Shown: piece by piece, positions 1-64,000 of the stretch | Layout of the letters: each line of letters begins with the position of its first letter | Numbering within the stretch: the first letter of the stretch is position 1 | Assembly: GCF_030684315.1 (NCBI RefSeq) | Contig: NC_081393.1 | Location: 16,487,479-16,551,478, forward strand | Length of the DNA: 64,000 nucleotides | Direction of reading: 5' to 3' | DNA from: Stegostoma tigrinum | Lineage: Eukaryota | Translations under genes and position numbers: made by a program | Notes under the pieces: model-generated | The model's input: only the letters and a program-made list of their open reading frames with translations | What the model was told of the DNA's origin: nothing | Databases searched by the model: none

Positions 1-607
1 AATAGTGCAGACATTGAAGAGCTGGAGTGTAGTCCACCTGAAACTTGAAAATCTGGTCAGGGTATTGAACTACTTGCTATCCAATACAGGAATCCCTAAG
101 GACAGTGTGTTAGAACAAGCACCATCTGCATAATCCGGAACTAATTGCAAGTGTTTAAAATTATATCACATTTTCGAGAGAAGTGCCAGGATGTTTTTGT
201 TTGCAGGGAGACTGCTGGCCAAGGTATCAGGAGCTTTCTGCTGTTCTTTGGACAATGCTATAGAATCTTTGACACCCAACTAAGACAATAGATGAAGCCT
301 TATTTTCCCACCTCCGACCACCCAATTACACTGAAACCCATTTGGCAACACTGACCTGCCCTCAAAATGCCACTGCTCTCAATTCTGGGTGAGGTGGTCA
401 AACAGGCTATCTGAAAGGTGATTCTGTATCCTGCAGCCTCTGTACAGATGACAAAAGCATTAATGCATTTATATGCCACCATATGTATGATTTATTTAAT
501 TGGCTCTAGTTACAAGGTGTGAAATGAAAACTAATAAATTGAGCCTTGTTCATTAAATGACTTGCCAAGATATGTTTTGTCTGTTTTGTATTGGCTCATC
601 TAAGTAA

Positions 608-817
<210 letters not shown>

Positions 818-1556
818 TAAGCCGTGTATGTGAGATCTTTGCGAGGGGCATTGCGCAATACCTATTGTTAAATCTCTCATTTTCTGTTTCACAGAATAAA
901 ATACTGCCACAGCTCTCCTATGGCCTTACCCATTGCACATGGGGCAGTGCATTCAGTCCGTTATACACAGCATTCATTTTCTCCGCTGCTTTTCACTGGT
1001 ATTTTCTGTTTATCTGCTTGAATATTTATTTTGGTCAAATATCTTTTGTGTACTGATTTCTTCCATTCTCTAGCAATCTCCAGCACAACTTCATTTGTCA
1101 TTCTCTCACTAAGGTGTGGAGAACATTCTTCTAAATGTCTACAGTTTATCAATAATCCCTTTGTTTGCTGATCATGTCTGAGTCACGTAAGCCAGATAAT
1201 AAAATGTAGCTGCTCACTCTTCCCTGGAGATTCAGATTTAGTTCCTTCATTCCAGCAAAGCTTGTTATACGACAGGTCCATTTAAAAGTAAAAGCAGACT
1301 CCTCTCCTTTCTCATGTTCCATTTCCAGTTCTGATAAAGTTATGCAGTTGAAAAAGGTGATGTACAGTTCAGGATAGTTGTGGAAATAATTCATGATTGT
1401 GTTCCCTTTTGGCACCTGCTTCATGTTGATGAGGATGATTAGGAGCTCACCCTGTGTGGTACGCAGCACATGCATCTTTTGTTTAACTAGCAAAAAAGTC
1501 CTGTTATACACATTCAATGGGCTAAATGTTTTTGTTTTTTCCACCCCTTCTGACAG

Positions 1557-2206
1557 GATTCTGGACAAACTGTAAGCTCCCAGACTACGAGGAAGTGGCA
1601 GGACACCCTCCAACACCCCCACCTCCTTATACTGAACTACAGCAGCAGAACACACAGACCTCTACCTATGAAAATGTGGTTGTCGAGAGCCAGCCTGCTT
1701 TACAGGAGTCTGTAAACTCACTTGCATTAGAGGCAACACAAGAAGCAGAGGCAACACAAGAAGCAGAGTCTAACTCATCCACTCATGAACAGGAGGATGA
1801 CCAGGTGTCTGATGACCCCACAGAGGTATCACCCACTTATCCAGCTGACAGAGAAAATGGTGACATTATTCAAGAGGAGGAATCTGCTGCACTCTCGGCC
1901 TCCGATTTTAAAATGTTGGATACGGATTCCGACCTATGTGATCAAGGGGAAGGGAAGGAAGAAAGCTCAAGGCATAGGCGGATCACAGGAGACTCTGGCA
2001 TTGAGGTGTGCGTGTGCCAGTTGGATGAGGACTCTTACCATGAGGAAGTGGGCCTGATGGGTGGTGTGAGCGCCTCTGAATGTTGCGAGTCCCCGTCATC
2101 TTATAGCTCTCACCTTCACACAGAGCAGCTCTCCAAGCAGGCTGCTAATACACACCCTCAACTGCATACTGCTAAAGAACGAGAGGAGGATGGTGACATT
2201 GTGTAG
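1557..2206 (+). CDS. WBP1: WBP1 last coding exon
   Basis: Pyrimidine tract and CAG acceptor at 1554-1556, phase-compatible with the previous exon (A|GA = Arg). Has the WW-binding motifs LPDYEEV and PPPPY plus the family motif RHRRITGDSGIEVC. TAG at 2204-2206. Confidence 0.9.
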
Positions 2207-3189
2207 CATGTGCCATTGCCCCTGGTACACAAGTGAAACACACAGATGGTGCAATCATGACTGCTGACTGTTCAGCATCAATTCTGGACTTATCCAGCGT
2301 TTTCCATAAGGTGCCTGAAATACATCAGGTGTAAGATGCAGGTTGTAGTCTATAGATGTAGTAGTTTGGATCTGTCCAGGGTTTCGCAATCAGAGTTTCT
2401 TCTAACCTTCTCTAAAAATTGACTGTAGCACTATGTACTGCTTTGGTAATTTTTCAAATCTTTGTCTTCAGAACCTCTCGTATTGAAAACATTTGACTTT
2501 CTTTTTCAAAAAGGGAGTGGGAAACAAAATCTTTCCAAAAAGAAACATCTCCTGAGACTATGCCATTTTGAGTAGGATGGTATGGGCCTGTGGTCCAGCC
2601 GTTCATCAGTACTGTTGTGCAGGTTGCTTTAGTTAATGGCATCGTTCTTTTTACCTCCTCATGGTCATATGCCACATATACTTGGAGCTCCTCATAGAAA
2701 GGCCAGCCAAGGATGAACAGATCACTATGTGGTGACTCTATGCCTGTGGTGCAGCACATTGACTCATTACTGCCACATGCCTCCAGGGCATACTCTTCAC
2801 TTTGTTAATTTATTAGCAGTGGACCTGTTGGATGCAACGTGTTGAGATGGGCGTTTAGTTTTCACATGTTATGTTGTCTAAACTGCACTAACGCATCAAA
2901 TATTTCTAAATACGAGTTTACTTTTTTTAAAAAGTTTAACTTAGATTTGGGCCTACCAACTATTATTTCTGTGGTACTGTTGGTAGAAGTTTAACTGAAA
3001 CTTTTTACCAATGAATGTTTATGTACAAGTGAAATACAAAGCCTTTATATTCATGTTAAATATAGCACCCACAGCAAAAAAAAACCAAACCCAAAGGCAT
3101 TCACTTATTGGATACTAATACTGTTTGTATGAGAAAGTAGATAATGTGAGATGTGCAGTTTTTCTGCCCAGTTGCAATAAGCTTGCAGT

Positions 3190-3275
3190 TCTGAAGGGTC
3201 ACTGGATTCGAAATGTTAACTCTGCTTTCTCTCCACAGATGCTGTCAGACCGCTGAGTTTTTCTAATACATTCTG
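3190..3275 (+). mobile_element. Degenerate Penelope-terminus/hammerhead-derived short repeat in the inferred WBP1 3' UTR
   Basis: ttctgaagggtcactggattcgaaatgttaactctgctttctctccacagatgctg resembles the copies at 14581-14678 and 59950-60080. Confidence 0.65.
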
Positions 3276-4977
3276 ATGTTGTAATGCTTGGGGAATGGTG
3301 AGTGCATTTTCAGCTATAGGGGAAAATAGGTACGGGACTAATACATATTGGTACCAAGTTTAAAAGTGTGTTGGGTTAAACATGTTGCTTTTCTCCTCTT
3401 GTTGACCGGACAATCTATATTTCTGCAGTTCACTTTAAAGCCAAGAGTTGAGTACAGTGTTGTACAATAATTTATAACCTTAAGTACCTCTGATTAATCA
3501 GCTTCAGTGTCAAGGAAAAGACAATAATTCTAGAGTCAGCTATTGCATATGAGCAAGGAAGAATAGTTTTGTAACAGAAATGCTGCAGAACATGGGGTGA
3601 AATTGATCTATAGTGACTGTTGTTGAACAACAATCCTTATTTGTTTTGCTAGACCTATATAGTCCAAACACACTCCCAAAACTTGGAGGAAAGCATCATG
3701 TGCCACAATAAAACTGCTGCTAAAAGTCAAGGGAGCTAGGTTGAAAATTAAGCAAGGAGTCAAGAAATATATTCTGAATTGGACTGAAACTTGAGTCACA
3801 TGGTTCTGCATTTCATAAAACGTTGGGTGAGCATGAAGGAAAAATGTACAACCAGTGCCTTGCAAATAACAGGGCTGAGCAGACGATTGTCTTCTTTTAA
3901 AAGAAGACATTTTTGCAAAGTACAAGTATTGAAAATGTCTGTTGATTAAAGTGGAATGAGGTGTTGCATTACATGCTTTCAATGTGAAATCTGAACTCAT
4001 TGAATGATAGTCTGGATAATTTAGGTAGCATACTCACCACATCAGGCCAGCGTCATACATTCAGGGAGTGTTTATTACAAATACTCGAGAATGAAAGTTG
4101 GCCACACTTAATGCTCTTAGTATCGATTTTGACTGAGAACAAAGAATTAAAGACTTGTGCTCTGCGTTACAGAAGCAAATGTCACAAGCCACAATATTGT
4201 GAAAGGAAAGAGCAGCTTCCAAAAAAGAACCTTCAAGTGAACAAATAGAAATAGAACAACTAGAGTATTGTATACTTTCCCTAACATCAGATAAAGTTAG
4301 GCTTATGAATACAACTGCTAAAAACCCTTACTGACAATGTACAAAGAGGTTTGTGGCAAAACTAAGCTGATGGTAAGCAAAATATTTAAAATTCCAGTAT
4401 GAAACTCCTCCTTCAATCACAAAGCCAAGTAGTGATGACTGGAGGCCTTTTAATTCTGATATTATAGATATTTGGGAAAACAAGCAAGTAAGAAAGCCTG
4501 ATCCTCGAATTAACACAAGAGAACTGAAAAGGTTGCTTCCGATGAGAGAGACAGCACATTCAATCAGCAATCAGAAAGAAAGTTGATTTCTCCTCCAGTG
4601 ACATGTAAAGAACAATGTGCTTAGACGTTGAGTTGGAAAAGAAAGTTTAGCTGTAGATTCTTCTTTGAATCTATGAGCAGACCAGGAAACATATGGAGCT
4701 GTAGGGACAGAAACCTAGAGGGCAAGGGAAAGAGGAAAAACAGATATTCAGATCCTCAGACAGTGTCTTTTTAAGTAGGTAATGAGGTATCCTTTTAAAA
4801 TATTAGCTTGAGGAAGATTGTCTTTTTTTTGCAGTAGTGAAATGCAGTTATATTTTGATGCCTTTTTAATAAGAAACATTTTAATTTTGTAATACTTTGA
4901 TAGACAATGCATGTTCAAAGGTTGATGAAATTTCGTTGTACAATCTCAGTTACAGTGCTGAAGTCTTTCATATATAA

Positions 4978-4983
4978 AATAAA
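4978..4983 (+). terminator. Probable WBP1 polyadenylation signal (3' UTR about 2.8 kb)
   Basis: AATAAA followed by GT/T-rich sequence (ttatttgctgttttgg) at the end of an AT-rich UTR-like stretch. Confidence 0.55.
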
Positions 4984-5756
4984 AACAAGTTATTTGCTGT
5001 TTTGGATTATGACTTTGTAGTTTTGAATCACAGTGAGATTTGGTGGAAAAGTGGACTTGTCTGATCCTGCAAACCAAAATAAACTTCAAAATGTCATGCA
5101 CAGGATAGAGACTAGGTTAGAGTTACAGATTTGGGATGGGAAGGAATTTCCTGACAGTAATGTTAAGCGTGCATTCCTCAAACACAGATTTACAAAGGGC
5201 CTTGTTTCCTCGTGCAAGATTGAAATTATCATCTGTTAACTGTCTTTTAAGGACTATATGTTATTTACAGCAAATAGTCTAAAAGTCTAATATCCTTTGA
5301 AATCATTCCCATCTTGTTCATTCAAAGGTTGCCTCCCCAAAATTATGGCAAATGATGCCTACAAGTAAATCCTACTTAACTTTGGGACTGCACAGAATTA
5401 CAAATTTCAGCACAAGAAATAGGCTATTGTCAAGGTGCAAGTTGGAATGAATGTTCATTCAATTTACCCTTTCAATTTTTTCTTAGGTAAGCTAATAACA
5501 CTCAAATGCTGAGACTGATCCTGCCACAACAGACCCTTGTACTACTTCTTACACAGCTAATTTTGTGAGCTAGAAAATTTGCAAAGGGCTGTTGCGAGTC
5601 TTGTTGTCTAATTGATAAACATAACCAAACATTAAAATGAGTCAGTTTCTGGAGCTCAGTGTGGCACATGAAGATGTTCAGATTTTGCTCAAATTCCCCT
5701 TAGTCAGGTGCAGGAAAGCTCAGTGAATCAGCAATAACTTGGGGAAGAAAAAGAGT

Positions 5757-5910
5757 AGAATCCCCACAATGTAGAAGCAGGCCATTCAGCTCCTCAAGTC
5801 CACAGAAACCTGAAGCATCCCTGTAACCCTGCATTTCCCATGGCTAATTAGCCTGCACAGCCCTGGATACACTGGGCAATTTAGCATGACATGTACATCT
5901 TTGGACTTGC
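5757..5910 (-). mobile_element. HE1-like SINE fragment
   Basis: Shares ccctgtaaccctgcatttcccatggctaa...gggcaatttagcatg...catctttggact with the longer copy at 49150-49484. Confidence 0.7.
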
Positions 5911-6608
5911 ATCTCAATCCTGTAAAGATATCAGCATCTTCCCTTGCTGAGCTCTACTTAAAGTCTTTTTCTTTTTCCGCCAGCAATGGATGCCAAACAC
6001 TCCAAGTGATGACCTATGAAGCAAATCAAAATTCGGAAAGCATTCTACTGATATAGCAGCGTAATGATTTCCCAAGCTCCCAGTACAAAGTAGTAACAAA
6101 CTGACTGCATTCTGAAAGCGAGAGAGCCACTGTTACTGAAGCAAATGGACATCAGGGATGCAGATGAAGTCAGAAATGGAGAAGTGCAGAGATCTTAGGA
6201 GAGGGAGTTAATTTGACAACCAGGATGGGCATTTCACTTTTGAGCATTAGCGGACATGAGATGTAGAAGGCAACACAAATACTTTGTGTATTTTGTTTGG
6301 TTAAATCATAAACACCAAACGGTTCAAAAATATATTGTGATGTCACAGTAACCCTGGTTGTCACAGTGTTTGTGACACCAAGAGTTGAAAATTGATCTAG
6401 ATACTTGCACATTGCATTTTCTTTCCCAGCTTTATCCTGCACACTCTATTTGCTACTCTCTCTCTTTCCAAGTGTGTTGTCTACTGCAACAGAACAATTT
6501 AGAGCAACTTTGCAAGAAATTCAATCTGAAAACCGAAAAACGTCACTGACTTTGGCACTCTGTCTCATGTTAAACCAGACCCCACTGGGGTCTGCTTCAT
6601 ATAACAGG

Positions 6609-7031
6609 ATGCTGGGCTGGGATGAGTACGTGAGAAGTTTGCTTGCGGATGGGTTATGCCAAGATGCAGCAGTATTTGCATGCTCATGGCCCAGGCTGCT
6701 GGCTGCCAAACAGCAAGGACTGTTTGAGCAAATGAGCCCTCAGGAAATCAAAGCCATTGTCAGCAGTGATCGGAAGACCTTCCTCGTCAAAGGGCTCACT
6801 GTTGGCGGTAAGAAGTGCTTTGTCATCAGAGATAACTTTCATGTGGATGGGGATTACACCATGGATATCAGGATGAAACGATGGGACAGCAACCATCCTT
6901 GCCACAGCATAGCCATTGCTAGGTCCAACAAAGTCTTCATCATGATTATGGGTAAGAGAGGGGTCCATGGAGGAACGCTCAACAAAAAGGCATTTCAGAT
7001 GGCAAACTATATTAGAAAGTCTGGCTGTTAG
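6609..7031 (+). CDS. Intronless profilin, PFN3-like (140 aa)
   Basis: MLGWDEY...SPQEI...DRKTFLVKGLTVGGKKCFVIRD...MGKRGVHGGTLNKKAFQMANYIR has profilin motifs and canonical length with no introns. An in-frame upstream ATG lies at 6567, a possible CAG acceptor at 6605-6607, and AATAAA at 7103-7108. Confidence 0.92.
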   Translation: MLGWDEYVRSLLADGLCQDAAVFACSWPRLLAAKQQGLFEQMSPQEIKAIVSSDRKTFLVKGLTVGGKKCFVIRDNFHVDGDYTMDIRMKRWDSNHPCHSIAIARSNKVFIMIMGKRGVHGGTLNKKAFQMANYIRKSGC

Positions 7032-8990
7032 GAAGTTGCCATTAAAAGCTGACTGCGGCTGCTTCTGTGGATGGTCATCGTAACAACATTGCAACTCTTT
7101 CAAATAAAAATTATTCATAGAAAAAACGGTTGAAATCCATACGTTTTATGCCCTTAAACTATAGAAATTGAGTTTGCAATGCTGAATACAACAGAAAAAT
7201 TACTTGCATTTATCTCCAATAAACATAAAAAAGGTTTGAGGGTTCACTGTTTCACTTTGAAAGGGTGAAAAACTGTGATGCATTGCAAAAGACAGAAGTA
7301 CAACAAGTACAGTGTAGGAATCGCTAAAATGTGCAAATATCCAATTACAACTTGCCATGTAAATGAGGCATAGAAACAATCTAATTCTCCTCCAATCATA
7401 CACAGAATATTGAGCTTCGTGTTCCACCAGTGACCAATCCGTTGGAACCAAGAGTCAAATCCATGACTGAAGGAAAAGGAGATCATGGCTCAGAATACAT
7501 GGCACTTCTAAACATGAGCCAGTTGATGCATCTCCAAAAGCCAGATCACTGCCCAGTTGGCTTCCGCAAAACAATAGATAAGTTAACCAAGGGGATAAGT
7601 CATCCTGGCAAACAGCCAAAAAGAAAATCTCATCCTGATTCATCATTAGTGACTGGCTGAGCTTTGATATTAATAGTAAATCCATTCCCAAGTTTCACTC
7701 AGGGGCAGCAGTCAGCTTTTTTTTAAAATAAAAAGTGAATCTGAAGCATTTTTGCAAATGAGTTTGTTTCTCACCTTCAAATGGCTGAATGAGCAATTGT
7801 AATAGGTTACGCCATTGTGATTTACCACAGGGCTATTTATAAATGATATTTATGGCACAGCTTGATTATCTGTTTCTCAGTATACTTAGCGCAGTTTGAT
7901 TCTGGACTTTAGGAGGAACAATACGGAGATCATACAGTGGAAACATTTCAAAGGAGACGCAGGGGCATCTGAGGATGTTGGTACACAAATCTTGAAGATG
8001 ACAGAACAAGGTGATCAAACTTCTGCAAAAGATCTGAATACCCTGACTTTATAACAAGAGACATAGACTATAAACAAATTAACCGTAGCTCATGTCACCG
8101 TTCAGCAAGACCATGTCAGATCTGACTGTGGTCTTAAGTCCTTACGTCCACCTTCTCTCCTTCCCCCAACAAAATGAGCCACACTACAAAAGGAAGCTAT
8201 GTTAAGCATTTATAAACTATTGATTAGACCTCAATTGCTATATTGTGTTTAATTTTAATTACCAGCCTTTAAAAAAATATCAAGGCCTTGAAGTGAATGC
8301 AGAGTTTACTTACAAGTGTAAGGGAAAGTTTAACATTTTGAATGAGAGAAACCTTACACTGGCAGCAGAGTCAGTAACCAGAGGATACGCTTCAAATAAC
8401 TGGCAAAGCAATCATATGGGGAGATTTTTCTTCAAATACATGAAGGCAGAAGGATCAAAAATGCATTTGTTGAAAGGACAATTGAAGCAGATCGATTTTA
8501 CCTTTTTAAAAGGAATTGTCACATACTTGAAATGACAAAATTTGAAGGGCAAAGGTTTACTCAGAGTCAGTGGAAATTTACAATTTAAAAACATTATCAA
8601 TCCAGCTAGATCTCCTCAGAGGCAGCAAAAGTACAGTGTGAGCTAATGGTGGCAGCGACTTTCATACATTTACAACTTAATCCCGTGCAAACTTATCAGA
8701 CAGAGGACAGCACTAAGTTTCTGAGTAAGCACCCACGTTAATCTAGAAACATGAACCTCACTTGCCCCAGTTCGTAGACTGGTTTAGCTCTCCGGAGAAA
8801 GACTGTGCATTTGTTGAATGCAGAACAGTTGGTAGAATATGCATTGTACTGAAAATCATTTTCATCTAAAATACTGTTCAGATTCTTGATCCTGTTATAA
8901 CTTTCCAACCCTGATAACAAGCAGATTGTGGTTCCATACAGTAAGAAACAGAAAACCAAGTTCAACTCCATCTTAAAAAGAAATGAGAAG

Positions 8991-8996
8991 TTTATT
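8991..8996 (-). terminator. Probable POLR3D polyadenylation signal
   Basis: TTTATT on + (AATAAA on -) with T/GT-rich sequence downstream on the minus strand. An alternative AATAAA lies at 10055-10060. Confidence 0.45.
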
Positions 8997-10391
8997 TCCA
9001 ATCCAAGATCCAAAAATACTCATCCAAACATAGCACAGCAGTGGAAGAGTTGCAATATGATTTTCCAAACTTGTTGTGATTTTAACATCCATTAAGTCAA
9101 GAACGAGGTTAACATAGCCTTAACCAGTTCCAATCCTGAGCTGTCCAAATCAATATTAACATTCAGACTCACTATACACTGGTCAAATAGATCACTGATT
9201 TAAGTGATCATCTTACAAAGGGCAGACGTTAAGCTCTGTGCTGTCAGTTTCCTCCTATACTGTAACATTGCTCAGCACAAGCCTTTTCAAGAGTGCAAGA
9301 GAGAGTGAAAATGTGCAAAGATCCTCTGGCCAGTCATACATTTAAGATGCAATTTTAAAGTATTAGGATTTCAGGACAATTTGTGTTATGAGAAACCATT
9401 AGAACTGTGAAAAGCACCCAGCAGCACAATTAAAAATTATGCTTTGTCTCTGAGTTACACAAAACATTGATAGAGTTTTGAGGGATGCAATTCTGACACT
9501 AAAAATGGGTGTCAGTCTAACCATGACTTATGAAAGCTATAGGTAAACCATAAAGCACTACTAAACTATTGTGGTTAATAGTGCCATGCCCTAGTAAACT
9601 TAAGGAAAAGATATTCTAAGAGGTCCCACAAATTATAGGATTTCTTTGGCTGAAACCACATCATAAAACATCATCTAAGTCACCGAGACAACAATGCCAA
9701 ACTAAAATAATTTAGCAGGAAAGCTGACATAGCACAGCAGAGTGCTGTTACAGTGTGAGACACAATCTAAAATCTTCATTCCCACCCAAACCAGGACATC
9801 TCCTAACTTGCAATACGTGGAGTGTCGAATGTTTTTGATGCTGATCTTGTTACCTGACCAAAGTCCAGCAAGCAAGAAGAATCAAATGGAACATTAACTT
9901 TCTGTTCCTGACAGCATGGATTCAAACTAGAACGAAGTCTGAATGTGAACTCTCAAGAGTTCAAACTCTTGGATCACAACTGTGCAAAGATTCCACCAGC
10001 TCTCAAAGACTGACCTCGGGTCAGCAAGGCTGATGGCCCTGGATCTCACTGCCTTTTATTCTGAAAATATTGCTGATTCGTGTACAACTGTTCCCACAGT
10101 TCAGTATTGCTTCCACGATCGTCTCTCAAAATGATTTGTGGACATTACCTTGCTGACTGCCAGCAATTAATAGAGAAGCCAGACCAGATATATCCTCATT
10201 ATGACATATACACAGCCATAAAGAGAAAGTCTCATTCCAGTTTCCCTTGAGAACTGGCTGCTCATTTCTCTGCAAAGCCGTCCTGCATTCCCCAGCTCAG
10301 GGAATGCAAGAGCAGCTCACCCTGCCACCTGCTTCTGTCTTGGTGTTGCAGGTGCTGTGCTGCCTATTGACATGTACATCTCAAATTCCAG

Positions 10392-10511
10392 CTAATGCCT
10401 CTGCTCAAGGAGAGATTCAAAGTCAGGGGAACAGACTAACTTGTGTTTCACATGTCCCAGCACCGTCATTTCACCAGTCCGGTTCTCTCCGAATCCAATA
10501 GAAACCAGCTC
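10392..10511 (-). CDS. POLR3D: RNA polymerase III subunit D (RPC4), last coding exon
   Basis: ELVSIGFGENRTGEMTVLGHVKHKLVCSPDFESLLEQRH* matches the RPC4 C-terminus. AG acceptor. Not in the ORF track. Confidence 0.93.
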   Translation of the reverse strand, partial: ELVSIGFGENRTGEMTVLGHVKHKLVCSPDFESLLEQRH

Positions 10512-11130
10512 CTTAGAGAAGGACAACAACAGAAATTAAGTAAGTGGAATGATCAAGATGGAAGTTTCATAGCTGTTTGCAAGGTAGGGAGCTAAGACTA
10601 GGGCTAGGGCATGGGCAAGGGCACAGAGACCTTCACAATGTCCCGTCTCAAAGCAATTCACAGCTGACACATTTGCACTTGTAATAACTCCACTGCTCCT
10701 TCTCAAAGCATACCATGATAGCTTTCACATCCATCTGCAACGGCAGAAGGGTCCTCTGTCTAATGGCACATTTGAAAGGCAGCACCTCCAACTGTGCAGC
10801 TCTTCCTCCTTGCTACGCAGGAGAGTCATCCTAGATTACATGCTCCAGCATTTCTGGTGTGAACCGACCGGCTTAATCTCAGTCTGCTGCTAGGGAGAAG
10901 GAATGGATTTTGAAGTGGGGACCCAGTCTTCAAAGCTTTAATGAGAGGAAATGATTCGTTTTGTAACAAACTGAGTCCCACAACCATGACAGTATCTCCA
11001 AATTAATGACATGAGCCCCAGCAAAACAAAATGCCTAAGCTAAACACCCAAGTTAGGGGACTCCTCTCAGGGAAAAATAAAAAGCTTACAGTAAACCGCT
11101 TCCCTACTTAGGAAAATGTGTATAAAATAC

Positions 11131-11283
11131 CTGGAGAAATGAACAGGTTGTGCCCATGGTGACATCCAGGATGACCTGTCCCAGTACAAGCTGCACTCTC
11201 CCCGACTTTCTGATCAGCAACTTTCCAATCTGACCTTCAGTTAAATCCATCAGCGAGCAGGAATTCTCAGCTTGTTTCAGTTC
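11131..11283 (-). CDS. POLR3D: POLR3D coding exon 7
   Basis: ELKQAENSCSLMDLTEGQIGKLLIRKSGRVQLVLGQVILDVTMGTTCSFLQ, 153 nt, AG/GT flanks, phase 0. Confidence 0.93.
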
Positions 11284-11999
11284 CTGAAGGACACACATAC
11301 ACACCGATTCGTTACAGAGCTGTTCAATTTAACTGTACTGCATAGGCCAAAAGTAGCATCCAGTGCTCCTGGCACATTAGATTACAGTTTGTGTTTCTAT
11401 TCCGGGAATAATAGACAGGGAATAAACTAACTGGATTGCAAAATGCTGGAAACAGCCTTTAAAATGTGTCTTATTTCCCAAGTTCATCTTTTATATAAAT
11501 TTGCCTGTAACTCATTCCCAGGCATCGATAATTCCACATATAAAACCTCGCGAACTGGTCAATTATATTTTAATGTGTAACTCACTACTGAGTTTCTCTT
11601 ATTCTATATATGAGCCACACAAACTCCTTGATTAGATTCCATTCTGTAACTTATTCCCAGATGTTATTTAAACATAAATCATCTGAATTCTTCAATTATA
11701 TTTCAGCCTACAGTAACACAGTCTTGCATATCTGTTACTTTAAGTAAAAACTTGCCAAACCTCGATTAGGTTCCAGTCTGTATCTCACCCCTGGTTGATG
11801 TTATTCTATGTATAAACCACGTGAATTCCTCAATTAAATTCCATTCTGTAAGTCACCCTGCTTATCCCAGCACTTGATGCTTTTTATCACAAAACAGAAG
11901 CGCAACAGGTATTTTTCCAATTCACAAAAACATAGGTGCAGTTTTGGAAATAGCTGGAGATCGACGAGTAGCCCTAGCTGGATGTTCCCCAGTACAGAC

Positions 12000-12244
12000 C
12001 TGAGCCTTCTCTTGCTTGAGCTGCATAGCCTGGCCATCGTCAGCCTGAACCTCAGCTTTTACAGGTTTCTCATCGCGAGTGGGAGCCTGGCCAGGCAGTG
12101 TGTCAGGTAGCTGCAGAAACAGAAGTTCGTCATCTTTACGCACACTAAGCTCTTGAAGCAGCTCAGACACCGAAACCTCCTTCTGCACAGCCTGGGTCAT
12201 CTTCGACATCTGCATTTCTTTGGCAACTCCAGGTTCATCCTTAA
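12000..12244 (-). CDS. POLR3D: POLR3D coding exon 6
   Basis: Contains ELLFLQLPDTLPGQ, 245 nt, AG/GT flanks, phases consistent. Confidence 0.92.
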
Positions 12245-12469
12245 CTGAAAACAGAGCAATGATTCTAAGTGATTATACACTGTAGATTTTATAAACCACA
12301 GGCAGTATATTGAAAGATTGGAAAAAGATAATTTCATCTGGCTTTTTAACACTCCCCTCTCAAATGGAGCCAACTACTCTTCAACAGCTCATGCAAGTGA
12401 GTGAGTTTGTACTTGAATATTGCTGGATTACACCACCATGTAGCACTCTTGCCTTAATCAGAGTTTTGG

Positions 12470-12670
12470 GGTTCAATTTCCGCTCTAGGACTTGAGCACA
12501 TTATCTACGTTGACAAAGGCCATGCAGTACTCAGGTGCATTGTCAGAAGAGCTGTCTTTCAAGAAGAGACAACAAACAGTCTGCCCTCTCAGCTGGCCAT
12601 TAAACATCTCTCAGTCTTATTCAAAGAAAGGCAGGGAAGTTCTCAGTGGTCTCCTAACCGTGACTGAGCA
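12470..12670 (+). mobile_element. Old SINE, SacSINE1/Deu-domain-like
   Basis: ggttcaa...gacttgagcaca...cagtact...gctgtctttc...ctgccctctcag pattern. Similar degenerate copies at about 140-420, 10630-10860, 29290-29690, 37220-38190, 46300-46590, 55220-55440 and 59470-59830. Family name from memory. Confidence 0.5.
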
Positions 12671-13837
12671 ACAACACTTGGACAGTATTTCCCACACAAC
12701 ACTGATGAAATTACGGTGATGCAGGGGTTAATGTTGAACCTACTGCATAATCCACCCTAGAAGTATTCCTCAAAATGAAGATTCAGATAGTAAAACCATG
12801 ACAAAGTAAGAACAGACAAATGCCAATGAGGAAGTGTTGCCAATGCTGTAGCAATAACCAGTTCCCTTGGTGCTAAATTCAGATGCTTTCATATGGACAT
12901 GTCAGCTACAACATTTCATAATGGAACAAACTGGATCTTAAAGAAGTGAGCCGAAACTACCTTGGTCTGAAATTTCTACCTCAGTTAACCATATACAATT
13001 TATTACCGACAAAAAAAGCACATTTTGTACAAACTTTTTGTCTTGCATTCAGCAGAACAATTCATAAGAACACATTTCAAAGAGGGTGTGGTGGGGTTTT
13101 GGCAGGGCAGGGAGGGAGTGAGAAAACATTCACACTATGACAGAAGTGCACTGATTACTTACCAAGTGAACACCAGCTGGTACAGGCATTATCATGGGGA
13201 ATGCAGCATCTAATGATGATTGACAGCTAACAGGTTTTGTTTAAATTTTAAACCAGGCAGGTTGACTGATTAGTCAGGGTGTCGTCCTGAGAAATGAACC
13301 AGGAACTGGTTGTCACCTGTGTTGTGGAGTTGAAAGGGTGCAGTATATGTACATGTTCTTTCTAACTGCAACAAAAAAGGTCTGCATATTAATACATGCA
13401 GCTTCCATGTTTCTGTAAATGTCATTCTGCAAAGCGGACTGACAATCTTGGTTGTCAGTTCAGTTTAATCCTTTGCGTACTCAGGATTATACAGCATATA
13501 TTGCCCAAATGCAGAATCGCACCTGATATTGGCAGACTTTGTTGAAAACATTTAAGTACGGGCTGGCTGGATGCAGTCTGTACTTTATTAATAGAGTCAC
13601 ATAGTCACATAGCACATAAACAGACCCTCCATGCCAACCATAATCCCAAACTCAACTAGTCCCACCTGACAGCTCCTGGTCCATATCCCCCCCAAACCTT
13701 TACTCTTCCTGTACTTATGCCTTGGGGGCGTACAGCTTATATAGCTAGCGTCACAACAACATTGAAACTCATATACCACATTACTTCTTTGTGATATGTA
13801 GAATTTCTTTTGGGCTTTACAACAGGATTTATAATAA

Positions 13838-14052
13838 CAGTGCAGAGCTGGAGGAGCACAGCAGGCCAGGCAGCATCAGAAGAGCAGGAAAGGAGGACGT
13901 TTCGAGTCAGGACCCTTCTTCAGAAATGAAGAAGAGTCCCGTTCCTAAATGTCAACTTCCCTGATCTCTGATGCTGCCTGGCCTGCTGTGCTCCTTCAGC
14001 TCCACATTGTTATCTCTGACTCCAGCATCGGCAGTTCTTGCTGTCTCTGAGC
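13838..14052. mobile_element. Palindromic miniature Penelope-terminus element with hammerhead motifs
   Basis: Inverted arms of about 90 bp centred near 13925, then a ~40-nt tail. Flanked by ATTTATAATAA at 13827-13837 and 14053-14063. Confidence 0.8.
13896..13923 (-). ncRNA. Minimal type I hammerhead ribozyme motif (intact core)
   Basis: Minus strand reads CTGAAGA-agggtcctgactc-GAAAC-GTC. Confidence 0.6.
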
Positions 14053-14580
14053 ATTTATAATAATGTCTTTTTCTTAGCAACACAAGTTTGTACTACAGAA
14101 CAATATATTACATACTTAACAAAACATGACCTTTTTTTAAAAAAAATCACACAGTTTAGCACTCAAGGTCATGATGCTGGGACTAAGAGTCCAATTAACT
14201 CCTAACTGAGCTAGCCAGGCAAAGTTCTAGTCTGCACAGGCAGATAATGGTCTGTTCCATGAAGGCAGGCTATAATTGATATATTCATTGTTATATATTT
14301 TCTCTTTGCATTTTCTTCTTTGACTTTGTCATTGATTTGCTATCCTCATCACCATTTGAGGAATATAACGTTCATAGAACAAGGTTTTAAATCTCACCAA
14401 TGCGCTTTAGTCAACTGGAAAGGCATCGGGAACAGTGACCCATTCTCGAGGTGATAAATCCAGATGGCTTTGAATGGACGTGTCAACTACAACATTTCAT
14501 ATTGGAACAAATTGGATCTTAAAGAACTGGCTCCAACTGCCTTGTCTGAAATTTTTAGCTATAGTGCAGGCTAAGTGCCA

Positions 14581-14678
14581 GTTCTGAGAAAGGGTCACCA
14601 GACCTGAAACGTTAACTCTGATCGCTTCTTCACAGATGCTCCCAGACCTGCTGAGCTTTTCCAGCAACTTCTGTCTTT
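14581..14678 (+). mobile_element. Short Penelope-terminus/hammerhead-derived insertion with 10-bp TSD
   Basis: ctgagaaagggtcaccagacctgaaacgtta... flanked by CTAAGTGCCA at 14571-14580 and 14679-14688. Confidence 0.7.
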
Positions 14679-15160
14679 CTAAGTGCCACACACTACTGTC
14701 CCCGATTCTTTTCCTGTCATCAGTAGGAGTTCGATCTAGCCACTAAAATCACCCATATAGATTATGCGGTCATCGTCACACTGTTATTAGTAGAGCCTTG
14801 TTGGGCATTAAGTGGCAGCTGTGATTCCCAAATTATGACAGTAACCACACTTCAAAAGCGCTTCACTGGCTGTAAACACATTTGGATGTTTCTGATGTTG
14901 GGAGAAGTACCTTATAAGTGCAAGTAATTCCTTTGACATGTGGGAGGTACCCATCACAATTGAATCTACCTGCAATCACTCGGTGTCCCGATGCTGCGGG
15001 ACTCTACAGGTGCACAAATTCTGATAATAAAACTTTTTAACAACTCATTCCCTGCCTTTCCATTCTGAATGATTCCTCCCTGTCTACCATCATCATTAAA
15101 TTGCTATAACCCCACTGCCTCACATTCTCCACAACCTTGACAGTGTGTTGTCACACTCAC

Positions 15161-15326
15161 CTTTCACAGAGGAGATATCCAGCTCCATCTTCTCTTCCTT
15201 GGCCAGCACGGCAGGTTTCATCCCCTCATCCTCCACTTCCTCCTTGAACAGCCAGCCTGACTGTGCCAGTGGCAGCTGGACGGGCATGTTTCGGGCATCG
15301 TTTTTTAGACCAGGATCATCAATGAA
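15161..15326 (-). CDS. POLR3D: POLR3D coding exon 5
   Basis: FIDDPGLKNDARNMPVQLPLAQSGWLFKEE..., 166 nt, AG/GTGAGT flanks. Confidence 0.92.
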
Positions 15327-16005
15327 CTACACACAAAGAAACATACTCGATGGATGGGTAACACAAGACAGAAGTTAATGACTACATGAAGGCTCTGAGA
15401 GAAAAGAAATGCAGAACGTAAGGGAGTGAATAGTCAGAGTCTCTGTCTTAGCTCTAGGCTAATATTGGCTTCATATGAAATGCCATTGAAACTAGTCTGG
15501 CCCAAGTTCCCAAGTCTGCTTTATCTGTTCTAAAGTCAGTCGTGGCCCCAGTGTCCAACCCAAGAATAATCGTTATTTCGACATAACTCTGTCCCTTCTG
15601 ACAGGCACCAGTTCTCCTCATGGTATGGAGTCTCTTGTCTAAGCACGAGACTTGATAGCAACTGTAAGGAAGGTATTCTACAAACAGGGCACAAGAGGCG
15701 AACTTAACACTGATCTTCGATTGATGTCTCCATATGCTATGAAGTACCAGCCATGACCCCCTCAATTACTCACTGCCACCTTCTTTATTTAAATGGTAAA
15801 AGGCCTACTGTGATCGAAGAGATTAGTTAACTTTACTCAGTCCCAGAACCAATCATAGGCTTCCTGATTTTCATTCACATCGAGACACTCATTCTTCTTG
15901 AATTAACCTCTTTTCTCAACTCAACCATGTCTGTCATCAGTGTCCAAGCCCCAAATCTAGGGCACTGGGAAACAATGTAAGTGCTCCCCCTAAGCCACTA
16001 CTTAC

Positions 16006-16130
16006 ATCATCACGGTCCAGCATTCGGAGAATCTGTTTGGTTTCCTCTTCTGACTCACGCTTTTCTTTCTTTATATTAATAATTGGGGATGTTCCAAACT
16101 CCTTCATATCCACGGAGGAATCCCAACCAG
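16006..16130 (-). CDS. POLR3D: POLR3D coding exon 4
   Basis: GWDSSVDMKEFGTSPIINIKKEKRESEEETKQILRMLDRDD, 125 nt, AG/GTAAGT flanks. Confidence 0.92.
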
Positions 16131-17482
16131 CTGTGAAGAAAAATGGAGATGTATCAAGATAAATAAATGAAATATATAAAAATAGTTAGCAGGTCATTAC
16201 AAGGAACAGCACAACAACTGGGCAATTGCTAATTATGAACAAACTGACCTGGTTAACACGCTGTCATAATTTAGAACGTACTTAGCACTTGTATTGTTTG
16301 TTGGAGGATGGCTTGGTTGGTGAGCTCCGTTTAGTTCTAAATTATTAAATGATGGTCATTAACTGTTTCTAGCTGCCCTAAATCAGTGGAACAAACGCAA
16401 AGCCCCAGGTGTCATTTTCCTTCAACGTTCTGTCCCTCTCCTTTCCACTGCAGTTTTGGATAGAGGCATGGACACATGCTTCCTTTCTACATCGTGGAGG
16501 CCAACTCAAAGTCACAATTTGGAACAGGATCTCTTAGAAGACTAAAGGAAGAGAAAAGAGGTAAGAGTGACAAAGGAAAGCCAATGCTCAGCACCACTGA
16601 GTGGGAAGGCAACACTTACGTGTGCTGTTACACTGAGCATGAGTGACAGGGAGGAGGAGCAGGATCACAGCTTAGGCATCCAAGAATGGAAGCGAATTAA
16701 GCCGATAGCCAACTGCTGCCTACTAGCAGCGCCAGTCTCGCCTAGCACCAGGCATTTGGAAAAGCCGACGTAGCCTTTTGGCTGCACAGGCATCCAAAAA
16801 GATAAATCAAACCATACATGAAAACAAAACTGAATTAGATGCCCTGCCTCAGAGTAAGCTCACCAAGTCATTCATGAGATACTTGCAACTTTCAGTGAGG
16901 CCCGACAATCCGTAGGAGTCTGCACGTAACAGGTTCTATCTACAAGGGTTGCTCAATTTGATGCCAGTGTCTTTGAATTCCATAATGCCAGATCTAGGGC
17001 ACCCCTGTGTGAACCTGACTTAAACAGATCAGAGCAAACAGCCACTCTCTGTACTGAAATGCAGTGCAACCACAGCATTCTGCAGTGCCAAAGTACACGA
17101 CATGAAGGATTTGGATATTGTACATGAAGAGAAGTCATTTCCGGTGGTTGAAGGGTCAATAACCAGACGGCACCTTAAAGGTGACAGCAATGAACCAGGA
17201 GACACATAACAACATCATCTCATGAAAGAACCAGTTAAGTTTTTGGAAGATCCAGCAGGAAGCCGAAGAGAGAATTAGATTAAATATTTAAAATGTGACA
17301 AATCTACAGAGACATGGAGAAAAAACAAGGGATACCAACTGACTTGACTGCTCTTTAGAAGAGCTAGTGCCCACTCAACAGGCCAAATTGCCTCACTTCC
17401 TGTTATGCACAATTCTAGGAATATAAACTGGAAGAAGCAAGAGAATGTAAAACTTGATAATGGTTTCATTCCAGTGTCTCAC

Positions 17483-17637
17483 CTTTTTTCTTCCTCATTT
17501 CAGCAGGTCCCTGCTCAAAGATAGAGTGGGATTGAATTGTTTCGGGTCTGCCTCTTCCCCTGCCCCGCGCCTCCCTCTGGCGATCCTTGTCTCGTTCTTT
17601 CTTCTCTTTCCTCTGAGAGGCATTGTCCTCCTTTGGT
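17483..17637 (-). CDS. POLR3D: POLR3D coding exon 3
   Basis: ...RGRGRGRPETIQSHSIFEQGPAEMRKKK, 155 nt, AG/GTGAG flanks. Confidence 0.92.
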
Positions 17638-19122
17638 CTGCAAGTAAAGTAAATTTGAGGGTAAAGACATCAAGTGATGCAAATGAGTGCCGTGAAACTC
17701 AAAACCAAGAGCATGTTTTTCACGTGAAAGGAGATTAACATCAGCGAGTAGGTTGACAAGACATTACTGACTACCTTCAGCAGCCTGCAGATCTGGGTGG
17801 TGCACATGCTAGTCTTTCATGTGATACCAACACATGGAGCAGAGGAATTAATAGCAGGAAATCCAGAAACTGTAAAGTAAAATCATGCAACACTCGCCAG
17901 ACTTGATCTGACACAACCTCGTCCAATCATTAATTTCATGCTTCCAAACACGCATGGACCCATTTATAGTACATTGAAAAATTCTGAAATTAACATGCTC
18001 TGAATCTTAGATTTCATCCACCCACACCATTCTCACATCCAGTGGCAGTCCTGTCCCCTGCCAGTATTTAACCCAGTACTAGCCAGCTCCAAGGGGTCTC
18101 TCCATGCTTGACTCAGGAACACGACCACTGGGTTGTTTACGCTCCCTGTGGACATAGCAGCAAATCTGTCACTGCATTGTGCCAAAACAGAAGTTAATCT
18201 ACTGACTGAATTGCAGACACTTAATGCGTATGCATTCACTTTAGAAAATATTGTTGAGGCTGGCTTAGGCACGGCTTTGAGTTTAATATTCAACAGTTAA
18301 TTTGAGTCGAGTTTTGTAATGATCAAGCTAGCAAGGTATTCATATTATATTTGGTTAGTTGCAGTCAACATACACATTATCTTTCAAGTGAGAATGGCCA
18401 CATGGTTTTAATACTGTTTCCATTTTGGAACAAGTATGTATATTTAAGTTCATACATTCTACAGTAATGTGGTGTGGTCTAATAAGATTTGTTGTAAATA
18501 TGCAATGTATTTTCCCCAATAAATATGCAGTGATTTTCTTTTGTTAACTTGGTCCCAGGCAACAGCAGTTATTGCGTCATATTAGTAAAGGGTTCTTTTC
18601 GATATAACGTATTGATGGGATTTGAAACCCCCCCAGAATATTTAGATCAATTAGACCTTGAGGATGACATTACTCATTATGATGTTACATGACACATCCT
18701 TCAAGCAGGTGTCCCTATCTCAGTGGAGATCTATATAAACTCAACAAACAGGGAAAAATGAGGATCCCACAATTTACTGACATTTTCGGGAATCAGTCAC
18801 GAGATAGAAGAAAGTGATATCGTTAAGCAGACCATCGCACTTAACAAACCAACCAGGAATTGGCACACATTGTTAATTCAAACCAAGATCAATTTTGTGC
18901 AGTTCATGTGTTGGCAAGTTTACTAGGATTGTGCCACAGATCATGTAGCATCTTAGCAAGGGTCATGTACAGGAGTAGTGGCTAGTAAAGGTTAACAATC
19001 ATTAATTTTTAACAATCCAGAACATCACAGTCAGACTAGACAGAAAGACTTTCGTCAACAGGAGATGGGCCTGGTCAGCCTGAAGTCAGATGCCCTGCGT
19101 TCCAACACAGACAGACTTATTT

Positions 19123-20255
19123 CAGTGAAGTGTTTGATAAGGTTCCCCATGGGAGGCAATTGCAGAAAATTTGGAGGCATGGGATTGAGGGTGGTTTAGC
19201 TGTTTGGATCAGAAATTGGCTAGCTGGAAGAAGACAGAGGGTGGTGGTTGATGGGAAATGTTCATCCTGGAGTTCAGTTACCAGTGGTGAACAGCAACGA
19301 TCTGTGTTGGGGCTACTGCTGTTTGTCATTTTTATAAATGACCCGGTTGAGGGCGTAAAAGGCTGGGTTAGGAAATTTGCGGAGTTGTAAAGTTGGTGGC
19401 GCTGTAGATATTGCACAACAATGTTAGAGGTTACAGAGGACATAGATAAGTTGCAGAGCTGGGCTGAGAGGTGGCAAATGGAGTTTAATACGGAACAGTG
19501 TGAGGTGATTCACTTTGGAAGGAGTAACAGCAATACAGTGTACTGGGCTAATGGTAAGATTCTTGGTAGTGTGGACAAGCAGAGAGATCTCAGTGTCCAT
19601 GCGCATAGATCCCTAAAAGTTGCCACCCAGGTTGACAGAGTTGTTAATAAGGAGTACGGTGTGTTAGGTTTTATTGGTAGAGGGATTGAGTTTCGGAGGT
19701 CATTCTGCAGCCTGTACAACACTTTAGTGCGGCCGAAGTTGGAGTATTGTGTACAGTTCTGGTCGCCACATTATAGGAAGGATGTGGAAGCATTGGAAAG
19801 GGTGCAGAGGAGATTTGCCAGGATGTTGCCTGGTATGGAGGGAAGGTCTTATGAGGAAAGACTGAGGGACTTGCGGCTGTTTTCGTTAGAGAGAAGGTGG
19901 TTAAGGGGCGACTTAATAGAGACGTACAAGATGATCAGAGGATTAGATAGAGCGAGCCTTTTTCCTCGGATGGTGATGGCTAACACGAGGGGACATAGCT
20001 TTAAATTGAGAGGCGATAGATATAGGACAGATGTCAGAGGTAGATTCTTTACTCAGAGTAGTAAGGGCATGGAATGCACTGCCTGCAACAGTAGTAGACT
20101 CGACAACTTTAAGGGCATTTAAACGGTCGTTGGATAAACATATGGATGATAGTGGAATCGTGTACATTAGATGGGCTTCAGATTGGTTTCACAGGTCAGC
20201 ACAACATCAAGGGCCAAAGGGCCTGTACTGTGCTGTAAGTTTCTATATTCTATGA
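19123..20255 (+). mobile_element. 5'-truncated CR1 (HER1-like) LINE, frameshifted, in a POLR3D intron
   Basis: RT motifs FDKVPH, SVLGLLLFVIFIND, KFA and the CR1 C-terminal LEYCVQFWSPHY...RGHSFKL. Simple-repeat tail ttctatattctatg. Confidence 0.93.
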
Positions 20256-20956
20256 CTGACTGAACCATTGCTTTAATTAAGTATCTTTATTTTGTATTTG
20301 TTGTGACTATTCTATGAAACATGTGAAACAAATCATACACAGAGTGGTCTCGAATCTAATGAGAACTGAAGGCTCTGTTAGATTGCTGCTTTTTCAATTC
20401 AGTCTTATTGCAATAACACCCAATTGTGAGATTTCACTCAAAGTTGTGCATTCCAAACTTACAAGTAGATCTAGGAATGTACAAGATGTTCTCAGGTCTG
20501 CTTGCACAGGTACAGTCAATGCCTAATTTTGTTTTCTCACTAAGGAACCTGATCTGCACCATGTTCTGATTTTAAATATACATTACCTTCAACTCATTTC
20601 AAAAAGTGGAAATGGATCTTTCAGAGAAAGTAACATTGACAATAAATGATGGGAGACTGTCACAGTTTCTGCAGAGTAAAGCAATCACTAGTCCAACAGG
20701 CAAGTCAAGCATACCAGAGGTACCCAGCTCCTCCTAGTGGATATTTTTGCCTTACAATCTGATAAGCTTTTAGCCTCTGATGAGTGACTTGGCAGACAGC
20801 ATGTATTCGGCAAATGGAGGCCATGTGCATTGACCCACAGTTCTGCACTTGTTTCCCTAGCTCTTGTGGATAACTTGCCAGATGAAGCATCTTAATTACC
20901 ACTCAAATTAATTTAAAATCTATGTCACAAATTGCCTGGAGCAAACATATACTCAC

Positions 20957-21000
20957 TCTTCCTTAACCTTCCTGGTGATGATGTTGGGAGTGAATGTTTT
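20957..21000 (-). CDS. POLR3D: POLR3D coding exon 2 (44 nt)
   Basis: KTFTPNIITRKVKE, CAG acceptor and GTGAGT donor, keeps the frame. Confidence 0.9.
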
Positions 21001-21402
21001 CTGCAAAAGAGGACATCATAATGAAACAGTGCTGACAACACAATCCATGTTACAATTTACATGCTGTGATCACTGCAGTGACACTCCGAGTCAGCAGTAC
21101 ACCTACTACCATTCCCCTGCTTTCTCTCCATAACCCTGCACATTCTTTGCTTTTAGAGCACTCTCTTTTGAAAGCCTGAATGGCTTCACACTCTCAGGCA
21201 CATTCCTGATCCTAATCACTCACTACATAAAAACGTTTAATCCTCCCATGGCCTTGGCTGGTTTTGCCACTTCTCTTGCATCTGAGCACTTCAATTCCTA
21301 ACCTACCAACAATGGGAACTGTTTCGCACACACGGCCCTCGCCGCACCCCTCCCACCCCATCTACTTTGTCCAGATTCTGAAAATCTCCAAATGGTACTG
21401 AC

Positions 21403-21567
21403 CTTTTTCATCCCTCCCAGTGTTAGGTCCCGTGAGCGGATGGAGGGCAGGCGGCCTGGGGTAACGGTGGCAGAGCTCCGTCGACCTGGCAGGCCCCTAG
21501 CTACTGTTACAGCGGGCCTGATGGTGCTGGGATGGCCAGCACCTCCACTGGGGCCTTGCTCAGACAT
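21403..21567 (-). CDS. POLR3D: POLR3D first coding exon
   Basis: MSEQGPSGG...TPGRLPSIRSRDLTLGGMKK, 165 nt of CDS. The acceptor at 21582-21583 implies an upstream non-coding exon. Joined CDS is 1173 nt (390 aa plus stop). Confidence 0.92.
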
Positions 21568-22429
21568 CGCTGCTTCGCAATCTGCACGACAAAGAACAAA
21601 TTAGTACCGCGGCAAAAACTGTGCCAGTTGGGGAACAGAGGAGATCTCACAAAACCAGAGCCTTAGAACCTCATCTGAGGGCATACCTGTACAGGAGAAT
21701 CTCCAAGCTTTACCATAACCGTGGGCATATGTATTATCACAAATTTGGCAACCTCTGCAGAGGTTGCTCCAAGCTGGTCAAAGAACCAAAATGCTGCTGT
21801 GATGAATACAGCCAGGATCAAGCTTCTGCCATGGACATCATAAAACAGCAGATCAAAAGCCACTGTGGAATACAGAGTGGCTCACAGAAACACTGCATTT
21901 GGCCCATCAAATCGATGCCAACTCTTTGCAGAAGCACAAAGTGATGTAACGCAAGCAGCCAGGAACAGAGTGCTACAAGAAGCAGACTGTGGTGCTGCCA
22001 TTCTGAGGCAAATATTTTCAATCGACATATTCAGGGGATTGCCTTTTTCTTACATCTGCTGAGACTCCAGCTTCCAACAGCAAGGCAATAGCTGCCATGT
22101 AGCTTCAGCCAGTCTTTCAGTTGTGCTGTCTCACTGAATCTTACAGTACACAGCTCCAAACAACTTTTGTTTTGTTTACTTGATTCAATATTTTGAGACA
22201 CTTGGGGTAAACATTTATACACAACACTCGAGAAACTGAACCCGTCTAAGACAAAGCATCCGACTGGATTTACACCCCAACCACAATCAAAAACTAGGGA
22301 CGACCTTGGCAGAACTAAAAGGGGAGGGAGGTAAAATTAGGCTCGGATGTAAATGTTTTGCGTAGCTGGATGCTTTCCAACATCAAAGAGGATTTCGTGA
22401 TAAGACCAGTCTTTGTGAAGCTTCAACTC

Positions 22430-24350
22430 CCCAGCCCCTCCAAATGGTCTTCCCCATCCCAATTTCCGCCATCCCCCAACACTCCTAACAACTGTCCCCT
22501 CCCTCCTCCTTTCCACCCAACATCCTATAGCTCCCCTTAACTTCCCTTCCCCACCTCTTCCCCAGCTGCTTTCTCTCCTCTCACTACTCCTTCCTAAACC
22601 CCTTCCTTTCCCTCCCCAATCCGTCCTTCCTTCCCTGTCTCCCCCTTCCCCCACCTCCTCTTCCCTTCCGCCCTCCCACAGTCCCCCATCTCTCCTTGCT
22701 CCCCAGCTCCCCTCCAGCCAATCCCCCTCCCTGCATCTCCACTGCCCTGCCAATATCCCCTCCCACCTGCCCCTTGCCAACCTTTCCCCCTCCCCCTCCC
22801 CCTTCCCATCCTTACCCACCTCCCCCTTCCCCAGCACCTCCCTCTTCCCCCATCCTACCCCTTGCCCCCTTCCCAACCTTACCCCCCTCCCACTTCCCCA
22901 GCTCCTCCCTCTTTCTCCGTTCTCCCCGCTTGCCCCTTTCCCCTCACCCCCCTCCTCCTCTGCCCCCCGCTTGCCCCCTCCCACTTGCCCAGCCCCTCCC
23001 TCTTCCCCCCACTTGCCCCCTCCCACTTCCCCAGCTCCTCCCTCTTCCCCCCACTTGCCCCCTCCCACTTCCCCAGCTCCTCCCTCTTCCCCCACTTGCC
23101 CCCTCCCACTTCCCCAGCTCCTCCCTCTTACCCCTGCTTGCCTCCTCCCACTTCCCCAGCTCCTCCCTCTTCCCCCTGCTTGCCTCCTCCCACTTACCCA
23201 GCTCCTCCCTCTTCCCCCCGCTTGCCCCGCTCCTCCCTCTTCCCCCCGCTTGCCCCCTCCCACTTCCCCGCTCCTCCCTCTTCCCCCCACTTGCCCCCTC
23301 CCACTTGCCCCCTCCCACTTCCCCAGCTCCTCCCTCTTCCCCCCGCTTGCCCCCTCCCACTTCCCCGCTCCTCCCTCTTCCCCCACTTGCCCCCTCCCAC
23401 TTCCCCCCTCCCACTTACCCAGCTCCTCCCTCTTCCCCCCGCTTGCCCCCTCCCACTTCCTCCCACTTCCCCGCTCCTCCCTCTTCCCCCACTTGCCCCC
23501 TCCCACTTCCCCCCTCCCACTTACCCAGCTCCTCCCTCTTCCCCCGCTTGCCCCCTCCCACTTACCCAGCTCCTCCCTCTTCCCCCCCGCTTGCCCCCTC
23601 CCACTTACCCAGCTCCTCCCTCTTCCCCCCACTTGCCCCCACCCACTTCCCCAGCCCCTCCCTCTTCCCCCCGCTTGCCCCCTCCCACTTCCCCAGCTCC
23701 TCCCTCTTCCCCCCGCTTGCCCCCACCCACTTCCCCAGCCCCTCCCTCTTCCCCCCGCTTGCCCCCACCCACTTCCCCAGCCCCTCCCTCTTCCCCAGCC
23801 CCTCCCTCTTTCCCCCGCTTGCCCCCTCCCACTTCCCCAGCCCCTCCCTCTTTCCCCCGCTTGCCCCCCCCACTTCCCCAGCCCCTCCCTCTTTCCCCCG
23901 CTTGCCCCCCCTACTTCCCCAGCCCCTCCCTCTTTCCCCCGCTTGCCCCCCCCACTTCCCCAGCCCCACCCTCTTTCCCCCGCTTGCCCCCCCCACTTCC
24001 CCAGCCCCTCCCTCTTTCCCCCGCTTGCCCCCTCCCACTTCCCCAGCTCCTCTTTCTTCCCCCATTTGCCCCCTTCCCCACCTCCTCCCCTCCCCAACCT
24101 TACCCCCCCACTTCCCCAGCTCCTCCCACTTCCCCGTTCTCCCCAGTTGCCCCTCCCCCTCTCCTCCGACTTCCCAACCTCGCCACCCCCCACTTCCCAA
24201 CCTCGCCCCCCCAGCTCCTCCCTCTTCCCTGTCCTCACCTCACCCCCCTCCTCCCTTTCTCCTTTCCCCGCTCCTCCTCTTCCCCCGTTCTTCCCCTCCC
24301 CAACCTTGCCCCTCTCCCATTTTCCCAGCTCCTACCCCTCGTCCCCTACC
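22430..24350. repeat. C-rich (G-rich on minus) tract with a ~42-bp minisatellite core (about 22960-24060)
   Basis: Repeated unit CCCCCGCTTGCCCCCTCCCACTTCCCCAGCTCCTCCCTCTTC and variants. Extreme strand asymmetry explains the long stop-free ORFs. Confidence 0.95.
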
Positions 24351-24401
24351 CTTAGGCACTCTCAGGCCTTACAGCTTCCTGGATCACTGGGCAGCAATTA
24401 T

Positions 24402-24429
24402 CTGATGAAGGGTCTAGGCCCGAAACGTC
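24402..24429 (+). ncRNA. Minimal type I hammerhead ribozyme motif in a solo Penelope terminal fragment (about 24400-24490)
   Basis: CTGATGA-agggtctaggccc-GAAAC-GTC, identical to the core at 62983-63010. Confidence 0.7.
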
Positions 24430-24509
24430 AGCCTTCCTGCTCCTGAGATGCTGCTTGGCCTCCTGTGCTCATCCAGCTTCTCACTTTGTTACCTGATGAA
24501 GGCCTGTAA

Positions 24510-24790
24510 TCCTCGAACCTGGCAGCACGGCCGCGAGCCCACACTGCTCTCGAGTTCTCCCCAAAGGCCGATTACCGCCTCTTTACTCTTGTTTCTTTTT
24601 CCCGTCTCGGTCCTCCAGCCGTTTCACGTCCGAGCGAGGCCGCTGTGAGCCGCCATGTTTGTACGGGGCAAATCCAGCTCTCCGCCTGCGCCCTAGGGGG
24701 TCAGGTGGCCGGCATTTTGCCCCGCAACAAGATGGCGCCTGGCAGCGGGGCGGCGCTGAAGGCAATGTTGCCGGTTCGTTCGGTGGGAAA
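24510..24790 (-). promoter_or_regulatory. POLR3D: POLR3D CpG-rich promoter and probable non-coding exon 1
   Basis: Dense CpG. YY1-like motifs (AACATGGCGGC on -, about 24649-24659; CAAGATGGCG on +, about 24728-24737). Candidate donor GCG|GTAATC at 24574-24575. Confidence 0.7.
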
Positions 24791-25134
24791 GTGAAGAAAC
24801 TGAATGAAAATTGTAGCTCTGCATTGATCTTGTTGCAAAGGAGCTCCAACGGAAAGCGAGTGACAATAGGGAGTATTACTGGGTAAAAATATGTAGCATC
24901 CATTGGAAGTGCGTCAACAGTTTTGTTTTGGGGCTCAGCTGTCAGCATTCCACTGATCTGATGCCATTTTCATGTAATGCATCAGTAGTAAATGTGTACA
25001 GAACCCCTAGAGCAGCTTGATTTTATAAATACAGAAATTAGGCACTAAAATTAAAACAAAGGACTGCGGACGCTGGAGATCTGATTTTTTAAAAAGTGGG
25101 GAACAAGTTGAGTTAACGTGTCGAGTCCAGTGAC

Positions 25135-25295
25135 TAATTTGTCCGTAGTGCCCAGGGATGTGCAGGCTAGGTGGATCAGGCATTGGAAGTACAGGCTTGC
25201 TACGACAGGGTAGGGTGGTGTGTCTGGGTGGGAGGATCAATGTGGACTCGATGGGCCAAATGGCCTACTTCATCAATGTAGGGATTCGATGACTC
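25135..25295 (+). mobile_element. HE1-like SINE 3' fragment
   Basis: gtagtgcccagggatgtgcaggctagg...gtggactcgatgggccaaatggcct...gtagggattc, the reverse complement of part of the 49 kb copy. Confidence 0.65.
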
Positions 25296-25339
25296 TCCCC
25301 TCAGATACTGCCACAACTGCGAAATTTCAGCATAAATTA

Positions 25340-28300
25340 AGGCAAGGGTCCGCTAATCCAGAATAGCATTAATGGGGGAAGTTTAACTTTAATATTGATT
25401 GGGAGAGGCAGACAAGCACCGTCACACAGGTAGTGAATTTCCAGAGTGCATCTGGGACAGTTTCCTACAGCATTTGGTTCTGAATGCAACAAGGGGACAA
25501 ACAAAATTTGATTTATTCATGAGTAATGAATCAGATTTAGTTAGTTACCTAATTGTGCACAACCGTTTATCAAATACTGATCATAACATGATTGAATTCG
25601 ATGCAGCATTTGAAAGCATAAAACAGAGGCAGCTTTATGAGCAGCATGAAGAGTTTTACATTTAGGTAAGACTGACTTGAATGACATGACACAGAGACTA
25701 TCCACAGTAAACTAGGCAAATCTGCTCACGAGTAAAACAACTAAAGAGCAGTGGAGGATGTTTAAAGAAACATTTAATACAAAATCAGTTTATACCGTCT
25801 GCTCTGGAAGATTAGGTTGCATGGAACCCAGGGAGATCTGGCAAATTGGATACACAGTCAGCTTGTTGATAAGAACTAGAGAGAGTAATAGTGAAAGGAT
25901 GCTTGTCGGACTGGTGGCTAGTGGTGTGCCTCAGGGGCCAGTGCTGGGACCATTGCTATTTGTTATCTGTATCAATGATTTGATTGAGAATAGTAAGTTT
26001 GGGGATGACACGAAGATATCGTGGACAGTGAGGAAAGTTATCAGAAATTACAGCAGGATTTTGATCAGCTGGGGAACTGGGCTCAGAAATGGCAAATGGA
26101 ATTTAAAACAGATAAGTGTGAGGTGTTGCATTTTGGAACGTCAATGCCGGAGTTTCATGGTGAATGGAGTGTAGTGGAACAGAGGGACTTGGGAGTTCAG
26201 GTGCACGGTTCTCTGAAAGTGGAGTCACAGGTAGACAGGGCAGTGAGAAAGGCTTTTGGAACACTGGCCTTCATCAGTGAGGGCACTGAGTATAGATGTT
26301 GGGAAGTTATGTTGCAGTTGTACAGGATGTTGATGAGGCTGCACTTGAAATATTGTGTTCAGTTTTGATCACCTTGTTATAGTAAGGATGTTATTAAACT
26401 GGAAAGATTGCAGAAGAAATTTACAAGGATATTGACAGGACTCAGCTATAGGACTGAGTTATAGGCAGAGGCTGGACAAGCTAGGACTGTTTACATTAGA
26501 GCGTAGAAGACTGAGGGGCTAACTTATATAAGTCTATAAGATCATGAGAGGCATTGATGGGGTGAATGCAATCAGTCTTTTTCCCTAATTTGGGGAATTA
26601 AGGACAAGATGGCACCAGTTTCAGGCAAGGGGGCAAGAATACATGGGAACCTGAGGAGCAATATTTTTACACAGAGTATGGTACGCATATGGAATGAGTT
26701 GCCAGGGGAAATGGTTGAGGCGGGTACATTAACAACATTTAAAGGCATTTGGATGAATACATGGATAGGAAAGGTTTGGAAGGACAGAGGCAAGTGCAGG
26801 GAAATGGGGTTAGTGTGGTAGGACATTTTGGTTGGCATGGACCAGTTTGGGCCGAAGGGCCTGTCTCCATGCTATCGGACTCTATGTCTCAAAGAGGAAA
26901 AGCTCCACTTCACATAAAAGTGGTCAAGAGACATAAAACTGAAATCAAGAGCTTACAAAAATGCAAAAAGAAACATAGATCCCGGTGAATGGGAAAGATA
27001 CAAAGATCAGCAAAAGACCACAAAGCAACTTATACAAGCAAGTAAAAGGAACTGTGAAAGAAAACTTGCCAGGGATATCAAAATCAAAAAGAGGAAACAT
27101 TATAGTTACATAAAGGGAAATTGGGTAGTCGGCAACAATTTTGACCCACTAAAGACTGAAAGTGGGAAGGTTTTTGAGATTTGTAGCTCGGATTGTACAT
27201 ACTCGAATAGCACATTGCGGCATTATCTCTGACAGGCCACAACAGAAAGACACAACACGGCCAGACACACTAGTCACCCAACCATACATTAGGAACATAT
27301 CAGTGATGACCACAAGACAACTCAGGCCCCTAAGTATCAGGGTAGATCACAACCCAATAACCACCCTGCAACAGCAACTGACGAATGTAAAGGACCCCAT
27401 TCCCACAAACAATACAACAAATGTAATATACAAAATACCATGTGTGAGAAACATTACATAGGCCAAATTGGAAGAAAACTGGCAATAAGAATACATGAAT
27501 GCCAAGTAGCCACCAAGAGACATGACCAATTCTCACTGGTCTCAATGCACATGGAAAAAGAAGGGCACAGATTCGACAGGGACAACACATCCATAATAGC
27601 ACGAACCAAGTAGAGACATGCCAGGGAATTCCTAGAGGCCTGGCAATCCAACCGGAACTCCGTCAACAAACACAGTGAACTGGACCCGATATACAAACCA
27701 ATGAAGAACAAAACTGGAAGTCATACCACCACCCTACTAAACCAAAGCATATAAATAACAAATGGGTCAGAACACCAACGCTTCACTGTCAGCGCACTGA
27801 CATTGTCCCCTAGCAGAGTGACGAAACATCTGCAATCAAACATGCTGGCTTGGAGAGCAAGCCTGCAACCTCACCGAAAGTGGGAATATTGTCAATGACC
27901 ACTAGGAATTGGCAGACATGTTGAACAATTGCTTTACCTGAGTTTTTATGATTAAAAAAGAGAACAGCTTGCCATAAGTCTGAGAAAATTAAATGTGGAT
28001 TGGGAACAGGGACTGAATAAAATTAATGTATGTAAATCATTGAGGAAATTAATGGAATTAAAGACTTATAAACTCCCAGGACCTGACGGTTTCTATCTAA
28101 GGGTGTTAAAGCAGATAGGAGAGTCCATTGTAGATGTCCTAACTATAATCTTTCAGAGTTCTCTAGATACAGGACTCATCCCTCTGGATTGGAAAGTTGA
28201 ATATGTCACACTGCTTTTTAAGAAGGGCAAAAGACAAAAACCAAGGAATTACAGACCAGTTAGCCTAACATCTGTGTTGGGGAAATTGCAGAGGTAACTA

Positions 28301-29040
28301 AGGTAATTCTGGTCTGGACAAGGACAAATCAGGGTACTTTCTGGATGCTTAAATACAGTGTTTGTCCAAAGAGACTTGGGGTTCAGTTGCAAACATCTTT
28401 AAAATGTCATGAGCAGGCACAGAAAATAATCAAGGAACCTAATGGAATCCTGGCCTTTATATCTAGAGGACTGGAGTTCAAGGATGCAGAAGTTTTGCTA
28501 TGGATGTACAAAACTCTGGTAAGACCTGCTGTGGGCATCTGAGAAAGAATATATTAACCTGAAAGGGGGTAAAATGTAGATTTACAAGAATGATACCTGG
28601 TCTTCAGAGTTAAGTTATGAAGAGACATTATACAAATTAGGCCTGTTTTCTGTTGAATTCAGAAGATTAAGGGATGACCTGATCAAAGGCTTCAAGATAA
28701 TACAAAGAAAAGAAAGGGTAGATAAAGATAAACTATTTCCACTGGTTGGGGATTCTAGACCTAGGGGGCATGGCCTGGGAATTAGGGCTAAATGTAGGAG
28801 TGATGTTAGGAAGTACTACTACACTCAAAAGGTGTAGATGTTTTCAACTCTTTTCAAGTGGCAGTGGATACAGGATCAATTATTAATTTTAATTCTTATA
28901 TGAATTTTGCTTAAGCAAAGGCATTAAAGGATATGGGTCAAAGGTAGGTTCATGGAGTTAGGCCACAGATCACCATGAGCTCATTAAATGGTGGACAGGA
29001 TTGAGGGGCTGAATGGCCTACTCCTGTTCCTACGTTCCTG
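25340..29040 (+). mobile_element. Degenerate CR1 LINE interrupted by a second CR1 (about 25800-26887) and a Penelope fragment
   Basis: Fragments: IWDSFLQHLV...DHNMIEF (endonuclease end), PGPDGFYLRVLK...NYRPVSLTS (RT start), and a CR1 3' end near 29040. The inner copy has SGVPQGPVLGPLLF...KFGDDTK. Confidence 0.85.
27169..27875 (+). mobile_element. 5'-truncated Penelope/Poseidon-type element (GIY-YIG end plus degenerate hammerhead)
   Basis: KDPIP...NVIYKIPC...YIGQ...RIHE across a frameshift. ctgac...gacgaaacatc at about 27797-27830. TSD GAAAGTGGGAA at 27158-27168 and 27876-27886. Confidence 0.82.
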
Positions 29041-31239
29041 TTTTCTCACAACCCCTTTAGCTTCTTGTGTAAGACTTATTCAGCACACATTCCCAGTTTA
29101 GCAGCTACTTGGTACGTGACTCCAATTTAGTACACTGTAACAATATTGTGGCTGCTGCCACTGCCATACACTTAAAATTGAAAACTCGCAAACATATCTT
29201 CATTACTATGGATGGAAGAAACAAGTCAATTAAAGAACTATAAAGTACTATAAAGAACAAGAAGCTAATTAATTTTTAAAAATCATTTGAACTTTTACAG
29301 CATCTTTCACAATTGCAGAATGTCCTAAAGGACCAACGAGATACTTTTTGAAAGGTAACCTCAGTTGCAATATACAAATCGCATCAGCCTATTTTCACAC
29401 AGCAAACTTTCACAAACAGAGATGTGTTGATGAACATCAATCTCTTTTGTGATGTCTGCTGCAGGATAAACATGGTCAGGTCACAGGGATAACTGGCCTA
29501 TTATTAGAATTAGTGGCTTCGGATCATTCACATCCCCCGAGGAGGGCACCGAACAGCTCAGGCCTCAGTCCAAATGTCTTATCTGATATATGAGACATTC
29601 ATCTGATAGTGCAGTGCTCCCTCAAAACTGCATCAGAGTAGCTGCCTTGACATTCATTCTCACAACTGGTACGATTCAGACATAAGTGAGAAGCAATTGA
29701 CATATAATGCATTGCATATTGAAAGGAAGTGGGGAAGAATGTGTCATTTAAAAAAAATACACAGCAAGAGGTTAAAAAAAATGGCGACAATGGGATCAGT
29801 ATCAAGTTTTGATTTCTTGAAAACTGCAAGGAGGGACTCGATAAACTGAGAGGTGAAAAGATGGATAAACGGATAGATAAGTAAATGACTGTACATTTCA
29901 TTGCAGTCTGTGGGACTCTAGAGTGTAGTACAGCTGCTGTGTCCACCTATACAGTTTGGCTGGACTTCAAAGCAGTTCCTTGTATTCAGAGTACATGGTT
30001 CATAAGACAAATCAAAGTGATAAAAATGCTCCTTGTAGCTTGTTTTGCAGCTGTTAGCTTTTAGTCTTCAAGTTGTGAACAAGATTTAAAGTGGGATTCA
30101 AGCGATGTATTTTACAGTTCAAATATGTTGTAATGGAGACTCCCAGAGATTTGCAATAATAACAAGACACATAAATGCAAACACCTACAGACAGAGTGAA
30201 GGCAACAGCAGATGAGGACTAATTCTTTCAACTATTATTCTGTAATGATTTAATTTCCAAATTCAGAGATTATTTGTAATTATTTAATCGAATTTAACAA
30301 CATTCAACTAAAGAGCAGAATGTGAATAATGAGAGAACAAATGTATCTTCAAAAAGAAATTTACACAACTTGGAGACTGGGAATTATTTTAGTAATGCAG
30401 TACCCCCAAAACATATCCTACAACGCAGGTATCACTGTAAGACTGCTTTCACACCATGCCAACAACTTGACAAGGACAAGGTGATATTTGTTTTGGGGTT
30501 TTCTTGATACCAGCTATGCTTTAATTTGCAGATTGTGTGCAGGGAAAAGAGACAGTGGATTCTGTTGGAATGGTTCTCCAAGTCGACTACAAACTCATTT
30601 GGCAAACCTTTTAAACAAGACTAAGATATTTCTTGGCTGGTGCTGAAATGTCCCCTCCTGGTTATACCCTTCCCTTGAGCTGGATGTGAAGGGGTAGAAA
30701 CTGTTGCCTACCTCCTTCCGGCATATGCCTTTGCAAAGTAAAAAGGCCTAGAAAGAGAGGAAATTTTTTTTTCATGGTGAGATGCATCCCGAGCAGCTCT
30801 GTGACACAGGATTCTGAACTCTACTATTGTCAGGCTGACGTAAAACATCAGACGGTGCTGGAAGAACATCAATCAGTGAAACATCTTTGGTCAGGCAAAC
30901 ACTTGCTGTTGTTCCAGTATAAAGACATGTTCATGACCTGGTGTTGCAGACAGGCATATTTCAAGAGCCAGGACCTTAGGCTGACAATACACAAAAGCTT
31001 GGGGCAGCAGCCCACAAAGGCACAAGAAGAAGGACCATGAAGGCTATCCTATTATAGAATAATGAATGACTCAAACTCTTGAACTGCATGCAGCAGGGAA
31101 TGTTTGATACAAGTGTAAATATATATTATATGTATAATCTGTAATTACAAGTCGAGTGAAGCACCTCATATACTATACCTGTATTGAAAGAACATACACT
31201 GCACCTGTTTCAGCTGAACATAATAGAGATAGACGTGCT

Positions 31240-32920
31240 GTAGTTAAAGGTAAATCTGAAGCATTCACAGCAATCCTCAGCCAGAAATCCCAAGTGGATG
31301 GTCCATCTCGGCCTCCAGCATCTGAGTCTTCAGCCAAATTTAGTCATTCCACATTAGATCAAGAAATGGTTGAGGGCACTAAATACTGGAAAGGCTACAG
31401 GGTCTGACAGCATTCTGATGATTATACTTAACATATGTGCTCCAGAACTTGCTTGTCCCCTAGCTAAGCTCTTCTGGTGTAGTTACAACACTGACATCTA
31501 CCTGACAATGTGGAAAATTGTCTGGGAATGTCCTGTACACAAAAAGCAGGACAAATCTAACCTGGCCAGTTATTGCCCAATCACTCCACCCCTTAATCAT
31601 TTGTCAAGTGATGGAAGGTGTCAGTAACAGTGCTATCAAGCAGCATCTGCTCAACAATTACCTGCTCAGTGATGCCCAGTTTGGGTTGCGCCAGAGCCAC
31701 ACAGCTCCTGACCTCATTACAGCCTTGACTCAAACATAGACAAAACAAAAGTTGAATTCCAGAAATGAGGCAAGCATGACAGCGCTTAATATCAAGGCTG
31801 CATTCAACCAAGTGTGGTACCAAGGAGCCTGAGCACAACTGGAATCAGTGGGTATCAGAGGGCAAATATCCACTGGTTGGAGTCATACCTGACACATAAG
31901 AACATGGTCGTGGTTGTTGCTGAACACTCCTCTCAGCTCCAGGACATCTCTGCAGGAGTTCTTCAGGGTAGTGTCCTCGGCCCAACCATCTTCAGCTGCT
32001 TCATCAATGACCTTCCCTCCGTCATAAGGTCAGAAGTGGGGATGATCGCCAATGATTGCACAACATTCAGCACCATTCGTGGCTCCTCAGATACTGAAAC
32101 AGTTCATGTTCAGATGCAACATGACCTGGGCAATATCCAGGCATGGGCTGACAAATAGCAAGTAGCATCTGCGCCACACAAATGCCAGGCAATGACCATC
32201 TCCAATAAGACAGCGTCTAATAACCGGCACTTGACATTTAGTGGTGTCACCATTACTGAATTCCCCATTATCAACATCATTGAGGTTGCTATTGACCAGA
32301 ATCTCAAATGGACTCCCTCATAAACCCAGTGGCTACAAAAGCAGGTCAGAGGGTGGTAATGCTGCAGCAAATAACTCATCTCCTGACTCCATAAAGCCTG
32401 TCCACCATCGACAATGCACAAGTCTAGAGTGTGATGGAATACACAAAATTTGCTTGGATGGGTGCAGCTCCAACAATACTCCAGAAACTTAACACCATCG
32501 AGGATAAGGCAACCCCCTCGATTGGCACCACATTCTCAAACATCCACTCCCTCCACCATTGATACACAGTCATAGCAGTGTGCGCTATCTACAAGATGCA
32601 TTGCAGAGATTTACTACAAGTCCTGACAGAACTCCTTCCAAACACATGACTGCTTCCATCTCAAAGAACAAGGGTAGCAAATACATGGCAACACCACCAT
32701 CTCCAATTTCCCCTTCAAGTCACTCATCATCCTGACTTGGAAATATATCAGCTGTTCCTTCAGTGTTTCTGGGTCAGATTCCTGGAATTCCCTCCCTGAG
32801 GGCTTTGTTGGTCAACCTAGCTGCAGCAGTTCAAGAAGGCAGCTCACTACCACCTTCTCAAGGGCAACAAGGGATGAGCAATAAATGACACCCAAGTTCC
32901 ACAAGTGAATAAAAAAAAAA
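31240..32920 (+). mobile_element. Degenerate CR1/L2-group LINE with A-rich tail
   Basis: KATGSDSI, QFGLRQSH, AGVLQGSVLGPTIFSCFIND, IANDCT. Ends with aataaa and an A run at 32911-32920. Related fragments at about 45520-45815 (-), 46590-47010 (-) and 57660-58100 (+). Confidence 0.85.
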
Positions 32921-33326
32921 GTCCTCATGGCACTGTCTCAACTAATCAGAATCAACCTGCCTGGTATAAATTTAAACAAAGGTTGGCAGCTAACTGTCAG
33001 TCATCATCATCATCTGTATTCTGATTGGTAATCTACCAATTAGAGTCCACTTGACAATGAAACAGCACACTCTTCAAATTTCCCTTCACAGCGGTATTCT
33101 TGTGAATTATCTTGAGGAAAGCAAGACAAAGCTAGCTTTAACAAAATGTGTATTTTTTTCAGTGAAACTGAAGTGGACTGTAATAAACTATACATCATTT
33201 CAACAGTTATGCAATGTCATTGAACAAATTTGATTAATAAAGTTATATTATTGGTAAAAATAAATTGCAGTGTGCACCATGGTTTGGGACACGTTTTGCC
33301 ATTACAACTGACCAGAAGTTGTGTCA

Positions 33327-35030
33327 GGGATAACAAGGTGTTGAGCTGGATGAACACAGCAAGCCAAGCAGCATCAGAGGAGCAGGAAGACTGATGTTTT
33401 GGGCCTAGACCCTTCTTCAGAAATGGGGGAGGGGAAGGGGGTTCCAAAATAAATAGGGAGATAGGGGGAGGTGGACCGAAGATGGATAGAGGAGAAGACA
33501 GGTGGAAAGGAGACAGACAGGTCAAAGAGGTGGGGATGGAGCCAGTAAAGGTGAGTGTAGATGGGGAGGTGAGGAGGAGATAAGTCAGTCCAGGGAGAAT
33601 GGACAGGTCAAAGGGGTGGGATGAGGTTAGTAGGTAGGAAATGGAGGTGCAGCTTGAGGTGGGAGGAGGGGATAGGTGAGAGGAAGGACAGGTTAGGGAG
33701 GCGGGGACGAGCTGGGCTGGTTTTGGGATCCCGTAGAGGGAGGGGAGATTTTGAAGCTTGTGAAATCCAAATTGATACAACTGGGCTGCAGGATTCCCAA
33801 GCGGAATATGAGTTGCTGTTCCTGCCAGGCCCAGGATGGACATGTCATCTGAGGAATGGGAGGGGGAGTTGAAATGGTTCACGACTGGGAGGTGCAGTTG
33901 TTTATTGAAAACCGAGGGTAGGTGTTCTGCAAAGCGGTCCCCAAGCCTCCACTTGGTTTCCCCAATGTAGAGGAGGCCACAACACAGTATACCACATTAG
34001 CATATGTGCAGGTGAAAATCTGCTTGATGTTGAAAGTCTTCTTGGGTCCTGGGATGGGGATGAGGGAGGAGGTGTGGGGGCAGGTGTAGCACCTCCTGCG
34101 GTTTCAGGGAAAAGTACTGGATGTGGTATGGCTGGACGGGAGTGGGGTGCGGACAAAGGAGTCACGGAGAGAGCGTTCACTCCGGAAAGCAGACAAGGGT
34201 GGAGAGGGAAAAATGTCTTTGGTGGCGGGGTTGGATTGCAGATCGCGGAAGTGTCAGAGGATGATGCGTTGGATTTGGAGGTTGGTGGAGTGGTACATGA
34301 CGATGAGGGGGATTCTTTTTTTGTTGTTTTTGCCAGGATGGGGTGGGAGGGATGAGTTGCAGGAAATGCGGGAGACACGGTCGAGGGCGTTCTTGACCAC
34401 TGCGGAGGGGATGTTGCAGTCCTTGAAAAGCAAGGACATCTGAGATGTATGGGAGTAGTATGCCTCATCCTGGGAGCAGATGCAGCGGAGGCGAAGGAAT
34501 TGAGAATAGGGGATGGAATTTTTGCAGGAAGGTGGGTGGGAGGTGGTGTATTCTAGGTGGCTGTGGGAGTTGGTGGGCTTGAAATGGATAGTGGTTTCTT
34601 GGTGGTTGCCTGAAATGGAGACAGAGAGATCCAGGAAGGTGAGAGAGGTGCTAGAGATGGTCCAGGCGAACTTAAGGTTGGGGTGGAAGATGTTGGTGAA
34701 GTGGATGAACTGTTCGAGCTCCTCATGGGAGCACGAGGTGGCGCCGATACAGTCATCAATGTAACAGACGAAGAGGTGGGGTTTAGGGCCAGTGGAGGTA
34801 TGGAAGAGGGATTGTTCCACGTAACCTACAAAGAGGCAGGCATAGCTTGGGCCCATGCGGGTACCCATGGCCACCCCCTTTGACTGTAGGAAGTGGGAGG
34901 AATCGAAAGAGAAGTTGTTAAGGGTGAGGACGAGTTCAGCTAAGCAGATGAGGGTGTCAGTGGAGGGGCACTGGTCAGGCCTGCGGGACAGGAAGAAGGG
35001 GAGAGCCTTTAGTCCATCTGCATGGGGAAT
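33327..35030 (-). mobile_element. 5'-truncated Neptune-type Penelope-like element
   Basis: RT motifs KGVAMGTRMGPSYACLFVG and YIDD, frameshifted GIY-YIG region, and a terminal segment with a decayed hammerhead at about 33392-33420. Confidence 0.9.
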
Positions 35031-35449
35031 ACAGGCAGGGCTGACTACAGCTAATCGCAGACTTTGTCTGCTGCCCATCAAGCTCCCTATGGCTTTATTT
35101 TGTACTTGGAAAAGCACCTTTTCTGCCTTTCTCCCTTCAATCTGTCCCTTCCAGTACCTCAACCTAGTGCCGTCCAGCTCAAATACTCTTGCCAGTCACA
35201 GACCAAGTTTGAAGGGACAAAATATAAGGGTCTATAGCCATGTCCTCCGCACACCTCCAGGTTTCCAGCCATGCCAAATTCAACAAATACAGAGTGTGTG
35301 AAATTTTCACTTCCTGACATCACATTTTCCCCAAATCCTGATGACTGCATTGCATTTGTTCCACGTGTGGAGTGATTCACACACCTGCCGTATAAATATT
35401 AGCCTTTACTCCAAATGTTCTTTGATACAAGCATAAATTCTTTGTTGGT

Positions 35450-35920
35450 GAGAGTTGCAGGTTCGTGAGAACGGTTCCGGGATGAGAGACTTTAGTTATG
35501 AAGATGAACTAGAGTAGTTTGGATGGGTGTCCTTGGCAAAAAGAAGACTGAGGCGATTTGATGGAGGAATTAAAAATCCTGACAAATCTGTAGGGGGTCA
35601 GACTGTTTCCACCTGTGGAAGGATTGGGGATGAGTGGGCACAGATTTAAAGTAATTGGCAAAAGAAGCAAAAGTATGACTTGGAGAGAGACTTCCACACA
35701 GTGAGTGGTTAGGGTCTGAAATGCACTGGCTGAAAGTGTGATGGAAGCGGATTCAATCCAGACATTCACAATGGAATTAGACAGTTTGAGAATGGAAAGG
35801 ATTTGCACAGGTATGGGGAGATGACAAGAGAATGGCATTAATGAGTTGCTTATTCAGAGGGCCAGTGGTGAATTGATGGGCCAAGTAGCCTCTTTCTGAG
35901 CTGCAATAAATCTGTGGTTC
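35450..35920 (+). mobile_element. Old CR1 3' fragment
   Basis: Degenerate ...ttatgaaga...agaagactgaggcgatttga...gggcacagatttaaagtaattggcaaaagaagc. Similar fragments at about 8200-8620, 39850-40460 and 54430-54830. Confidence 0.65.
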
Positions 35921-36969
35921 TGAAATTATACGCACTGCATTCAACATGTCATCAAAATGGCTGTTCTTCACCGGTGAGCCTAGACTGTGAGGGTAGTCTT
36001 CAGTTAACATCACTCAATTGAAGTATTTCTGGAACAGTATCACAGCAAAAAGCTACATAATTTATCACGGACTACAGTTTCAGCATTGACTGATCCATTC
36101 TGTTAATCCTTGCTATCACTTTTAGAATCGTATTGTATTCATCATTTTGTTCAGTATTGTGCTTTGGCTCTACTAGCTGCCACAATCTATCTCCAGCTCC
36201 TGACATTTTTTTTTCTCTTAATTCAGGCTCCTTAATCATGGGACCTGCTTGGTGAGTGTTTCCCATTTGCTCACAACCTGCCACAACCTATAAATCAGAA
36301 GTTGTTGGTGCATTTTCTGTTTCTGATCTAGTTTACTGCTGGCAGGCTCCAGAATCGATGCCTGTGTGTTATCTGCAGCAGTTGACAGCAGGTTCAAGGA
36401 ACTTGATTTTCAGCTGGCAACAGTAAGCCAGGGACTCACACCCAACTGACACATACGCATGGTCAAAAGTGGTGGATTGCACTCATCACAAGTGATGGGA
36501 GACAGTGGACCCGATTCTTTGAATGGTGCTGAAAAAGGGACATGTTGCTGAGGTTTTTGGCACCTTCCAGGACAAATGCAAGAATGCCAAATTTCAAACC
36601 ATAGCAACAATTTACACTACAGGAGGAAAGGGTGCTATTTCGTTGGCAAGTTGACTCTTATTGGAAACACTTTGTAGGTTGTATGAAATTTGGTGTTTTG
36701 TGTATTTGGCCTGATAAGTGCAGAAATGAAAAGCTTAGCAAGACGTCTATCCTTTTAGCAATATTCGAATTCTGTCTTGCACCACCTAAAACTCCATGCA
36801 TTTCCCTCTCTAAGCAGTCACAAGTGCCATCTCTACTTTCCCAATAAACTGGGAATTCCCAACATGATTAAAACTGCTTCCAGTCATAATCTCAAGGCAA
36901 GAACCCATAATATTGCAGTATCATGTGTGAGAATCCCATTGAAGGAAACAGGTTTGGTAACTCAAACAG

Positions 36970-37143
36970 CAGGCAAGCAGCATCTTAGGAGCAGGATAGC
37001 TAACGTTTCGGGCCTTTTCTGATGAAGGGTCTAGGCCCAAAACATCAGCTTTCCTGTTCCTCTGGTGCTGCTTGGCCTGCTGTGTTTATCCAGCTCCACA
37101 CCATGTTATCTCAGATTCTCCAGCATCTGCAGTTCCTATTATC
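36970..37143. mobile_element. Miniature inverted Penelope-terminus element with 17-bp TSD
   Basis: Short inverted arm (about 36966-37014), forward arm with a decayed hammerhead (ctgatgaagggtctaggcccaaaacatc), then a tail. TTTGGTAACTCAAACAG at 36953-36969 and 37144-37160. Confidence 0.82.
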
Positions 37144-37334
37144 TTTGGTAACTCAAACAGATATTCTGCCCATTCTCCATCAAATTTGTGATATTGTAAC
37201 TTTGTGATATTTTAATTTACTGCTTCAAGAGTGGCTCAATTGTTAGCACTCTCTCTCTCTGAGTCATGTTTTGGATTCAAGTACCACCCCAGGCTTCACC
37301 ACAAAAAGTCAAGCCTAATACAGGTGTACTGATT

Positions 37335-37850
37335 GAGTCATGGAGTTGTACATCACAGAAACAGACCCTTTAATCCAAGTCATCCATGCCGACCAGATAT
37401 TCTAGACTAATATAGTCCTGTTTGCCAGCATTTGGCCCATATCCCTCTAAACCCTTCCTATTCATGTCCCCATCCAGATGCTTTTTGAATGTTGTAATTG
37501 TACCAGCCTCCACCACTTCCTCTGGCAGCTCATTCCATACATGCACCACCCTCTGTGTGAAAATGTTGCCCCTTAGAACCCTTTTAAATCTTTCCCCTCT
37601 CACCTTAAACCTATGCTCTCTAGTTTTGGACTCCGTTACCCTGGCAAACAGATCTCGACTATTCACCCTATCCATGCCTCTCATGATTTTATAAACTTTT
37701 CTCAGTTCACCCCATCAGCCTCCGACAGTCCAAGGAAAACTGCCCCAGCCTATCCAGTCTCTCCCTGTAGCTCAAACCCTCCAACCCTGGCAACATCCTT
37801 GTAAATCTTTTCTGAATCCTTTCAAGTTTCACAACATCTTTTCTATCACA
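37335..37850 (-). mobile_element. CR1 3' fragment inserted in an older SINE
   Basis: KLERIQKRFTRMLPGLEGLSYRERL and REHRFKVRGERF...FTQRVVHVWNELP. Confidence 0.88.
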
Positions 37851-39479
37851 CTCTCGAACAATACCAATGAAATACTGCCTTATCTGAGACATTGAGCATT
37901 TGGATGAGAGAATCTGTTCTCTTCTGTTTTCTCAAGCATATTCAAAACAGCCCTTGGACTATTTTGGAGAACAGCAGTGGAGCTATCCCCAGAGTCTTGG
38001 CCAGTGCTTATCCTTTAACCAACATCACTAAAAACAGATTATCTGACTATTATCACATTGCTGTGTGTGGGAACTGGCTATGTACAAATTAGCTGTTGTG
38101 TTTCCCCAATTCACCAGGGACTATATTCCAAATGTACTTATGGCTGTGATGCACTTTGAGATGCCTGTGAAAAGTGGAATAAATGAATCTTTATTTTTAT
38201 TCTAATTATCATAGCTGGAGACAACACAATCCCATGAGTCTAACATGCCACTACACTTCTTTCATGCAACAGTAGGCTGTGCTGTTTTCCAACAGCTTCC
38301 AACGGTGTGCTTGTAAAACAGCTCCTGTCTTTAAACAGTCATCTCCCCTTTACATTCTGGGCTTTGGTGGTGCTTTCAATCATGTCACTTTTTCACGTGA
38401 CATGTATAATAAATGACTCATAATTTGCGACAAATAGAGGAAGAAAGCAGAATTACAAATTAGGAGAGACTGCCATCTGTTTCAAAGAGGGACCCATTCT
38501 CAGAATGCGAGCTGTGCAACACAGGCAGAATGCTAAAATTAGAAGTGGGAACAGTGGAAACTAAGATAGTAATGCTGCACAATGTACTTTAAATTAGGAG
38601 AGGTGGAGATGAGCAACCTGGAGTAATTATAGGGTTGGAATGGTTAACCAGAAACCACTGGGTGTAACCCAGGTGTGTGCTCAATGAAAACTGGTTTTGT
38701 CAGCTCTACGGGCACGACAACAGCTTGCAATCATCCCTCCTTGCTATGATGATCAAGCTGTTCCTCAGTGCTCTGTCCTTTGACCCACTGAGCAGTCCCA
38801 CATTCCAATCCTGTGTTGAATTGGATGATGTTAGCTGGGTCAGGAGGGGGAGGAGAATTATAAGAATAAGGGGCCGTTCAGTCCCTCAGCTTGTTCATCC
38901 ACTCAACAAGATCGTAGTTGATGCATATCTTAACTTCATCCATTCTTCTTTTGTTGCTAAGTGTCCTATCTACGAAAAAAAATCTAGTTATCTTCAAAAT
39001 TATCATTATAAATTTAGCTAGCATCTCCTTTTTTTGTTAGAGTTTCACAAATCTGCAACACTTTGTGTCAATAAGTAGGAGCAAATTACTGCAGATGCTG
39101 GAATATGTCCTGAAAACAAAAAAATGCAGAAATCACAGTGGGTCAGGCAACATCCATAGAGAGGGAGCAAGCTAACATATAGATAAGTGTTTTGTAACTC
39201 CCCTGTCAAATGGGGACAGGGTTCTGCTTTTAAGGTTGTGTCACTCCACCAGTGGTTCAATCTTGCACTGTCCACTCTGTCAATTACCATCAAAAACCTA
39301 AGAACCTCACCACAATCAGCTCAACATATTGGAAATCCAACTCTATTTATGTGATCTCTCCTTTAAATGTAATCACTGGAACTGCGATAAAATTCTGGTG
39401 AATCTGAGCAGCAATCCACCTTCTTCCTCAGGGGGACGTGCTGTCACCTGAACTCTGTATATGTGTAATGAAACTCATT

Positions 39480-39835
39480 TTAAAATACATTCTTCCACAG
39501 ATATGAATATCAATGCCAAGACCAGGATTTGGTACTCATCCCTAATTGCATCTTGAACTCAGAGGCCTTCTCGGCCATTTCAGAGGGCACTTAGATATTA
39601 TCCACATTGCTGCCAGTCTGGAGTCACATAGAGGCCAGGCTGTATAAGGATGGCACATTTCCTTCCCTAAAGGACACTAGTAAACTAGTTGGGATTTTAC
39701 AACAATTGATGGGAGTTGCCATGGCTACCATTACTGGGATTTGATATCAAGTCTAGATTTTATGAATTGAATTTATATACCACCAGCCGTCAGAGCGAGA
39801 TTTGAACCCATGTCCAAGAATACTTTGGCTGCATC
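39480..39835 (-). mobile_element. tRNA-derived SINE with LINE-like tail
   Basis: Reverse complement of the family at 45390-46075 and 47060-47395 (ggttcaaatc B-box-like head, tttagggaaggaaa, tgtgactccagac). Confidence 0.65.
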
Positions 39836-41232
39836 TGTGCACAGACCACTGAGGTGGAGAGAGCAGTAAGTGAAGCATACAGTACCTTTGCCTTATCCTC
39901 CTTATTTATAGGGGCACAGAATATAAGGGCAAGGGGTTGATGTTGAACTTGTACAAGACACTTATTAGACATCAGCCAAAGTATTGTGAGCAGCTCTGGG
40001 GACCACTTTGTAGGAAGGATGTGAATTGGAGAGGGTACATAAGCAATTTACAAGAATGGCTCTAGGGGTGAGAAACTTCAGTCATAAGGATATATTGAAG
40101 AAGTTAGGGCTGTTCTCCTTGGAAATAGGAAAGTGGAGAAGAGATTTGATAGAGGCCTTCAAAATTGTGAGCGGGTTACATATGGTAGCTGGGAGGAAAT
40201 TATTCCCATCTGTAAAAGAAGCAAGAAAGCACAGGAATATAGTTATTTGCAAAAGGAGTAATGGTAATATGAAGGAAAAAAATTCACTCAGTGGACTGCA
40301 CCATTTGGAAGTGGGTTGGAGGCAGGTTCCACTGATCCATGAGTGTGGGGGAATAGCTGAAGATTGGCACTGGGTAATAATGCCCATCTGAAGAGCCAGT
40401 GCAGGCAATGATGGCTCCTCAAAGGATTCCTCTGTGCTGTAAAACTTACATGATTCTGAAGAACATTAACCTGTACCTTTGGACTACTATCTCATTGATG
40501 TTACCACGATGCTGCCCATACCCCCACCCTTTGCATTCTAGTTTTCAAATTATTAAGGATTACATTCCAATAACCATGCTGATTTGCTTTTCTTGGCTCC
40601 TGAAAGGTACTATTTTGTCTTGCTCTATAATTCAGGATAAAATAGGTCTGGAAAAGCCAAATAAAGAACACCCCTGTGTCAACGACAGCACTGTAATATG
40701 ACCTGGTCAAACCCAAAGATCGTTTACCAAAGCAGACTTCTCTTTTCATTGGGACATGAATCTTCTCCTACTCCATGCGACATCTTTCCAACTTGCTGCG
40801 CAGCACAATGCTGCATTCTCCAGCATGCAAATATCAAGCCCACTTCTCCAGTGCTTCACTGTTGTCTGCTGCATGTAACAGCATGTTCCACCTTTTCAAC
40901 ATATCCTACATTGTGAAATTCTTCCTAAATTCTTCGTTTGATCTGCTAGTTTTAGTTGACATTCAGGGGATCACCTTTTCTAGACCTGCCCACAAGTGAA
41001 GAGAATTTCTCCTCGCTCATCCAATTAAAGCTCCTCCTAAACGGCAAGCTATCAAGGCAGTTTGAGAAATGGTTATTAATGGTTTACGCAGTCTCAGGCT
41101 TTGTAAGTAGCAACAGAGAATACAAAAGCTGTGGTGAACCTTTATATTGGTTTGATGTTGCCTGGCATATTGTGTCCAATTCTGTGAGCTTATACCTTAG
41201 GAAGGATTTGGAGGCAGTTTATAAGATTCAGA

Positions 41233-42168
41233 GAACATAGATCATTACAGCACAGTACAGGCCCTTCGGCCCGCGATGATGTGCCGACCTGTCATACCGA
41301 TCTCAAGCCCATCTAACCTACACTATTCCATGTACGTCCATATGCTTGTCCAATGACGACTTAAATGTACCTAAAGTTGGTGAATCTACTACCGTTGTAG
41401 GCAAAGCGTTCCATTCCCTTACTACTCTCTGAGTAAAGAAACTACCTCTGACATCTGTCCTATATCTTTCACCCCTCAATTTAAAGCTATGCCCCCTCGT
41501 GCTCGCCGTCACCATCCTAGGAAAAAGGCTCTCCCTATCCACCCTATCTAACCCTCTGATTATTTTATACGTTTCAATTAAGTCATCTCTCAACCTTCTT
41601 CTCTCTAATGAAAACAGCCTCAAGTCCCTCAGCCTTTCCTCGTAAGACCTTCCCTCCATACCAGGCAACATCCTAGTAAATCTCCTCTGCACCCTTTCCA
41701 AAGCTTCCACATCCTTCTTATAATGCGGTGACCAGAACTGTACACAATACTCCAAGTGCGGCCGCACCAGAGTTTTGTACAGCTTCACCATAACCTCTTG
41801 GTTCCGGAACTTGATCCCTCTACTAATAAAAGCTAAAACACTGTTTGCCTTCTTAACAGCCCTGTCAACCTGGGTGGCAACTTTCAAGGATCTGTGTACA
41901 TGGACACCGAGACCTCTCTGCTCATCTACACTACCAAGAATCTTACCATTAGCTCTGTACTTTGCCTTCCGGTTACTCCTACCAAAGTGCATCACCTCAC
42001 ACTTATCTGCATTAAACTCCATTTGCCACCTCTCAGCCCAGCTCTGCAGCTTATCTATGTCTCTCTGCAACCTACAGCATCCTTCGTCACTATCCACAAC
42101 TCCACCGACCTTAGTGTCGTCTGCAAATTTACTAACCCATCCTTCTACGCCCTCATCCAGGTCATTTA
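41233..42168 (-). mobile_element. Young 5'-truncated CR1 (HER1-like) LINE, antisense inside an older CR1
   Basis: Uninterrupted frame ...KFADDTKVGG...LEYCVQFWSPHY...RGHSFKL...MDVHGIV*. Same family as 19123-20255. Older + strand CR1 pieces flank it (about 41040-41232 and 42169-42530). Confidence 0.93.
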
Positions 42169-43257
42169 CAAAAAGAATGGTTCTGGGTTTTACCTGGAGC
42201 GACTGGAAAAAGCTCTTCTCCATGGACAACAGCAAATTTGATCGAGGTGTTCAAAATCATGAGGGGTGCCTGGGACAGTGTCTACAGGGAGAAACTGTTC
42301 CCATTGGTGGAAGAATCCAGAGCCGGGGAGGACAAATTTAATGTTATTGACAGAAAAAAAAGGCCCTCGTGAGGAAAGAACGAACTGAATCGCTCTTCAA
42401 TTATTTAGAGATATGCGATTTGCAGGGCTACAGAGAAGGGAAGGCGAGAAGGGTAAGGCCAGAGAGAAGGGAAGGGGAGGAGGGTAATGGGCATATAGCG
42501 CTAGTACCAGCACGATGGGCCGAACGGCCCGTCTTTGCAATTAGGTGAGCTGCTAAGTTGGACCCTCGCTTACTGCCCCACTCCACACCCTTCCCAGCCT
42601 GCAGGCACCGGAGTGAGGTGTCCCCTTTAAAAGGGGGTGTGTTCCTGGAGGGTTCAAGATTCTCCGGAGACTGCACGAATGTGGGGATTATGCAGCGATT
42701 TGACGTAAGATCAGCTGTTGCTGGGAGGCAGCTCCACCGAGAACAGAGCAGCGTCTGAGGCGAAGGCACAAGAAGGGGAAGAATTTGTCTAACCACCAAA
42801 AAAAATGCAGCTGGAATAAACTCAGCCACTGCAACCTAGCTCCCTCCCCCACTCCAAAGAAAACCTCCCTCCCTCCTCCCTACGAATCGCAGGCTTGCAA
42901 CTTGACGTTAAGCGACAGTGAAGAAGGGAAAAGCCGCAGTTTCAGGTGGGTGCCCTGCCGATTCTCCCTTCACAAGCGGTTGAATGGACGCTTTCATTTC
43001 CAGGGAAGGAAAGCGATGACTGTTTATGCAACTGAAGGCGCGCTGCGCCAGCCCAGACACACAGGAGAATATCTCCATCTGTGCTGTGCTGGGGGAACCG
43101 GGGAAAATGTGTCTGAAAGGAGGAAAAATCCTCCTTTCCCCACAATCCAGTCAATGCAGTAAGAGAGCTGGATAAACACATGTAGCACTGGAGGGGGGAG
43201 ATTCCGCTGTTCTATCCCCCGGAGTAAGATGTCTCGCTCCCTGGTTGACTTAACCAG

Positions 43258-43278
43258 TTCAGTACCATGGACAGCACA
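43258..43278 (+). promoter_or_regulatory. RE1/NRSE (REST-binding) motif
   Basis: TTCAGTACCATGGACAGCACA versus consensus TTCAGCACCnnGGACAGCGCC: canonical 2-bp spacer, one core mismatch. Confidence 0.7.
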
Positions 43279-43514
43279 GCGGCGACGGTGTGCCGGGGGC
43301 TGGCGGGCCTGGGGGGGACTACTCCAGACCCACAAGCTTCAAAACGGTCTGGACGCACACCTTCCGGAATGGTGCGACTTCCATGGGACAAAAATTCCTC
43401 CGGGACGTGAGAGGAACAGTGGTGCCTTGTCCCGCTTTGAAAATTGGAACGGTCCATTTCATCTTTGGTTAATTGAGAGTATCGTTGTTTTAACTACTCC
43501 ATTAGTTTTTGTAT

Positions 43515-43553
43515 TGTGTGTGTGTGTGTGTGTGTGTGTCTGTGAGAGAGAGA
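43515..43553 (+). repeat. (TG)n followed by (GA)n microsatellite
   Basis: Directly visible. Confidence 0.95.
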
Positions 43554-45389
43554 GGGAGGGAGGGAGGGGGTGGGGTGGGGGCAGAGTATCACATTCAGCA
43601 GCACAGTTCGAAACCCAAGGATGGTGTCCTTTCCTGCACCAGAGTGCCCAATTTATAATCCCTCAGCTGACCTCTTCAATTGGACTGGCAGTGCCAATCA
43701 CTCACTAAGTAGGCAAAGTTATCTAAACCCATTCCATGGAGCAAGGCATCTTACCTATGATGACTGACTTGAGCGTACCTCTTACACTAACCCACGTTTT
43801 ACCATCCAAAGGTTCCGCACCATTTATTTTCCAGTATAAAGCAGTATCCGCTCTGCATTATTATACCACCTACCCATCACCAATGGTTTCCCCATTAGTG
43901 TCTCAGCAGTAGCAGACCCAATAAGAACAGATTCAGCTGAATGCCGCTTGGTTAGAAGCCTGGGAACCACTGTTCGCCTGGTAACCTTTCACTTGGGAAT
44001 GAGGAGATCTGAGTCAGCTACACCTGACAATCTCACTTCACTGCAAAGCAGACATATTGTGGACCCTTGGAGATGCTGCTCAAAGCAGAATAATCACCCT
44101 TGGGCAGACTGGCTGAAAATTCATAGCAAAATAATTAATTCATATTCCAACACCCCGACACAAACAAGCTACGATTCTGATACATATGCATTGACACACA
44201 AACACGAACACGCACAGGCACACACACCTACACACCCTCTGAGTCACATATAAGACATACTGTGATACGTACACACATTAACCTCATATATAAACACTAC
44301 CAGTTGAACTGTTTAACAAACCGATTTCGGTGAAGTTTTAATCTTTTTGTTCACACTAGTGCCACTGGCATTGTGCGTTATAATACATCTCAGACAAACA
44401 GAGCTTAGGGTTCATCCACAATCAGATACAGCCAGATCTGCGTTTGTGAAAACAAAATGGCTGAATGAAGCATTGTATAGGGAATTCACCTCACTGGGGC
44501 ACTCTCTGGCCCATGTTGAATCAGACAGTTGTCAGTCTAAATGGAGGTTTGTGTCCATCTCTGCCCTTTCATTAACCACTGCCTTTCCTCATACTACCCA
44601 CTTTCTATTCACATGGCAAATATTACTCGAATGGGCCAGAGTGCGTTTCTGGCTGTCACAGTTTCTCTGTTTCCATGGGAACACCAGCGTGGGATGTGGA
44701 AGTCACTACCAGCATTTATCGTGAGAAGAATAAATGGTTTTTCTCTGGATTTCTTTCTATCTGGGCATGGAGAACTGGTTTGAAGACAGAACCACAACAA
44801 ATTCCATTGTATGGTGCCATTAACATGGATAGTATCCCAAGGTTTATCCCTGAGTTAGGGTAATGTCTCAGAGCCTGGTCAAAAAGGCCACATTTGAAAG
44901 ATGGGATTTTAAATGGGAAGAGAGCAAGAAAAAAAGCAGAGAGATTTTGGGATGAAGCCACAAAGAATATGAGTAAGAAAGGTGAATATTACGTCTTCAA
45001 TGACAGGCTGAAAGGCAGATATACTGCAAGCTAGAGTCAGTTTCTGATGATAAGGTGCATGTAAGGATGGAGAGGAGATTATCTGGAATGAGCCCTTTGT
45101 AGATGAAGGTCAGTATTTTCACCTCAATGCTTTAAGACGCTGGAAGACTGGCGGCCTGGACATGTGGAACCCTGTGGTTTGAAAATATTGATATTTATAG
45201 AGGAAGCATGTTCAGTCAAGAGCACCTTCATTGCACTGAGCTTAGTGGAGGGATAAAGCATAAAAACGGTTTCAGCAGCAGTGGGTGGGTTAAGGAGGAA
45301 AGGGGCCAATATTGTAGAGATATAGGTTAGCAGTAGCAGAGGAACTGTGAGCTTCTGAAGAGCTTTCAATGTATGCAGCCTTGGAGAGG

Positions 45390-46075
45390 AGGTGGCAGAG
45401 TGATAATAGCACTGGGCTAGTAATCCAGAGCCCTATGCTAATGCTCCAGAGACATGAGTTTGAATCCTACCAAAATAGAGTGTAAAATATGAATTCAGTG
45501 AAATCTTGAATTTTAAAAATTCATTCATGGGATATGGGCATCACTGGCTAGACCAGCATTCACTACCCATCTCTATTTGCCTTTGAGAAGGTGGTAGTGA
45601 GCAGCTTTCTTGTACCTCTGCTGTCCATGTAGAGCTACAATGCTGTTAGGGACAGAATTCCAGGATTTGGATCCAGCAACACTGAAAGAGCAGGAATATA
45701 TTTCTAAGTCGGGATAGTGAATGGCTCAGAGGAGAACTTGCAGAGGGTGGTGCTTTCATGATTCTGCTGCCCTTGTCTTTCTTGATGGAAGTGTACACAG
45801 GTTTGGAAGGTGCAAAAGAGACTTAAGGAGATTATTAGTGACCATGTAGTTGTTGTTGACTGTGGTAAAACCCATCTGATTCAGTGATGTCTTTTAGGGA
45901 CGAAAATCTGTCCTTAACTGGGCTGGCATACATGTGACTCCAGACTCACAGAAACATGCTTGACTTTTAACTGCCCTCTGAGGCAGCCAAGGAATCCATC
46001 CAGTTTGAGGACAGTTGGGAATGGGCAATAAATGCTGGTCAGCCAGAGATATTCACATCCCATAAATGCATTGGA
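45390..46075 (+). mobile_element. tRNA-derived SINE interrupted by an antisense LINE 3' end
   Basis: Head gtggcagagtg...gagtttgaatcc; tail gggaatgggcaataaatgctgg resembles the 3' end of the 31-33 kb LINE. Another copy at 47060-47395. Confidence 0.65.
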
Positions 46076-49000
46076 GAAAGGTACCTGGCATAAGATGAGA
46101 AATGTAACAGCACTTAAGTCTCTACAACCTCAGAACATTAAATACACAGGCGAATTATCATGGAATATGTTCTCACATTGTGCCCAATATAATTTTTCAG
46201 TCAGTGCGCATCTCTGAAAAAACTTCCCAAAAACCACCACGGATATTTCACCATCAAACACTAATATAGCACCAATCATATCCTCAGGATGACACGAAGC
46301 CAACAAAGTACTTTGGAGGTGCAGTCAGTGCTGTAATACAGCAATTAGTTCGGGCACTGCAAGGTCCCATAAGCTGCATTGGCCAGATAATCTTTTCTTT
46401 CAGGTATTGGTCAGAGTATTGTCCAGGAAACCAGGGACAGCTTCTAAATCATTCTTCAAATAATGCTGTGGGATCTGAAGGCAGACAGCATCTCGAATTT
46501 AACACTGCATCTGAAAGGCAGCATCTCTGTTGGTGCTATGTTCCCTTAGTACTGCACAGGGATGTCAGCCTAGCTTCAGTGCTAAAGCATGGCTTTTATA
46601 TTCATGGGAGATAAGGGTCACTGGCATATCAGTATTTAATGCCCATCTCTAACTGCCCAGTGCTGAGCTGCTTTCTTAACTACTGCAGCTTGTGAGGTAT
46701 GGGAACACACACAGTGCTGTTAAGGGAGGCTGTTACAGGATTTTGACAACCACACTGTAGAAACAGTGAAATATTTCCAAATAAGGATGATGTGTGGTTT
46801 GGAAGGGAACTTGCTGGTGCCTGTGTCTCCACGTTTCTGCTATCCTTGACCTTCTAAATGATAAATGTCATGTGTTTGGTAAGTACTGTCAAAGGGAACC
46901 TTTGCAAGCACCTGAACATGCACTGTGGCCTCTGTGCATCCGTGGTCAAAGGAGTGATGGTGGATGTGGCACCAGATGACGTAGAGCTCCTTGAGCATTG
47001 TTGGAGCTGCGTTCATCCAGGTACTCCTGACTTTTGCTTTGGACATGGTGGAAGATATTGGTGTAGTCACAAAGCACTGCACCAGTAGTTCAGGGGCCCA
47101 GCCTAATGGTTTGGGGTCACAGGTTCGAATCTCACCAGAGCAGATGGTTGAATTTAAACTGAATTAATAAGCCTGGAAAGCTAGTCTCAATAGTACTGTC
47201 CATGACAACTATCATTGATTGTTGTAAAATCCCATTGGGGTTCAATCATGCTCTTCAGGGAAGTAAATTCATTTTTGCCTAACTGTGATTCAAGGCCCCC
47301 AGCAATGGGGTTGAGTCTTAATTGCCACTCAGCTCAAGGACAACAAATATTGGCCTTGCTAGAAAGTCCCAAACCTTATGAAAGTATTATAAAAAATGTA
47401 TCACTCATCCAACTGAGGCTTGAGCTTAGGATAAGAGGCAAGTCTGCTGACCATTGTACTACAATTGTCACCGCCGAACACCCTTTAAAAGATCTCAATC
47501 TGAGCAGAGGCCTGTACAAGCAATGTCTGAGTGAAAACAAAACGGAAAAGCCTCCAGTTTTCTCTCTGCAGCTACAATGGCACAGCTGACATCTTTCTGA
47601 TGATTGCTTTCCACTGGAGAGACACAGGAGGTACCATTTGTTGCTGTAAAGATGTTTCCACCATTAGAGCAAAATGAATTGTTTATTAGTCAACCTGAAT
47701 TGTATACCAAGAGTCACAAATTCAAACTGTCACCATGCTGTAGATGTCGCCATTTAAATCAACCTCTGAAGCCTTGAAAAATCCCTCCACAAGCTGGCTT
47801 ACAGTCTGAGTCTGCAAGTGATCTGTCAGTCTGGGTGTTTGCGAGCTTGTCGTTCGCCAGGTGGAGTCTGCTCTGTGGGGACAAATCTTAAACCCTGGTG
47901 CACCTTTGCAATATAGCCCTTATCACTTGTCTGATTTATTTGGACCCAGTTAGAATGTAACGAAAACACACAACAGTGGGGTGAAAAATTAAGGCTGACA
48001 GCTAATGCACTGCACTGATGCAGAGGTCCTATTTGTTTGATCAGATGTTCGCAGCTCAGATACTGACGCTGCCCATTCCTGAAGGGCTATGGGAGAGTTG
48101 CGTACAGCACATGTTGAGTCAACAATTATGAGTTAGTTGCTGCCATGCAGGGACCAATAGATATTTCATGTGCCACACACCGGAGAGCAATAATCTTAGC
48201 CTGCTGTGGAGTATATAAATGAGAACCTTGATGTTGCAGCATTGATGGCCACTCCCACTGAGATGCTGGTTACATTGGAAGGCTGCTCAGACATTCAGAC
48301 AGCGTGTACAGGGAACAGCATTTCCTCCCAAAACCTCTGGTGCATTTCCCTGTGACTGCAACTCACCACCTTACTGTAACCTTTGTGTGGACAGGTCACC
48401 TATGACTCTGCCCACTCTGTAAAGTGGCAACAATACTCGCTGGCAAATCCACTGAGCCTCCAAAAACACTCCAGGCCTTGTCAAAGCAGACCTTAAAAAT
48501 CATAAATCCAGACTAACTGGGTGCCTGTCCCTTTAAACAATGGACCCCTCATGCAGGCTTTGGCAATCAGTGTGAAAATCATCCAAATGGACTAAACTAG
48601 GAAAAAGGGCTTCACCTGAAACAGCAGGACCATGTGATATTGTGCCCTTTCCCACCATGTGCAGTGTTCATGTGGGATGCTGGTGTGAGTGTCCTTCTAA
48701 GACCATTTTGAAAAGGAAGACTAGAAGCATTTCTCGAGGGTGGGCTAGAAGAGACCAGTCACCTTTCAGCAGTTGCTGAACACATGCAGCTGTTGATCAA
48801 ATGAAGTGCAGTGATTTAATAAAAGAGTTCAGCGTGAGCTAACCTGCGAGGGTGTTGCTACATCATTTAGTATTATGAGTCAGCATTAAGAACAGTACTT
48901 ACAGAGTCAAGAGACATCCCCCACACAATTGGCTGCACCATCTGCTATTAACCTGTCCATGAACAAATCTCAGAATGCGCAAAAACAAAAATGGTGAAAA

Positions 49001-49149
49001 AAGACATTTTTGCAACAGCCTTTTATGCCTATTCACAATGTAATGGGAACTAAGGTTTACTGGAAGGGAATCATGGGTTATAGGGAAAAGATGGCAAGGT
49101 GGAGTTGAAGATTATCAGTTCAGTCATGTTCTCAGTACAGAGCAGAAAG

Positions 49150-49484
49150 TACGTATAGAATCCCTACAGTATGGAAAGAGGCCATTTGACCCATCAAGTC
49201 CACACCGACTCTCCAAAAGCATCCTCCCTAGACCCAACCTGCCCAGCCTATCCCTGTAATCCCGCATTTCCCATGGCTAATCCACCCAACTCGCACACTG
49301 CTGGACACTGTGGGCAATTTAGCATGGCCAATCTACACAATCTGCACATCTTTGGACTGTGGGACGAAACTGCAGCACCCAGAGGAAACCTGCACAGACA
49401 TGGCGAGAAAGTATAAACTCCACAGCGACAGTCACCTGAGGGAATCAAACCCAGAACCCTTGTGCTGTGAGCCACTGTGCCACT
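49150..49484 (-). mobile_element. HE1-like SINE, near full length
   Basis: Minus strand has a tRNA-like head (gtggcacagtggctcacagc...gggtttgattcc), central gggtgctgcagtttcgtcccacagtccaaagatgtgcag, and a CR1-like tail ending ctgtagggattctat. Confidence 0.8.
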
Positions 49485-51352
49485 CGATGGGCTGAATTGC
49501 TGGTGCTGCTCCTGTATCTAATGGTCTATTCCCAGGAAATTTAAAAAATATTCTTTTAAGTTTACTGCAATAGAAAAATAATATTGTAATTAGATCGTTC
49601 AGCTGCACAGCTTGTCTCTTCTTTTGGTGCTCAGGGTGCCACCTCACATTCAAATGGCACTGATGCCAGCATTTTACAATATCAGACAGAGTATACTGCT
49701 TGTGGGGCATCAATGATACTTAAGCTCAATGCTGCAGTCCTCTCTTAACCTTGCACAGCTAAATAGGTGCTCAGCAGAAAGAAAGCACACTCCCCACCCC
49801 TTTCTCCCCAATGTGCTTCAATAGGATTATCAAATCCTATCAGGCAATGTCCCTATAAAATGTCGCCGTGGTGCAGTGCCAGTTTCTTTCAGTGCACAAC
49901 ATAATGTAGCTACTGAACCTGGAGCACGGCTTGTGTGTACCATCCAGGCTGTTGCATGGCTGTGTGCTCTCACAATGTAACATGCTCTTAGGTTTGTTGC
50001 TTATTCATCCCTGCTGGCACATGCTGAGTTACTGAAAGTGTTCGGTGGTTTGCACTGTCATTTACATTTGGTGAAGCTGACAGCGAATGGTGTGGCATGT
50101 GGTGGTAGACTCAGTTCTGACTTCATGACCACCTTCTCATTGATTCATGGCTGTTGTATTTACTATCTTCACCCTTCTTGCTTAATCAGCAGTGCAAAAA
50201 TGAACTTTTCTCAGGAAATGGCTTGGTTGAAACATTGCCATTATACAATGAGCAGGCCCCTATGAATTACCATTGTGTGGCCCAGCAACAGTGTAATCAA
50301 TACATTCATTCCTTCGTGGCTGAATGAACTGTGACTAATTATGTTTCTCACAAATCAAGGAAGAGGAATGATAATCGTACTGTCACGGCCTGCATACACC
50401 CTGCTTACACCATTATGCGTTCTCAATGCAACATTTGTAAGCGTGAATGGAGAAGATTTGGATTTATAAGGTGCCTTTTATGTCCCGAAAGCAATGCAGT
50501 GTTTTTTGAAGCAGAGCTATGATGTGCACAGCAAACTCCCACAAACAGCAAAGGAGGAGGTGATCTTGCAGGGATGGTGGTTGAGCAGTAAACATTGGCC
50601 CAGATCTCCCATGTTCTTCTTCAAACTATTGATGTGGGATCATCAATACACTCCCCAACAGGGCAGGCAGGGCCTCAGTCAAATTTGAGGTATGCTGCAC
50701 TAGTCTAATACCACATCATGTCTAGGCCAGTCACTCTGGTTCTTTTTTCTGATGCCAGGTCTGTGCAGGTTACTAACATTATGGCAGAGGAAGGTATTTA
50801 CATTAGCTCCTCTGTACTCCATGTCAAGATGGGTGCCCTGGTCTGTGGGTCCTCCAGGCAGAATGCTTTGCTTTACATGTAAGTTCAAAGGAGATCAGTG
50901 TAATTCATCTCAGAAAGGGTTTTATTGCCTCTCGTATTAAAGGTGAAAGCATATTATTTAAAGATTAATAGAATAATGGACAGAGAGACAGAGAATTTAG
51001 AAGAAGCACAAAATGCATAACAAATGAGAACAGTCCTTGGGAGCTTGGCCATCTGGATTTTCATGTGAGATTACTGACATTAGAAGATGAGGTCATGGGA
51101 TAACAGAAAGATAGAGAGGCCATTCAATCAATCATGTCTATGCCAATGACAAAAAAGAACAGCTAACTTGCCTAATCCCACTCTTCAGCTCTTGGTCCTT
51201 ACAGCATTTCAAGTGAATATTTAAATGTGCTTCTTTCAAATCATGTCTGTTTATATCTGCTATCAGGCACTGAATTCAAGAGCTTCACCATCTTTTAAGT
51301 AAAAAGAAAATTCTCCTCACAAATCAAGGAAAAGGAATGATAATCGTACTGT

Positions 51353-54298
51353 GACGCCAGATACTAAAGTCTTTCAAGAGTTGACGGATTTCATTCAGGA
51401 ACATTACGATCCCAAGCCTCCTCTAATTCTGAGACACTGTCGGTTTTACTTGGCAATGTGAGAACCGGGGATTCTGTCTTGAGGCTTTTGATGAAATTAA
51501 GATGACTGACAGAGGCATGTGATTTTAGTTCAACTCTAAATGGGATGCTGAGGGACCGATTGGTATGTGAAATTAATGGTGTAACTATGCAAAAACGCTG
51601 ACCAGCTGAACCCAACTGGACTTCAAACAGGCATTACAACTGACTTTATTACTGGGAAATGCGGCAAGTGGAGCATATAAGTTACAGGGTATTCCAATGG
51701 AAGTGGATGCCCTCGCCAGTCCAATTCAGCTTGGGGAATACCACTTCAGTAAAGGCAATTTCATAGCCTCACTTAGGACATATCCTGAACAGAGGGACTC
51801 TAAGTTAGCCCACAGCAAAACCCCAAAACAAAGACAAGCCTTGGCCAAACAGTTAACATGTTCTTCAGGATCCAGGCCGGGAAACCATTGTAGTTGCTGC
51901 CAGAATGTGGACTCAAGACAGTAAAACAGTTCCACTAGACCTAAACTGAGTAAGAAAGCTCATAGGCCGGTATCCAGCAGAATGCACATTCTGGAAAGTC
52001 CACATCTGCTTTGGAATGGTTAAATTGCTTGGCAACATCCAAATCAGAATCAATCAAAATAAATGTCTGGTTTAATAGTCACCCAGTTCTAATGGAGATT
52101 GATACTGGCACAGCCACTTCAGCGATTGCTGAACCAGTCTTTAATAAAATTCGCTCTGCACTCCAACCCTTACGTTTGTGCAAGATCTTGGCTAGGCAGA
52201 GAACCTACACCAGGGAACCATTACAGATTAAGGGTACATCAGGGTCATTTTAGCTCATAGGTGGCCCAATGGAGAGGAATGTCCAATTGTGGATTTTGGC
52301 TAATGCAGAGCATAAATACGCCCAGATAGAGAAGGAAGGCCACATTTGAAGTCAACAAGTTCCATCAATATCTTTGAAGACATAAATTTGTAATAATAAC
52401 AGTTGTAACAACGACAAGTTGGAACACCATCCAGGAAGCCAAAAAGCAAATGTGGATGCACTGAGCCATCTCACGCTGGCAGATACACCACAGGTGGTAC
52501 CACCATTTGAAGATTCTATAAAGGTTTTTAATTTTCTGGGCACAGTTCTAGTCACAGCTGACAATATCAGACTTTGGTTGCAGAAGGATCTGGTTCTGGC
52601 AGAACTGAAGCAGCTGATGTTGACAGGGGAAAGCAAAGGGCCGCCACAAACAGAAATGAAACCCTTTTGGACCTGGAGAGACCAGATCACAACCAAGGAT
52701 GGCATATTGTTGTGGGGAGCTAGACTGATTGTCCTGATCAAAGGTGCTGCCAGATACTAGCTGAACTCCACCAGAGTCATCCAGGGGTTTCCAAAATGAA
52801 GTTATTGGTGAGATGTTTTGTCTGGTGGCCAGAGCTGGATGCAAACATAGCTGTGATGGTGGGACAGTGCCCAGAGAGCCAATAAGGACATAACTTGCCC
52901 TCAACAGCTCCCCCACATTCACGGAAATGGGCAGGTAAACCCTGGACTCGGTTACACATCGAACATGCGGGTCCTTTCATGGGCTCATTGTTCTTAGTCA
53001 TTGTGGGCTTCCACTCAAAGTGGCTGGACACGCATAGAGTTCATTCATCAAACATAGGGGACGATGACAGAAAAACCGCATACATCTTTTGCAATACGCG
53101 GACTCCCAGAAGTGTTGGTCACAGATAATGGCCATTGTTTCCCAGCAGGGAATTTGCGTATTTCTTAAAGTCGAATAGTATTTGTCATAAAATGACAGCT
53201 CCATCCCATCTATCATCCAATGGTCTGGCAGAAAAAGCAGTCCAATCTTTGAAGGCAAGCTTAAAGATAAAGCCTACAGCTTCACGAGATACCAAACTGT
53301 CCTGGTTCCTACTTGATTATCAGACCAGCCCTCATGCAACTACAGGGATAGCTCCAGCAGAGTTGCTAATTGAGAGAAGACTTTGCACCAGGTTAAATCT
53401 GATCCTCCCAGACCTGCTGGGGGGCAGGGGCAGGGAGGTGGGCACGTTTGAAACGGTGTCAGGAATGCCAATGCCAGACACAAGACTCTGCTAAGCAAGA
53501 CAGCTTACTTCAGGGGATGAAATTTGTTGCAGGAATCACAGGAATGGCCCTGCATGTCCAGGCCATGTCCAGTGACCTGAGGTCAGGTCCAGTGATGTAC
53601 AAAGCTCAGGCAAGTGTGATGGTCCTGAACAAGCACATGGACCATAAGAAAGCTGCAAAATCACAAACAGTGCAGGACCAAAACATGCCCAGCTTTTTGA
53701 CTGCCTTTCTGACTGTTCTGGACTTTATTTCCTTGGAACAGAGGGAGGCTGAGCGGAGATTTAATGGAGAAATGTATAATATCATGAGGGGTCTTAACAG
53801 AATGGATAGGATGAGCTGAGAGGTTCTCCCACTCCGTCAAGTGTTGGCGATACCTCAGAATCTGAGATGGACATGGCGGATGCCTTTGCTGCCTGAAGAG
53901 GAGAATTAATTTCTTCTGAGACAATCTGGGTGCAAGAGGCGAGCTATTGTGCATTATACACAGCCCTTATCAGAGACAGAGTTGGAGGAATCTGACACAC
54001 TGCTAAAATGCCTCAGGAGGAGCTATTTAAAAAAATGGCCTCTATCCTTGAACTCAGAGGAGGAGGGATGTAGTAATTGTACAAAGTCAGCCTGGCGGAC
54101 CCCATAGAATATGAGATCCCTGACTGGGTCTGTTAATCCGGTTCAGTTAGCAAACCCTGGCTGACAGATATTAAGAGCAGTGTCAGAGGTTCTATTCACT
54201 CTGAGATCTGGCTCTGAAGGAGTTGGACCAGTGTCAAGGACTCTTTACATGTGAGTAAAGGGTGACGTGGTGACAGGATACAGGCCTCTGTGGAGACT
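51353..54298 (+). mobile_element. Degenerate Ty3/Gypsy LTR retrotransposon (gag, protease, RNase H remnant, integrase, 3' LTR)
   Basis: Protease MEIDTG, RNase H remnant KYAQIEKEG...KFHQYL, integrase PWTRLHIEHAGPF...SNGLAEKAVQ, polypurine tract AGAGGAGGAGGGA at 54056-54068, then TG starting the LTR at 54069. Confidence 0.88.
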
Positions 54299-56288
54299 TT
54301 TCCCCGCCCCCTCCCACCATCCCCACCCCAATTACCCAGCAACTTGCTTTAAATGTACGACCCTAGTATTAACATCTCAGCTCATCCTGTCCATTCTGTT
54401 ACACAGAATGCTGGATATCTGATATCAAAAATGCTGGAGAAACTTAACAAGTCTTGCACGAAATGACGGTAGAAATTGCAGAAGCAACTGGCTGTAATCT
54501 TTCAGTCTTCCTTGAGTATATTTATACAGAACTGGCTGAGTTACAGGAAACATTGCATAATGGATATTTTTTGGGCTGGAGGAAGATTCATGTTGGAGTT
54601 CCCCATGGATCAATATTGACATCCTTGCTTTTCTTGGTAATATATTAATGATCTACATCTTGGTGTGCAGGGGACAATTTCAAAGTTTGAAGATGATATA
54701 AAACCCTGGAAGAATTGTAAACTGTGAGGAAGACAGCGTAGAACTGTAACAGGACACTGACATGTTGTTAGAGTGGGCGAATAGGTGGCATGTAAATTTC
54801 AATGCAGAGAAGTGTGAGGTAATGTATTGTGAGGTGAGTTAAGCCACAATCTTTAAGCATGGGATGCACGTTATAGAAACAAGAGTGGGTTATCTTTGCT
54901 TGTTGGACGATGCTGGAGTAATGTTTGATTTGGCAGCAGTAATTGACCACAGCAGTGCTTTAAGTTGATAAAGCTTTCTATGCACAATATAAAGCTAGAG
55001 CAGGAAGCAGAAAATGAGTTGCAATTTGATAACAGCTTAATAATATTCAAATAGGGACTGGAAGGCTAGAAACTGCACATGTGCAGGCAGGTGACCCTCT
55101 GAGATTGAGATTTGTGCTGAGGAGGATGGTATATGTATTGCACCCTTAAATGTTTCATGTGGACAGGAGGTAGCAGGAGTGTCACAATCCTTACTTCTGC
55201 CAGTTCACGTACTTGGCCTGCCTGTCAGTAATTGGTTCAAATTCTGCTCCTGCATCCCATCAAGGCTGCTCAGAGGAAGTGCCATTGTCAATAATGTTAC
55301 CTTTTGGAGAAGGCATTAAACACAAGTCCCATCTGCCCAGTCTGGTGAAGTTTCAAAGATCCCATGACACTATTTGAAGATGAGCAGAGAGCCATCTCTT
55401 CTGGTGTCATGACATACGACTTTGCTCAAGTCTGACCCAATGAAGATTTCTCTGTCTGCAACAGAAATTCCACCTCATTGGCTGTGAGATGATACAAGGA
55501 TGATGTGATAAGACGAGTTCTATTTTTACTGCCATTTTTCACCTCAGTGAGCATAACCACCAGAATAGGAACAATGTCTGATCAGGAGACGTCCAAGTGT
55601 GAGATGAATGATCATATCTCACTATGATGTTAGCAAGAAGGGTTCAGCTGCAGCAGATTAAAATAGAGGAGTCTCAGCCAGTGTACATGTTGGGTTCATC
55701 ACTGAACTGTAGGTTCGGGGAGATGAATAGACCTTCCCTGAACACACACTATTTTATCATTACACTGGGACTGCATCCAACTGAAGCCCATTGCTTCCTG
55801 TTGCCATGTGCCACCATTCCCCCACCCTGCTGTCTGCTTCTCTGTGCTCTTCACTCATACTGATGCAACCCCAGCCAAAATAATTCCTCATACATCATCT
55901 TTGGACAATAGGAAGGAGAAATTGTTAAGACAATATCGGCACTGTTCTCAAGGACTGAATATTGCTTTCTCACAAATGACTCCCAGGGGCCTTTACCAAT
56001 GAGTATAACACAAGCAAAATCAAATGTTCTCTGTTCGGTCTATAAACCCCTTATCTCCATTCCAATGTTTTTCATGTTGTCCAAGTGTCTCCAATTTGCT
56101 TCAATAACTGGAGTTCCATGACCATTGTTGCTAGGTTACAGATTGACACCCAGTTGTAATGTCAGAAAATCATCCTTTGCACTTTCCTTCTGATTTCCTC
56201 TTGTAGCTTTTCTAAGAGTCTCAGCTGGTGTCCCTGGCGTCTCTAAATGCCCAATTTCTGTCATCTCACACTCAACATTCATTCTGCT

Positions 56289-56507
56289 TGTGGTAACTGG
56301 AAAGAGGTCAGCCGGGGTCCTCCCAGATTATGAGTTCCTTGATTAGGGTTGTTAACCTGGTTCAATTAGGGAGCACTGGCTGACAGATAAGAACAGGAGC
56401 ATCAACATCCTGTTCACTCTGAGAGCTGCCTCTTAGGGAGCTGGATCAGTATCAAGTACTCTCCACATGTAAGGGTGAGTTGGTAACAGAATAGTGGAGT
56501 TGTTTCA
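56289..56507 (+). mobile_element. Solo LTR related to the Gypsy LTR at 54069-54298
   Basis: TG...CA termini. Shared blocks tatgag.tcc.tga, ctggctgacagata, ttcactctgaga.ctg, ca.t.tcaag.actct..acatgt. Confidence 0.75.
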
Positions 56508-58399
56508 CCGTTGTAACCTCCAAATTATTTGTCTTCCTGCTGTCAATCTCTAAACTCAAACCATGTCCCATCTTTGTACAGTGAGAGAGAGCAGTGGAGG
56601 TGGAAATCAGAAAGCAATTCAGAGGGCTGGTGGGAAAAGGTTCTCTCCACTATTCTTAATCAGCAAGAGAGGGGAGCAATTAAAGAGGGAGTAAGTTGTA
56701 TTTGGTATGACACGTTATTCAGAAGCTATTCTTCATTTGCTAAAGATGAAGGTTCATTCAATCTGAATTAAAAGATTTTAGAAAAGCTATCAGATGAATT
56801 GAACTATCACATCAGCATCGATTGCACAGACACAGAAGATGGTAACAGTTCTTACACAGTCTAACTCTGATGGGAAGGTCACCACACAAACCCACAGAAT
56901 GAATATATATAACATTGCCTACGGAAGCTTAAATTTTAAGCAAGGGCTTTTTTTGTGAAACAAGGTTGGTTGTGATGAAGCCGTTTCCTTGGATAAAATG
57001 GCAGATTTCAAGGAAATAGGACATCAAAATAGAGTCTTCTTTCCTTCAGTAACAACAAGCCCATCAGATGTAAACTTGCTTTCCTGTGGGAGAAAACAGC
57101 CCCTAACTAAACTTGCATTTTCTATTACTATGAACAAAAGATAATGCCAGACTTCTGACAAGACCTGTCTTTATATTCCTGGACTGTTTTAACCAATGGA
57201 CAGCTTTATGTGTTTTGTTTTCTACAGTGGAAAGCTTTGACTTTATTTGAAGTCCTCAGTAAAAGAATAGCCAGAAATCCTGCACTTAAAGAAGTCTTAT
57301 TACAATAAATATACAAATATATAAACTGGACTGCAAATGTTTTGTAGGTTCCTGGCAACATATTTATCTTAATTTGCCATTCTAGATACATCATTGTGTT
57401 GTGTGACACAACTTGGGTTTTAGAGTAACCCGGGACATTTATAGTTTACAACCTTTGAATGCTTTGAGGGATGAGTACTTCTTAGCCCATGCTGTCAGAA
57501 GAATTGAAACTATAACTGGCTGAGAAGCAGGGCTCTCAACTATACCTCTAGCCAGGCTGGTGGATGCACTCTGCTTTTCCCACGCTTAACCACTGCCTTT
57601 CAAGCTGCCTCTACGACGCACAATGTTCAGTACTTCTCTTAACTCCTTACACACTGTAGCAGACCATGCATGTATGCAGCAAGACCTAGAAAACATTCCA
57701 TCCCAGTCTGAGAAGTGACAACTAGCACTATATGTTTACGTGTCCAAAAGAGAGCATTAATATTTGGTGGTATTATCATTGCTAAATTTCCTATTATCCA
57801 TATTTCTGGAGGGTCACCATTGAAACTGAACCACAGCAGCCATGTAAACACTGTGGCTACAAGAGAAGGTGCGAACTTTGCAATGGGTAACTCACTTGCT
57901 GACTCCCCAAAGCCTGTCTATCATTGACAAAACTAAGGCATGAGCACCTGCCTGGATGTATGCAGTTCCACAAACACTCAAGAAGATTAACACCAGCCAG
58001 GATGAAACAGCTCACTTGATCAGCATCCTATCCGCAATCTTAAATGTTCACTCCTTACTCCACCAGTGAACAGTAGCAGCAGTGTGTACCTTGCACTTTA
58101 ACAACTCACATTTCAGACTTCCCATTTCTCACTCCTATCGGGCAAAACTCTTTAGTGGGTTCAGGTCTTTGGAAGAACGGGGTAGGATCAAAAAGCTCCA
58201 GTTCATGGACAGACAGAAGATAAGGATCCAATATGCTGGTGACTCACTGCAGTCACAATGTCTTGTATCTTGAAAAATGTGAAAATGCCAAGCTCAGGAA
58301 ACCAGAAACAAATGCTGAAACTGCTGAAGGAACATTGATCTAACGGAAAAAAGGGAGCTTCATGCTTTATACATGGACCCTTCAAAACCAGAGCAGCAC

Positions 58400-58900
58400 T
58401 GAGAAGAAGCAACTGTTTCTGTGGAGAAAGAGAGGGAGAGAAACAAAGTCAATGTTTCAGGTCTGTGACCTTGCATCAGAATTGGGAAAAGTTAGAAATG
58501 TAATGTAATAGGTTTCGAGCAGGTGATAGGGCAGAGGGTGAAGAGATTACATGATAACAGGTCATGGGACAGATAAAGAAACAAAAGATGTCTCTAAAGG
58601 AGGTGTGAGTGACAAAATAGCTACTGTTTGAGTTCTAGAGAGATCTTTCACAAATATGCACACCAGCAAATAGACATGAAATGGAATGGGGGCAAAAGTT
58701 CTGATCTAAAATGAATGAACTTGATGTTGACCCCAGGACACTGTTAAGTATCTTTTTGAAAGGCAGTCAATGTGTGATTTTGCTTTTTCTCCAGGAGTCC
58801 AATGTTGTAGTTTGAGGTTCTTTAACATTGGAGAGTGAAGCAGTTCTGTCCATTGACATTGGTGGGAGCCACAGTAACCTCCATTATGTAATAATGGCAC
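58400..58900 (-). mobile_element. Old Penelope 3' fragment with decayed hammerhead
   Basis: Minus strand ctgatgcaaggtcacagacctgaaacattg at about 58450-58479, preceded by GIY-YIG-end-like sequence. Confidence 0.55.
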
Positions 58901-59949
58901 TGTCTAGGGCATTGCTACTCAACAGCATTCTTTGTGATGAAGAGGGGGGACGGAATCGGGGCAATCAGTTCCGGAATCTGTAATTAACAATAATAGGCAT
59001 TGACGCCCAATCTGATGGAGGCATCATCAAGGATAAGCTTGATAGAAAAAGGGCTCAGAAAGAAAGTGTGAATGATCAGATAGCCTCAATCTAGCAGCTG
59101 GCTGGATATGGGATTAATAGCATGCCCTGGCAGTAAACCAGCTGGCACCTCACACAGAGTGGCACTAAGAGGAAGTTAAAATAGAAAAGCAACAAGTGGT
59201 TAGGAAGAATGGATGAAGAACTGGCTTCATGTTGGCAAGCAGCATTAATGAAACATGAACACTACTGCCTGAGCCAGGGAACTGGCCGAGCCAGAACTGT
59301 GCGAATGAATGATGTGCCTGTGGTTCAAAGTCATTGATCGGATTGTCTGTTTGTGTCAGGTCTCTGGGGTGCAGAATGATGGATGAACGATTCCTGGCTA
59401 TGTCTGAATGAGAGATTGACTGGCCGAGAGTACCTTTGTTAATGTGATCAACCAGACGGAAAAGCCAAGAAAGAGCATTTACTTTCTAAGGCACATTTCA
59501 CTGCCTCTATGGCCTGAAGCACTTTCCAGCCATTGAGGAAACTTTTAAAATTGTCACTTTAAAGTATCTGTTGTAATGTAGGAAACCCTGCAGCCAATTT
59601 GCACACAGCAAGCTCCCACAAACAGCAATGCAATAATGACCAGACAACCTGTTGTCAATGATTTTGATGGAGGGGTTAATATTAACCAGGTCACGGGACT
59701 AACACCCCCTCTGCCCTGTAAACTCCTGCTCTTCTTTGAAACAGTACCATGAGATCTTTTAAACTGGCAGAGGAGTCCTTGGGTTAATATCTCACCTGAA
59801 AGACAGCATCTCGGACAGGCCGAATAGCCTTTGCCTTTTGGTTTTGCCTGTGTCAGGTACCAGTTGCAGCTCCATAAACAATAGGCTTGTCTCAAGAGTC
59901 ACGAGGTTGGGCATTCAAACTGCACTCATATAAACAGTTGGGCACAAAA

Positions 59950-60080
59950 ATAAAAACTGAAATAACTGCAGATGCTGGGAATTAGAAACAGAAACTGCTG
60001 GAAACGTTCAGCAGGTCTGGCAGCATCTGTGGAGAAAATTCAGAGTTAAACATTTCAGGTCTGGTGATCCTTTCCCAGAA
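59950..60080 (-). mobile_element. Short Penelope-terminus-derived repeat (same family as 14581-14678)
   Basis: Reverse complement ttctgggaaaggatcaccagacctgaaatgtttaactctg...cacagatgctgccagacctgctga. Confidence 0.7.
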
Positions 60081-60156
60081 CTGTGCACATGACGTAATAA
60101 AATGTGAGGCTGGACGAACACAGCAGGCCAAGCAGCATCTCAGGAGCACAAAAGCT

Positions 60157-60184
60157 GACGTTTCGGGCCTAGACCCTTCATCAG
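60157..60184 (-). ncRNA. Minimal type I hammerhead ribozyme motif (left arm)
   Basis: Minus strand CTGATGA-agggtctaggccc-GAAAC-GTC. Confidence 0.75.
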
Positions 60185-62982
60185 AGAGGGGGATGGGGAG
60201 AGAGTTCTGGAATAAATAGGGAGAGAGGGGGAGGCGGACCGAAGATGGAGAGTAAAGAAGATAGGTGGAGAGAGTATAGGTGGGGAGGTAGGGAGGGGAT
60301 AGGTCAGTCCAGGGAAGACGGACAGGTCAAGGAGGTGGAATGAGGTTAGTAGGTAGATGGGGGTGCGGCTTGGGGTGGGAGGAAGGGATGGGTGAGAGGA
60401 AGAACCGCTTAGGGAGGCAGAGACAGGTTGGACTGGTTTTGGGATGCAGTGGGTGGGGGGGAAGAGCTGGGCTGGTTGTGTGGTGCAGTGGGGGGAGGGG
60501 ACGAACTGGGCTGGTTTAGGGATGCAGTTGGGGAAGGGGAGATTTTGAAACTGGTGAAGTCCACATTGATACCATTAGGCTGCAGGGTTCCCAGGCGGAA
60601 TATGAGTTGCTGTTCCTGCAACCTTCGGGTGGCATCATTGTGGCACTGCAGGAGGCCCATGATGGACATGTCATCTAAAGAATGGGAGGGGGAGTGGAAA
60701 TAGTTTGCGACTGGGAGGTGCAGTTGTTTGTTGCGAACTGAGCAGAGGTGTTCTGCAAAGCGGTCTCCAAGCCTCCGCTTGGTTTCCCCAATGTAGAGGA
60801 GGCCACACCGGGTACAGTGGATGCAGTATACCACATTGGCAGATGTGCAGGTGAACCTCTGCTTAATGTGGAATGTCATCTTGGGGCCTGGGATAGGGGT
60901 GAGGGAGGAGGTGTGGGGGCAAGTGTAGCATTTCCTGCGGTTGCAGGGGAAGGTGCCGGGTGTGGTGGGGTTGGAGGGCAGTGTGGAGCGAACAAGGGAG
61001 TCACGGAGAGAGTGGTCTCTCCGGAAAGCAGACAGGGTTGGGGATGGAAAAATGTCTTGGGTGGTGGGGTCGGATTGTAAATGGCGGAAGTGTCGGAGGA
61101 TGATGCGTTGTATCCGGAGGTTGGTAGGGTGGTGTGTGAGAACGAGGGTGATCCTCTTTGGGCGGTTGTGGCGGGGGCGGGGTGTGAGGGATGTGTTGCG
61201 GGAAATATGGGAGACGCGGTCAAGGGCGTTCTCAATCACTGTGGGGGGAAAGTTGCGGTCCTTGAAGAACTTGGACATCTGGGATGTGCGGGAGTGGAAT
61301 GTCTTATCGTGGGAGCAGATGCGGCGGAGGCGGAGGAATTGGGAATAGGGGATGGAATTTTTGCAGGAGGGTGGGTGGGAGGAGGTGTATTCTCGGTAGC
61401 TGTGGGAATCAGTGGGCTTGAAATGGACATCAGTTACAAGCTGGTTGCCTGAGATGGAGACTGAGAGGTCCAGGAAGGTGAGGGATGTGCTGGAGATGGC
61501 CTAGGTGAACTGAAGGTTGGGGTGGAAGGTGTTGGTGAAGTGGATGAACTGTTCGAGCTCCTCTGGGGAGCAAGAGGCGGCACCGATACAGTCATCAATG
61601 TACCGGAGGAAGAGGTGGGGTTTGGGGCCTGTGTAGGTGCGGAAGAGGCACTGTTCCAAGTAACCTACAAAGAGGCAGGCATAGCTGGGGCCATCTCCAG
61701 CACATCCCTCACCTTCCTGGACCTCTCAGTCTCCATCTCAGGCAACCAGCTTGTAACTGATGTCCATTTCAAGCCCACCGACTCCCACAGCTACCTAGAA
61801 TACACCTCCTCCCACCCACCCTCCTGCAAAAATTCCATCCCCTATTCCCAATTCCTCCGCCTCCGCCGCATCTGCTCCCACGATAAGACATTCCACTCCC
61901 ACACATCCCGGATGTCCAAGTTCTTCAAGGACCGCAACTTTCCCCCCACAGTGATCGAGAACGCCCTTGACCGCGTCTCCCGTATTTCCGGCAACGCATC
62001 CCTCACACCCCGCCCCCACCACAACCGCCCAAAGAGGATCACCCTCGTTCTCACACACCACCCTACCAACCTCCGGATACAACGCATCATCCTCCGACAC
62101 TTCCGCCATTTACAATCCGACCCCACCACCCAAGACATTTTTCCATCCCCAACCCTGTCTGCTTTCCGGAGAGACCACTCTCTCCGTGACTCCCTTGTTC
62201 GCTCCACACTGCCCTCCAACCCCACCACACCCGGTACCTTCCCCTGCAACCGCAGGAAATGCGACACTTGCCCCCACACCTCCTCCCTCACCCCTATCCC
62301 AGGCCCCAAGATGACATTCCACATTAAGCAGAGGTTCACCTGCACATCTGCCAATGTGGTATACTGCATCCACTGTACCCGGTGTGGCTTCCTCTACATT
62401 GGGGAAACCAAGCGGAGGCTTGGAGACCGCTTTGCAGAACACCTCTGCTCAGTTCGCAACAAACAACTGCACCTCCCAGTCGCAAACCATTTCCACTCCC
62501 CCTCCCATTCTTTAGATGACATGTCCATCATGGGCCTCCTGCAGTGCCACAATGATGCCACCTGAAGGTTGCAGGAACAGCAACTCATATTCCGCCTGGG
62601 AACCCTGCAGCCTAATGGTATCAATGTGGACTTCACCAGTTTCAAAATCTCCCCTTCCCCAACTGCATCTCTAAACCAGCCCAGTTCGTTCCCTCCCCCC
62701 ACTGCACCACACAACCAGCCCAGCTCTTCCCCCCCCCACCCACTGCATCCCAAAACCAGTCCAACCTGTCTCTGCCTCCCTAAGCGGTTCTTCCTCTCAC
62801 CCATCCCTTCCTCCTACCCCAAGCCGCACCCCCATCTACCTACTAACCTCATCCCACCTCCTTGACCTGTCCGTCTTCCCTGGACTGACCTATCCCCTCC
62901 CTACCTCCCCACCTATACTCTCTCCACCTATCTTCTTTACTCTCCATCTTCGGTCCACCTCCCCCTCTCTCCATCCCCCTCT

Positions 62983-63010
62983 CTGATGAAGGGTCTAGGC
63001 CCGAAACGTC
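62983..63010 (+). ncRNA. Minimal type I hammerhead ribozyme motif (right arm)
   Basis: CTGATGA core, stem II gggt/ctag/gccc, GAAAC-GTC with a loop-less palindromic stem III (ACGT), as known for Penelope-associated minimal hammerheads. Confidence 0.75.
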
Positions 63011-64000
63011 AGCTTTTGTGCTCCTGAGATGCTGCTTGGCCTGCTGTGTTCGTCCAGCCTCACATTTTATTATCTTGGAATTCTCCAGCATCTGCAGTTC
63101 CCATTATCTCTGTGCACATGACGTAGGCTGATTTTCAAGTGTACTACTGAGGGAGCACTGCTCTATCAAAGATTCTGTCATAATATGGCATTGTTTGTTG
63201 AAATGTTAAATTTGACAACCCTATCTGCCCTCACTAGTTGATACAGCATGTCCAGACTCGATTGTACTACCTCATCAAAACACAGGGGAGTTCTCCCTGG
63301 CATCCCTGCCCTATATTTATCAATTAACATAACTAAAACAAATTATGTGGTTAGTATTACAGTGTGTAAGCATGTCATCATGTGTAACATCTGCCCGTTC
63401 AGACCGCTGGGCCACGGCTCAGCTCTGGAATCCTCTTGTCAGCACTTTCTCCAAGATGAGTACATTCATGCAGTTATGTGGACACAGAACACTCAACAAG
63501 ATTCGTGCATCGTCACAGGGTCCTGATGGGCTATTTATTACTCTGTATATCAGACTAGGGGCAGCGATTTCCTCCTTATTTCCAAAAGCTCGATCTTTCC
63601 AATCAGAATGAGGAAAGGGTAACAAAAAAGAGACTCTTTGCTTTCCACAGTCAGTACCCATTTTCTGCTCTTCTGCTCTGAATTAATCTCTGCACTCTCA
63701 TATAAATCTGAGGTTTCCTCATTATTCCTCGAGGCTGGCAGAACTTGGGAAAGATTTCAAGATTTAAGAGCAAGACAGACTCTGATTGTGAGTTAACTGC
63801 GAGCAAACAGGCAGAAATGTTTTGAAATACACAGGTCTGTGTGAGAGCCCTCCAAACAACTGCAAATCTTCAGCTGCTTCCTCACGTTCAAAAATCTCTC
63901 ACTTGGAAAGCACTATTTTGAAAGGTTTACAAGGAAACGGGGTGGGGTGGAAGGCAGGGGTATAGCTAATTGGATAATCGTTCAATGAGCTAGCAGGAGG

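What the first reader, a model, noticed from the sequence alone, without database searches (positions are those of the whole stretch)
6609..7031. Intronless PFN3-like profilin next to WBP1: candidate ohnolog lost in mammals
Seen: an intact single-exon 140-aa profilin with its own poly(A) signal, 4.4 kb downstream of the WBP1 stop codon. Known: mammalian PFN3 is intronless, shares the SPQE..DR.TFL and MG.RGVHGG.LNK signatures, and lies on 5q35 near PRR7, a WBP1-family gene. 5q35 and 2p13/8p21 belong to one vertebrate paralogon, and I know of no profilin beside human WBP1 or POLR3D. Inference: the WBP1-profilin pair mirrors PRR7-PFN3, so this may be an unnamed whole-genome-duplication paralog of PFN3 kept in cartilaginous fish.
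Basis: partly seen in the sequence, partly recalled or inferred. Interest (0 to 1): 0.7.

Follow-up and report, generated by a model that had tools for sequence, protein, structure and literature searches.

The report
Ancient shark copy of profilin-5
This intact single-exon shark gene for an actin-regulating protein is likely the counterpart of Pfn5, a testis gene working in mice but broken in humans and apes, which would make Pfn5 as old as jawed vertebrates rather than a sister gene that mammals lost.

Summary
In detail: an intact, single-exon 140-aa profilin with AATAAA, 4,402 bases after a WBP1-family stop codon, 80-94% conserved in sharks and rays. The reading 'PFN3-like, lost in mammals' mostly fails. 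The protein groups (98/96 support) with a family found in teleosts, amphibians, turtles, alligator, squamates and placental mammals; the mammalian members are Pfn5 (testis-specific in mouse, pseudogene PFN5P on the human X). The family shares loss of Trp31 and Gly23 and a one-residue deletion. A turtle gene model joins PFN5 to ATAD1-type exons, and an ATAD1-type gene lies 23 kb from the shark gene, so this site is likely ancestral and the mammalian X position a later move. The neighbour is likely a third WBP1/WBP1L paralogue, not WBP1. Whether PFN5 and PFN3 are whole-genome-duplication sisters stays open (about 40%). A tree joining the shark gene to PFN3 was not rejected (p 0.078). Expression was not shown. 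The scan had not noted this gene before; it had noted the second PFN3-type gene on other DNA.

The parts
6609..7031 (+). Single-exon profilin CDS, 140 aa; likely orthologue of Pfn5
   Evidence: model pLDDT 89, TM 0.92 to mouse profilin-2a
6567..6569 (+). Upstream in-frame ATG (154-aa reading), weaker start context, probably not the main start
   Evidence: named orthologues are 140 aa
6336..6347 (+). TGTGATGTCACA, a one-mismatch CRE-like near-palindrome 271 bases before the ATG; candidate CREM-type germ-cell promoter element (inferred)
   Evidence: the same 8-mer lies within 170 bases of the ATG of both other intact intronless profilins; background 66 of 3564 300-base windows
6541..6545 (+). 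CGTCA half-CRE 68 bases before the ATG (short; may be chance)
   Evidence: half-CRE definition in PMC3091680
7103..7108 (+). AATAAA polyadenylation signal (use not shown)
650..2206 (+). 3' exons of a WBP1-family gene, likely a third WBP1/WBP1L paralogue; upstream neighbour
   Evidence: Pfam WBP-1 hit at window 650-814; last exon 1556-2206
10307..21600 (-). POLR3D (RPC4), convergent downstream neighbour; limits approximate
   Evidence: Pfam RNA_pol_Rpc4; CT..AC splice joints 10510/11130 and 11282/11999 in run X6; ORFs

Best explanation
The gene is an intact intronless profilin that is likely the shark orthologue of Pfn5, likely still at the family's old autosomal site, and predicted to act as an actin-monomer-binding profilin with a weakened polyproline site, probably in male germ cells. 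Shown: intact frame, profilin family, conservation across sharks and rays, grouping with the Pfn5 family, residue pattern, neighbours in this genome. Inferred: origin by an ancient retroposition before sharks and bony vertebrates split; later move to the X in the mammalian line; testis expression. Predicted mechanism: it keeps Arg74, Arg88, Lys90, His119 and Lys125 of the actin face (Phe59 to Leu, Tyr128 to Phe), so it would bind G-actin; it keeps Trp3, Tyr6 and Tyr133 but has Leu for Trp31, Cys for Phe139 and Ser for Asn9, so it would bind formin/VASP-type polyproline tracts more weakly or more selectively than PFN1/2. Reptile and mammal PFN5 have mostly also lost His119 and Lys125, so the shark protein would be the least derived form. 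Odds: orthology about 0.85; ancestral site about 0.7; testis role about 0.6; binding pattern about 0.55.
For: Orthologues in 9 named shark and ray species (80-94% for the 4 cluster representatives). Tree of 46 proteins: shark clade + 16 bony-vertebrate rows is one side of a starred branch, 98/96; 94/94 in a first 53-row tree; 954 and 948 of 1000 bootstrap trees with only reptiles or only eutherians kept. Inside the group amphibians, then mammals against turtles, alligator and squamates follow the species tree. The 153-aa eutherian family (51 clusters) is Pfn5: P0208 matches the mouse Pfn5 printed in Supplemental Fig. S4I of PMC6886504 nearly letter for letter. Trp31 is replaced in 11 of 11 shark/ray, 7 of 7 teleost, 2 of 2 amphibian, 15 of 15 reptile and 50 of 50 eutherian rows, and kept in 18 of 20 PFN3-type, 7 of 7 filled PFN2 and 5 of 5 PFN1 rows; Gly23 is absent from 84 of those 85 rows and present in 19 of 20, 7 of 7 and 5 of 5; the gap at position 26 is in 84 of 85. 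Of 140 columns the shark consensus matches reptile PFN5 alone in 14, PFN3 alone in 8, PFN2 alone in 3, PFN1 alone in 3. A profile built without sharks scores the protein 160.9 bits against 150.3 (PFN2), 146.1 (PFN3), 138.5 (PFN1); shark PFN3 gets 123.2 on the same PFN5 profile. Site: turtle model P0289 joins two ATAD1-type exons to PFN5, and an ATAD1-type gene lies about 23 kb from the shark gene. Turtle PFN5 is on a 16.5-Mb sequence in Dermochelys and on 288-303-Mb sequences in 5 pond-turtle and tortoise records, fitting a microchromosome fused to chromosome 2 (PMC11529993 section 6). No profilin on C18, which carries an AMER plus myotubularin pair like the one around human PFN5P (human neighbours recalled). 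Binding residues are those listed in PMC2694148.
Against: Trees that hold the shark clade with the PFN3 group are not rejected (AU p 0.257; p 0.078). 140 residues and long PFN5 branches leave room for long-branch attraction; in the eutherian-only tree the mammals fall inside the shark clade on a 1.65-long branch. Raw identity is higher to PFN2 (49%) than to turtle PFN5 (44-46%) or mammal Pfn5 (35-36%). The C-terminal motif MG.RGVHGG.LNK is in 11 of 11 shark rows, 6 of 20 PFN3-type rows and 0 of 74 bony-vertebrate PFN5 rows. Trp31 is also Leu in 2 of 20 PFN3-type rows. The turtle ATAD1 fragment cannot be assigned to one shark ATAD1 paralogue (52.4 v 47.4 and 47.4 v 47.8 bits for C24 v C52), and P0289 is a mis-joined automatic model from one species. 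No other genome's interval could be read directly. Binding and tissue were not tested.
Confidence: 0.8

Rival explanations
1. It is a shark-and-ray-only paralogue of PFN3 that mammals lost; its likeness to Pfn5 is convergence plus long-branch attraction.
For: Not rejected by AU tests (p 0.257; p 0.078); 8 columns shared with PFN3 alone; mammalian Pfn5 is on the X, not beside POLR3D.
Against: 5 of 1000 bootstrap trees, 36 and 41 of 1000 in reduced sets; three shared changes with all PFN5 groups; ATAD1-type exons beside turtle PFN5.
Confidence: 0.1
2. It is an independent old retrocopy of PFN2 made in the shark and ray line, as the automatic name 'profilin-2-like' suggests.
For: Best solved-structure and identity match is PFN2 (49%); PFN2 here has introns, so a retrocopy origin is natural.
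Against: Shark clade + PFN2 rejected, AU p 0.016; 0 of 1000 bootstrap trees; only 3 columns shared with PFN2 alone.
Confidence: 0.05
3. Within the best explanation, on origin: PFN5 arose by its own retroposition from an early PFN2-like gene, separately from PFN3, and only happens to lie in a block paralogous to the PFN3 block.
For: PFN5 group + PFN2 not rejected (AU p 0.313); the trees are unrooted; intronless profilins move: no profilin in 200 kb around SLC34 on C15, the C50 PFN3-type gene lies between an SREBP gene and a TRIOBP-like gene (TRIOBP recognised from memory), Pfn5 is on the mammalian X.
Against: PFN5+PFN3 groups form one side in 816, 885 and 880 of 1000 trees, PFN5+PFN2 in 3, 32 and 19; shared Asn76 and basic residue 116 against Ser and Glu in PFN1/2; LMAN2-type genes lie near both blocks; same CRE-like 8-mer upstream of all three intact intronless genes.
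Confidence: 0.45

Closest known systems
Mouse Pfn5 (Gm45800) / human pseudogene PFN5P (Mudge et al. 2019, PMC6886504; HGNC note in PMC7779007)
   Same: Single exon; same tree group; Trp31 and Gly23 lost, same one-residue deletion, Phe128.
   Different: Mammalian protein is 153 aa, on the X, and has Cys for Tyr6 (41 of 50), Glu for His119 (46 of 50), Leu for Lys125 (47 of 50); only about 35% identical; the shark protein keeps these residues. The paper describes mouse, dog and apes only in the passages seen.
PFN3 (testis profilin, antisense to SLC34A1; PMC2694148, PMC8877773)
   Same: Intronless; Asn76, basic residue 116, Leu59; actin face kept, polyproline site partly lost.
   Different: Separate starred clade (100/99); PFN3 keeps Trp31 and Gly23; this genome holds its own PFN3-type genes on C50 and C3, 44% and 36% identical to this protein.
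PFN2 (profilin-2a); NCBI automatic name 'profilin-2-like' for the shark orthologues
   Same: Highest identity (49%), same fold (TM 0.92, rmsd 1.4), 140 aa.
   Different: PFN2 has introns and lies on C17; grouping rejected; Trp31 and Phe139 kept in PFN2.

Membership tests
Profilin family | Profilin domain and fold | tested here: met
   Pfam E 9e-23; model pLDDT 89.4, TM 0.92 to 2v8c
Profilin family | Actin-face residues (Phe59, Arg74, Arg88, Lys90, His119, Lys125, Tyr128) | tested here: met
   5 of 7 identical, Phe59 to Leu, Tyr128 to Phe (list from PMC2694148)
Profilin family | Full polyproline site (Trp3, Tyr6, Asn9, Trp31, Tyr133, Phe139) | tested here: not met
   3 of 6 kept; Asn9 Ser, Trp31 Leu, Phe139 Cys; PFN3 and PFN4 also depart from it
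Profilin family | Binds actin, polyproline and PIP2 in vitro | not testable with these tools
   needs biochemistry
PFN5 (mouse Pfn5 / PFN5P) | Single exon with full-length likeness to PFN1/2 | tested here: met
   definition from PMC6886504 supplement
PFN5 (mouse Pfn5 / PFN5P) | Groups with Pfn5 in a protein tree | tested here: met
   98/96, 982 of 1000; alternative with PFN3 not formally rejected (p 0.078)
PFN5 (mouse Pfn5 / PFN5P) | Shared diagnostic changes (Trp31 lost, Gly23 lost, gap at 26) | tested here: met
   diagnostics were derived here, not from a paper
PFN5 (mouse Pfn5 / PFN5P) | Same neighbours as other PFN5 genes | tested here: inconclusive
   Not the mammalian X site; ATAD1-type neighbour shared with one turtle model
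PFN5 (mouse Pfn5 / PFN5P) | Testis-specific expression | tested here: inconclusive
   No run on record as RNA holds it; contigs give no tissue or strand
PFN3 | Member of the PFN3 clade | tested here: not met
   PFN3 group is a separate 100/99 clade; 5 of 1000 trees join them; AU does not reject
PFN3 | Tail-to-tail with SLC34A1 | tested here: not met
   SLC34 hits on C15, C37, C1, not C52
PFN2 retrocopy | Nests with PFN2 | tested here: not met
   AU p 0.016
Ohnologue of PFN3 | Lies in a paralogous block | tested here: met
   WBP1-family, ATAD1-type and LMAN2-type genes have paralogues on C24 and C15; PHYHIP, BMP1/tolloid and PRKG-type neighbours; human positions recalled
Ohnologue of PFN3 | Sister to the PFN3 group in a rooted tree, split dated to the vertebrate genome doublings | tested here: inconclusive
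   82/82 unrooted, PFN5+PFN2 not rejected; no jawless-fish row identified

The most novel reading that the evidence does not exclude
One retroposed, germ-cell profilin existed before the vertebrate genome doublings and gave a set of ohnologues: PFN5 (this locus), PFN3 and the PFN3-like gene beside LRPAP1. PFN5 stayed beside ATAD1-like/WBP1-like/POLR3D in sharks and turtles, moved onto the X in mammals, shed its actin-face and polyproline residues stepwise, and died in apes; the shark protein preserves the starting state.
Probability: 0.4. Interest if true: 0.65.

Novelty: new member of a known kind. Interest (0 to 1): 0.5.

Why it matters
Pfn5 was described in 2019 as a mouse testis gene with an ape pseudogene, and the searches here found no study of its age or function. 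If the orthology holds, vertebrates have carried this third germ-cell profilin since before sharks and bony fish split, hidden under the labels 'profilin-1-like' and 'profilin-2-like', and humans lost a very old gene. The series shark (actin face intact), reptile (His119 and Lys125 mostly changed), mammal (Tyr6 mostly lost too) is a ready test of how a profilin gives up its ligands. It is an annotated gene in a known family, so the surprise is moderate.

Tried and rejected
Expression: no RNA holder listed. Runs X1, X2, X4, X5 and X3, X6, X7 are contigs of mostly related species; X6 shows spliced POLR3D joints and two low-depth contigs over the profilin ORF, but also an intron contig, and X1 and X3 cover non-coding flanks, so nothing is concluded. 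PFN3 beside SLC34A1: no hit better than E 0.35 with 10 profilin queries in 200 kb of C15, while the same queries find the C50 gene. No profilin in 180 kb around the two other WBP1-family genes or 100 kb around the C24 ATAD1. The identity of the WBP1-family neighbour was not obtained from the protein Atlas; it rests on neighbours and recalled human sequences. The Atlas search with P0002 only said 'profilin'. No paper passage naming the chicken chromosome that fused to turtle chromosome 2 was found; 'chicken 22' is recalled. Polet et al. 2007 (vertebrate profilin phylogeny) is not held; only its title was seen, and it may bear on novelty. Literature searches found Pfn5 as a profilin gene only in PMC6886504 and PMC7779007 (2 of 6 'Pfn5' listings opened; the other 4 seen as listings only); supplements 1 and 8 of PMC6886504 were not searched. 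No named chimaera, gar, coelacanth, lungfish, bird or marsupial PFN5 appeared among the 44 hits or 51; these word-seeded searches cannot show absence. No complex with actin was predicted: no actin sequence was at hand and a pass would follow from solved profilin-actin structures. Trp27 is not a stand-in for Trp31 (Trp in 1 of 11 shark/ray rows).

Full report
OBSERVATION. Bases 6609-7031 (+) encode a 140-aa protein in one open frame that matches Pfam Profilin end to end and folds as a profilin (pLDDT 89.4; TM 0.92 to mouse profilin-2a). AATAAA lies 72 bases after the stop and the WBP1-family stop 4,402 bases upstream. A DNA run reproduces 5820-12500 without a difference. Four protein clusters from sharks and rays are 80-94% identical; their members come from 9 named species, mostly labelled 'profilin-2-like'. 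The gene is real, old within sharks and rays, and already annotated under an automatic name.

PROFILINS OF THIS GENOME. Searches of the own genome give this gene (C52), intact intronless genes on C50 and C3, a second C50 copy whose frame departs near the end, and exon-sized hits on C17 (PFN2-like; intron after codon 44), C58 and C4. The C50 and C3 proteins fall in the PFN3 group (100/99) with proteins named profilin-3 or profilin-3-like. So the window gene is not the genome's PFN3.

THE FAMILY IT BELONGS TO. A search of 1.84 billion representatives (best 150 of 240 hits listed) showed divergent profilins that share the window protein's 'LLA' strand; names gave newt, frog, cobra and pocket mouse. 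The pocket-mouse protein opened 51 clusters of about 153 aa, all named ones from placental mammals. PMC6886504 (passages of the main text and of supplements 3, 4, 5, 9 seen) names this gene Pfn5: single exon, testis-specific in mouse, 'likely formed by retro-insertion', human PFN5P at chrX:64,405,660-64,406,074 with an ape-wide premature stop. P0208 matches the printed mouse sequence nearly letter for letter. A profile search (44 hits) added turtles, alligator, lizards, snakes and teleosts (clupeiforms, a mormyrid, a whitefish). Shark+PFN2 is rejected (p 0.016); shark+PFN3 is rare (5 of 1000) but not rejected (p 0.257; p 0.078). Three changes mark the group: Trp31 lost (85 of 85 rows against 2 of 32 filled rows of PFN1/2/3), Gly23 lost (84 of 85 against 1 of 32) and a gap at position 26 (84 of 85). 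Profiles without sharks rank PFN5 first (160.9 bits; PFN2 150.3, PFN3 146.1, PFN1 138.5).

THE SITE. On C52 the order is PRKG-type (-), ATAD1-type AAA ATPase (-), WBP1-family (+), profilin (+), POLR3D (-), PHYHIP (+), BMP1/tolloid (-), with an LMAN2-type gene 0.3 Mb on. POLR3D-PHYHIP-BMP1 is the human 8p21.3 order (recalled). The genome has three WBP1-family genes: the C24 one lies beside CYP17A1, as human WBP1L does (recalled); the C1 one lies between an MA3-domain gene and IDH3B and resembles human WBP1 most (recalled); the window's gene is thus likely a third paralogue. Its last exon scores E 3e-11 to the C24 gene and 2e-8 to the C1 gene. The mammalian Pfn5 neighbourhood (AMER1, MTMR8; recalled) maps to C18:33.3-33.4 Mb, where no profilin was found. 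Two hints put PFN5 at the shark-type site outside mammals. First, the turtle model P0289 joins two decayed ATAD1-type exons to a complete PFN5; the fragment fits either shark ATAD1 paralogue about equally, but only the C52 one has a profilin nearby. Second, turtle PFN5 sits on a 16.5-Mb sequence in the leatherback and on 288-303-Mb sequences in pond turtles and a tortoise, the pattern of a microchromosome fused to chromosome 2 (PMC11529993 section 6 read; PMC8609325 passages); that it is the chicken-22 homologue is recalled.

THE OHNOLOGUE QUESTION. For: the C52 block has paralogues on C24 (WBP1L, ATAD1) and C15 (LMAN2-type, RBD gene read as RGS14, SLC34), and C3 (RBD gene read as RGS12, FAM193, LRPAP1) carries a PFN3-type gene; PFN3 and PFN5 groups form one side of the tree in 816-885 of 1000 replicates and share Asn76 and a basic residue 116. 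Against: PFN5+PFN2 is not rejected (p 0.313), the trees have no root, and these genes move: no profilin lies next to SLC34 on C15 and the C50 PFN3-type gene lies between an SREBP gene and a TRIOBP-like gene. I put it at 0.4.

HOW IT LIKELY WORKS. By the residue lists of PMC2694148 (abstract and passages seen) the shark protein keeps 5 of 7 actin-face residues with two conservative changes, keeps the PIP2-related basic residues 74, 88, 104, 107 and 135, and keeps 3 of 6 polyproline-site residues. It is therefore predicted to bind G-actin and phosphoinositides but to dock weakly or selectively on formin/VASP-type tracts, much as PFN3 binds mDia3 but not VASP in that paper. Reptile and mammal PFN5 have Gln or Glu at 119 (14 of 15; 46 of 50) and Leu or Met at 125, and mammals Cys at 6. 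A germ-cell role is inferred from mouse Pfn5 and from a one-mismatch CRE (TGATGTCA) 271 bases before the ATG; the same 8-mer lies before the C50 (3 copies) and C3 (1 copy) genes, against 66 of 3564 background 300-base windows. The motif was picked after seeing the window, so only the other two genes count as a test. CREM sites in spermatids are often one-mismatch or half CREs (PMC3091680 passages). Expression itself was not shown.

NOVELTY. Five paper searches found no account of PFN5 outside mammals; the one vertebrate profilin phylogeny known to me by title (Polet 2007) could not be read. Other papers were seen as passages only (PMC7779007, PMC8877773, PMC7464131, PMC10620051, PMC4898815). 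The scan's notes hold nothing like this sequence and two notes on PFN3-type genes in other genomes. Verdict: a new, deep member of a named but barely studied gene family; interest 0.5.

Noticed in passing
L022:596-1015 (G000:C3:128.86 Mb, +): Second intronless PFN3-type gene just downstream of LRPAP1, 0.3 Mb from an RGS12-type RBD gene and 1.6 Mb from FAM193; groups with a coelacanth 'profilin-3-like' (99/98) and, in 954 of 1000 trees, with frog PFN3. This, not the window gene, is the better candidate for a PFN3 ohnologue lost in mammals.
   Followed up: partly
L011:463-873 (G000:C50:4.595 Mb, -) and L004 (C50:4.455 Mb, +): The shark PFN3-type gene lies between an SREBP gene and a TRIOBP-like gene, not beside SLC34A1; an inverted second copy 140 kb away leaves the frame near its C-terminus.
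   Followed up: partly
L063-L082 (G000:C15:71.85-72.05 Mb): SLC34A1-type gene is followed by an aminergic GPCR (HRH2/HTR4-like) and a forkhead gene; no profilin, so the mammalian SLC34A1/PFN3 antisense pair is absent here.
   Followed up: yes
window:650-2206 and L052: A third WBP1/WBP1L paralogue with PPxY motifs; I know of no intact counterpart at human 8p21 (recalled).
   Followed up: partly
L043-L051 (G000:C52:16.39-16.47 Mb): Second ATAD1-type gene and a PRKG-type kinase gene with two alternative coiled-coil first exons; the turtle counterpart of the ATAD1-type gene looks decayed (P0289).
   Followed up: partly
L038, L040 (G000:C58:0.26 Mb): Strongly diverged intron-containing profilin, possibly the shark PFN1.
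   Followed up: no
window:22340-24440: About 2 kb purine-rich low-complexity tandem array in the first intron region of POLR3D.
   Followed up: no
window:6634-6636 region / residue 27 (codon at 6687-6689): Trp27 in this genome where 10 of 11 shark/ray rows have Cys; related-species contigs read T at 6689.
   Followed up: partly

Follow-up and report, generated by a model that had tools for sequence, protein, structure and literature searches.

A head-to-head Penelope-like insertion in Stegostoma tigrinum and the origin of its inverted arms

Anatomy of the insertion and identity of the element

The window analyzed here is a stretch of 64,000 nucleotides of the Stegostoma tigrinum genome (contig NC_081393.1). 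At positions 60081-63125 it harbours a single dead, 5'-truncated insertion of 3 kb, consisting of two copies of the 3' part of one element arranged head to head. The longer, tail-less copy lies on the minus strand (60097-61692) and covers positions 1954-3549 of the 3,591-nt element unit, for which locus L054 serves as coordinate reference. It contains the RT core, the thumb, a CX4CxxC linker, GIY-YIG and the 3' pLTR region. The shorter, tailed copy lies on the plus strand (61688-63109; unit positions 2144-3587). The original prediction described near-perfect inverted arms (60097-61501 and 61689-63071), and indeed an alignment of 60095-61501 to reverse-complemented 61689-63072 covers 1,382 bases and contains 20 mismatches (1.45 %; Poisson 95 % range 0.9-2.2 %), among which 17 transitions and 9 at CpG. 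The arms also differ by 2 nt in poly-C length, and the right arm carries a 25-nt deletion near 62971 that had gone unmentioned. The unpaired RT segment of ~187 bp noted earlier between the arms (61502-61688, minus strand, 187 nt) reads as RT core including the YIDD motif (RYIDD) and runs on into the left arm; it is simply the surplus 5' part of the longer copy.

The two copies meet at 61688-61692 in a microhomology, GGGCC, common to both. It had been read as the 4-nt GGCC, but is 5 nt long against the family majority, because a TGG-to-TAG change at 61502 later gave the left copy a stop of its own (codon 61500-61502, minus strand). The right copy has the expected TGA at 62563 (62563-62565), and with these stops both copies are dead. 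Only the right arm bears the predicted tail of 38 nt (63072-63109, plus strand), located between ATTATCT motifs at unit positions 3554 and 3587; the left arm lacks it. The TSD, CTGTGCACATGACGTA, is an exact direct repeat at 60081-60096 and 63110-63125 (both given on the plus strand). The element matches the TSD edge by 2 nt at the tail-less end and by 1 nt at the tailed end, so that the TSD, originally given as 16 bp, is 13 bp long at least and 16 bp at most. A single TSD around both copies supports the view that the structure arose in one integration event.

The TSD adjoins the 5' edge of an older, decayed Penelope-like end (59941-60080, minus strand) outside the insertion, which has a broken hammerhead and a tail-like stretch, short sequence matches and high repeat depth. 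No host gene was recognised near the insertion in the open reading frame lists for 43-60 kb or for the 20 kb downstream, in which short exons would escape.

A minimal hammerhead motif is located near each outer end, at 60157-60184 (minus strand, predicted cut after GUC at 60157) and at 62983-63010 (plus strand, predicted cut after GUC at 63010), as located with a published descriptor (PMC4209133). The 28-nt motif is the same in both places and identical to the commonest form in the family (64 of 112 ends); a regular expression found the motif in 90 of the 112 sampled family ends. The claim of intact, outward-facing hammerheads thus holds for the sequence motif in both arms, but an Rfam scan of 58000-64000 returned no family at E≤1 and the hammerhead monomer folded no better than shuffles (z 0.07). 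Folding of four stretches likewise gave no stability above shuffles. The motifs resemble the minimal hammerheads of metazoan PLEs in having a core with a long helix II, no stable helix III and an unpaired base before helix II (PMC4209133). Pairs of minimal hammerheads on opposite strands have already been reported in Schistosoma, 100-700 bp apart (PMC4209133), while the pair of this insertion lies 2.8 kb apart and faces outward. Both strands carry a hammerhead because the 3' end was copied twice, and only for that reason. Given this distance and orientation, any one transcript has only one sense motif, and a dimer form could not come from this locus alone. The corresponding lizard motif cleaved only when protein was added (PMC11167929). 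The GIY-YIG domain predicted in both arms was matched in both, but weakly and under the Pfam cut-off (E 3.4e-4 and 5.1e-4).

Judged by its sequence, the insertion belongs to a Neptune/Nematis-type Penelope-like element. The Penelope-like identity proposed earlier is supported by RT, GIY-YIG, linker, pLTR, tail and hammerhead features. L054 is a full unit, with a stop-to-stop open reading frame of 1,078 aa, a 307-nt direct pLTR and a 519-nt inverted arm; its frame matches RVT_1 (E 2.7e-5) and GIY-YIG (E 0.0076), both under the Pfam cut-offs. It has the layout of endonuclease-bearing PLEs, a single frame with RT followed by a C-terminal GIY-YIG, the domain that the arms match weakly. Two motifs defined for endonuclease-bearing PLEs (PMC8557442) were read from translations, CCHH with two cysteines between GIY and YIG (VVYCIHCTRCGFLYIG plus downstream histidines) and DKG (KPADKGG in L054). 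Structural traits of PLEs are found as direct pLTRs in L033, L054 and L188 and as the one-sided tail and TSD at this locus. Upstream of GIY-YIG, the left arm and L054 carry the linker CNRRKCYTC (CX4CxxC). Such a CX2-5CxxC linker is a Neptune/Nematis trait absent in Penelope/Poseidon (PMC8557442).

A DNA transposon or MITE with terminal inverted repeats was rejected, as the ends are asymmetric and each simple two-armed copy has its own junction. MITE-like mobility of the two-armed structure as a unit was rejected as well, the sole multi-copy case being carried inside a larger repeated unit. L002, at first sight a repeat of this insertion's junction, turned out to possess a junction and a TSD of its own, and propagation as a unit was rejected here too.

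Elsewhere in the window, an older relative of the family (77 % identity) lies at 33329-35035 on the minus strand. A further family 3' end is found at 22337-24494, with a hammerhead at 24402; in front of this end lie ~2 kb of expanded C-rich tandem sequence, similar to the 39-nt repeats of the element itself.

Two-armed copies in the genome

A 29-mer from the spacer RT has 9,130 exact matches in the genome. Two samples of the family were compared. The first, which favours copies like this insertion, started from 75 loci of 10 kb taken from the top matches of two genome searches; nine loci that were repeats of one amplified unit and two without an anchorable complete block were excluded, and this insertion and L002 were added (n=66). 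Two-armed copies made up 47/66 and single-ended copies 19/66. The 47 comprised 37 tailed/tail-less pairs, three tailed twice, one tail-less twice and six with one end untyped. The second sample, every fifth of the first 100 listed matches of the RT 29-mer, all on C1 (n=20), held 12 tailed/tail-less pairs and no other two-armed type. The mirror-image shape is therefore common in the genome, accounting for about two thirds of the sampled copies. Nor are the arms of this insertion unusually long, as had been proposed: by paired length it ranks 7th of 38 simple two-armed copies, with 6/38 longer, and eight head-to-head pairs with arms of at least 1.5 kb occur among the first 100 listed matches of the 29-mer, which extrapolates to several hundred such pairs genome-wide.

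Family ends fall near two ATTATCT motifs that lie 33 nt apart in the reference unit L054. The TSD length was 13-16 bp in 37 of the 43 TSDs called, with one mismatch at most allowed. When both ends could be typed, a tailed arm was paired with a tail-less arm in 49/53 two-armed copies (p 3.5e-11 against 50:50), and in the four exceptions the copy is compound or no TSD was called. The tail-less end also occurs as a lone 3' end, in 10/19 single-ended copies of the first sample and 4/8 of the second. The tailed arm was the shorter one in 24 of 38 copies and the longer one in 10 (24 against 10: p 0.024), the arms being near-equal in the remaining four (0.94 expected; p 0.013). Overlap at the junctions averaged 1.2 nt, compared to 0.58 by chance (20 junctions without inserts, p 0.002). 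Inserts were present at 11/31 junctions, and 7/8 inserts of at least 5 nt match element sequence over at least 9 nt.

Mini fold-backs of ~180-240 bp with the same tailed/tail-less pairing were also encountered, for example at L035:1652-1888, L062:5129-5356 and L100:3391-3631, and in the window at 13831-14037 and 36966-37144. Many of their arms come to a stop at unit positions 3458-3461, immediately ahead of the hammerhead. The direct 5' pLTRs of L033, L054 and L188 start at differing unit positions (3162, 3285 and 3201, respectively), upstream of this stop, and such starts would fit multimeric or circular RNA templates. In raw counts over 42 insertions, A was found in 25 at position -3 before the left TSD and T in 23 at position +1 after the right TSD. 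A dimeric endonuclease might leave such an apparently symmetric bias, A-rich to the left and T-rich to the right.

One of the two-armed insertions sits inside a repeated unit, at least 10 kb long, of which ten copies are spread over nine small contigs (loci L071, L075, L076, L078, L079, L089-L092 and L103; contigs C581, C159, C75, C749, C80, C247, C103, C95 and C30) with 98.5-99.8 % identity. No Rfam family was found in this unit. It is a large tandem or segmental repeat that has multiplied its fold-back passively.

Origin of the two arms

Published work calls an inverted truncated copy with one TSD and a one-sided tail a typical layout (PMC3846280; PMC8557442). Like the complex insertion unit of endonuclease-bearing PLEs described there, the present insertion has an inverted 5'-truncated copy head to head within one TSD, a 30-40 bp tail at one end only, and RT followed by GIY-YIG; unlike that unit, both of its arms are long truncated copies, without a full unit or a direct pLTR between them. 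As a single locus it is ordinary, a dead copy with a published layout. These papers explain the inversion by self-priming on an antisense template, and they attribute the tail to endonuclease resolution (PMC8557442; PMC3846280). The family data bear on how PLEs make inverted arms and a one-sided tail.

The two arms of an insertion resemble each other far more than arms of different insertions. Rare variants common to both arms occur at 2.66 per kb within insertions and at 0.057 between insertions (43 pairs; ~46-fold). At 35 subfamily sites the arms differ at 9.8 % within an insertion compared to 47.8 % between insertions (42 pairs), and the second sample repeated this with 9.3 % against 42.4 % (10 pairs). 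The arms of the present insertion differ at 1/31 such sites. Exceptions are L036, L051, L034, L100 and L099, in which the arms differ at 22-31 % of subfamily sites (8/29 in L036, 6/25 in L051), and L170, which has no TSD call, at 17/27 (63 %). The youngest pairs have near-identical arms, with 0/1,878 and about 1/2,525 differences.

What the sequences show is the anatomy with its single TSD, the tailed/tail-less pairing, a haplotype common to both arms and clock-like divergence. The explanation that we consider probable is that both target strands primed reverse transcription on RNA from one source element, at two start sites, followed by joining through microhomology. After a staggered cut, one strand would prime at the start site that marks the tail end and the other ~35 nt upstream, both on RNA of this source element. 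The cDNA 3' ends would then anneal, each priming second-strand synthesis of the other, and the two cDNAs would be joined here via the 5-nt microhomology and elsewhere via short microhomology or small templated inserts. We infer that both primings belong to one event, with one start site per strand and annealing of the cDNA ends. In L1 twin priming the second target strand also primes reverse transcription, and the inverted part is joined by microhomology within one TSD. There the second priming takes place at an internal, upstream position and another part of the element is copied, which leaves nothing duplicated; here both primings would lie near the 3' end and the same region is copied twice.

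Support for such priming comes from the Poseidon element PAc of Anolis carolinensis, which, like the present family, has two RT start sites bounding the tail and a minimal hammerhead upstream. In vitro, both target strands were cleaved and extended, and reverse transcription began at these two sites; a dimer is predicted (PMC11167929). PAc belongs to the Poseidon clade, from which the CX2-5CxxC linker sets the present family apart. In vitro, neither strand preferred one of the start sites with the lizard enzyme, which counts against one site per strand, and the available part of the text does not derive inverted arms from two-strand priming (PMC11167929). The near-strict tailed/tail-less pairing and the shared arm haplotype yield predictions open to the existing lizard system in vitro.

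The original prediction invoked template switching. It was proposed for PLE inversions, argued from palindromic junctions, that self-priming occurs on an antisense template (PMC3846280). A cDNA that turns on itself or on antisense RNA would copy back toward the 3' end and join the target, with the spacer arising at the switch point or through subsequent loss of sequence at the tip of the hairpin. The shared arm haplotype would follow directly, and the excess of near-equal arms and the short inverted element-derived inserts at junctions also speak for it. However, a cDNA that folds back on itself has no template for anything upstream of the switch point, whereas in 24/38 copies, and here too, it is the tail-less arm that is longer. 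A tail-primed cDNA folding back copies only what it contains, so that the tail-less arm should be the shorter, and a cDNA primed at the tail-less site cannot supply a tail. As the left arm has ~190 nt of extra RT and no tail, neither arm is a plain copy of the other without further deletion. Moreover, the tail-less end occurs alone as a 3' end, its counterpart in the lizard element is an RT start site (PMC11167929), and very young pairs already have long spacers (L178, with identical arms and a spacer of about 470 nt). We consider this route unlikely, and priming from both strands fits better. The sequence agrees with more than one order of events. A perfect fold-back with later one-sided deletion at the tip would give the same product. 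The four near-equal pairs fit folding back with tip deletion or two cDNAs running off one broken RNA end.

It is improbable that different RNAs, or two separate insertions at a single position, gave rise to the arms and that gene conversion between inverted arms evened them out later, in which case arm divergence would date the last conversion and not the insertion. Mosaic and discordant arm pairs do exist, and the shared rare variants show only a slight surplus of synonymous changes over those confined to one arm (43:21 against 261:72, p 0.075). In the amplified unit, four sites of the ten fold-back copies have a non-majority base on both arms, a hint of arm-to-arm transfer or recurrent mutation. 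Against this stand the single TSD, the independence of shared rare variants from arm divergence (rho -0.07), and their placement, which shows no preference for stretches where the arms agree (p 0.20). When arm divergence is low, private variants of the unpaired part are few as well, and in 0/10 amplified copies did both arms acquire the same new base. The 40/320 'erased' arm differences of the amplified unit were considered as signs of conversion and rejected; mostly they show the family-majority base, as expected for later mutations in some copies. For the present insertion, no sibling with its full rare haplotype was found in 60 loci (the first 30 of 54 and the first 30 of 96 matches), which leaves room for arm-to-arm conversion at its four shared rare variants. 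Two of these four were searched, and their carriers have unrelated backgrounds (60 of 150 matches).

An assembly or sequencing artefact is highly improbable: long inverted repeats are a known assembly hazard (PMC8557442) and no contig among those listed spans the central junction or the whole element, but 20 substitutions and a deletion separate the arms, their ends correspond to different start sites of the family, and a TSD encloses them. Contigs from two samples of the species contain 20 nt of the tail along with the TSD and the right flank, and other family copies have their own junctions and TSDs.

Within two-strand priming, one RNA molecule may be used rather than two from the same locus, a choice that the strict pairing of start sites favours. 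A tentative extension, somewhat less likely to be right than wrong, is that a dimer, with its two RT sites resting on start points ~35 nt apart, one per cut strand, makes both copies from one RNA in the same event. If true, this would account for the almost invariable single use of each start site, for the one haplotype of each insertion although more than one subfamily is active, for the tendency of the tailed (trailing) arm to be shorter and for the arms that end at an identical base. PLEs would then possess a two-ended mode of integration that differs from LINE second-strand synthesis, and each two-armed copy would carry an LTR-like clock.

Arm divergence as a relative date

The more the arms of an insertion diverge, the more private variants its unpaired part carries (rho 0.70, p 5e-5, n=27). 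Arm divergence ranges from 0 to 5.8 %, with the present insertion 17th lowest of 43. TSD copies differ at 10/519 bases (1.9 %) and arms at 950/44,804 (2.1 %), the TSD figure coming from a caller that accepts one mismatch at most; a TSD mismatch did not go with significantly greater age of the insertion (p 0.22). The earlier idea that arm divergence dates an insertion as paired LTRs do is thus supported for a rough, relative clock. With it, single copies of a retroelement class that lacks true LTRs can be dated in relative terms, by extrapolation probably thousands of copies in this genome. In the mostly non-subscription literature consulted, no arm-haplotype or arm-clock analysis of PLEs was found, and the accessible part of a 2026 retrozyme preprint (10.64898/2026.07.22.740005) has nothing on inversions. 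So many long inverted repeats may also be a source of dsRNA, as the original prediction supposed for a read-through transcript of this insertion, and of rearrangements.

Among eight public runs, organism F covers both flanks of the insertion at roughly 92-96 % identity, with no bridging contig among those listed. Since its flanks differ by about 4-8 %, the insertion is probably younger than the split from organism F.

Two further open reading frames were observed in the window, both on the plus strand. The frame at 1526-2206 has a PPxY motif and presumably resembles the last exon of a WBP1-like gene, and the intronless frame at 6396-7031 is one that we take to be profilin-like.
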